A DNA stretch of 55,248 nucleotides, counting the filler, from Ionaspis alba (taxonomy: Eukaryota): assembly GCA_964255285.1 (NCBI GenBank). It is 2 parts of 2 records of this genome, joined end to end, with 100 filler letters (N's around TTAATTAATTAA, not from the genome) between each part and the next. Parts side by side here need not be neighbours in the genome. Positions count along the whole stretch, not along the records: positions 27,719 to 55,248 come from CAXUUL010000137.1; 1 more part is not named here. The stretch is one strand, 5' to 3'. The notes beneath the pieces are model-generated. The model saw only the letters and a list, made by a program, of their open reading frames with translations. It was not told the DNA's origin and did no database searches. Below, piece after piece: positions 1 through 55,248 of this stretch; within the stretch, counting starts at the first letter, position 1, and every line of letters begins with the position of its first letter. The position numbers and the translations under genes are program-made.

Positions 1-119
1 GATATTCCTCGTTCCTATGTCGACATCAGTCACTATATATCATACGGAAACGTCCCTCGAATCTTCTCTTCTTCCTGAAAGTACTTTCGAAAAGCCAGAG
101 CTTCCTCTGTAATTACGAG

Positions 120-1063
120 ATGTCTGAACACTGGAAATCCACGGTATAGTCCATACTATCACGCACTCAATCTTGACTATCATTGACCTGTATCATTAAT
201 AGCCTAAATACTGGTGCAAGCACTGCAAAACCTACATTCGCGACACAAAACTCGAGAAACAGAACCATGAAGCAACGCCAAAGCACCAGGGAAACCTCAA
301 GCGATTTCTGAGAGATCTGCATCGAGGCAATGAGCGAGACGAAAGAGAAAAACAGAAAGCAAAGGATGAGGTGGCCCGGCTCAATGGCATACATTCAAGT
401 ACCCCTTACGAGAGAGGAACTGGTACCAACTCAAGGCATGGCCCTGCAATATCACCAATCGTTGGTCCAATTCCGCAGCAAGCTTCACTAGCAGAGAGAA
501 AGCAGCAAATGGCAAAGCTTGCGGAACTGGGGATATCAATTCCGGAGGAGTATCGAAGGGAAATAGCGATGGCTGGTGAATGGCAGACTACGGCTCAGAG
601 ACTAATCTACGACGAGATTAAGAAAGAGGGGGAAGAAAAAGACTCAAAGTCGAACGGAATGAATGTGGGATTACATAAAAGGAAATTAGAAGGGCAGGAA
701 GAAGAGGAGCAATCGGGAGGATCAATGATTAATAGAGGCTGGGGTTCGACAATGCGTAGCTACCCAGGAGATGAAATGGACGACCTTGAGAAGCTGCTGG
801 GCTCAACATCCGGGTTGATTAAAACCGATGGACAGGAGATCAGGGCAACGCAGACTAGTTCAGGAACAGACCAGACTGCTGCGCAAGGTACAGAGAGATC
901 CAATCCACAGGCACCTCAATTGAAGAAAGAGGAGTTTTCAGAAGAAGCTGCGTGTACCACCCAAATTGAAGGCATTGATGGGCCCGTCAAACTGGAGGAC
1001 GAAACTGCGCAGGATACGATAATGTTCAAGAAACGCAAGACAAAATTCACGACCCGGAAATGA
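120..1063 (+). CDS. U1-type (matrin/U1-C) zinc finger protein, WBP4/FBP21-like splicing factor; 2 exons
   Basis: ATG 120 gives MSEHWKST; intron 144-202 (GTATAG..TAG); exon 2 reads PKYWCKHCKTYIRDTKLEKQNHEATPKHQGNLKRFLRDLHR (CxxC..H..H U1-type finger), in frame with ORF 371-1063. Confidence 0.85.
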
Positions 1064-2296
1064 AGCTATTGGAAGCTCCCAATGTGCCGCAACTATCGAA
1101 GCATCACAGCTAGAAGGCAAGCGAGCCAGAGATTCCAGCATATACAAAGATCGGATTGTCAACAATGCTCCGACCTTGCTTGTAACATTCTGAGTATGGT
1201 GGACACTTTGGTTTGGCAGCAGATACATTATGATACTGCCGTCGTCATCCCTTAAGAGCGTTACCAGCAGACCACTGCTTGGCTAGCCTCCAGCTACTTG
1301 ACACTAACGGGAGGACACAGCGACCAGTAATCTAGCAACAGACTTTCAGCATGGTTGAGTCACGGTTTGTATGCCTTTATGGAGCTTTTCGCTCTACTAC
1401 ATTGCAGAGAGGAACCAAAACAAGACGCACCAGCTTTGATTGTCGCCTCCTCGATGGTTCAGACATGTAGTCCTGCTAGACATAAGAACCGGAGCTGCTG
1501 AAGGCTTGAGCAAGGTTTTTCTCCACATTCATAGCTGTGAGTCTACCGTGGGAATGTTTTATACATGGCACGTTGTTCACGCGTTTAATTCGATGTAAAG
1601 CTATACGAGTTTGAAACTGATTGCAACTTGTTGCTAGCTAGATCGTTTTCTGCGCTAGTGACAACTACCGGTATGTCGAGGTAGAGGCTATGACAAGAGC
1701 GTTCATTCATATACAGTCTCGCTGCCCCCTCCTGACAGTCTTGCCGAGTTCGATGCTAGCGCTTGCGTTATGTCAATGTTGTCTTGACATCAGGGCCAAT
1801 CATTATCGATAACGCTGGTAAGTGAGACAAGCTCTCTCCGAACAGTTGCATTACTCTCATGTGCCCGTCAAGCTTTTGGCCCACATCGATGGGGATCTCC
1901 GAACATCACCTTCAGGCGCCTTGAGAGTTACCTGCTACACAAAGAGTTTGTTTTGAAACGAGTACCGCTCTACAAGAATCACCTTGTAATAATACTCGAG
2001 TTTGACCTTTAGTCGCCACTTTGTTACCAATTTTGGACAAGTTCGAGCGAATTAGCACTGCTGTTTTGTTTGTATCTTATGAGAACTATACGAACTTCGA
2101 ATCGCGTTGGTCCGAATTCAATGTCCTTAAAGAAAGCTCCTATCAAGCGAAATCATCGTTCCAGTATCGGAAATAGAGATTTCGTTGCGTAAACACTTTC
2201 AGACAATTTATCTCGTTAATTTCTGGGCCAATTTTGAACCTAACTCTATGAGACCAGAGTCTGAGCCGGACATCTATATACATACCGGTATTAAAG

Positions 2297-3838
2297 CTAG
2301 TTGGTAGTTCCTGCAGTTGTTTCCCACAACAGGAACTGGCTTGGAGGAGACTCATCCTTGTCATCTTGAATCTCCGGACTGATGCTTTGTGCTCCAGTCT
2401 CAGTGGTCAACATTTCGTTACTTTTGCCTGGCACTCGTAACATGGTGAGTCCACTCAAGCCATCTATAGCTTCCGTCATGAAAGAATCGCTGGATACTAC
2501 AAACCAAGCCTCTCCGTCCAGCCTCGTTGCACGTCTGAGAACTTGAGATCAGTGAGGGAGTCATATACGGATTGAGCACTTCGAGACCTACAAACAGTGT
2601 ACAACTAAGTCTCTGACGAAGCCTGCCGGCAGGAATCCTCGCCAGCTTAACTCAACTAGCATTTTCGTCGAGGCTTCTTCGCTGCCGGGCAATTGATAAC
2701 GACAAAGATAAGGCTCAGCTGCGTCTCCTGGTCGGATACGAGGGCTCCGTAATCTAACCAGGTCCACCCATTCTAGGAAATCTATGGCGTCTTCCCCGAA
2801 GTCGCTGTTGTTGGTAGGCGACAGTATGTGAGGTACAAGTGCTTTGAAGCAGTCAATTGAAGGTAAGCATTCCGTCACATACGGATGATATTGAGCGATC
2901 GGTGGTCTACTTTTGCTCGCCGGAAGGTCGTAGCTGTTGTCAGAGCCTCGCGCTAGCTGAATGGCTTCCTGAGACATACCACTAGTATGGTCCGCTGTTT
3001 CAAGAACACTTTGAGCAAAATCGTGGAATAACCAAGTTACGGAATCGGTCAGTACGTGCTCGAAAGCCCACCAGATTCGTTCAAAGCCCTTTCGGCAGCG
3101 GTTCATGGACTGGGCCCTTAAATCGATCTCAACAACTGGTAGACCAATTCAGTATCCGGCAATCCTCTTCGTTCATCTTTTCAAAGCTCAGAATTCATAC
3201 TGTATCTCGTCTTGATGTGTTTTCTGCCGCCATCTCTAGTAGCCTTTCCAAGCAAGCCAGTACGTTCGTACGTTTCCTTTGGGAGCTCAAGTCTAAGGAT
3301 GCCTGAGTATCAGTCAGTATCTGACCCGCTTTGAAGCACGAGATCTTGTTTCCTACCTCCGTGTAGCAGGTACTGCCTGTCAACACCAGGACGACCCTCT
3401 GACAGCATGGCAATATTTCCTAGAAAGCATCACTACAACACAGGCTTAAGAACCCTCAAGGAATTGCGGTTTGAGCACCAGAGGATGCCCATACCCGATC
3501 TTATATAGACACTCAGAAAGTCTGTCTCGAGTAGAGCAAGAAGAGGCATGACAACCCGCGAGTATCGGATAGTAGGGAGATGTTCCTCAACATTCCGCCA
3601 GACATTAAGATAGAGCTCTTCGGGCATGAGAAGACCAATCTTAGAAACCTTATTAGCTGTCTACTGAGGTGTAGAGGCTAAGAGAAGTTGGTACCCTATG
3701 TGAGAACATCTGGCTCAAGGCTGCCGAGAATGGCTTCTTCGTAGACGGAAGTTGGGCAAGGTTGATTGCAGTTGGAAGTTGCCCGTATGTCACATAGCAT
3801 TTTTCAACGGGCGACGGGTCATTTTTGACCTTGAACAT
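2297..3838 (-). CDS. RPP40: Ribonuclease P/MRP 40 kDa subunit (Rpp40 family), multi-exon
   Basis: Series of minus-strand exon ORFs (3653-3838, 3433-3627, 2588-3106, 2297-2479) with fungal Rpp40-like segments: EKCYVTYGQLP, GFERIWWAFEHVL, FLEWVDLVRLRSPRI..EPYLCRY, WRGFLPAGFV. Confidence 0.75.
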
Positions 3839-4106
3839 GTTTGTGAAGCAGGGTTAGGTATTTTCTAATCAGAAACGGTCTCTAATGACGGTTTTCCTTG
3901 AGTATGGATCGCTGACTATGACCATAAATGCGGCCTGTGCCTCGGTTTTTCGAAAATTTCCAAAGCTCAAAGAGCTTTCTGACCGGATACAGCAAATGGT
4001 TCGGAGGTCAGATTTTCAGGTCTAGAATCCAGTCCCACCCCAGATGACGGCAATCATGAACTTGACTCATAAATCCCAGTAGAGTCATTCCAGCGCCAGT
4101 TCAAGA

Positions 4107-6734
4107 ATGCTTGGCTCGAAATTCCTCCCAACAACTACGCGTCCATTACAAATATGTGAGTGGACGCTTGCGTCTTACTTACTGCATTTACTACCTCTAA
4201 CTGCTATTAAAGTAGCTGGAAGAAGACTTTCTTCGAAGTTGCATTTAATGAGCATGACTTCTTCGATCAAACCCCCCTATGCTTCACAAAACCCTGTGGA
4301 AATATCCACGTTAATCAAAAGCTTGGAGGTCAGAACCAAGAATCTCAAAGGCAAACATAAGGAAAGAGGGGATTTTACTTGTAGAAAAGCCACATTTTCT
4401 GTTGCCAACAGCCATGGCATCACCGTCGACTCGTGGCGCTTCCAAGACTGGGATTATAAGCGTGACGATCTTCCTACGTACGCTCGTGGCCTCTTCACGT
4501 ACCGAACGAGTACAGGCACACCTGAAATTGCCGCGAGAGGGTATGACAAATTTTTCAATGTTGGCGAAGTCAACAATACTCAATGGCGCAACGTTGAGAC
4601 CGGCACAAGAGGTCCCTACGAGCTCAGTGTCAAGGAGAATGGTTGCATAATCTTTCTGTCGGGCCTCGAAGGTGATATTCTGCTTGTTTGTAGCAAGCAT
4701 TCGATTGGGGCGAGGTCAGACATCGATGTCAGCCACGCCCAAGCCGGGGAACGCTGGATAGAGAAGCATCTTGCCACGGTTGGAAAGACAAAACAAGAGC
4801 TGGCCAGAGAGCTCCGAGCCAGGAATGTAACGGCCGTAGCCGAGCTTTGCGACGATTCTTTCGAAGAGCATGTTCTAGCTTACGGGGAGAAGTCGGCCGG
4901 TCTCTATCTGCATGGCATGAATCTAAATCTGCCGCAATTTGCCACCTATCCTGGTCCTTTGGTTCATGAATTCGCCGATGCTTGGGGGCTCAGGAAGGCT
5001 GAATTTCTGGTGAAGGACGACATAGAAACAACCAAGGCATTCCTTGATGGTTGTGCGGAGACGGGATCATGGAATGGTAAAGATACAGAAGGCTTTGTCA
5101 TCCGATGTCAGAGGAGTACGGGCGGCAAGACTGGACCTTACGTGGACTGGTTCTTCAAGTACAAGTTCGAGGAGCCGTATTTGATGTACCGACAGTGGAG
5201 GGAGGCGACCAAAGCCGTTATAGCAGGTAAGGTCCCTCGGTACAAGAAACACAAAAACATCACAGAAGAGTATCTCCTTTACGCCAGACGTCAACTTGCA
5301 CTTAATCCCGCCCTGGGCAAAGCTTACAACGCCAACCATGGGATCATCGACATGAGGGATGGTTTCCTCAAGGAACGTGGATTGAAGGGCTCGGACATTA
5401 TCCGTCAAGAATATGCGGGAGACGGAAAAGCACCGAACGATGTAATCAGCCATGTCCTCCTGGTCCCGGTTGCTACGATTGGATGCGGGAAGACTACTGT
5501 CGCGGTAGCATTAACCAAACTCTTCCGTTGGGGACATGTGCAGAACGACAACATTACGGGTCAAAAGGGACGGCCAAAACAATTTGCTATTCAGCTTTGC
5601 AATAGTCTGGCTAAGTATCCTGTCGTCATCGCTGATCGAAACAATCATCAGAAGCGGGAGAGAAAGCAGATTATCGAGGATATCAATCATGTTGTACCGA
5701 ATGTCCGCTTCGTTGCTCTCCACTACGTTCATACTCCGAAAGCGGAGATGGTGCCCAGCATACGGGAAGCCACGCAGCGAAGGGTACTAGAGAGGGGTGA
5801 CAACCATCAGACTATTCAGGCGGGCACGAAGTCACGAGCAGAGATCATCAAGATCATGGATGGCTTTCTTGATCGATTCGAGCCTATAGACGTGTGCTCT
5901 GAGCCTGACAGTGGCTTCGACGAGATCATTGATCTTGATGTTGTGGAGTCGTCTCGCCATAACCTGGAGCTCGTCGTCAACGCACTTCGCTCGGCATTTC
6001 CAAAGCTCATCCCTGAGCCACCGTCTCCGCAAGAGCTCGATGACGCAATCTCTGCAGCGCTGGTTGAGTACAAGCCTGAGATCAAACACGACTTGAGCTT
6101 TCAATCGAATTCGAAGCACAAGAGCGCTAAAGATCCGAAGGAAAATTGGAGGCAAAGGATACAGGAACAAGAGACTAAGGACCTCAGATTGGAGCCTAAA
6201 GCTGCGGAGATCGAATATTTCGCCCTCAAGCTCCCGGCTTCCCAAGTCAACTCTTTTGTGGACTCGACGTTTGCCTCCCTTGACCCATCCCTCGCTAGAT
6301 TCTACCGCCAGCTCCAGCAAACCCGGCGTGTACAGCCCAATTTCCACATTACGCTCATGCATCGTGCCTCCGTACCGCAGAATCCCGAACTCTGGGCTCG
6401 ACTCTTATCTCTTCGCGACTCAGCTACAGAGCTATCTGACGGAACATCCGATCCCTTACTTGGCAAATGCCGAGTGCAGCTCGAGCAGATTGTTTGGGAC
6501 AACAGGGTTATGTGTGTGGTAGCAAGGATATTGGATGAGGGCTGGGAGAGCGCGAATAAGACACCTCATGTTACGATTGGAACGGCGAGCACCTCGATCA
6601 AACCTAAGGAAAGTAATGAGTTATTGGACAAATGGGTCACTGAGGGCCCAACTGATGAGAATGGGGTTCAAGAGGTTGCGGTTATGCATCGCGGAGAAAT
6701 CTGGGCCGAGGCAAGGGCAGTGATGCGGAGATGA
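4107..6734 (+). CDS. TRL1: Fungal trifunctional tRNA ligase (ligase, polynucleotide kinase, cyclic phosphodiesterase); intronless; alternative starts at 4248/4254
   Basis: 875-aa ORF with RGYDKFFN, ligase motif I KENG, EGFVIRC, FFKYKFEEPYLMYRQWRE, P-loop GCGKT, IADRNNHQ and two CPDase HxT motifs (HITL, HVTI). Confidence 0.97.
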   Translation: MLGSKFLPTTTRPLQICEWTLASYLLHLLPLTAIKVAGRRLSSKLHLMSMTSSIKPPYASQNPVEISTLIKSLEVRTKNLKGKHKERGDFTCRKATFSVANSHGITVDSWRFQDWDYKRDDLPTYARGLFTYRTSTGTPEIAARGYDKFFNVGEVNNTQWRNVETGTRGPYELSVKENGCIIFLSGLEGDILLVCSKHSIGARSDIDVSHAQAGERWIEKHLATVGKTKQELARELRARNVTAVAELCDDSFEEHVLAYGEKSAGLYLHGMNLNLPQFATYPGPLVHEFADAWGLRKAEFLVKDDIETTKAFLDGCAETGSWNGKDTEGFVIRCQRSTGGKTGPYVDWFFKYKFEEPYLMYRQWREATKAVIAGKVPRYKKHKNITEEYLLYARRQLALNPALGKAYNANHGIIDMRDGFLKERGLKGSDIIRQEYAGDGKAPNDVISHVLLVPVATIGCGKTTVAVALTKLFRWGHVQNDNITGQKGRPKQFAIQLCNSLAKYPVVIADRNNHQKRERKQIIEDINHVVPNVRFVALHYVHTPKAEMVPSIREATQRRVLERGDNHQTIQAGTKSRAEIIKIMDGFLDRFEPIDVCSEPDSGFDEIIDLDVVESSRHNLELVVNALRSAFPKLIPEPPSPQELDDAISAALVEYKPEIKHDLSFQSNSKHKSAKDPKENWRQRIQEQETKDLRLEPKAAEIEYFALKLPASQVNSFVDSTFASLDPSLARFYRQLQQTRRVQPNFHITLMHRASVPQNPELWARLLSLRDSATELSDGTSDPLLGKCRVQLEQIVWDNRVMCVVARILDEGWESANKTPHVTIGTASTSIKPKESNELLDKWVTEGPTDENGVQEVAVMHRGEIWAEARAVMRR

Positions 6735-7442
6735 AGGAGTGCAGTTAGATTCGTGCTTGGCCATGATCAAGGCATTGGGAAGCATGCTCTGCTTACTTAC
6801 CTGCGCAGTTGCTTGATGTACTACCACTATAAATGGGCCTCTGTGGGGTGGTTTTAGAAAAGCACTGTGTTGGGAGGTGGATCGAGGGCGGAATGAAAGT
6901 CATTATCAATTGGAGACGGCAAGGTTTGATCACCTCCCATGAGTGGCTACCTGTATATGAGGGAGGTACTTCAAAGGTCGCGGCGGGAGCAAACGAGTTT
7001 GCAATCCTAAAACCACCAGATATGGGACTTAAATCCACCACGATATAGCTATCTATCTGCATCGAGAATTTCCATTGAAAGAGGCAGAACCGTCAATATA
7101 CTCTACAAATATCTATTTTTAACGTATTATAACGATTGTAAAAAGGTAATGATTCTGTGTATCGTCTGGCTTAGACCCAACCATGACGCTGGTATTTGAG
7201 TTCACGCAGAACTTGCAGGAATCATGTGTCAAAGTCCAGATAATGGTGTATTACAAATTTATGCAGTATCTACTCCGAATACGCATCAGAAGGGTCATAA
7301 ATACTGGCTACTTCAACGCTGTAGGCAACGAGAGTTGGCGATGATATCTATTCGAGATTTCCAAAGCTGTCGAAAGGCACTACCGAGCTATTCAGCCCTA
7401 TAGGCCAAAACTCCCAGTGCACACCCAGCAAAGGCATTGATA

Positions 7443-8281
7443 ATGGGTCACGATGAGCAAAGCGAAGAGCGCGAGGTGCTCGACTCTATCTTTCCAGATG
7501 AGATCACGGGTTTCTATAATTTCTCAAGTCCATAGTGTAATCTCACTGACTTAGAGGCTAGACATTTCCGACACATCATACCGCTTATCGATTACGCTAG
7601 AGGTTTCTCAACAAGATGACGATGCCGCTCCCCGTAGGTAATCTCCAGCATCTATATCACATTCCGGAATTGTCCCATAGCCAATTTGATTCGCAGCTTC
7701 CCGCAGTCAACTCTGACACTTTTATAGCATCATTGCTCCTCACAGTCACCTATCCCCCAACTTATCCCGATGTCCCTCCGCTACTGGACCTTTCGGCTCC
7801 CCCAAACACGTCCAAATATGCCCATCTGGACGTTCAATCTGACAAGGAGAGGCTTCTTTCTGCGTTAGAACCTACTATCGACGAGAATATCGGCATGGCC
7901 ATGATTTTCACCCTTGTCAGCACACTGAAAGATCTGGCCGAAACTCTGGTTGCCGAGAGGCAAGCAGCACTGCAAGGCTTGAAAGAAATTGAAGCTGCTA
8001 AAGCAGAAGAAGAGGAAAACAGAAAATTCCACGGGACTGCGGTGACACGGGAGAGCTTTCTGCAGTGGAGAGACAAGTTCCGTCAGGAGATGCAACAGGC
8101 AGAGCAAAGGGAGAAGGAGGAGAAAGAGGCCGAGGATAAAAGAAAGAGAAACAAGGTCGAGGAAAGGTTGTCGGGGAGGCAGCTCTGGGAGCGGGGTATG
8201 GTTGCCAAAATCGATGAAGATGAAGACGATGATGGTCAAGACGCATTGAAGGACATCGAAAAGTTGGAGATGACGCATTGA
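7443..8281 (+). CDS. GIR2: RWD-domain protein (Gir2/RWDD1), 3 exons
   Basis: MGHDEQSEEREVLDSIFPDEIT at 7443; RWD motif YPPTYPDVPP; ENIGMAMIFTLV; FHGTAVTRESFLQW; LSGRQLWE. Confidence 0.9.
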
Positions 8282-8964
8282 ATGGCTCAATAGACTACAT
8301 ATCATGGCAGCATCGGGTCTTCGTGCCCTCTGTGTACTCCCCCATCATACACAGACTTGTGTGTAGTCCACATCGCCTTACACGGGCATGGCATGGGCAG
8401 TCTATAGAGCCCGTTCCCAATTGGAATGAGAGCTTTGAGGCGGGGGAACCCGAACTGTCCAGTTTACTTGATTGTGTGATTTTAACCGCATACTTCAAGG
8501 GTCAAGGGTATAGACAACAAGTATGGATGTTGTAGCCTATTTCCCATTGGAACAAACTTCCTAAACCACTCTAGACGTTAGTGGCTGGTTTTTTTGCAGC
8601 ACATCAACGTGGATTGAGACAAGATTCGATCTGAATGAGCCAACATGGACAGTGTAAACCATCGAAAGGAGTTAATGAGAAAGACAATTCTAGCCACGAT
8701 ATGGCAGTGCAGGTAGTTGAGGCAACTATTGAAAGTGAGACGGATCATGAAAATCTTCCTTGAGTAGTTAGCATCTAGACTTCGGCCGAACGAAGTTTGT
8801 GTATAGGTGCCCAAGCACGTCGATTTGATCTTATAGAGGCCGGTAAGATGGGGCAGGATAGCTCTCCTGATATTATTCGGAATTAAAAAACCAGGGAATG
8901 ATGACACAACCAGCGCTAGAAGAGTCTGCGATAAATGCATCATTCCAAACTTTGCATACCAAGC

Positions 8965-9933
8965 TCACTCAGGCGTTTTGTGCTTCATAGCATCTTTCCC
9001 CTCCTCAGCAAGGACCTTCTCCATCTCCACAATCCCATACATCCTCCTGGCAACCTCAGTGTTCTTCTCCTGACTTCCCGTGAGCCTTGCCGAAACCTCC
9101 AAGCGAGAGTCTGCAACCGTCGCGGCCCAGGTTCCTTCTTCGAGCCCATATTGCTGGCCGTTTATCGGTATGCCGCACACTTCGAACAAAATCCGATCCC
9201 ATTCATCCTCGCTCTGCGCGATGATCAATTGGCTTTCGAGTGAGTACAGCAGATCGAAGCGCCTTTCCCGCTGTGAGATTTTATTTCTAATTACACGGCT
9301 AAGGAACGGAGACTGCGGTTTCTTGAAGCGTAGATGGGCAATTCCGTTGGCATTCACGAGCTTGGGTATGTGCCGCCTACCACTGATGGAGATATGAGGT
9401 CGTGATAGGGCTTCAGGAGTGGCTGGTCGAGGCCATACGATAGGCCCTTTGAGCTGGTATTGCGATCTTCCCGTCGTGGGATTGAGTGTCAGAGCGTTTG
9501 CTTGGGGAGGTCTGGTAGGAGGCTCTGAGATCCAATACTTGAGGATTCGATCTGAGAAGTGCGAAAGTGCTGCCGGAGAGCGGGAAGTAAGATCCTTAAC
9601 AGTTTTGAGAGCCTGTATCTTCAGTTGAGTAACCATGAAGCGCGACACCCACAGGCAGCGAGTCTCTTACCTCATAGCCAAGCTCTAGGGATAGGACAAC
9701 ATCGCGTGGACTGCAAAGCTTGATGTTGTCCCGGAATCGAGACCTAACAAGCTGCTCCACAAAAGTCTGTGCCTCCGGCACGATCGGTGTTCGAGCGCTT
9801 TGCTTCAATAGAGCCCGGTAAAGACTAAGGCCTGGAACAGTCAGTATAACGACTGATGTAGACTCCCGCTAAGATCCAACTGACATGCGAAACGATGAAT
9901 TCCTGACTTCCCCGGGATGAAATGTCGTGGCAT
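8965..9933 (-). CDS. LYR-motif protein, probably mitochondrial; 3 exons
   Basis: Spliced start MPRHFIPGKSGIHRFACLSLYRALLKQ (LYR) ..VRSRFRDN; C-terminal exon with GRRHIPKLVNANGIAHLRFKKPQSPFLSRVIR. Confidence 0.7.
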
Positions 9934-10392
9934 TCAAAAATTCTACATGATTCGTTTCCATTCTGATGAGCTCTTCATCTTGAATCAAGACGTCTAGGAG
10001 GTATCAGGGGGTTAGAACCCGTGGGCTAGTAGGGCTGGTAGGAGCCAGCCGGGAAAGCAACCTTAAACTATTTAGGAGGCACCACTCTATGCTAGGATCC
10101 CAATAATTAACAATGTTAATGTACTCTACAACTCGATGAGGTCTGCATAGGATGGCATACGACGCATGATTGGAGTCACCAAAAAGGTTTGCAATACGAT
10201 TCAATGATTCTGATTACCAACACAACTGAAATCAGTGTTTCACAGCATTGTGCACCTCGTATGGAGAGTAAAGCACCAATCCTACGCCTGCCAATGCCGG
10301 TTCGTGGACTATTCTTGATGCTCATGACTTCGTTAATGGTCGACCGGATTCGACACAATGTCGTGGTCAAGCAGGACAACGTGGATGAGTCC

Positions 10393-11040
10393 TCATGTAA
10401 ACGTGGTACCTTCAGGTGGCTGAGGGAGCTTCTTGTGCTGTGGGAGTGCCATGAATCTAGAGACGATCATTTAGTAGATGTCGTACTTGCCCGGAACTTT
10501 TGGACATACCTTCTGAGCTCTATTAGAATGGTTTCCATGGTGAACTCTCTCTTCCACTGCATTAGACACGGGAGCTTGGAGGCATCAACCTGAGGATATG
10601 TTTAGCCTGAGCACTGCCCTGGCGTTCCCTTGTCCACTTACCTTGCCTGAGCGTGGATCGACACATGGGAGATTGATTTTGGATACAAATTGAACGGTAG
10701 GAGGCATATCCGGGTAGCTCCCTCCACAGTGAATATTAAGGCTGTAGATTCGATTCTCATGTGCGCTCTATGTGGCAGGAGTATCGATCAGCAAGATAGT
10801 CTGGTGCGGTTGATCTCAGGATCAACTTTTCATACATGCGGTGGTCCGAGTATAGTCCCATTCCAGTTCGACATCATCAAGTCATCGCCGTCCGTCAGAC
10901 CGTACGAGCAAGCCTCTCAAATGTCAAATCGTCAGCAAGGTGGCCCAAGTCGGAATATCAGCCATACCAGCGCCCAGTCCTTTTTCACCTTTCTCTAGTT
11001 CTTCCAATAGTCGGAAATTTCGTGGAACTTTAGCTGCCAT
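10393..11040 (-). CDS. MMS2: Ubiquitin-conjugating enzyme variant Mms2/UEV, 5 exons
   Basis: MAAKVPRNFRLLEELEKGEKGLGA start; internal CSYGL..DDLMMSNWNGTILGPPH; last exon FMALPQHKKLPQPPEGTTFT, stop at 10393. Confidence 0.95.
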
Positions 11041-11351
11041 TATTCCAAGAGATGCTCGCCGGGAAAAGTGCCACTTTGTGAAGGAGGCAGAGCTATTAAA
11101 TTCCGTGGTAATTGCGCAAGGCGCAAGGTGCTGCGGCTTCGTGTTTACTCTTTCCGCGGGGTAGATTACCAAAATTACGTGAATATTACAGCAGGAAGAG
11201 CTAGCCCTGCCGCGCCGGACGTGTCCTTCTCATACCAACAACGTATTGCTCGAATAAACAACACTCGAGAGAATGAACGCATTCAGTCTGCGTTTACTTG
11301 ACTGTCTCAATCATGAGTTGATTGTCTGCATAGCGCTAAGTTGTCTTCAAG

Positions 11352-14300
11352 ATGACTGCACAGCTCCTTGCCTCTGAACTGTCGACTTTGATACAGGATG
11401 CCAAGAGGAAATACCCAGATATCAGAAGTGTACGTTTGCAATTTGTGGTGGAAGTATAGTATTAACACTATAGCAGGCCGCTGAGAAGTCTCTGAGTGAA
11501 TTGAAGGCTCTTCCAAATACTTCGGAAGCTCAATTATCGGCAGGCATGGCATCTACCACATCTCCGCCATAGATATCATTGCTGATCCTGAAAGAGATCT
11601 AAAGAGGCGCCCCAACTTCGTGCGGCCATTCCTACTTGCCTGTGCAACTCGCAATCCGAAGTATGCAGCCACGGCAATATTGTGCCTACAGAGGCTCGTG
11701 GTGTCCAATGCCCTTGCTCAGGAAACTTTAAGCGACGCTTTGGATGTCCTCCGCGAATGTAGCTCACTGAGTACGATATTCTCTACCAAGCCTTTAGATG
11801 CAAGCGCTGAACTAGTCAATTCAAGCTCTGGATATCCAACTCAAAATTCTCCAATTGCTTCCATCACTGTTACAAAATAATGCAGATCAACTCAGTGGGA
11901 GCTTGCTGGCCACAGCCTTGCATATCTGCTTCTTGTTACTGGCTGGTAAGGCAACAGTCGTTTCGAACACAGCTGCGGCAACTTTGCAGCAACTTGTCGT
12001 CGCTGTACTTGGGAGGGTGGCAGTGGAAGACGGTCGGTCACTTCCATATGATATCTACTATTTGGCTGACATATTACAGAGCTCAATTCGGAGGTGTCTT
12101 TCATACATGATCTGCCTCTAGAGGGCGGGTTAGTGCCAGTGAGGAGAGCCGCCCTAGATTCCTATCATGTATGTGCCCATTTTCTGTGAGAAAGAATTAG
12201 CATTCTGAACCGGTCTCAAGCTTCTGAACGATCTATGTCTGTTAGCAGAAGGTGAAAACCCTGAGTTCTTACATTCAGCCTCGGTGAAACCAGATCTTGT
12301 GCTTGAGTTGTTTGAGTCGATGCTCTCCAATCATGTCGAAATCGTATGCGCACATCCGGAACAGATATATGTGCTTCGTGTCCGGCTCGTACCCTTCGTA
12401 ATCAGAATCTTATCCGAAAGAGTGTCGTTCTCCACTACAGTTCGAGCAATGCGACTCCTCCCGGTGATACTTGACAACATGCTAGGTGTACTCGCATCCG
12501 AATGCGAGATGGTTTTGAGCTTATTGACCCATTTGCTTGATCCGGATGCGGCTGTCACCTGGAAGCGGGTTCTATGTATGGAGATATTTAAAAGCATCTA
12601 TGCGCAGCCTGCATTAGTCAGAAGTATTTATGCTCACTTTGACGAACGAGAAGGGAAGAGAAACATCATACAAGATCACCTGGCATCGCTCGTACGCCTG
12701 GCTTCAGAGAAGCCATCCATAATCGGTCTGGGTCGACAATCTTCAATGCCTGCAGCATCTGCTCAGGGAGACGAAGACACGGATGAGCAAGCAGCTCTTC
12801 AAGCTGAAGGCATTGCTGGTACAATTGGGGTAGCAATGACAATCAAGCCTTCTGTTGCCCCAGGGGTCAGCTTGCAACGGGATACTATGAGAGTGCCTTG
12901 CATAGATCAATTAGACAAGACGGATTCTCCTCCAATCCCTCCGGCATATCTCTACAGTCTAACGTTGACCTGCATGAATAGCTTCTCCGATGGTGTAGCC
13001 AGGTTTTTGTTGCCTTTCTCCATGTCTACAGAGTCGAAAAGCAAAAGAAAAGCACGCCATACGAAAGAAGACGACACAGCCCAATCCAGCATCAAACACA
13101 GGACTGATGTCGAAGCGAACGGTATCTATGATTCAAGGCCACTTGCGGCTCAAAGCGTGACTACCTCAAGGTTGCCCATTAATCCAATGACTTTAACCGA
13201 CCATGTCCTCTACAGCCAAATCTGCACCTCAGCGAAATTGGTCGATTCGTGCTGGCCCGCACTTTTGGCTGCGTATTCTACCTTTCTTCATGCCGCACTA
13301 GACACGGACTACTATCATGCTCTCGTTCGATCTTTCCAGAAATTCACTCAGATCTCTGGTCTACTACGACTTTCGACCCCTCGGGATGCCTTCCTAACGA
13401 CGCTCGGGAAAAACGCGGTGCCGCCTGCCGTTGTGAATACCCTGGTAGCAATGTCGTCTCCACTTAGACCTCCGGTCCTCAAAGACTTTTATGAGCCTGC
13501 GAGCAAGAAACAAGACAGTGGAAACAAATCTATACCTGTGCCACGCAGCTCATCCGACAAGATAAGAGAATCGCTCGAGATGGAGCCTGTCCGTTTGAAC
13601 TCTCGTAACCTACTCTGCCTGCGTGCGCTTTTAAATCTTGGCATTGCCTTGGGGCCTATCTTGGATAGTGCTTGGCCGATTGTGCTTGAGACTCTGCAGC
13701 ACGCGGATCTTGTAATCACTCAATCCATGTCTCAACGTCGACAAGTCAGCAATGGACAAGCGACACCCCCTGTTGGTAACGACAGCTCACTTCTTGGCGA
13801 CATTGGAAACGAAATCTCCGCTGCCAAAATTGCTGCCACCAAGATGATTGAAATCTGTGCGGACCTCCCAGAAGAGTCTTTCTTGAGGTTTCTCGAAGCT
13901 CTCAAAGGTTTGTTAAGGGGTGTGGAGCCGGACAGGGAATTGGCGGCAAGTAGGACTTCCACGCCGCTTGTACGATCTACGCCATCTCTGGATTATCATA
14001 AGCCCATCAGTTTGTCTAGCATGGTCACTTCTCAGGCTCATGATACGCGTGGAAACAGGTTTGTCATTGACAATCTCCACAAACTCATCAACTGCAACTC
14101 TTCTCGCTTGATAGACGGTTCGCCTGCTCATAGTGGCTGGGACATTATTGTTGATACGTTAATTAGCGTGGTATGTACTCGGGATACTGACGCTGAGCTT
14201 CGATGGGATGGCGCCAAAACCTTGTGCAATCTGGTTCAGATGACCGCACACTCGGAATCTCCCAGCCCTTCTCGCGATAAAGCAAGACAGCAAGGATTAC

Positions 14301-16795
14301 TGACGTTGCAGAGGTTGGTCGGAACACTGTATTCTGAGAAAAGTGCTGCGGATAAGACCTCGAAGACCTGTGATCAAGAAATACACCGAATGTTGCTAGA
14401 CACGCTTCGATCTTCACTCGAGCATTATGGGGACTCGTTGACACTTGGATGGGACAGCGCTTTGATCATAATTGCAAGTGTTTTTGACGACGAATCTGAA
14501 GCCCGCTTCGCGGGCTTTCGACCGAACTCTGCTGGACTCAGTCGTGTTGTGCATGCAAGGTCAGCCAACCTCGTCCGGTCGTCCTTTGGCTCACTACAAC
14601 TAATCTGCTCGGACTTTTTGGGGACGGTTGAACTCATATGCTTGCCCCGGCTCTTGACAATCACACAGTCATTCTGTCTCCAAAAAGACGATTTCAATAT
14701 CTCCTTAACAGCAAGTTTGTCTTCTACCGCGGAAGCATAAGTACTGACGTATGACAGGCTACCACGCTCTTTTGGAGCATATCCGATCGTCTTTGGCAGG
14801 GAAATGATTTCATGGGGCTAAGTTACGAGAGTGTGCAAAGGAGCTCTAGGTCGCTACAAGCGGCCTCTGATCACCCGCAGAATCCACCAATGCCCACGGA
14901 GGTCTTATGGATAGAAATGCTTCGTCTCCTTGTGGAGACAACCGTTGATGGAAGACCCCAGATAAGACATAGTCAGCGTTCTCAAGTGTGCATAGAATCT
15001 GGGCTGACATGAGGCAGGTGCGTTGCACACTATTTTCAGGATCTTCGATGCTTGTGGCGAGAAAATTCGTGCAAACGACTGGACCACCTGCCTTCAAATG
15101 ATCGTGCTCGGGGTGCTAGTTTTTAATGAATCTGCCTACCAGCATGTCGACTCGCTAGAGGCTAGTGAACGGGTCAAACATGCGTCAGATTGGAATGAAA
15201 CAGCCATTATTGCGGTTGATAATATTGGAACACTGCTTCAGCGGAACCTGCATACCATGCTTGCGCATACAGAGTTTACATCTCAGTTTACAGCGTTGGC
15301 AGATCACCTCCGGATGCTTCTGCGACGCCAGTCGTTGAAGGTCAGCGCGGCAGTGTTTGCAGCTCTCGAAAAAATAATCTCACAGGGCGGCCAAGAGAAG
15401 GACAGCTTTGCTCCATGTACCGAGACTGCTTGGGAAATATGGTATTCCTGCAACCCTGTTGCGCAAAGCGAGAACTTGTCAGCCGATCGCGTAGACAACC
15501 AGCCTGCGCTTATTGCATATTTACGTTGTCTTACAGAACTCTACCCGCTTGTCTCTGCGACCATTGGTGTTCAACAAGTAAAGGTTATCCTGAATCAGCT
15601 CCGGAGGTGTGCGACCGGCTCCAGTTCAACAACCTACGTCTCCGATATCGATACGATGACTGCTTTGCAAGCCCAAATCTTGTCCTGCATCAGACTGATG
15701 CGAACGAAGGCGTCAGGGGCAGTTTCAGAATCGATCAAAACCATCTCCTTTCTTTTGACCCTAGCTTACGATCAGCGGGATTTGACGGGAGAAGAGAAAG
15801 GCCCTACCCATGTTGCTATGTCTAAAGCCGCCATGGGCTTACTTTTGGACTATGTGAACAGACACGTCGATGACGACGAGATCTACCTAGAAGACACCAT
15901 GACGATTGCTCTTCAAGCCTTGGATAGACCAATCCGACTCAAATATGAATGGCAGATAGAGGGGAAATACCCACCTCCTTGGGAGAAAGCCACTACTACA
16001 ACCGTGGCTTTCTTAAGATTAGTGTTGCCTGGACTACAGAGATTGAGGATTCAAGATACAGATGATTCTGCCGTTTGGAGGGTAATGCTGAGTGTCTGCG
16101 ACAGTATAGCATCTGCCAATCTTGACTGTTGCACAGCAAGATGCAGGATCTCTGGCGACCAAGATTTCGACATCGAGGCTTTCAAGGAGTTGTTTGGCCT
16201 GCTTGTTCCGCTGCTGGGCTCGAATCTTCTCACCGATCAGCACAGACGTATGTTCTCGGGATCCTTGTTCAAGAACTCAATCATACACGAGCCTCACCCT
16301 GACGACCTTCCCCGTCAAGAGGGAGAACTTCTCGATGGCCTTCGAAGCTCCCACATAGGGCGTACGCAGGACCTGCCACCGACACCTCGTTCGAAAATGG
16401 CCTACGTCCTGGTAGATGGTTTGTTTGATCTTGTGGCACATCACGACGGGTCGTCCGAACGAGTAAAATTGGCTCAGGCTGCTGCGCCGTGGCTGATCCT
16501 CAGAGTGGGAGTTGTCCTTAAGGCCTATGTACTTGATCAGCCGCTCCGTGGACGAATGCCTCAGCCCTCATCACATAGAATAGAGATGCTCTACCTGCTC
16601 CGTAAGTTGGTAGAGCTCGATTCAGAACCGCGAGCGATTCCAGATGCCCCGGGTGTGAACTCGAAGTACAAAAAACACGTGTACCGGGTGTACGCTCTGG
16701 TGACCCAGGCGCTTGGTATTGCTCGAAGAGACCGAGAGATGCAGAACAGCCTCACTCGCGTCATCGAGACTGTCTCACAGGATTTCGGCTTGTGA
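11352..16795 (+). CDS. MON2: Mon2/Ysl2, Arf-GEF-like endosomal/Golgi scaffold; multi-exon with two predicted GC-AG introns
   Basis: MTAQLLASELSTLIQDAKRK; RPFLLAC; LDIQLKILQLLPSL; VSNTAAATLQQLV; WKRVLCMEIF; RDAFLTTLGK; LVRSSFGSLQLICSDFL; AYVLDQPLRGRMPQP. Confidence 0.93.
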
Positions 16796-17099
16796 TCGCT
16801 CCTTTGCGGACTTTGGTAATAGGGGCCATGAGCGACAGTGCCATTGACCATGCTTTGGTTTAGCAGGAATGTACCGTAACAGGTAGTACTCGACCAAATC
16901 TAATCATTATTGCAATGCTTATGTTTATCATTACTGCGACACGCTGCACGACACATCTGGTTTCAATACATGTAGGTTCTATAATTGAAACCCTTAACTC
17001 TATTTCATGACTATAAAATAATAGCAGCGCCTCGTAGCGTACGAAGTCAACGACTATATCTTCGTGCGTATCCTTCATTCGTATCCTGAACGTAGCAAC

Positions 17100-17495
17100 C
17101 TACTTGAAGTCCACATGTTTGATTGTCCCGTCCTCGCCCAGATGAACGTTCATTCTGTTGACAATGACTGTAAGCGCGATGCAGCCGGATAAAAACTCAT
17201 ATAGCTCACCGTTCCTTGTTGAAGTCTTGCGTCATCAGTGAACCAGGCTCGATGATTCGGTGCTGTTTTGGCAGGTCTTGCTTGGCAAAGTTCTAAGCTT
17301 CCATAAGCACGAATCACTTACGAGGTTTACGGGTAGTAGAGTGGTTGGCAAAACGGAAGCGACCGTTAAGTTGACAGGCTCACTCACAGTAGCGTCCGTC
17401 TTGTCCGACAACTTCTTTCCGGCAAGCTTACTAAGCCACTCGGATTGTTGGTCAGAGCCGGAATTGGACGTGATACCCGGGACGACAAGAGGCAT
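17100..17495 (-). CDS. Small peptidase inhibitor, I78-like family; 3 exons
   Basis: Spliced product MPLVVPGITSNSGSDQQSEWLSKLAGKKLSDKTDAT-NFAKQDLPKQHRIIEPGSLMTQDFNKER-MNVHLGEDGTIKHVDFK; the RII.PG..MT.DF..ER.NV motif is typical of this inhibitor fold. Confidence 0.8.
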
Positions 17496-18040
17496 GATGA
17501 CTCCAAATGAAATGATCTTAAGCAGTCGAATCGTAGGATCTAAGTGAAAGCTTGGGCAAGATGTGCGACGAAAAGTTTGATGACAATGTTAAAGTTCTTG
17601 AATGAGGTAGTGCAACGCCGTTACCTTATAAGCCTAATAATAAGGTGACGTCTACCTTGGCACCATAATATTGATTGGCTTCGTGACGTTAAGCGCTCCG
17701 CGGAAGAGGAACTTGCAGACACGCTAACCTGAAGCAAGCACAGTATCCGCCCTTCGAGAAATTAGACGCGCTTGCCGCAGCCTACATTCAACCTCAAAGC
17801 GCTGTTGTTGTAAAGAGGAAGTACTCCAGCAACTTAATCTCGATCCGGCCAACTACTTTCGAAGTCAACCCGGAAACGTCAATCCCAGATCTCTACTGAG
17901 GACGTCCGTCAAGCAGTACGTCATCTCATCAGATCGTCTGTAAGGCGTAAGGTTCGCTTTGCCTTGAGTCTGCGGACTTAGGAGGGGAGCTGATAGTTGT
18001 GATTGGATTTGCAAAACTCATCACTCTGCAAACACTCATC

Positions 18041-18910
18041 ATGTCGTCCGGCTTCGTCTCCGGGGGCACTACCGACCAGCCCTTAGAACGCGACGACGAA
18101 TGGCGCAAGGCGCAGCATGAAATCGAAGTTGCACGGAAGAAAAAGGAAGATGAGAGTAGGCACGAGGGAGGAAAGTCTCTCTATGAGGTCTTACAGCAGA
18201 ACAAAGGTGGCTACACTAGATTTTCTACCACGATTTCGGGATTTGACTGCCATGGCTGATATCTTAGGTGCTTTGTCATGATTGCAGCTGCAAAGCAGGA
18301 GGCATTCGAAGAATCGATAAGACTCAAAAACCAGTTCCGTAACCTCGATGAAGATGAAGTAGAATTCCTGGATTCCGTCCTCGAATCCACAAGGGCGAAG
18401 GAAGAAGCTGTCAAGAAGGAGACCCGCGAACAGCTAGAGATTTTTCGCCGGCAGCAAGAAGAAACGGACCAGACTCTTATCAGATCATCGGAGAATGAGG
18501 GTCGTCAGCTTGGGACATCCCACAATACGGTCTCTACCTCGGATGAACCTCAATGGACTGTCAGCGCCCGCAAACGAAAACGAGCCATGGAGAGAGAGTT
18601 CCTCAAAGGCGTCAAGTTACGAAAGTCCTTATCCACCCGTGATCCACTGACAGCTACAACACATATGCAAGTATCAATGCAGCCGCCAGTGACTGTGGAA
18701 GCCGCTAGTAACGAGCTTGGTGCGGATACCGGCGATCCCAATGATGGTGCAAGTGTTGATCAACTTAGCTTGACCGCTGCAAAGTCAGCTTCCGACCGTG
18801 AGATCGAGGCCCAAACCTCTGTCTATGCCTCTCTAGAGAGATCTGGCAGTCGTAAGGCAGGTCAAGTACTGGACTTAGGCCTTGTCGACTATGCCTCTGA
18901 TGCTGATTAA
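18041..18910 (+). CDS. NIP30/FAM192A (Fyv6-like) N-terminal domain protein; 2 exons
   Basis: MSSGFVSGG..KSLYEVLQQNK / AAKQEAFEESIRLKNQFRNLDEDEVEFLD; C-terminal LGLVDYASD. Confidence 0.88.
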
Positions 18911-19320
18911 GGGAGGGAGCACTACCTATCGGACTCGGGAGCTTTGATATCCTCAGTATTATGTGGCAGTCCCATTGAAAATTAAACTTGCAAGATGACA
19001 CTTCTTTTTGAAGCTTCCCGTTTTACAGCATCTATTCGTGCTACTCTCGAGACTGCGCACAAAGGGAGCTAAATTAAAGATCGTCTTCCCACGAGGTACT
19101 CCGAGAACAATGCGAAGTCTGCTTTCATCAGGACAAATGCGGCCAAGCGCTTTGTATTCGAGGAGTCACAGCAACAGGAAGCATATATCGGATCATTTTT
19201 TCTCTTCCAACTCCCCTTTCGAACTATTTAATTGCTTGTAATTATCACGCGTGGCCAAGTAATTGGTATCGTCTATTACATTTGGTAGCACTGCTATTCT
19301 TGCAACACTCCAGGGTGAGG

Positions 19321-21444
19321 ATGTTCAAATCCTACCCAGCACCGCGATGGCCCCATGTGGCAAAAATCTGGGAATGCTGCTCTTGTAAGAAACCTAACAG
19401 TGTCTTGTTTGGAAACAAGAGGTTCCGATGCAAGCTGTGTCACCATAGACAGTGCCAGACTTGTTGCGAAATCGATGAAGGCGACCTTGTCTTTGCTCCA
19501 CTCCCGGATACTCTCAGAGGATACAGGGAACGTGATTCTATGTCAGACGGTGAAGACGATGAAGAAAATCATAAGACTGATGACTTGTTAAGGCGGCGGC
19601 GGCGCTCAGCATCCCCACGTGGCACACGAACAGCGTGGCCTGAAGCCGAGGATTTCGGATTGGAAGAGGTCGTAAACCGGATCAGCAACGCAGTCGTATT
19701 GAAAGACAAAGCGACGGGCAGATCGGCCGATGTAGAGATTCCCAAGGGCTATGCGATGTCAGCCAGTTTTCTCACGACAGATAGGGAAATTCTTGAGAAA
19801 CGTGAAAGACTTGGCGTAAGGGACAGTCAGTTGACGCAGAGAGGCGTCCTTCGAAGCCCTGTCCCTCGGTTTTTCGGTTTCAAACCCGAGGACCTAATCA
19901 AATATGACATCCTGGAGAAAGAATATGTCGAGTCGAATAATTTGACGACTGATATCCATCCAATGCTTATCCGCAACCATTGGACCAATGTTCCAGATGA
20001 TGTTTATGATACCCTCTTACCTGCTTTGAGACTGGTATCCATGTTCTTGACGCATCCATGTGCAATGCAGTTTTTCATCGATCTCTTGTTCGGTGAGCGG
20101 GAGCTCGATTGGGACAAAATCATCGAGACCGAGGTTCCGCAGCAGAGGATTCCATTCAATCTAAGTAATAATGACAAACAATCTGCGGGAGCAATCGACT
20201 ATCTCAGAAAGATCGGATCCGCGATTGATCCCGAACACGGTAATATCTGGAATTTTAAGTTCAACATCAAGCTCGATCCAGAGGATAATGGATTCCGGTG
20301 CTTCGGTTATAATCGCAATCCACGAGGAGGATCTGACCAAGCCCCTGCTAACAAAGACCTCGTGGAACGTTATCTCGCAGATTTACCGACTGGCTTACAG
20401 CGAGTCGCCATCATCCTGCATGGAGACTTTTATGTGGTAGCCAAGAAAATCCTGGATACAAAACATTATCCCGAGGATCAAAAGCTTCGGTTTTATTTCC
20501 TGTTCGCAAGTGTACTTATGCATGAAGTAAGACATTACCATCTTCATTCCACGTCTTCAGTAACTGACAGGTAGCAATAGATTGCCCATGGCGTCGGCAC
20601 AGTAGATCCGTTCAGGCATTTTGCAACTCTTCACCAGGTCTCGCTAGAAGAACCCTATTTTGGATACAATGAGATAGCCGAGAACGGTTTGTCCTGGGAG
20701 TCCATGACCCTCGGAGGTCGAATCGATCCCATCAACAACGATCTGAGCTGCAGGTTCGGACTTGCAACCCAGGGTTGGCCTTCACTAGGGCCAGAAAATC
20801 CCATCTATGCGATTCCCATGGGATATGTCGAAGCCATCCAACGGCAGGAAACGTGGGACAATCTTCGGACATATGACCCCGATGAGGTCAAACGAGTGCT
20901 TTTCGTACCACAGACTGGCCCAAGGACTCTGAAATTACCTTACGTCACCACATTAAGTTCAGCAGAAGTCCAGCGAGTTGAGCAGGAAGAACGAGACGAG
21001 ATTCTGCGACGGGAAGAGGAGGGCAGAATTGTGGTGGAGAAAATACTGGAAAGGGCAATTCCCAAAGATCTCACTCCTGCGCAACAGCGCAAGGTGAACA
21101 TGGCTACAGAAGGAGTCGCCAAGAAGATTATGAAACTATACTCGCATCCCGATCAAGTCCCAGAGGCTCCACGTTTCAAGTCGCCTTTAGATGCGGGTAG
21201 ATACCCATTGAACCTACCACCCTTTATTGCGCCATCTCCGCTTGAGCATTTTAATGTTAGGGCTGAAGAACTTCAAGAGCAACTTGAGCAGAAGCATATA
21301 GCCGAGAAGGCAGAGTACATACGGAAGCTCGCGTCGGGTGAGATATCGCCCGAGACTTCAGAGTCTGGGTCCTCAGGCTCAGGGTCGCCGGAATTGGGGT
21401 CGTCGTCTTCTTCATCCGGCGGCCCACCACAGACCCAGCAATAG
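19321..21444 (+). CDS. Hypothetical protein with N-terminal Cys-rich zinc finger and HExxH (zincin-like) motif; 2 exons
   Basis: ORFs 19282-20574 and 20689-21444 join in frame via intron 20527-20580 (GTAAGA..ACTGAC..TAG), giving LMHE|IAHG; N-terminal WECCSC..CKLCHHRQCQTCC. Confidence 0.75.
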
Positions 21445-22142
21445 AATCTGCCTATACTGGTTCCGGGTCCATCGAGCAAAGATGCGCACAAAAAGGGCTA
21501 CCGTAGGTCTACGTGGTTTGGGAGTAGAGTTTTTAAGCAAACTTCAATATTCCTAGGATAATTCCAGCGCGCCCCACACCAGGGCTCTACAAGACCGAAT
21601 GCCTAACGATCTGATTTGCGCATTTCTTTGATCTTGAGAAGACTTCGGATTCACCATTGTTTCTAGTGTCAATCGTCCAGTACGGCTGGCGAACCCTGTT
21701 GAGAGATCTTTTCGTGCTACGATACGTCGTGATTTTTCTTGGTCTGCTCGAGCGTTTACAAATCATATCAGTTGCGTGTGTTGGTAAAGCCTCTAAGCAG
21801 AAAGAAGTATTCTAAAGGAATTCGATGCTTAAAGTGTTCATAGCTAGACTATGGGGTATTGGCAGTGTGCCGGTAGCTCATGAAATGATGCCAGTTCGAT
21901 GTATTTGAGATGGTCTAGCTCTCCCACGGCTTCCCGGAATGGACAACGAAATGTCAGGACAGAGCAGCGACAGTACAGCCCGATTGCCGGAGGTTTGCTC
22001 CTGCCGGTACTCGATTTATGCCTGTAGAGACCTGTATATGCAATACCCAGTAGCACCATATCATCAGTGGTATCTCCAGTAAATGCATCCGTCACAAGAG
22101 ACGCCACGAGCAAAATGCGGCAATGCACAGATATCGTTGCAC

Positions 22143-23949
22143 TTATGACATCCTCTTGAAGGAGAAGCGAGAATCGTACCCTTCTATTAATCGCGTGTCT
22201 ACCCTTTGCTCCCTTGGAATCATCTCGTGTTTCAAGTCCCAGCACGCGCGTTTACAGAGCTCAGCGACAACGACATCACAGTCACCGAGAAGATCTATAT
22301 CGAAGTTCACGTGGGAGCATGGCTGCGTATAAAATTTAGCAGGAAGAGCAAAGAAATTAAGGGAAGATATGAGGAGGAGAACAAATCGACGGACTAGGAT
22401 CTGAGGAGAAGGAATTCGCGGATTGGAACAACTCACATCTCGAGATATGTATAGCTGTGGCACATTTGATGGCAGGAATCCAACAACCTCCGAGACAGGG
22501 GCAACTTTCAAAGAAGTCCCGATCACAACAACCAGGTCGACGAGGTCGCGGTCGTGATCCACAAGGCGGTCATGGAATGTCTTAGGGAGGTCCTCACCAA
22601 AGAAGGTTATGTCAGGCTAACCGTTGTCAGAAACACTTACGAGGGACAAAAGACGGAGACCTCTAAAATACCTTCATAACTCCAGCACCAATGATATCAT
22701 ATTCCTCGTCAGTGCTATCCTCACAAGCCTCTCTCCGGCGGGACTTGCTATGTGTTGCGCCATTGGAGCTTCTTTTCCTCTTCATACCAGTCGATGCTGC
22801 ACGTTGTAATCGCCGAATGCATCTCGCACATCGAGGCACCTTTCCACTCTTGACATCCGTGTATATCTCCTCGCCCTTCACTTTGTATTTACATGCTATG
22901 CAGGATGCGGTAGCAAAAGAACCATGACATTGGATCAACTTCTCCGGTGCGATACCTGCATGCCCTTCGAGATTGTCAATATTTTGTGTATAATTTGTCA
23001 GGAGCTTATTCTTGTCTTGCAGTAGTCGAATAAATGCATGAGTGGGAGAAAATCTGTTGGTGGATGGGAGGATATCTTTGGCAACGGAGTAGAAAATAGA
23101 GGGATCGTCTTGAAATATCGATATGTCGAAGACTTCCTGAGGATCACTAAGACCCAAATGTTCGAGCTGGGAATAGAGACCAGTGTCTTTCGAGCGGAAG
23201 TCGGGAATTCCGAGACTTGTCGAGATCTAAAGGAGAGTCAGGTAAACCTTGTCATCGGGAGAAGTCGAGGTCAATTACACCTGCACCAGTAAGTACTATG
23301 ATATTCTTTGCCTCCTTCAAGAGCGCCACTGCGTCATCAATGGTATTGTATTGTTCAAGCTTCACACGTTTCGAGAGCTCGCGAGTTATGCCTAGACCCA
23401 GGAGAGGGTAATAAGCACTCTGTTTACTATCAGACTACTGTGTGTCTCTCCCGCCATTCGGGTGCCTACTCACATCTGGGGCACCTTCAAGGAAAGCGGG
23501 GGGGCGAATCCCGAAAGCGGTGCAGAGCTTCTTTGCCGTGATCGTCTCGGCCTCAATGGTTTCGATGACAAACTGATCCTCTCCTATGAGTCGTAGACGT
23601 CTGCGAAATGCGAGAGCCTCGTCCGGAGTACAGAAATCCGGAGCTTTAGCAGAATTAGCCGGATGTCGTTCATCGATAGCTGATTGAATTAATGCTCACA
23701 GCCATTAGAATATTGCTCGTCTCCAATGCCTTCAAGAGCATCTTCGTAAAGAGATTCGTTCTCCCATGGCCCATCGTCACTATCTTCGCCATCGGCATCA
23801 GGGATCTGGGGCAAGGTGTGCCCTACGTCTGGTTTGAGATTCTTAGTCAAGTTGCCGAGCATGTCGTCGTCAGAAGTCAAGTCAACCACATCTATAATGG
23901 TGCCTTTAAGCAACGGCGCCTCGGGTGCTTCGTGGCCGTTTGCCGTCAT
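22143..23949 (-). CDS. SIR2: Class I sirtuin, NAD-dependent histone deacetylase (Sir2/Hst1); multi-exon
   Basis: Spliced [67 protein letters not shown]. Confidence 0.95.
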
Positions 23950-24209
23950 CTTGACGGCTACACAAGACAGTCCATTGCAATCATCTTGGAAGAGCGCGAG
24001 TAGCGTGACGGAATAATGCGCTCCGCGACAAACAGACCGATCGCGTTTAGCGCGACACTTTATCGGTCCGAGACCTATAGGATCCCTTCGTTCTTTTTAC
24101 CCCTTCTGCCTCCTTGCGACACAGGCTGTTGTGAAGGAAAGCCTGGACCGAGTTCAAAGTCAGTATCCACTAATGGAGCCACAGTGTCGCTCTTGTGTCC
24201 CTGACCAGC

Positions 24210-27200
24210 ATGGCCAAAGAAGACGGAGAGGCAAACACCCATCTCCCCAACCGGAGGGTGACTTCGCCGACTTTCCAAACCTCCTGTGAAAGTAGCTTTG
24301 TCCTATCAGAAAGGCCCAGCCATTGCAAAGGTCCTGACCAGGCACACTCGCCGAGGAAGCAAAGAATGCCCAAACATGTACATATTGCAGAGCCTGATTC
24401 TCGACCAGTTCCCGGAGGATCGAATGTCTATCTGGGATCTTATGGCAAGAGTACTGGAAGGTCCCCTACCTCTCTCAACGGGACACCGCGTGACAGTCCC
24501 CAAGCCCTTCCTACGCCTTCGCCTCGCGCAAGCTTGAGTCATCAACAGCTTGAACGTCTTCTACTCGGAGTGGATGCGGACCTGGACACTTATGGCCTCG
24601 ACGAGCTCCGGGATGGCTTCTTCGATGCCTCCTTTTATCGTCCTTTACCTCGAGACCGTGTCGCTATGCAAAGGCGTGCATCCGAGACCTTACCCTCCTC
24701 GATGCGTGTTCATCGGCCCCTCTATTCTCCGAAATGGTTTCTTCAGCAATGGCATCAACTGGTCACCATTACTGGGACCGTTGCTACGAGTAGGCTTGGT
24801 GTTCGACTGTTGAAGTCCTTTGTCAGCTTCATAATTGCATACGTCATGTGCCTTGTTCCGATAACAAGAGATTGGCTCGGAAAGTATAGCTACATCTCCG
24901 TCATATCTGTTATCATAAATCATTCTGGAAGGTCCATCGGTTCTCAGGTAGATGGCGCCTTACTGACCACATTCGGAACTGTGGTAGGTCTACTCTGGGG
25001 AAGTGCAGCACTTACTGCTGCAACCTCGACCGCATCCGCGAGAATGGGTTATGGTGGTATCCTGGCTACATTCCTGATCCTCTTCACCGCTTTTATTGCC
25101 TGGTTACGCTGCGTGTTCATCCGCTTTTATCAAGCTGTGATCTGTGCGGGGATTGCTATCTGCTACACCTGCCTCGCTGATACTTTCGAACCCGTAGGAT
25201 GGGTCAAATTCTCGCAATTCGCTATCCCTTGGACAATCGGACAAGCCATCGCTCTAGTGGTCTGTATCATGTTCTTTCCTGCAGCTGGTACACGCCCCGT
25301 AGCGTAAGTGGATTCTGAGCGCACTGATAGGCCACAACTTACCAGATTGTCAGAGTCTCTTTTCATACTGCATTGGAGGCCATAGAATCCGCACTTTGTT
25401 TGCCACGCCTGGAAACTTCTTCCCTGAACCGAAATCTCGCATGGCACTTCGTGAATGTTTCACAAACAGTCCGCGATTTCACGATTGACCTGTCAATTTC
25501 TCCTTACTCTCCAGGCGATGTGCGCCAGGTCCGTAATCTGATTCAAGGTGTTTTACGCTCTGTAGCAGCTACGAAGACAGACACTGTTCTCTTCGATTTA
25601 GCTGGATTTCCCCAAGACTTTGTTCCGAATGTTCAAGAAGCTGTTGGCAGATTCACATCGGGATATAGAAATCATCCAGATGAGCTTATCAAAGATCCCT
25701 CTCGAATTGTCTCCAAGATTCTCGCTTCTCCTACATCTCAAATGATCCATGCACTTAAGGAAGCTGTCCGGCGCATAGATGCTGGACTTATGGATATATC
25801 CGGATACCGTAGATATTTTGGACCACCGAAGGAGATCTCCTCCAATCTCGACGAGGCGCATATTGAGCTTCGAGCCGCACGTACCGCTTTCGATGAGGCC
25901 GATGATTCCCTCATAGCTCATCCCGATCTCTCCATGGCTTATTCTAATCATCCTGAGCTGGTGGAACTGCTGCTTTTTATTCAGCCAATCCGGCAAGCTC
26001 TTGATAAGGTCGAGGCGCTTTTGCTCCAAGTAATGGCCATGCAACAAAGGCACCCGAGGCTGAGAGTCAACCCACCTTCTTATCCACTGTCCAAGATTTT
26101 GCTTCGCAGTAATGCTCAGGTACGGCATGATCGTGGTGGACTGACCGCAGGATTCTATTTTCGAAGTAAGCGAGAACTAGAGAAGGCAATGAACGACCTT
26201 CAGAGTCGGGTATTCGTTCCGTTCGAGCGACAGTCGTTGGGTAGACATTTTCCGGATCAGAGCAGAGAAGAGACTTCGCAACAAGAACAACGTGATGTTA
26301 CGAGCCAGAAGAGCCGAGTGGGAAGTGTCGACACGGCGTCAGAAAACACTCTGCGATATCATGCTTGGCAGATACTCCATCATCTTCAAGGCTTTGAAGC
26401 TCGCTTCGCCGTCAAAGTCACCATTGCGACGACGCTTTTCTCTATACCTGCATGGCTACCGCAGACTAAGGTCTGGTGGAATAACAACGAGTGTTGGTGG
26501 GTAGTTGCTATGATATGGGTCACAATGGCTCCTAGAGTTGGAGGCAACTTCCAGGATCTCGTGACCCGATCGTCTTGCGCAGTATTAGGGGCTTTCTGGG
26601 GAGGTCTGTCATATGCCGCTGGTGGTGGCAATCTATATGTTATAGTCGCTTTTGCTTTGACCTTTATGATACCCATGTTATATCGTTTCACGTTGAGCTC
26701 GCATCCTCGATCAGGACTAATTGGGTGTCTTACATTTACAGTGGTATCGCTGAGCGAGTATCGAAATGAAGGAGGACCATCTGTTGTGACCATTGCTTGG
26801 ACAAGAGGATTTGCCTTTGTCGTTGGAGTCGTTGCGGCTATCCTAGTGAACTGGATTTTGTGGCCCTTCCTCGCACGCCATGAGCTGAGAAAGTCGGTGT
26901 CTACAATGTTGCTTCATTGTGCCATACTTTATCGAGGCATCGTGGCAAAATATATTTATTATGATAAAGATCATGAACCGGGACCTAAAGATATCTCTAA
27001 ATCAGAAATGCTAGAGGGTAGACTGAGAGAGGGTTTTGTGCGCATACGCCAGCTAATGGAGTTAACAGAACACGAAATGGTGAGTCACTCCGAGCCATCA
27101 ACTCCTGGAAATACTGGCTAACTGGAGTAGCGACTTCGTGGACCATTCGACCCCATACCATACAGTGCATTGATTGACGCATGTGAGCACTTCTTTGCAC

Positions 27201-27604
27201 GGCTTCTGGATGTTCGCCAATCGAGTCTTTATTTTCAACCTCATATGCTGGCTAGCTACCATCAATCCACGGACAATCTCCTTACCGTCCGCCGCGACGC
27301 CGTTGCCACGATCCTCATAAATCTCTACATCCTCGCCGGAGCTCTGCGATCTGATCGCCCTGTCCCACGTTATCTCCCTTCAGCAGCCAATGCGAGAAGA
27401 CGATTACTTGATAGGATGGAATATACTGAGGCTGAACAGGAGGTGAATGGCAGCACAGCGGACGGCTGTAGCGCCAGAAGATGGCAGGATGTGTACCGAT
27501 ATGCCTATTCTGCAGCTTTGACAGACATTGTGGAGCAGTTGGAGCAGTTGCAGTATTACACGAAGGAGATCGTCGGAGAGATAGGCTTCGATATCGGACA
27601 CTGA
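24210..27604 (+). CDS. Multi-pass membrane protein, aromatic acid exporter / FUSC-like family (Bre4/ArAE-type); 3 exons
   Basis: Two hydrophobic TM clusters (HSGRSIGSQVDG.. and FAVKV..IPAWLP..WPFLARHELR); C-terminal NLYILAGALRSDRPVPRYLPSAANARRRLL; introns near 25304-25345 and 27080-27128. Confidence 0.85.
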
Positions 27605-27618
27605 AGCCTAAGTATTTG

Positions 27619-27718
27619 NNNNNNNNNNNNNNNNNNNNNNNNNNNNNNNNNNNNNNNNNNNNTTAATTAATTAANNNNNNNNNNNNNNNNNNNNNNNNNN
27701 NNNNNNNNNNNNNNNNNN
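27619..27718. other. Assembly gap: 44 N + TTAATTAATTAA + 44 N (artificial six-frame-stop linker)
   Basis: Palindromic 12-mer at 27663-27674 centred exactly in a 100-nt N run. Confidence 0.95.
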
Positions 27719-28080
27719 CCCAAAACCCTTAATCCAACCAAACAATTCCGCTCTCCATACCCCAAAACCAAAAAGAAGCCTTGACGCAGGACGAGCCCTC
27801 AAAAACCACCACTCAACGTTACCTCACCGTCGCCTTCCCAAACCAGCTCCCATCCACCACAACCTGCCCTTTCCAGCGCCTTCGAAGCGCCTCACAGCAC
27901 GGCTTGTCCATAATCCCACCAACCAAATGCGCAAGGCGTTCGAAAGGCTGTGGAACACCTACTCTCCGTGCCTGCCACCAATGCGTCAAACGCACGAGTC
28001 ATGCTTCTCCTACCCACTGCCACCGGGGTAAGTAAGACACAGTAATGCAGCGAGCGAGCTCAAAACCGGCACAAGGCAAA

Positions 28081-28117
28081 GTAGCAGCAGTAGTAGTAGT
28101 GGTAGTAGTGGTAGTAG
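28081..28117. repeat. Imperfect (GTA/GCA/GTG)n trinucleotide microsatellite
   Basis: gtagcagcagtagtagtagtggtagtagtggtagtag. Confidence 0.8.
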
Positions 28118-28886
28118 CTCACCCATGCCTTCCCCCCCCAAACCCCCTAAACCTTGCCATTACCGGTTGGAACAACAAGCCATGGTGCGAAACACAAGGC
28201 TGTAGCGCAGCATCCCTGGCAGTTATGACGGTATGGCGCCGATGGAGGGAGGGGGGTGGGATCGCAATAAATTGTCGTGGAGCCAGGGACCGGTTTTTTG
28301 GTTTAGAGGAAGAAGGTGAAAGAAGGTTGGGGAATTTGAAGGACGTCACTTATGGATGTTGGGAATCTTGGATAGAATGTCACGATAGGTGTAGGATGAG
28401 TGTGTGAATAATGGATGATGAAATATTGCAATCTGCCATTTCTATGGTTTCGCTGCAGCGAGGGTGGGTATAGTGTCCTTCTCTTATCGGTATTCTTACA
28501 CATCTTCTCGTCTGTCCAGTCGGACACCGCTCTTCAGGTAGGTATCGCGCCATCAGCAACCACAGCCAGCTTTCCATATCTCCCTCTCTCTCACAAAGGC
28601 CTCTTTCCATAGAAGAAAAACTCCCTCCCACGTTAATCAGTTGAGAACAAATCGTAAACGTCCTCATCCCTCAATCCTCGCGAGGACGATGAAAAGTATA
28701 AATGTAGAGACAGTCCAGACGAACATCCACACAAAAACAAAATATCAGCAGCGCGCCATCTCATCTATATGGATAGGTGGTGGTACATGGTGGTGGTGTT
28801 ACAAGTCGTAGCGCTAAATCGAATGAGAAAAAAAGAAGTCGAAGTAACATAACAGTCATATAAAAAAATTGCCACACACGCGACTC

Positions 28887-30101
28887 TCAATCATGCGACG
28901 AAGCCCACGAACCCTCCGGACTCCCATGATCCGAAGCGCCCGAAAGCCGATCGCCCTTGTGAACTTTCCGGTGACGGCGCAAGTTCGAGACGACAGAAAA
29001 ATTGCGGCCACAGCCTGGGACTTCGCACGCGAATGCTGCAGACGCATTAGTATCAAAACCCAGCTGATAGAGGCGTAAAGACGGAAGTAAACGTACGCTT
29101 CTCGCCCGTGTGGCTGTACATATGCGTCTGCAACGAGCTCGGCCTCGTAAACCTCTTCTCACAAACCTTACACTTATGCTTCTTCTGCGTGCTCGACGAA
29201 ACCTTCGAATTAAACGAGCCCATCATGGACGAGGGCGCCGGAGGCATATTGCCGCCCATAAGACCCGAGGGCCGTGGAAGGGTGCGCGAATTGATGGGTT
29301 CGTTCATTTCGGACGCTGAGCTGTAGTCTGTTACTGAAGAGTCGACGGAGCCCGCGAAGTATTGTGGGTAGCCGCTGGCTGACGAGATGGAGGAGTGAGA
29401 GGAGTGCGTGGAGGGGAAGCCGTAGGAGTCCATGGAGTTGCGGTCGCCGCGGGGACCGTAGATGTTGCGGGGCGTGATGTCTTGGCTCATGGCTACCATT
29501 CCTCTGGCGCCGTCGAGGGCTTCACCGAAGGCGGTTTGGGATTGAGGGATCGAGGTGTTACTTCTGGATGGGTAAGCATGGGTAAATTACGGGTCGCGAT
29601 GGTAAAAAACACTCACGATTGCGACAACCGTCTGATGTCATCTTGTTGCTGGGTCTGCTGTTGGGCCAGTGATTGACCATATGAGTTGATCGGTGCATAT
29701 GTAGCTGATTGAGGTGCGTATGAGGTTGTTGGTTGAGATGGTGCTGTAGAGTATGATTGATCGTATGTCGCTCGAGATGTATTCATCAGATCTTGCGAAG
29801 TATTCAATAGATCCGATGAATATGGTAGGCTGGGGTAGTTTCCGCTACCGATAGGGGGCGCGCTGGCAGGCATTGATGAATATGGCATTGACATGGTCGT
29901 TGGTCTGGACGATGGCTCCACTTTCGACAGTGAACTGTATCCGAAATTGTTGGGTGGAAACATGCCGGCGGATGAAGAATGTCCAGCGGTCGTAGAAGAC
30001 CAAGGGTTGTTGAAATGAGGAGGTCCAGAAGTGTAGGGCATGTGATCGTAGCCCAATGAACCGAGAGAATGGCGTTGCTGAGTATCAATAGCCATCGTCA
30101 T
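28887..30101 (-). CDS. flbC: Two-finger C2H2 transcription factor FlbC (conidiation regulator); 3 exons
   Basis: MTMAIDTQQR start, S/Y/P/Q-rich N-terminus, QKKHKCKVCEKRFTRPSSLQTHMYSHTGEK and FACEVPGCGRNFSVVSNLRRHRKVH. Confidence 0.9.
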
Positions 30102-30599
30102 ATTGTTTGGTAATTCGCCAAGATCTTCCGGATGGAATGCAACTCAGAAAGGAGTATTGGAGTCGGAGATTGCTTGCGGTGGAGTAGAGTATTGAAATAA
30201 AGATCACCACATGAGTTGACCTGCTATCTTGAAGGATTGATGTTGACCCTGCAGATATCTGTGGCAAATGGATATATTTGGTGACGCCGATCGTTTGCTA
30301 GGACGTGGAAGTGGATTGGAAGGAGAGCGATCTGCGCTTCGACAATGGTGATTTTATGAAGAGCGGTATCGGTTGAAAGAGTTCGAGATATCAATGCCAG
30401 CTATGCAATGATGATAGATAGAGTACAGGATAAGGTGTATTGATACAATGGTACAAAGACTGTATCGATAGTTGATGATTGAAGCTTATTTTCTTTCTTC
30501 CCTTTTGGAGATCGACTGTTCGGAAGAGAATTAAGAATTGATGGGAATATGTCAGGTTATGTAGATCGGTAGTATGGAGTGGAGTGGGGAAGAGGGCGA

Positions 30600-30617
30600 G
30601 TAGTAGTAGTAGTAGTG
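30600..30617. repeat. (GTA)n microsatellite upstream of flbC
   Basis: gtagtagtagtagtagtg. Confidence 0.7.
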
Positions 30618-33600
30618 TACAATAAGGGAGCGCAGGCCAGTGTAGGGTAGGATGGAAAGATGATGGAGCAGTAGGATTGAGGAGGAGAACAACGGATAAG
30701 GTCTTAGCTTCGACGCCAAAAAACGCCTCTAGACGGGGGTGGGAGACAGGGGGCAGAACGCCCCGCGTCATAAGGTCGGACCCTTGCGCTACCGTTGTGA
30801 ATGGTCCTCGAATCAGAGGGCAGATGGAGGTCCGCTCCGGAGCTGAGCTTGGAATTCCTTCTTGTCTTGAGCGTCATCCTCCGAACAATAATGTTTATTA
30901 ACATCTTACTCGTATTCAGTCTGACCCTTATATTTCTCCGGTAATAATGTGTTCCGCTAAGTAGTGAAATATATGTATCTCTGCCGAAGGGTGTGAAAGC
31001 TCAAAGGTTTTGGAAATCATCTCAGATATGTTCATTTCTCGCGGACCTGTAGTTGGTCCATACTGCATGTACCTTCACCAAGAATCAACTTGGAAATCCT
31101 GGTACTTCCATTATCAGTAGCAGGGAACTTGCACAATCCCGCGATCACGCCATGGAGATCCCAGGAGGGAGGAGATAGCTATCATTGGTACAGGTGATGA
31201 GTATTGCATGACCCAGTGGAGTGGGAAAAGTGGTCGCTATGACTGAATCAGTAACAGTCCTCAGCAGCAGCAGCAAGAAAAATACTCGGATGGTCCTCCG
31301 TACACCGGATGTGATCAAGCTTGCAGCGCGGGTGGCGAAAGTCCGGGATAGAAGCAGGTATAGAGCACAATGGCTTGATCCAAGGATTCGGTGGTTGGCC
31401 GATACTCGTGCTGTAAAAAGAAGCATGATGGCGCTTTCGAAGCAGGAAGAGGGGTGTTGAACAGGATAGCAATGCGACCAATAAACACCATCCTCGCCGG
31501 CAAACAACGATGGAAGGCTCATACTGCCTTCTCCTCCGACATTCGCTGAACCACGGTTCCACGGTACTCCAAAGGCCGTTTCGGCACAAAAACGCAAGCA
31601 TTCTCCACTCCCACCGACGGAGTCAGCAAAACAAATTATGCTCTCCCACGCACAACAGCCAGCACAACCGGCGCAACGCCAACACCACCCTCCACCAGCC
31701 CTTAGTAACGCCCACTTCATCCGCCATCAGCCAATCCCGTTCATGAAACTTGACAGCGCCCACAGCCTATCTCCCGCCGTCACAGCAAACCCACCCCAAC
31801 TCAGGACAAGCGACAACCCTCGTCACCACGCCATCAGTGGACGGAAAGCCGTAAGGTCCAAAGCCTCAAATGAAAAAAACATTCTGGTGGCGCCCCCGTT
31901 CAACCATTAGGTGTTAGTCGCTTCCAAGCGAAGCACCCTTGTCGTTGTAGTTGTTGTTGTTGTGCCTTTCTGCCTTTTCCCCCTCGTTTTCTACGCGTCG
32001 CTAGCCAATCGATCCCGCACCAAACGATGTCATTCCGCAGCCGTGGTGAGACATGCCAAGACCTTGCCAAAGCGGATAAGATTGCCGTTGGGCGGGGGGG
32101 AGGTGCCTTCGACGTCATTGTACTTAGCCGGTGCTTGCAACCCTGGTTTTTCTTGTTGTTCGCTGCTTTGATTGCGATGATGGGTTGAAGCTGAATGAAC
32201 TTCGAGAATTCGTTGTATTAGACCAGAACAACTCTCTTGCCTTTCCTTTTGCAGAAGCATGTCGGAATTTCGCATGCACTAAATCCTCCGAAGTTGTAAG
32301 CTCGGCGCATGGTGATTCGACGTCGAATTAGGAAATTCAGCCCACATGTCGCTAGAAAAGCCATGGCGTCCTGGAATACTTCGATACCGATGGTGGCTTG
32401 CATGGGTCTGTGAAATGATCGCGCAAAAAGAGGACATTGGAGCAGGCATCAGAACTCCATCGAATCAAAATTCACAGGATGGAGCATGGCGGTATTGGCG
32501 GGTATCCATTGCTATGCTTCGATTGATAGCGCCATTCAGGAAACCGGAGGTGGAACTCGGGTCATGGAGTGTGAGCATTATTGCTCAAGCCTCGGTGATG
32601 CGACCTGCATCACGGCCGTGACAGAGCCAATCGAGGAAACTCATAGAATAAGGCTGTGCAGAACAGAAGCTGCTCGAACATCTCCTACGCCTCCGGCACT
32701 TTACTCGTGGAAAGCAACACGAATGCAGCTTCCTCCCGCCTCCCCCCACGGCGATCAACAACCCCCAAAGCACAGGGCTGTCTACTAGGTCCCGTAAACG
32801 AGTACGAGAAAGATATGGAGAATGAACGACGGGGCCTGACGATCGGACTCTATAATTAAGCTTGAACGAGAACTTGCTGATCTTGCGTTGACTGTAACTT
32901 TGTAGGGCTGCCAGTAGGGCTGCCAATAGGGCTTTGGGATTGTTGGGGGTGGCGAATCTTTATGAATAGAAGTGACTGTCTATCAGTGAGGGAAGGCAGG
33001 GATACATGGTTTGTGATACAGTGGTAAGATACTTGTAAGCAGGGCTCCTCGGTACTGGGACTCTTGGTAAGGGTTTGTAGGAGGATTGACATGCTGGTAT
33101 AGTCGGAGAGAGGTCTATTGTTGGATGGTTAATTTTCATCGTATCGCTAGAGTGGCGAACGCATCATCTTGAGATAAGATAACAGATATGCTCTTCTATG
33201 TTGGTATCGTTCCTCTTGAAGATCATAGACGTAGCAATCGCTATTGATAGAATAGAGGGTACCTGGTAGACCATGCAAGCTCTTTGACATCTTATACTTC
33301 ACCTATGACGTTGGCTTTGAAAGAGTGAACGATATCATTCATGCAGGAGAGCCTTGGAGGATTGCGTAAGGGAGTGACGCCCAATGAACGAAGCAAGCTC
33401 CAATGAAATGGTAAACAGTTGAAACAGGCACGAGGTTCAACAGGGCCAGCCAGAACAGTAGGGCGCCATGGGGTAAGCTGACATATCTAATACTATCGAT
33501 AGGGCTGTCATTCCCCATGGTCACGAGATAGACTGGTGACATGCAGAACGTAATGATTGACAGGCATGCAAGAGTTTTCCTTCACATCACCAAATCTTCA

Positions 33601-33674
33601 GAGATATACAGACCATATAAAACCAGAACGCCCGAGAAATGCCGCCAGAAGGAAGGCTGGCCACCATGGCCCAA

Positions 33675-33774
33675 NNNNNNNNNNNNNNNNNNNNNNNNNN
33701 NNNNNNNNNNNNNNNNNNNNNNNNNNNNNNNNNNNNNNNNNNNNNNNNNNNNNNNNNNNNNNNNNNNNNNNNNN
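33675..33774. other. 100-N scaffold gap flanked by an exact 55-bp duplication (33620-33674 = 33775-33829)
   Basis: aaaccagaacg...catggcccaa is identical on both sides of the N run. Confidence 0.95.
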
Positions 33775-33835
33775 AAACCAGAACGCCCGAGAAATGCCGC
33801 CAGAAGGAAGGCTGGCCACCATGGCCCAACCACCG

Positions 33836-35282
33836 TTAATGAATCCGATCCAGCTTCGCCTTGTTCGCCGCAATCCCAATGTCCACGCGATCAGTCTACC
33901 ACCCTCATTAGCCCCACACTCCTCAAACCCCACACCAGAAGTAGAAGACTCACCTTATCAGCGATCCGATCCAAGTGCCTATTCTGCTCATCCACCTCCT
34001 GTCCCGTCGCCCTCGCCAACGCATTCAACCTGCCCGTAGCCCCACTCAACGCATCCAAATTACTGTCAATCTCATTCTCCATCTCTTCGTCCTCGCTATC
34101 CGCCTCAAACTGATACTTGGCCCTCTCCGCCAGATTCTTCCCCCTCGGCTGCCCATACCCCGGCGCCCCGGGCTCAAGCTCCTTGAATGTCTTCTGCAGC
34201 CGCTGGTTCGTCTGATAACCCGCCCGACGAGTGGCTTCCCGCTGTTCGCGCTCGTCGAGGTGCTTGTCGATGACGGCTTGGTCGCGGGCGGAGCGCCGGG
34301 CGCCGGCTGTGAAGGGGTTAGAGACGTGGACGGCGAACATGCTTTTGTTGAGGGTTTTGAGCTCGCGGGCTTTTTCTTCGGCGATGCGGTTTTGATTGTG
34401 GGAGAGGTCGAGGTTTTTCTCTGTGTTGTGGATGTGTTCGCCTTGGGCACCGAGGCGAGCAAGTGTGTCTCGACCCGTTTCTTCGGCTTGTTGGGCGATT
34501 CGTAATGCGTTGCGTGTGGAAGAGACGTCTTCTTGCTTCATGAAGCGGATTTGTTGCTTCGTGGCTGAGACGTCTTCTTCTTCCTCTTCTTCGGCCGTTA
34601 GTTGACGGTCTTGGTAGGTGGGTCCACCGTAGCCTTGGGATGCGGAGCCTCCGTATCCGCTAGATTGGCTGGGTGGTTGGCCTCCCTCTTCGTAAGGTGG
34701 TGGTTGTCCGTAGTTTGCATTTTGCTGCGACTTCTGCTGGAGCCGGTCTTTCGCTCCGCCGAACAACTCATTGCGTTTTTCCTCTGCAGCCGTGTCAAAG
34801 CTGTCTCCTCCGAGACCGCCGTAGCCGCCAGCACCGTATCGAGAAGTAGTCTGGGAAGCTGCAGAGCCACCGCTGGTCCCATATCTGTCTCCACCATATC
34901 CACCACTGGTCCCGTACCTATCCGCTCCATAACCTCCACCACCGTAGCCACCGGACTGCGCACCGTATCTGTTGTCATTACTATTTGCACCGCCATATCC
35001 ATTCTTCTCGGATGCTTTGTCGTCTGTTCCATATCGATTGCCTCCAGCATATCCTCCACCATTAGGTTCATCGTATCTACTTTTCGAGGCTGAGGAAGGA
35101 GCAGGTGGATTGTAGACCTTCATCTTTGCTTGCGTGTATGGGTCTGGAGGCACCCCTGTGGGTTGTGCGTAAGGGTTTGCCGTAGGAGCCGGTGATTTGC
35201 TCTTTGACCTCGAGCCAAAAAGAGCAAGCCGATTGGAGTCCTCGCCATCTTCGCCTTTCTTGCCAAAGCCGAATTTCTTCAT
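33836..35282 (-). CDS. SEC9: Sec9, SNAP-25-like plasma membrane t-SNARE; 2 exons
   Basis: MKKFGFGKK start, G/Y-rich N-terminus, SNARE motif 1 (KQEDVSSTRNALRIA..LGAQGEHI), LNKSMFAVH, SNARE motif 2 (ENEIDSNLDAL..EVDEQNRHLDRIADK); short last exon TDRVDIGIAANKAKLDRIH, stop at 33836. Confidence 0.95.
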
Positions 35283-35652
35283 TGCAATTAGAAATAATGT
35301 ATAGTGATATCGAGAGACGTTAGGTGCTTGTGAAGATCAGAAGGTGGGAGTCCGGGGTTTCAGAAAGTTGTGCCTGATCGACGGTGGTCTGGAACTAACG
35401 GTGGATCCACTAATTCAGCCCGATTCACTTAAAATAGACCATTGTCGTCGTACACTCCTCTTGCGGTTCTCAGCCACGATATCAGATATTACGATTACAT
35501 TTGCCCTTCACAATGACTGCTACAGTACCGGCAAGCAGCGAAAATTGGATTCACTACCTCTCGATTTGAAGTATGCTACCACGGAAGTGTCCAACCAACC
35601 TCATCTGAATCAAGTAGTGGGATGAGAAACCGAGCCCGGGCTTTCCGTGATC

Positions 35653-35907
35653 ATGAGCAACGAGCAGCCGAAAGACGAGGAACTGAAAACTGGAGAGAGC
35701 CTCGAGGAGGACAAGAAGACTGTGAAGGAAAACATGCGCGCTCTGGAGGCTGTTCAAGCAAAAAAGAGCGTTGATGCTAGTTTGAGTTGTGAAAGGTGCG
35801 GGCAGCGGAAACTTAGCTACTCGCAGGTGCAGACGAGCGATCTGGATGAGCCAAGGATCACGTTTTGTGAATGCACAGTTTGCGGGAACCGGTGGAAATT
35901 CCTGTGA
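35653..35907 (+). CDS. Truncated TFIIS (Dst1) paralogue: linker plus C-terminal zinc ribbon only (84 aa); may be a pseudogene
   Basis: SLSCERCGQRKLSYSQVQTSDLDEPRITFCECTVCGNRWKF matches TFIIS domain III; degenerate domain II-like sequence lies upstream in the same frame, separated by TGA at 35623-35625. Confidence 0.7.
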   Translation: MSNEQPKDEELKTGESLEEDKKTVKENMRALEAVQAKKSVDASLSCERCGQRKLSYSQVQTSDLDEPRITFCECTVCGNRWKFL

Positions 35908-36175
35908 AAGTCCTTCGCTGGCTCAGGCGTGGCGGGAGAAGCGGCATAATCTGTGTTTGACAAGGAGCCATTACGTTCTGGACGCTCCGGAAGGCAAGTC
36001 AACAACAAAAAGCATTGGATATAATAGTGGATAGATTCACGACTTCGAATCATTGGAATGGGTATCTACAGTGCTAAGCAAAGGACACAGTTCCGAAAGA
36101 CATTGGCCTGTCGGATCCATTTAGGTACCTTCTTCTTAGACATCCAGGAAATACCTCAATGTCCCTACCAGGCTC

Positions 36176-37020
36176 TCATACAGAACCCATCCTGTTCTTA
36201 TACTCTCTCGGGCTCTCAAAGTCCCCCTTCTTCCCACTCCAAATGCCCTTCCTCCTCTTCTTAGCCCACCACTCCGCTTTTCGATATTTGTCCTCCAAAT
36301 CCCCAAACTCCGCTCCGCTCTTCGCCTCATACACAGTCGCGAGCCCTTTCTTCAGCATCTGCAGTCCAACATCCCTCCGCAGCAACCACCTCCGCACATA
36401 GACCGTTGCGACCGCCCGATCATACTGATCCTTCTTGTAGACGTAGGCGCGCACCCGGCGATGGATCACATAGGCTGTGAGCCAGTCGAACGCTTCCTTC
36501 GCTCCTGGCTGCGCAGGCCGGCCAAAATGTGAGCCCTCAGGAGCGTCGATGCCGGCGAGACGGATGGAGATCTATAGATTCGCAATGATCCGATTAGCGA
36601 TTTGCCCAATTCCAACCACGCTTCTTCTATGCTTCTACGTACTGTCTTGTCCTTCAGCGCTTTGCCCTTGGGTATGCTCCTGCCAGGGAACCATCCCCAT
36701 CCGGCCAACCTTCCCCCAGGTGTGTGAAACAGCCTCAAACCATCCCCATCGCCTACACTAGTGACTTGGCCAAAGATCGATCTCTTTCTCCAGAAAGACG
36801 TCGATATCTTAGCAGCACCTGGTATTCGTCGTAGGTATAAACGGTAGAGGCGTGCAGAGACCAGGATCGTGCTTGTTATTACTGCAGTGGGTATGAGCAC
36901 ATCGGGAGACGTGAAGCGTGCCCAATTACTTGGTAGCACTGAGGAGGTCCATGAGCTAGAGTTTTTCTTCGGCTTACTGTTGTCTTCTTGTACAGCGGAC
37001 GACCATGGCGGCCATCGCAT
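36176..37020 (-). CDS. LCL3: Probable endonuclease Lcl3 (staphylococcal nuclease-like); 2 exons
   Basis: [79 protein letters not shown]. Confidence 0.93.
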
Positions 37021-37211
37021 TGCGGTGCGGTGGTGTGGGGACCGGAAGTCGTCTAGATCGGTCTATGCGACGAGGGGAGATTTACATACGGGGAAACAAG
37101 CGCGTTGCCGAAACCCTGACCTAGCTCCCGCTGTCAATCTGCAACTTCTCTCGACAGCAGCTTTCGAATCCTACATTTCTTGACTGTAGACCACCAACTT
37201 CACCATCCATA

Positions 37212-37597
37212 ATGATCGATGAGCGTGCCCTCGCTATAAATCCAATTGTCCCTGAGTCCGTCCTACACAATGCCCAGGTACTTGTCGATCCCCCGTTGAG
37301 ATCCAAATGCTCAACCGTCTAATCTCTGAACAGGTCGTATCACAAATCCGCTCCCTCACGGCATCCCTCTTTGGCATTGCAGCCGGTATTCTCGGACTTG
37401 AATCTTATCCAGGCTTCCTATTCTATCTCTCGGGAACGTTACTTGTGAGCGCATTGATATGGGCTGTTCTAGCGCAAAGGAAACCGGAAAAGTTCTTTGA
37501 GAGTCAACTGGGTGGATTGTGGGGAAAGGACGTCATCGGAGGCTTGAGTAGTTTCGTTTTGACTTGGACGCTGTTCTATGGCTTAGTGAGAAGTTGA
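37212..37597 (+). CDS. EMC6: ER membrane protein complex subunit 6; 2 exons
   Basis: MIDERALAINPIVPESVLHNAQ|VVSQIRSLTASLFGIAAGILGLES..GLSSFVLTWTLFYGLV. Confidence 0.9.
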
Positions 37598-37924
37598 TTG
37601 CCTTAGATATAAGAGGGACGAATGGATACTCGCAACTCCGCTCTTGGAGAAGCGGCACAGGGGACAAACGAAACGTACGATCGTTGCCTCATGGCGGGGC
37701 TCTGACTGTGATGGATGATAGTGAATAGATATGCCTGAGGGAAGATCTACACAACCAACCGGATGTTTTGGTGTGGGCATAGGACGGGAGCTAAGTTTCG
37801 GGCATGTTAAGCATAGCTGCATGGCTGAACAAGGCCAATCTTGACATATAAATATAGAAGTGTCTGTCCTGTTGTTGAAAGCCCGTTCCGAGATGGCATG
37901 AATTCGTGTTGTTTTCTCAGAAAT

Positions 37925-40900
37925 CTATGCTACGTCTACAAAAGCTCTCTTCTTCCTCCCTTTCCCCTTCTCATCCTCCTCCCAAGTCTCTTCATCCACA
38001 TACTCCTTCGTCCCCTTATCCCGTACCTGGTTCCCAACAAACCTCAGCGCAGCAAGATTGAATCCCATCTCGTCCTTCTGCTGCTGCAATGCTTTTCGTA
38101 GTGTTTCTCTAATGGCATCCAACATTGGCCTCATGGTTCTACTAGCAACGATCTGACGGTGATGCGTTTTTAGCATGAAGAACAGTATTCTGCATGTCAA
38201 CGGCATATTCCATTGCTTCTCCGCCCACATACGTAAAAAAGTGAAGAATGCAGTCACTTTTTCGAAAGAAAGGACTAGGAGAGCATCCTGTAAGGCAGCG
38301 GCCGTGATCTTCTGCACCACCGATAGAACATGTGCTTCGGCTGAGATATTACCATAAGCCATAAAAATAGGGTTTCGTTGCGGCTGGCCAATGTTCGGCT
38401 GTGTAGCTTTCGTCGTCTGCCATTCTCGCATGATTTCCAGATCCGCCATACCGATCTCCAGAGCTTCAGCAATCTTCTCGCCTGCCATGAGTGTCTCCCC
38501 CGTTTGCTTGCCGGCAGCAGCGACCTCGGTCTGTTCCTCTCCCGTCTCTTCCTCTTGCTCCAGAGATGTAGTGAGAGTGTTTTCGTAGAGCTCTTCGAGT
38601 TCCTTCTCCCGCTCTTCTTCCAGAAAGATCTGTTCATCGGTCTGCTGCCAGACACGGATGCTCTTGTCGTGGCTAGCACTGACAAGAAATTCGCCCGTCC
38701 TACTTACCGCAATCGCCCATATCTCTCCATGGTGGCCGTCCAGTCGTTGAATCTGCTCGAATTTATCGCCATCCCAGTATTTGATCATGCGGTCTTTGCT
38801 GGCGCTGAAAAAATGATGGCCATTGCCGTCTTGATTGTGAGGAACAAATGCAACCTGCATAATGCTGTCTTGGTGGGCGAAGAAGGCTTTATGGCAATCT
38901 CCGAAATCCAGCCCCCAGAGACGGACATTCTTGTCAGCGGAGCAGGTCACAATAAGTTTGCTGTCGTACGAGATGTCCATGTTCAGAACGGGTAGTTTGT
39001 GGCCATAGAGGTTCAGGAAGAGCTTGAGAGAGTCTACGAAAAATACCTTGACGGTATTATCGAGAAGAGCAACGGCTAGAAGTCGAGAATCTGGGGAGTA
39101 TCGAATGCTCAGGATGTCATCAGAAACTTTGAGCGTGCGCGTATGGACGAGTTTTAGCCGAGGCGTGGTTCGTCTTGTACCTGGGATCTCTTCTTGTATA
39201 ATATCAAAGGTCCAGAATTTTGCGGTCTTATCTGCACTGCCCGTCACCACAGACTTGCCATCCGGATGAACGTGCAATGTCCAGACTGGTCCATCATGGG
39301 CTTTGACGGTCTCGATCAACGTCGACGACGCAATGTCGAATAATTCAAGCTCACCATTTCGATTTCCAACAACGACGATCTTGTCGCCAGGGAGAAATGC
39401 CGAGCACAGAGCGTAGCCACAGTCAAGAGTCCGTATGCAGTTTTGTGTTCTTACGTTCCACACTTTCAGACTGCCGTTAGAGGCTGTAGCCACCATCCTA
39501 TCATCCGAGCTCAAGGCTACTGCACGAACATCCGTACGATGGCCAGGCATATCGACGGAGAAAGTGCGGTTGTAGTCGGGGGGCTCATCCGACTTGCTCT
39601 TCTTTTCTCTCTGCTTCACAGGGATGTTGTAGATCTCCAATTGATTATTGGTGGTTGCCACGAGCATTTGAAGTCCTTTTCTGGTGCTTGTACCTGACCA
39701 ATCTACTGACCGTACCTTGCCAGTGGTTCGAACAATCACATATGGAATGATAACATCGGAGATCTCGGCAACCGATGTATCTTCTACCTCATCTCGTTCT
39801 GTCTGGCCTTCGCCATTCACCTGGTGGTCTTTCGAGTCTGCCAACGCAGCTTTCTCTCGCCGTCTTTTACGTTTTCTTGCCAGTGCTTTCTGTATCTCAC
39901 TTTCTGGCCGTATTCTCCACAGTTCGACGGCTTTATCCGAGCCATGAACTGCAAGATAGCTTCCTCGAGCATGAAATGCGACGCCTTGAGCCCGATCTTT
40001 TCCTTGTCGGTAGAGCGTTCCCCGCTCATGAAGGTACCTCTTCTCTGAATCCTCGGTCACTTGGACGGAGATTGCTTTCAAGCCCTTGATATCGATCGAC
40101 CACGTTTTGAGCTCTCCATCGTTACCGGCAGTGATACAACTGTCGCCACCTGGAGAAACCCCCATCGACCAACATTCTCCATTGGTCTGCGCAACGTGAG
40201 TTTCCATACAATGCTGAGCTCCCAGATCCCAGATCTTGATCAAAGCATCCCTGCTCGTTGTTAGAAGAAAGCCAGAACTTTCATCAGAACTTTGTAAGTG
40301 ACCATTCATGGCAGGAATTGGGTCAGCACTCTCAACGTCTGCTCCCGTCTCCTGCAGTGCGTTGGGGTTGAGAAAGTGAATACCAGTTATCTGATTTTTG
40401 TGACCTCTTAGTTTGAAAAGCCCGACTTCGGCGACAAGATCCCATAGTATAACATCTGTGTCTTGCGCACCACTAGCTAGTCGAACACCAGACTCGTCGA
40501 AAGCTAACGCTGTGATGCCTGATCGATGCCCATTGAAGCTTATAATGATTGTCGCTATCCGAGAATCCCAAATCCGTATGCTTCCATCGCCATAACTGAG
40601 GAAATTCTTTAGCATAGTATACAGGTAATGTGCTCGGATGTCTTCAACTTACCCAACGGCATAGATGTCTGGAACGGCCTTGCTTTGCGCAATAGCAGAA
40701 ACCTCAGCGTTGCAGCCTCCGTCTTTCCACCTGCTCAGAAGCTCCCCCTTCTTCACATCCCAGCAAAGTACCTCCTCGTCCGCACCAACAATGGCTCTTC
40801 CGGCTCCTGTAGATCGAGTATTGGTATTCGGCGCATTTTCATCAGGGCTCCAGACAATGTTCGAGGAAGCAGATGTTATGAGACCAAAAGTCTTAGAATG

Positions 40901-40982
40901 CTCATACTTTCTAAGTCCGTCAGCCCACAGTCTCACTATATGTAAAGCTGGCAGAACGTACTTACAAGTAGGATTTCACCAT
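37925..40982 (-). CDS. UTP12: SSU processome WD40 protein Utp12/Dip2; 3 exons
   Basis: MVKSYL|KYEHSKTFG start; many WD40 repeats; LNLYGHKLPVL, DFGDCHKAFFAHQDS; C-terminal GFNLAAL. Confidence 0.96.
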
Positions 40983-41214
40983 CTTTTTATTTAAACTCCT
41001 GATGAGTGGAAACTTTTTGTCGATATCTCGGGTTATCGTCGGCAGCCCACTTCTAGCGTGAAGCCCTATGGACACGCGGAATCTATCCCACGAGCTTGAG
41101 TCCTATTGTTTGGCACGCACATACTGTTTGATAATACACATGAGCTTGCACTTGGAATCCCTCATTCTTCTCGCCTTGACAGAATGACATGACGATACTT
41201 TTCAGATCGCCACA

Positions 41215-42537
41215 ATGCTACTCTTAGACTACCAAAATGTGCTCATCGAAAAACTCCTCACTGAGCGCTTCTCCGGGTAGGCTCCAAGTCCCAATTGACT
41301 CAAAAAATCGCCTCTTATTATTTTTAACAGGGCAGCTCCAGTCTCAATCGACCAGGTTGTTTCAGACTTTGACGGCGTGACCTTCCACCTCTCCACCCCT
41401 GATTCCAAATCGAAAATCCTCATCTCCATCTCTGTCAAATGCTATAGAGAACTCCTCGAGTACGGCGCGCAACAAGTTCTAGAACGGGAGTATGGCCCAT
41501 ATATCGTGGCGCCGGAAGCAGGGTATGACTTCTCGATTGTGGTAGATCTGGAAAAGCTGCCTGGTGATCAAGGTAGGACTCCAATATTGGGAAGAGCCAT
41601 GGCAATTTCTCGGTTTGACAATTGTCCGCACAGAGGGAAAGGATGATCTTGTACGTCGAATATCACTTCTGAAACGTAACGCCATGGCCGCTCCCTTCGA
41701 ACGATCCTTCGACGAGTTCGCCCGGATGCAGGAGGAAGCCTCGAAGTATACTCGGGAGTCGGCCCCAGAAGGCGTTGCAGAAGGAGGAGAAGTCATGGCG
41801 ATTCACTACCGTGAGGAGGAGGCCATCTATATCAAGGCTAGCCACGACAGGGTTACGGTCATCTTCAGCACGATTTTCAGGGAGGAGACAGATCGGATAT
41901 TTGGGAAGGTGTTCTTGCAGGTTAGTTCACCAGGATCTCAAGATCGAGAAGAGATGGGTCTAATACCTAGCTAGGAGTTTGTCGACGCCAGAAGGAGAGC
42001 GATTCAGAATGCTCCCCAGGTGCTCTTCCGTAACGAACCACCCCTTGAGTTGCACAATGTGCCTGGTCTTGCGAATTCTAGCAAGGGCGAAGTCGGATAT
42101 GTCACATTCGGTATGCTCAACTCATGATCCGCAAAGCTTATGAGAATCTTTCGCGGCTCAATCCTTTGCAGTTCTCTTTCCACGCCATCTCACTCCGCAA
42201 CGGCGGCAAGAAAGCATTTCTCACATCCAGACATTCAGAGACTACTTCCACTACCACATCAAAGCGTCCAAAGTACTAATCCATATATTCCCTTCAATGT
42301 AAACTAGCGCTGACATCTTCCAACCGGTATAGGCCTATATCCATTCCCGAATGCGGAGACGAACCGCGGACTTCTTGCAAGGTGAGCACGGCCAACAACT
42401 GCTCCATCCCACGGCTGGCAGCCACGCTCCTCAGAAATGCTAACGCGTGAAAATTAGTCCTGAACAGAGCCCGACCTGAGAATGAAGAGAAGGAGCGAAA
42501 AACGGCGAGTGGGAGAACATTCCGTGTGCAAGGGTAG
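41215..42537 (+). CDS. ARC35: Arp2/3 complex 34 kDa subunit (ARPC2); multi-exon
   Basis: [100 protein letters not shown]; ends [13 protein letters not shown]. Confidence 0.96.
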
Positions 42538-43257
42538 AGTAGCTCAGCTTAAGCGAATAGAAAGTGAATGGAATCAGCAATGCTTAAAACCGAATCGTCC
42601 TCGTTCATGTGCAGACTACTCGACCTTCAGCGCTGTTCATATTTTCGATGACTCTAAATCTACATGCCTTGGCATATGGGGTATCCCTCAAGAATTGCAT
42701 AATCGACCTAGTACCTATTTGCCCTTTTTAAGGACTTCACCTGATCATGATCTCGTCACACTTTCCCTCTAACTTCCTGGAATCCCCCGCAATACACGAT
42801 CATGCTAGCGGTAAGGTATCGATTGATACGATCCTGATTTGATCGAAGACCAACAACACCGCCGGCAGAAGTTCGCGTAATCATTACTCGATACATCTTT
42901 CCTTAAAATTGCCATGCGGCCACCCTACGTGCCATTATGCTGTAAAGGGTGAGGCAGTGCAAGGGCGAAACAGGGAAACAGATGTTTGGAGAGTGGAGGC
43001 AAGGCGGAAAGAAATTCGTAGAGATAGCAAAGCGAGGGAAATGGTTCGACGAGGGATGAAAATACTACATGAACTATACAAGTCAGGGTGACTGTTCGCT
43101 TGCCGATCTGAGATATTTTGGGGAGGACTGTGGATGATGTGTTGTGCAAAGGCCTAAATGATGAGATTCCCATATGGATAACCGAACAAGCCTGCTTGTT
43201 CCAGAAGTAATAAAAGTGGAGCGAATATCACGTTCCTCATTCTCAACGTCCCACCCG

Positions 43258-44195
43258 TCAAGCCGGAGCTTCTTCCATAAATGGGCGATTGTCGTCAAGA
43301 AAGCTGCGTGGCATAGGTGTCAGTTTATACTCTCGGTAAGGGAGGTTGTGGACCCACTGCTGAAGATGAGGGTCCAGAGTATATCCTTCGATCTGACTAG
43401 CCCTCAGCAGCCTCTGAAAAGCCGTTCGGTGGTGGATCTCGTTGAAGCGAGGATGAGACACACTTCCGAAGCTCAGGTATGCCTCAGCTGCCTGCCAAAG
43501 GAATAAGCTACTGAGTTCTCATGATATGGTCAGGTGTTTAACGGTAAATACCAAAGTCAACAATCTACCGCTTAGCATACCCTGCGCTTCAGCACAACTC
43601 ACTGCATGATCGAAGAACTCTAGCGACGGCCGGAGAGTGTCGCGTGCTTCGACATAGTCCGCCGATGACGTTCGAGCGGTATCCTGAGCGTCGTCACTCG
43701 AAGCTCTAAAGCGGCAGCTGGAGGTCGAACTGCTGCTGGTGCCGCTGGACAAGCTACCTTCCTCGCGGTATATCTTGGCTAAAGTCTTTTGACTTTTCAG
43801 GAGCCATGCATGACCAAGATCTTGGTAACAACAGGTTAACAGGAACCAGTTGAATCGGTCGTTTGGGGAGCTTTGGCCATACCTTGCAGGACATGTACAT
43901 TATTCGGATTGTTTTGTAACAGAGCGACCCATTTTCTTTCGCACCAATTGGCGATGTAGGTCTCACCTCCAGAATCTGGGTCGTGGTACGCAAGGCGCTG
44001 CAGAGCGCCCAAAATCCTGATCTGCGGGTACAAGTCCCGAGGGAGAGGAGAGACACCGCTATCTGCTTCAAAGATAATAAAACGGGCGTTTTGTAGGTAA
44101 GATTGTAGTGCGCATGCATTATTGTCTGTGAGATCTTGCAGGCTTTCCAAGTCAGCTTCAAGCCTCAAGATTCGGTCGTTTAATTCATGGTTCAT
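43258..44195 (-). CDS. Fungal hypothetical protein, predicted alpha-helical (TPR-like); about 4 exons
   Basis: Exon ORFs joined by canonical introns: LQRLAYHDPDSGGETYIANWCERKW; LGHAWLLKSQKTLAKIYREEGS; ADYVEARDTLRPSLEFFDHAV; AAEAYLSFGSVS..EGYTLDPHLQ. Confidence 0.7.
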
Positions 44196-46306
44196 CTTAG
44201 TGTGCTTTATGTGGAAATGAAGGATAAAGGCAGTAACACAAATGGAAGCTTTGCAGGAATTTAAAGAATGTACGAAAAAGAATTAAGCTGAGAAGAATGA
44301 GAGTGTGATAGTGAAACGATGAAAGACTTTGGAGGCTAGCGAAGGGATTGATAGATATTGGATATACACGTCAATACAGGGGCTAAGGAATATGCTGGCC
44401 AGTAGATAAGCGATCCGAAGGTACAGTGTGCCTTTGGAAGAGTATAGAAAGTAGCGTCGAGGTGGCGACAGGCTACTGACCGCTCATTGCTCTTCGACAG
44501 ACTAAAGAATTGAAAGGAGTTGTGGTGGTGACAGATATGGCCGGGAGACGCAGGATGAGACGCAGTTATTGAGTATATACAACTAGGGAAAAGGAGACCT
44601 ATCATCAGCTAGGGATATTATGTACTTGCCACCTCGAGAGCTCTAGCAGCTCCTAAGTCCGAGCCCGAGCTGACGGCACACTAGTCGCTCGAGACGTGGT
44701 GCTGAGATTGGGGGTCGAGACTCATTGTATAGCAGAGTAGTAGTTGCAGAAATGCCCTAAGATTAAAGTCGGAGAAGCCGTCAGGAGAAGGTGTGCATGA
44801 CCGGGATGGATCAAGAGGTGTGTGGGAGGCCAAACCTTGACGATGTCCTGTTCGTCCAAGATATTGGGTCCAGCTAGGGCTTCGAAACCCGCAGGATTGG
44901 ACACTTCTAGAAGATGGATAGGCAACGATATCCTCGTCAGCACATTGCATGAACGTTCAGCTGAGCGGTAGGGTGAGTACATTTCGGCAGTACCAGCACT
45001 AGGCCTGAGCAAAAGGGGCATGATCGTCCTTCAACAAGAACGATAGACCCTACATGATGGATATCTGACAAATCTCATACAAAGCAGACAGAAGAAACTG
45101 TAAGTTCAGTGCAACAGTATAACGTCATCGCAGAGTAGACAGCTAACTCAAAGAAGCGATAGAAATAGGTAGCTTGAGAAGGGTAATGCGAAGCTAGAAC
45201 ATATTCACGAAAGTGGACGGATGTCTAAAGAATGATCAAGTTCAAGATAAATATCGTTCCTAGGGTTATACCGCTTCGGCTTGATTCGTACCGTATAAGT
45301 CCGTACGGCCCGAGCTTGAGGAACGTCGGAATTGTGGACATAAGGGATCGTCGCGGCAAGAGGATACGATATAGCAGAATAGCAACGGAGCCGATACATG
45401 CGATGAAGAAGTCGATTAACTCTGGCTGAATGCTGAAGAGTTGTGGCGAGAAGACGAGGACGAGAAGAAGTACTCGTCCTACGCTCTCTTTCACCGACCG
45501 CAACGAGGATTCTCAGAGTAGCAGATACTGGACAGCTTCTGTGACAGAGCTCGATTCGTCAGGCTGCCTTATTAGCGCTCTCAAAGGTATGCCCTGGGTG
45601 AGAGGCTGCTTAGCCACCGCCGTTGCTTAGCCATCGTCGTTGCGTGGTCTTTAAAGACGGATGATTAATACTTCTGTTCTGGAGGGAGGTCGAAACACGC
45701 AATCATGTAAGCAGGACCGGCAGGTCGGGTAAAGCCGTTTGAACTGCGGCCGTTTCGGCATGACGCAGCATGCCAGGGCCGAGTCTCGGAGTAGACAATA
45801 GTGACAAACAGCGACGATCTCGAAACAAACGCGTGCCACGCGCAACCCACGTCACTAGAACTACTCTAGTAGAACCCAGAACGCGGCTTGGAAAATAGTT
45901 GGCAAACCAAAATGAACTTGGGCCAGAAAATACCTGGAAGTCCACCCAATACGCACATGTCACAGGGGCCTCTTTAGCGGGCTCCTCCCCAAATTTTCGC
46001 GTGCCAGGTACCAGGGTACTCCACCCCACTAATCTGACAGATTACTGTATGTATTGTCTAATTTCCAACATCTGCATCTAGCCTCTCCTTTAGTCTGCAC
46101 AAACTAATCCAGATGCCACCAACTTCCTATGCCAGTGGTTTAATGCCCACTCGAATTATGCCACCTATGGCAACATCGCCATTGTGACTACGGGGACTGT
46201 GCGACGATCTATACCTCGTGCAGTGTTACAGCTCCTCGCGGCGCAGTCACCAGCATAGCATCAGATGTCCAACACAATGTGAGAGCACGCGCCCGTCTCA
46301 ATCACC

Positions 46307-48343
46307 ATGGAGAGTATTATCTTTCATGATTCCCCGCTGGCCCACTACCTCGAAGGTATACTTCCCACCTCTGGCTTCCGGAACTCTATGTCGTCGCTCG
46401 TCGCCACCTTGCTGAACCATCATCTAGGGCAAGGTGAAGCTAGCCATGAATGGGGAGGAGCAAAACCTGGAACTCCACCGTCTTCACCGGATTCGGTTTC
46501 TTTCGCACCCAGAGGACATCCCACAGTATACTCCAAGTTTCGAAGGAAAGCACCTAGCCTTCTCAAACTGGAGGTCCCACAAGCGAACAGTGCTGTTACT
46601 CGCTTCCACAATACCTGTTCAGTAAGAGTGATCAGAGTACCCTTCACATACGAGCAGTTACTAACATGACCTGGGTGCGTAGAGTGCGCTCAACTCTCGA
46701 CTTGGTCGCAGCGAAAATGCCCAATTCCTCGAACAGTTCAGATATACTATCATAGCCTCCCAGCTACTCAATGACCATGCAAACATAATCTCCCACAATG
46801 CCTTGAGCGCGATCGAGCGCACTGCCACAGATGTTCAAGCAGGGGAAGACCACAAGCTCAGTTTCACCCTTGTGGGTCTGTCATCCACAGCAGGAGCAGC
46901 TTTTGTCCTGGTATGGTCGATCAGTTGGGCAAGAAATGTGACAAGACTATACTCAAGTGGATGGGGGACGGTTCTACTTTTCTCTATTCTGGCCATAGCA
47001 GCAACTGGGATATACACCTTTCTCCGACGGCAATGGCTGCATTACATCCGTCAGCAAGCAATTGAAGGTGTTACCGCACTGGTGAATGATGCGCAGAACT
47101 TCGATGCTGCAACTTCCGCCGCCATTACCCTGATTCAAGAGGTTGAGCTGGTCTCCCGTGGTTATCGAATGTGAGGAGAGTACCACAACGACTGATTTAT
47201 TTCTAACCTTATGATAGAAGCACACCAATGCCTCCAATATCCCGGCTAGACGAGCAAAGCCAGACAAGGAGATGTGCGCGACTACGACGCACTCTGAAAA
47301 CCTCTCTCAACTCCATGTTGACTCCATACGCCGACGCATACCAGACCTTGCGGCCCCTGGCAGTGGAAGTCGACCTCGAACGCTACCACGACATTTACGA
47401 GATCAGCGTCTCCGACATCCAGGACGTCACCAACCTATCCCCCTCGAGCCCCACCGCACCCGTTCCCCACGAAGACCTCAAAACCCTCAAAATTACCCTC
47501 CACAAGCTGCACATCCTCCGCAAACTCTTCCTCTGCAGCCTGCTCGCCCTCGACGCCAATGGCGGCAAACCCGACTTTCTTCGCTGGACCACTGCCACTG
47601 AAATAATGCACACCCTCTCCACCAAAACCGCAGAATCGGCTCTCAACCTCACCAAAATCCTCAGTGAGGAACAGCGCTTCTCCCTTCCCCCAACCCCGAA
47701 ATATCCTCTCACACCAGCCCGGGAGCGCATGCGTGCCCAGATGCGTAAACTTACCTCCCTTTCCCATGGTATTCGCGGCTTGCAGGCGAAAATGCATATC
47801 TTGCGCGAAGAGTCTGACGCCGCGCTCGATGGTGCCTCGGATGATGTGAGCACGCTGGGAGGGAATCTGATGGGACAGTATGACTCCATTGGTGCAGATC
47901 TTCGGGCGCTGATGCAGGAGTGGGAGGAGGGGAGACTGGCGCTGGCGGTTGGTATCGATCGGAACGAGCGGAGGGTGAGTATGCGCAGTGACGGAATGCT
48001 GCATTCACGGTCAACGACGCCGAGTAGTCTGGGAGGCTTGACAGCTGTGGGTGGAGGCAGTCCGAGTGAGGCGTTGAAGATTCTGAGCGGGGAGGGACTG
48101 GAGGGCGCGGAGAAGATGGAGGTGCCTAGTGAGGATGAGGAGGTCTTTGAAGCTGTGGCGTTGCCACGGCAGAGGAGTACGTTGACGAGAGAGGAGAGGC
48201 TGGCGAAGATGAGGGAGGAGAGGGTTAGGGCTGCGGTGTTGAGGGAGAAGGCGGATGCGAGTGGGAATATGTTGAAGGAGTTGGAGACCGTTATTAAGCT
48301 TAGGCCGAGGGGGAGGACGACGGGCAGGATGACGAGTGTTTGA
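46307..48343 (+). CDS. vezA: Vezatin-like myosin-binding domain membrane protein; about 4 exons
   Basis: MESIIFHDSPLAHYLEG; FLEQFRYILIASQLL; two TM helices; ITLIQEVELVSRGYR; PPISRLDEQSQTRRCARLR; LRKLFLCSLLAL; MLKELETVI. Confidence 0.85.
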
Positions 48344-48992
48344 GGAGTTGCGGTAGGGGTCGTGGGGTTGAGCTTTGTTATGTCCAGGAAGCGCGTCGAC
48401 GTTTTACTTCGCTTCACCTGGCTCGGGGATTGATATATGAGAATGGGTATGTATATGGATGGGGTGATGACGGGGATCTGGATGACATGACTGTAAGATA
48501 CGAGGGCACTGGTCTTTTCTCTCTTGCCTTTGTTTATACCATGCATCATAAGCTTCGTTTAATACTGGCATAATGAGGGTATACATGGGCATGGTAGAGA
48601 GCTTTGCATACATAGACGCTGGGCTGCATTATCAGAGCATTGTATACTATCTGTAACATTTAGAGCGATAGCTTTATCGAGGTCTTCAATTTCCTTTTTC
48701 GGATTGCATGCAAATGAATCAATTGAATAGACATTTTGAGATGCTCACGCTTCGACGTACGAAAATGTATATTCGTTTCTATTCCTCCTACGAAAAAGAA
48801 GCACAACACTACTGGCTCCCCACTCCTTGCGCCCCATTTCCTCGCGATCTATGCACCACAAGCTCCAAACCCAAGATACTGGTACACGGAAGAGACAAAG
48901 GAAAAAGCGCTCAGATCGGAACTCCAGAACAAATGTTCACATCCCCTCTTTCCCTTGCCCATCCCACTCCAGATCTACCATCCGGGCACCGC

Positions 48993-50297
48993 TTAGATCC
49001 CGAGATACCGCTTCAAGTTCTCGAGGACGCCCTCATCAGCCTCAGCATCGGCCTCAGCATCAGCCTCAGCAAAAGCATCTGCCTCCGGCTCGGCATCTCT
49101 CTCAACGAGCCCCTCGAAGTCGAAATCACGCTCATACAATTCCGCCTCCGCTTCAGCTTCAGCCTCAGCCTCTGCATCCGCCTCGGCCTCGGCCTCAGCC
49201 TCCCGGGCATAGAACTCATGAAGTTCACGGGTATAAAGCTCGGCCTCAGCTTCCGCCTCAGCTTCCGCCTCCGCCTCCGCGAGTGCCTCAGCCTCAGCCC
49301 AAGCCTCGGCCTCCGCCTCGGCCTCACGGGCCTCAAGATCGCGGATGTACATCTGGACATCGCGCTCAGCGAGGTCGCGGGCGCTGAGGCCATAGTCGCT
49401 GCGGCGCTGGAAGTTGCCGACGGGGGCGGCATCAAGAATGTCGCGAACGACGTGCTCGAAGTGAGGGTTGCGCGCCACGAGGGTGTGGAGGTCGCGCTCA
49501 AATTGCATGACGCTGTCACGGGCGACTTTCTTGCCGGGTTTGGGCTTCGGCGCGTTGGACTTGTCGCCAGGGAGCTTGTTGCCGAAGGGAGTTTTGTCAG
49601 TGGCGGGAGTCTTGCCGGTGCCGGGGACTTTGTCGCCAGTGGGGTCGGTGGACGCCGGTTCCTTATCCGTGGGGGTATCGGTCGAGGGCCGCTCGCTGCC
49701 GAAAGCGGAGCCGGTGGGCTTCCTGTTGGGGTTGGTGGGCTTCTTGGGAGAGCCGGGCTTTCCGGTTTTGGGCGAGCCGGGCGTCTTAGCACCGTGCTTT
49801 TCGCCGTGCTGCTTGTGGCCATCCTTTCCGTGCTTAGATCCGTGTTGGCCGTGTTGGCCATGTTTACCATGTTTGCTATGCTTTCCATGCTTTCCATGCT
49901 TGCCGTGCTGAGACCCATGTTGCTTATGGCCATGCTTGCCGTGCTTTCCACTGGAGTGCTTTGACTTGTTCTTGTCCTTCCCACCAGCTTTCTCATGTTT
50001 GAGTTCGCCAGTCATTTTCTTGTTCTGCGCTTGTAGTTGATCGTTCTGCTTGTCCTCGGCCTTAATCTGGGACTGGCTTTGGTCGAATTGTTGCTGGAGT
50101 TCACCATTCTCTTTCTTCTCCTCCTTGTATAGAGTCTCCCAATTGTCAGTTTTACCTGCAGGAGCTTTGTCTTTTGGTGCAGCTGGAGCTTTTGCGGCAG
50201 CATAAGGATCACGCATGTAGATGCCATTGCCGTAGCTTTGGGCCGAGGCGATAGAGGCAACGGTGGCCAGGAGGGCGAGGTCTTTGATTTGAACCAT
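48993..50297 (-). CDS. Secreted repetitive propeptide: signal peptide, His/Gly/Lys repeats, Pro/Lys/Thr linker, LxxR sites with (E/D)A spacers; intronless CDS
   Basis: 434-aa ORF; hydrophobic N-terminus ending ASA|Q; HGK/HGQ repeats at aa 114-169; three X-Ala/X-Pro runs at aa 325-420; C/G-ending codon preference; upstream TATA box. Confidence 0.88.
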   Translation of the reverse strand: MVQIKDLALLATVASIASAQSYGNGIYMRDPYAAAKAPAAPKDKAPAGKTDNWETLYKEEKKENGELQQQFDQSQSQIKAEDKQNDQLQAQNKKMTGELKHEKAGGKDKNKSKHSSGKHGKHGHKQHGSQHGKHGKHGKHSKHGKHGQHGQHGSKHGKDGHKQHGEKHGAKTPGSPKTGKPGSPKKPTNPNRKPTGSAFGSERPSTDTPTDKEPASTDPTGDKVPGTGKTPATDKTPFGNKLPGDKSNAPKPKPGKKVARDSVMQFERDLHTLVARNPHFEHVVRDILDAAPVGNFQRRSDYGLSARDLAERDVQMYIRDLEAREAEAEAEAWAEAEALAEAEAEAEAEAEAELYTRELHEFYAREAEAEAEADAEAEAEAEAEAELYERDFDFEGLVERDAEPEADAFAEADAEADAEADEGVLENLKRYLGI

Positions 50298-50505
50298 GTT
50301 GAATGTTGTGAGAATGACTAGTAAGGAGCAAAAGGAAAAGTGTATATAAAGGAAGAAACTTTTAGACAGAAGTCTTTTGTAAAACTGTTTTGAGGATGCT
50401 TAAGTAACGATACCTGCGTTGCTTACAATAGTCTGGTGATGAATGGAGTAGTCTGAGGAATGGATGCTGCAGATGAAATAGAGCATAGACGATGTGGAAA
50501 CTCCG

Positions 50506-50513
50506 TTTATATA
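50506..50513 (-). promoter_or_regulatory. Candidate TATA box (TATATAAA) of the secreted repeat-protein gene
   Basis: tttatata on the + strand, about 210 bp upstream of the ATG at 50297. Confidence 0.55.
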
Positions 50514-51398
50514 GAATGGGACAGCTCAGCCCAAAGAGGACGGTGAATATTCATCCCGTTATAGGATCACTCATGAAACAACATTTTGACTGAATGCCAA
50601 CAAGATAACAGGGGCGCTGATGAGATGTAAGGGCGGAGAAGGATTTCTCTGGCTATGGGACGATCCGTCTGATCAGCCAATAATACTTTACCTGCTATCA
50701 CCCACACAACGATGTGAACGCAACAGTGGGAGGTGGTCCCCGGAGCGTGGCCGCAGAATGCTGTGCAGACCTATTTCTTGCAATCGTGGTGGAACAGAAG
50801 ATGATCAATGTTGGTGGCACGTTCAGCTGATATCCCAAGGGGACTATTAGCATAGCAACGAAGCCCGACGACCAACTGGCAGGTCCGGAAGCATTCATCG
50901 ATAGGGGTAAGTGATGCCCATGCCACGTGGTGGAAGACAGTCAGACACTCCGGTCGTCTGCAATGGGCTTTGGAACCCATGCTGACGGCGGTAAGACTAG
51001 CTAATGGCTTGTCATGTTGGCGGCACAACTCCACTCTCGTGGGTGCAGCATGGAGCTGACCTCCAACCAACCTCTCGTAACCCTCAGACATATCAAGGGA
51101 CAGAGGATGGGACCGTGCCACTAGCGGATCATAAGCCATCTGATAGCGGAGGATTTTTGGGAGACATTCGTCGGGGAGAGAGAGCATGGCGCTAAAGTGA
51201 GAAGGTGAGGTTGATGTTGGGGCTGAGCTGCGTCTCGAACGTTGGAAAGTCACCGTAGTCGGCGATAATGATAAGCCGCCAGGGATTATTTCCGTTTCAC
51301 CCTCAGCAAGCCAAGACCCGGGCAGATGGGAGAGCGGTGCGGTATTCTGCGTACACTAAAGATAACTTTGGCCCTTGTAGTAAGCACAAGAGCAATTT

Positions 51399-51414
51399 AC
51401 GCGCACGAACGCGT
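51399..51414. promoter_or_regulatory. Tandem MCB-like elements (ACGCGC, ACGCGT) upstream of PCNA
   Basis: ACGCGC 51399-51404 and ACGCGT 51409-51414; MCB boxes are established MBF G1/S elements of fungal replication genes. Confidence 0.6.
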
Positions 51415-51664
51415 CAAAGGCACCACCAAATCGGCCAAAATCACCGTCTTGTATCAATACTCACAACCACCTGGGGAGGATCGAGACAAATCCCAATTCT
51501 TCATACATCTTCAATTGTTCATCACAGAATCCTCTGGTGAGGGATTCTACTCATCCTGCCACAAACCTCGTTCTGCTCCTGGTCCTCTTCAGTGCTGATT
51601 CCTTCCTCGATCCCTCAGAAGCCCTGCGCCTCCGCCCCATCAGATAAGCCCCCACCACGACAAA

Positions 51665-52741
51665 AGTAAGATGACCATCATATCATTTCCAGGCTATGCT
51701 CTGGTCAATGCTTACTTCCGGTGAAACACAGTGCTCGAAGCTCGGTTGGAGCAGGCCAACCTGCTGAAGAAAGTCAGTCTGCACCCGTTCTGTCACCTCG
51801 TCCAAAGGGACACTAACATCACCACCAGGTCGTCGAAGCCATCAAAGATCTCGTGCAAGACTGCAACTTCGACTGCAATGACTCCGGGATCGCTCTTCAA
51901 GCCATGGACAACTCTCATGTCGCGCTTGTCTCCATGATGCTGAAAGCAGAGTCCTTTTCGCCGTTCCGATGCGACCGAAACATCGCCCTCGGCATCAACC
52001 TCACCTCCCTCACAAAGGTCCTACGATGCGCTCAGAACGAAGACATCTTGACCTTGAAGGCAGAAGATGCACCGGACGTTGTCAACTTGGTGTTCGAAAG
52101 CGCAGAAAGCGACAGATTGAGCGAGTATGATATCAAGCTCATGGATATTGACCAAGAGCATCTCGGCATTCCTGAGACAGAGTATGCAGCTACAATCACT
52201 ATGCCATCCGCAGAGTTCCAGAAGATATGCAGGGATCTGATGGCACTTTCGGAGTCAGGTAAGCCCTACCATCCTGTTGTCATATACTGTTGGCCATGTC
52301 AAGTGTTGGAAACGGTCAGACCAAATGTGGGGAAGGAAACGTTTCAGAATTCTAACAATCTTTTCAGTCGCCATCGAGGCCACTAAGGAAGGAGTGAAGT
52401 TCGCTTGCACTGGTGACATTGGCAATGGCTCGGTCACACTACGAAGCCACACGAACGTGGACAAGCCACAACTGAACGTCGAGATCGAGCTTACGGAGCC
52501 CGTGGCCCTTACCTTCTCCCTCAAGTACCTCGTCAACTTTTGCAAAGCGAGTGGTCTCTCGGACACCGTCAAGCTGTGTCTTTCGAATGAAGTTCCCTTG
52601 CTTGTCCAGTACGAACTGGCCTCGAACAGCTACCTGAGGTTTTACCTGGCCCCGAAGGTATGCTGCAGCTTCGAATCTTACTTGGTCAATTCGGTAGAAC
52701 AACGTTACTGACTGAGCCAATAGATTGGGGATGAAGAGTAG
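51665..52741 (+). CDS. POL30: Proliferating cell nuclear antigen; multi-exon, start codon split by an intron
   Basis: A(51665)|intron 51666-51731|TG gives [54 protein letters not shown]. Confidence 0.97.
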
Positions 52742-53021
52742 GGTATCCAGGGGCTTCGCATTGTACTGGCGTCGGGAAGGTATTTGTGAGGGCAGAAGAA
52801 GCTCGAAACCCCGTTAGGATAGAAGGATACAATGATGTTCCGTGCAACGAGTTTGGTGATTAATGTATCTACGAGCTCTAGAGCACCAATTCACTGCCCT
52901 TCAACATTTCAGTTCCACGACATCATAGCACTGCGCTAGCAGATTATCACAAGCGACGATCCTCTGAACTCATGCTTGTCGAACTACCTCATCTAGTCAT
53001 TGATTGTCAGCGACTATCACC

Positions 53022-54379
53022 ATGTCTACTGATCTTCCAATACCAGAAACTCGAGTATTGGCAATAGCTAGCCACGTAGGGACTGTGTATCCTAATATTT
53101 TATCGAGGATCATCGCTGACAGAAGCCTCCAAGGTTGTCTACGGGTGAGTCATGCTGGATATGGAGATGCATCAAGACTTTACGAATTCATATGGTCTGA
53201 TATGGGTCTAGATATGTCGGAAACACGATGGCCACATTGGTCATGCAGTCCTTGGGCTGTGAAGTTGCTGCGCTCAATACTGTGCACTATAGTAAAGGGC
53301 CTCGCGGGGCCAATGTCTAGACAAGAAATATTTATATTAATCAATCATCATAGGTAACCATACAGCCTACAAACAGGTCAAAGGCACCAAGGCAACTTCA
53401 GATGAGATCCGCGACATCTATGAAGGTCTAAAGCAGAGCTTTCTGACGGACTTCGATGTCCTGCTCTCTGGATATGCCCCTGGCGCTGAAGCAGTAGAGG
53501 TTATTGGAGCCATAGGCCGAGATCTGAAGCTCAAGGGCTCGACGAAGCCGGGATCTTTCTTTTGGGGTTTGCTCAGTAGAATGAACTTGCCATCACGAAG
53601 ATGCTAATGACTAGTAGTATTGGATCCGGTAATGGGAGACCAAGGACATTTATATGTCAATGAGAACGTCGTCCCCGTGTACAAGAACCTCTTGCGAGAC
53701 GCAGACTTGATTGTTCCCAACCAGTTCGAAGCCGAGTCAGTCCGTTCTAGAATCCAGCTATCAAGTTCGTCGAGGTGACTAAACCGTACCTAGAGTACTT
53801 TCCGAAACCAAGATAACCTCTCTCTCAAACCTCCGAGATGCCATCACGAAACTCCACAGCCAGCACCGTATTCCCCACATCGTCGTCACCTCAGTCAGCT
53901 TCGAGTCTTCCACACCGACCCTCTCCGTCGTCGGCTCATCTCGGCGCTCAGATTGTACTCCGCGCCTCTTTCGTATCGACGTCCCAGCAATCGACTGCTT
54001 CTTCAGCGGCACAGGCGACATGTTCGCAGCTCTGACGATCGTCCGCCTTCGCGAGGCAGTGACCGAAGCTAACCTCAGCACCAAAACTTCATGGCTCTCG
54101 CCTGACGATGTCGACGCTCTCGACCTACCATTGGCTCAAGCCGTGGAAAAGGTTCTGGCCAGCATGCATACTGTACTCGAGAAGACGAAGTTTGCAAGAG
54201 ATGAGGCCCTGAAGGGAATGGAGGCGTTGCTGGAGATGGAAGGGGAGAGCGAGAAGAGGGTGCATTTGAGGAAGACGAAAGCGGCGGAGGTGAGGCTAGT
54301 GAGGAATCTGAAGGATTTAAGGGAGCCGAGGATTATATTTAAGGCGAAGAGATTCGAGGCTGAGGATGAGAAAGGGTGA
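53022..54379 (+). CDS. BUD16: Pyridoxal kinase (Bud16/PdxK); multi-exon with an 11-nt microexon
   Basis: RVLAIASH|VVYG|YVGNTMAT; LNTVHYSNHTAY; LLSGY; LDPVMGDQG; PNQFEAE; FSGTGDMFAAL. Confidence 0.93.
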
Positions 54380-54561
54380 GAGGACCAGGACGAGGGGGAG
54401 GAAAAGGGAGCCGAGGGAGATGAGAAGGAGCATGAAGGGGACCGAATCCATGAATGATGTCTAGTGGTTTTTCCCCATACACCGGTACCTCACGCCCACA
54501 GATATTTATGCGCAGAAGCAACGCTATCTAATCTTTATTCTTTTCATGCCACATCCATTCC

Positions 54562-55248
54562 TCATCCCGTGCTCCCAAACCCTCCAGCACCTCTCACACT
54601 CTCTTCTAATTCCGCCACGACCTCTACGTCTGGAGTATAAATCTAATGCGTATCAGCCCATCCTCACCGTCCCTTCCCCTCCCTCTTCCAGGAAGACGAC
54701 TCACCCGCTCAAGCACCAACTGCGCGACTCGATCTCCCTCCTTGACTACGTCCCCATAGATCAGCACGACTCTCCACTACCGCTGCATATCCACCGATAA
54801 CAACTCACCCTCAAAATCCTTCTCCGAATGGTTGAACAGTAACACCTTAACCTCCCCTCTATAGTCCGCATCAATTACCCCTGCCCCCGTATCGATGAAA
54901 TGTTTAGCCGCCAGCCCACTGCGAGGTGCTACGCGTCCATCTGCAGTTCCCACGATGTCAGCCAATTGTGTCTTCAAAACCCTTTCCTCTCACTTTGTCC
55001 GCCATCCCCTGGTAAATTCCTGATGTATTGACATACATGTCCCGGCCGGTACCGCAATCGCCAACCCTGTCTCTACCAGCCCCTTTCCTCTTGCCGGTAT
55101 CGTCGTCGTGGAGGCAGCGTAGAGGTCGTAGCCGGCAGCGAAGGCGCTACCTCTGGTGGGCGCGGAGGCGGAAGGGACGAGCTTCTTGACGAGGAGCGGT
55201 GGCGATTCGCGGAGTTTGGTTACTGGTGGGGTGGGGTCCGTGGAGGGC
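54562..55248 (-). CDS. DUT1: dUTP pyrophosphatase; 5' end lies outside the window
   Basis: [65 protein letters not shown], stop at 54562. Confidence 0.95.

Follow-up and report, generated by a model that had tools for sequence, protein, structure and literature searches.

A candidate secreted precursor of Ionaspis alba with an array of single-arginine Kex2-type sites, in-register dipeptide runs and a conserved terminal peptide

In the promelittin-type precursors of insects and frog skin, an amphipathic helix at the C-terminus is preceded by an acidic pro-segment built of X-Ala or X-Pro dipeptides (XA/XP), which a dipeptidyl peptidase removes, and the products are typically cationic and often amidated. 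Alpha-pheromone precursors (MF-alpha), which are matured by Kex2, Kex1 and Ste13, have a signal peptide, basic sites followed by in-register XA/XP dipeptides, and a peptide that is left after trimming, as described in PMC6339444. The KEPs are secreted precursors that Kex2 cuts into many pieces, some of them with a STE13 signature (PMC6339444, PMC7329392). As the two KEP surveys set out their searches (Le Marquer 2019, PMC6339444; Umemura 2020, PMC7329392), cuts are made at dibasic sites only and at least three repeated cores are needed: a KEP either yields, at KR/RR (or KK), at least four fragments that hold three or more similar motifs, or has at least three tandem repeats of at least 8 aa between dibasic sites. 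Lichens do not figure in the main text of PMC6339444, and the set analysed in PMC7329392 includes Umbilicaria pustulata. Monobasic LxxR sites are described for the K2PP effectors and for the pro-sequences of AFP and bubble protein, from which a disordered pro-region is removed to free the active part (PMC8528282, 10.1101/2020.05.27.120113, PMC13525654); the incompletely processed large form of AFP is described as less active (PMC13525654). In K2PP and AFP proteins a single N-terminal pro-domain precedes a product that is folded and usually rich in Cys, and the K2PP definition, as worded in 10.1101/2020.05.27.120113, places LxxR, KR or RR within the protein's first half, after a disordered pro-segment. 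Finally, Kex2 frees amphipathic surface or membrane peptides from Ustilago Rep1 and Candida Ece1/candidalysin (PMC8528282; PMC9769878), two cases that we liken to the present one by their descriptions.

The window, by which we mean the whole stretch of 55,248 nucleotides (filler included) taken from Ionaspis alba assembly GCA_964255285.1, contains CAXUUL010000137.1 at positions 27,719-55,248. On its minus strand, which carries all features given below, a single open frame (48993..50297) encodes a 434-aa putative secreted precursor, as read from its translation and composition. This precursor is labelled P0001; contigs of the genome are numbered with C and retrieved proteins with P00. The open frame looks like a real gene, with a GC3 of 0.65, a TATA-like TATATAA element 216 nt upstream of the ATG (50507..50513, a motif match only) and a leader rich in pyrimidines. 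It lies between a convergent vezatin-like gene and PCNA, and its neighbours (vezatin-like, PCNA and Utp12) are housekeeping genes. No variants were seen in the gene in the two contig sets that were compared, of which X1 is identical over the open frame and perhaps derives from the source sample and X2 has an unchanged sequence at low depth.

P0001 begins with a segment that resembles a signal peptide (aa 1-19, ending in A-S-A before Q; 50241..50297). This start, which was judged by eye, recurs in the members of the family described below, in whose alignment Q20 is unvaried; an ER signal peptide and the lack of a transmembrane segment are also part of the KEP criteria. A short N-terminal pro-piece follows (50175..50240), in which an IYMR site (Arg at aa 29) precedes six XA/XP dipeptides (aa 30-41), in agreement with what had been noted from the sequence beforehand. 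The next 219 residues form a basic N-terminal domain (aa 42-260; 49518..50174), the probable main mature product. It gives way to an acidic tail (aa 261-420; 49038..49517) containing 52 Asp/Glu, 13 Arg and no Lys, which holds an array of single-Arg sites, one RR and the conserved blocks GLSARD and ELHEFYAR. The protein, which has no Cys at all, ends in a 14-mer, DEGVLENLKRYLGI (48996..49037), of 1.6 kDa and net charge -1, for which a helix is predicted at aa 421-432.

Seven exact LxxR motifs among the 15 Arg of the last 175 aa of P0001 exceed chance: shuffles of this segment gave a mean of 1.19, with seven or more in 2 of 100,000, and with the XA runs removed the mean was 1.79, with seven or more in 31 of 100,000. 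All sites named in the preliminary description were present, namely the seven LxxR, MYIR, FYAR, one RR (298-299) and one KR (429-430). Its statement that nearly every Arg ends a hydrophobic-x-x-R site was too strong, however, as L, I, V, M, F or Y occupies P4 at 10 of the 15 (16/100,000 shuffles; 715/100,000 without the runs) and KVAR, QFER, HVVR, NFQR and NLKR lack such a residue. The three in-register runs were found exactly as claimed: 14 dipeptides after LEAR (aa 325-352; 49242..49325), 10 after FYAR (aa 366-385; 49143..49202) and 10 of mixed XA/XP type after LVER (aa 401-420; 49038..49097). The 6-nt tandem arrays under the runs match at only 70-83%. Synonymous codons are mixed within the runs, with all four Ala codons used in the first, which argues that the runs are old.

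Compared with the promelittin type, P0001 is fungal, and its terminal peptide is neutral to acidic and part of a precursor that also carries a large basic domain. It departs from alpha-pheromone precursors in that its sites are single Arg and not KR, no core is repeated, its spacers are much longer, and it contains a large basic domain as well as a terminal peptide that is helical. The earlier judgement that it is not a standard alpha-pheromone holds, given the absence of repeated cores and the presence in this genome of a separate alpha-pheromone precursor with WCYR repeats on C100. None of the 12 family members matched a Pfam MF_alpha or pheromone family at E<=0.05. Searches gave two weak resemblances that serve only as leads: mating factor alpha-1 in the PDB (E 0.18) and a cluster of MF-alpha in the Atlas (0.79). 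As the KEP definitions are given in the two surveys, P0001 falls outside them, with three fragments after cutting at KR/RR and four KK sites that all lie in the non-repetitive N-terminal domain; four of eight family members give at least four KR/RR fragments. Unlike in K2PP and AFP proteins, the pro-region of the P0001 family is mainly C-terminal and has about 13-21 Arg sites with XA/XP, and P0001 has no Cys. The folded mature domain of a K2PP was not seen in AlphaFold models, which had pTM values of 0.25 and 0.21 and were built from shallow alignments. Rep1 has many amphipathic repeats and, as listed in PMC6339444, no STE13 signature, whereas P0001 has one short C-terminal helix.

A search with the tail gave four weak matches, one of which, P0004 (E 4e-3), also shares the N-terminus and the end of P0001. 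The two-sequence profile made from P0001 and P0004 gave 10 matches, including P0006-P0010 (E 1e-82 to 7e-8), a wider profile gave 16 matches, adding P0015 and P0016, and a cluster look-up contributed three near-duplicates. The family so obtained carries no name and comprises 12 sequences from about five lineages. The sole informative name among its members is Lambiella insularis MMC13_008507, a hypothetical protein (Lecanoromycetes, Xylographaceae) from a lichen-forming group. Common to the members are the signal peptide, a GL..RD block, a [DE]L[HQ][ED]..[AT]R unit and a terminal Gly, and an early aliphatic-aromatic-x-Arg site occurs within the first 50 aa in eight of eight members, in P0001 as IYMR and not as a strict LxxR. 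The N-terminal domain is the least conserved part in both sequence and length (53-304 aa, against 174-206 aa for the tail) and in P0009 is reduced to 53 neutral residues. No member diverges more than P0001, which matches P0004 directly at no better than the value quoted above, lacks the block that is best conserved in the family (ILARDP..LTERDI) and, with P0007 as query, is reached in the genome at an E of just 2.6. We assign it to the family because short motifs are shared in the same order.

Residues 1-115 of P0001 as a query yielded no homologue among 124 candidates, and a metagenome scan with the family alignment gave 141 pattern matches, none of which was confirmed. The ESM Atlas returned no usable match to the tail and leads of 0.80 or less for P0009; sequences in the PDB gave three matches to the family profile at E 0.18-0.64 and none to the last 22 aa. 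No Pfam family scored above the cut-off for any of the 12 members, P0001 showing only a weak coiled-coil match. One member has a faint, sub-threshold match to the Pfam family TMEM119. Following the vezatin-like neighbour led to four loci, three with a downstream flank and none with a family gene; these belong to apparently more distant fungi, so the comparison is uninformative for close relatives.

We then considered how Arg sites and dipeptide runs are arranged across the family. In the eight members that remain when the near-duplicates P0015, P0023, P0024 and P0025 are set aside, all 33 acidic XA/XP runs of at least three dipeptides start directly after Arg (3.7 expected). The same register was found for 48 of 48 runs (4.6 expected) in 11 other retrieved proteins, a set that excludes P0002, which is dibasic and apparently unrelated, and the near-duplicates P0019 and P0026. 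Together this makes 81 of 81. This and the other counts for the family overstate independence, as the eight members represent about five lineages, the proteins were partly retrieved by their runs, and the terminal motif was derived from the members themselves. Following Arg sites, Ala or Pro occupies even positions 168 times and odd positions 28 times. Among the 105 tail Arg of the eight members, P4 is aliphatic at 100 and P1' acidic at 94, with both features at 90; P2 is basic at only three. The corresponding numbers for the 75 Arg of the N-terminal domains are 3, 7 and 0, and aliphatic P4 is depleted there (p=0.017). The N-terminal domains contain 215 Lys, the tails 4. In six of eight members the boundary between the basic and acidic parts, located by cumulative charge, falls on KR or RR. 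The check on homologues that had been set beforehand, retention of the register and the terminal peptide with variable spacers, thus came out positive, with 33 of 33 runs in register, the terminal helix motif kept in 12 of 12 members and spacers of varying length. The feature in P0001 is real and conserved.

Kex2 prefers an aliphatic P4 and is tolerant of variation at P2 (PMC8528282), and a preference for acidic P1' and P2' is described in PMC2515848. Effector pro-domains with LxxR at the junction are reported to be cut in vitro (10.1101/2020.05.27.120113), as are LxxR junctions in PMC12141369, and cleavage after single Arg is reported for Pichia (PMC9769878). The site grammar of the family matches these preferences; several P2 residues (Ala and Glu) are non-canonical for Kex2. 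The genome encodes a Kex2 orthologue on C49 (E 1.6e-155 against yeast Kex2) and one type II (membrane-type) DPP IV on C25, which is Ste13/DapB-like and has an N-terminal hydrophobic segment and GWSYG. The register, the site grammar and the two enzyme genes support the earlier proposal that Kex2 acts first and a dipeptidyl aminopeptidase after it. Processing of the predicted precursor by Kex2 and a dipeptidyl peptidase is well supported by this pattern, and we consider it highly probable that these very sites are used. Neither slippage nor helix formation accounts for the XA/XP register.

The terminal motif h-h-x-x-h-[KR]-x-h-h-G-h, a pattern derived from the family's own sequences, closes all 12 members and is missing from the 14 other proteins fetched. 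It occurs once in the 110,492 six-frame residues of the window and lies without exception at most 9 residues from the C-terminus. An XA/XP run of 4-10 dipeptides leads exactly to the terminal peptide in P0001, P0009 and P0010, and an Arg-Asp site does so in the other members. The peptide carries a net charge of -1 in P0001 and of 0 in the 11 remaining members; its amphipathicity is modest. The hydrophobic moment of the P0001 11-mer, 0.53, was reached by 3152 of 20,000 shuffles and is unremarkable, and the averaged hydrophobicity profile of the family is ordinary (4866/50,000 shuffles). The shared hydrophobic positions are helically spaced, with a peak at 100 degrees that was equalled in 423 of 50,000 shuffles for nine positions and 1666 of 50,000 for eleven. 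Most membrane-lytic antimicrobial peptides are net positive, unlike this peptide, which shows neither the positive charge nor the strong amphipathicity of cationic amphipathic antimicrobials. The case for the antimicrobial activity suggested previously is weakened by a net charge of -1 or 0 and an ordinary moment.

The sequence MVKR, found in most members, would make a good P4-P1 Kex2 site, and the helix may be cut there. The KR is replaced by RS in P0009 and P0010 (two of eight members), however, and conservation is the same on either side of it; an intact terminal helix is favoured for these reasons, and the shorter product DEGVLENL proposed in the preliminary description is disfavoured. That the helix is released whole and active we would rate slightly above an even chance. 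The pentapeptides ELYTR and ELYER, which had also been proposed as products, are essentially P5-P1 of the next site and recur in unrelated proteins that lack the terminal peptide or have another cargo. We read them as site residue because the same units occur in such proteins, and ELYTR-type pieces are probably the recognition half of the following site.

What the preliminary description overlooked is the Lys/His-rich N-terminal domain of 219 aa, which is probably the main product. It is a likely product because it is bounded by a site at each end and has none inside, and its release in largely intact form appears likely. The domain contains 44 Lys, 3 Arg and 18 His in P0001 (pI 10.0) and consists of a coiled coil (aa 52-104; 49986..50144), a His/Gly/Lys repeat (aa 115-168, 16 His and 12 Lys; 49794..49955), which relatives do not share, and a Pro/Lys/Thr-rich stretch. 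AlphaFold models, based on the shallow alignments, had no globular fold and only isolated helices (pLDDT 57-59). In the P0001 model (pLDDT 57.5, pTM 0.25) helix 52-104 was best, at about 90 in its centre; the first XA run was drawn as helix at about 80-87, the runs together forming one helix over aa 306-390, and the terminal helix (421-432) was weak, at about 63. Two copies of aa 46-110 were modelled as a parallel in-register dimer with a score of 0.52, the best of three controls scoring 0.00, and the runs agreed in at least 97% of contacts with pLDDT of at least 81. Among microbes, 21 of 30 solved pairs and none of 23 single chains attain the mark for a dimer, and among eukaryotes 17 of 29 pairs and none of 30 chains, but only one of the seven eukaryotic pairs that have no older solved relative does so; the pass of the coil may therefore reflect its likeness to textbook coiled coils. 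Strict, stoichiometric charge neutralisation by the tail is not supported: tail charge and N-domain charge do not correlate across the eight members (rho -0.10, p 0.8), and the N-terminal domain of P0009 is neutral.

The combination of Arg site and XA/XP segment is a general module. In the Ionaspis alba genome it was found on C5, C327, C38, C57, C735 and, twice, on C667, and at least eight genes share the monobasic grammar. The same pro-segment stands directly before a Cys-rich or Lys-rich cargo in P0020-22 and on C57, C667 and C38, and the same tail ends a protein that has no terminal peptide on C327 and in P0005, P0011, P0013 and P0014. On C5, the paralogue resembles P0001 in its signal and tail (hhalign 97.5%), and its end lacks the Gly-capped helix. 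A match of the DNA pattern on C427, one of seven, was dismissed as chance, as it lies inside an unrelated frame.

Taken as a whole, we think it fairly probable that P0001 is a monobasic Kex2/Ste13 precursor whose tail would be destroyed, freeing two products, a polycation that would form dimers and an amphipathic peptide of near-neutral charge, with the hyphal surface or the matrix as their most likely place of action. The secreted prepro-protein would be handled like the alpha-factor precursor, at single arginines instead. Signal peptidase would take off aa 1-19, Kex2 would cut between aliphatic-x-x-Arg and Asp or Glu, at one place close to the N-terminus and at roughly twelve in the acidic tail, and a Ste13/DapB-type peptidase would trim away the XA/XP runs wherever a new N-terminus is exposed. 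Surviving products would be the Lys-rich N-terminal domain (about aa 42-260, starting with the coiled-coil dimer) and the terminal 14-mer, the latter kept whole as a near-neutral amphipathic helix with a Gly cap at its end, and most internal fragments would be debris. The acidic tail would then be a disposable pro-region that masks both products and keeps them soluble in the secretory pathway. Only tentatively, and with less than even confidence, do we prefer a role outside the hypha, with the polycation on anionic wall or matrix polymers and the helix surfactant-like or membrane-seeking, over receptor signalling.

The same processing could instead leave the N-terminal domain as the sole functional product, with the terminal helix a discarded sorting or tethering signal near membrane-bound Kex2/Ste13, in analogy to C-terminal amphipathic membrane-targeting helices. 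Such a signal would suit a peptide that is neutral or acidic in all 12 members and never more than 9 residues from the C-terminus, an N-terminal domain that avoids the cleavage motif, and the tails without terminal peptide on C327 and in P0005, P0011, P0013 and P0014. Yet a mere tether needs no trimmed N-terminus, and a trimmed run or an Arg-Asp site leads to the peptide; moreover, the supposed only product is the least conserved part and is short and neutral in P0009. We regard this arrangement as unlikely. Less likely again is a multi-peptide precursor in which ELYTR, ELHEFYAR, ELYER and DFDFEGLVER are signals and the terminal peptide, possibly recut at KR, is antimicrobial or hormonal. The [DE]L[HQ][ED]..[AT]R unit occurs in seven of seven aligned members, tail length is steady (174-206 aa) while that of the N-terminal domain varies, and Le Marquer et al. 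(PMC6339444) propose that KEPs with a STE13 signature release hormones. The pentapeptides, however, are P5-P1 of the next site and found in unrelated precursors, there are no identical repeated cores, and neither the KR-to-RS change in two of eight members nor a charge of -1 or 0 fits such a terminal product.

A marginally smaller chance still goes to an uncleaved, low-complexity extracellular polyampholyte of the wall or matrix, with EA runs that arose by slippage and form a long acidic helix and LxxRD units as helix caps. In its favour, the runs appear in the AlphaFold model as a single long helix, the tandem arrays of 6 nt do exist, and the LTERDI-type units of the family would also fit the helix N-cap pattern. 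Neither a helix nor slippage gives a reason, though, for 81 of 81 runs starting after Arg, for the exclusion of Lys from the tail or for X-Pro in register, and other proteins carry this segment in front of a Cys-rich cargo. Very improbable, to our mind, is a dikaritin-type RiPP precursor whose Tyr units (DLYER, ELYAR) would be cyclised by UstYa/DUF3328 enzymes. Tyr is common at P3 of the sites and the genome has 15 UstYa matches, but none of the 15 is on the contigs of the window (C136/C137) or those of the paralogues, the neighbours of the P0001 gene are the housekeeping genes named above, and Ste13 trimming is not predicted for these RiPPs in the account given in PMC6339444.

The enzymes and both motifs are known, and the mechanism is not new. 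In the open-access literature we found no description of the P0001 family with its conserved terminal helix, and none of a single-Arg site array with long XA/XP runs as a disposable C-terminal pro-region. Published KEP surveys would overlook monobasic arrays like that of P0001. Because KEP pipelines cut only at dibasic sites and at least eight genes of this genome use the monobasic grammar, the secreted peptides of such fungi may be under-counted and their mature proteins mis-assigned. The site grammar yields exact predicted termini and with them a candidate matrix or surface peptide. More speculatively, and with low confidence, lichen-type ascomycetes might use a monobasic code (aliphatic-x-x-Arg followed by XA/XP) in many secreted proteins, and the P0001 family might use it to ship a charge-masked dimeric polycation together with a neutral surfactant helix, both unmasked when the tail is shredded in the late secretory pathway. 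In such fungi little is known of the molecules that hold the thallus together. If the proposal is true, the polycation and the helix would jointly bind the hyphal matrix of the thallus or make it waterproof, or else target the surface of the algal partner.

Other proteins of the same genome carry the arrangement seen in P0001, the 434-residue secreted-type precursor under study, namely aliphatic-x-x-Arg sites followed by in-register XA/XP dipeptide runs. An 816-residue paralogue-like protein (L009, 2943–5393 of contig C5) has a signal peptide and a tail that resemble those of P0001; its basic domain is long, its terminal segment is unlike that of P0001, and an N gap falls inside the tail sequence. 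An alpha-pheromone-like precursor of the conventional type was located on contig C100 (L008, 1216–1964), where WCYR/WCWR cores are combined with KR sites and XA/XP spacers.

The His/Gly/Lys repeat of P0001 (window 49794–49955, minus strand) contains 16 His in 54 residues and is possibly a metal- or polyanion-binding stretch. Relatives lack this repeat. No variants were seen in the P0001 ORF in sequencing run X1. A second X1 contig, at about 44% of the depth, differs from window 48652–48809 by nine substitutions and a 1-nt deletion; this stretch is intergenic, between two convergent genes. A short tandem repeat (EHLSH units, one strand) was detected in a gene near Kex2 and includes an N gap (L014, about 6049–6322 of C49).

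Two further protein families were retrieved. P0017–P0019 form one: the N-domain is basic, DLY.R repeats are present, an internal block lying between sites is conserved, and P0017 had no Pfam match. P0020–P0022 form the other, in which a long Arg/XA-XP pro-region accompanies a cationic C-terminal peptide of about 55 residues with four Cys; P0020 likewise had no Pfam match.

Secreted-type proteins with P0001-like sites are also encoded on C327 (L010, about 3085–3873), C38 (L011, 3460–4750), C57 (L019, 1333–1845) and C735 (L016, 4344–4523; incomplete, as the contig end interrupts the gene), their cargo being Gly/Lys/Pro-rich, Lys/Asp/His/Cys-rich or Lys/Glu-rich. The C38 protein has an HGK repeat resembling that of P0001. 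Finally, two adjacent genes on C667 (L035, about 7000–9100) encode an Arg/XA-XP pro-piece followed by a small Cys-rich cargo, and these cargos are candidate antimicrobial-type peptides.
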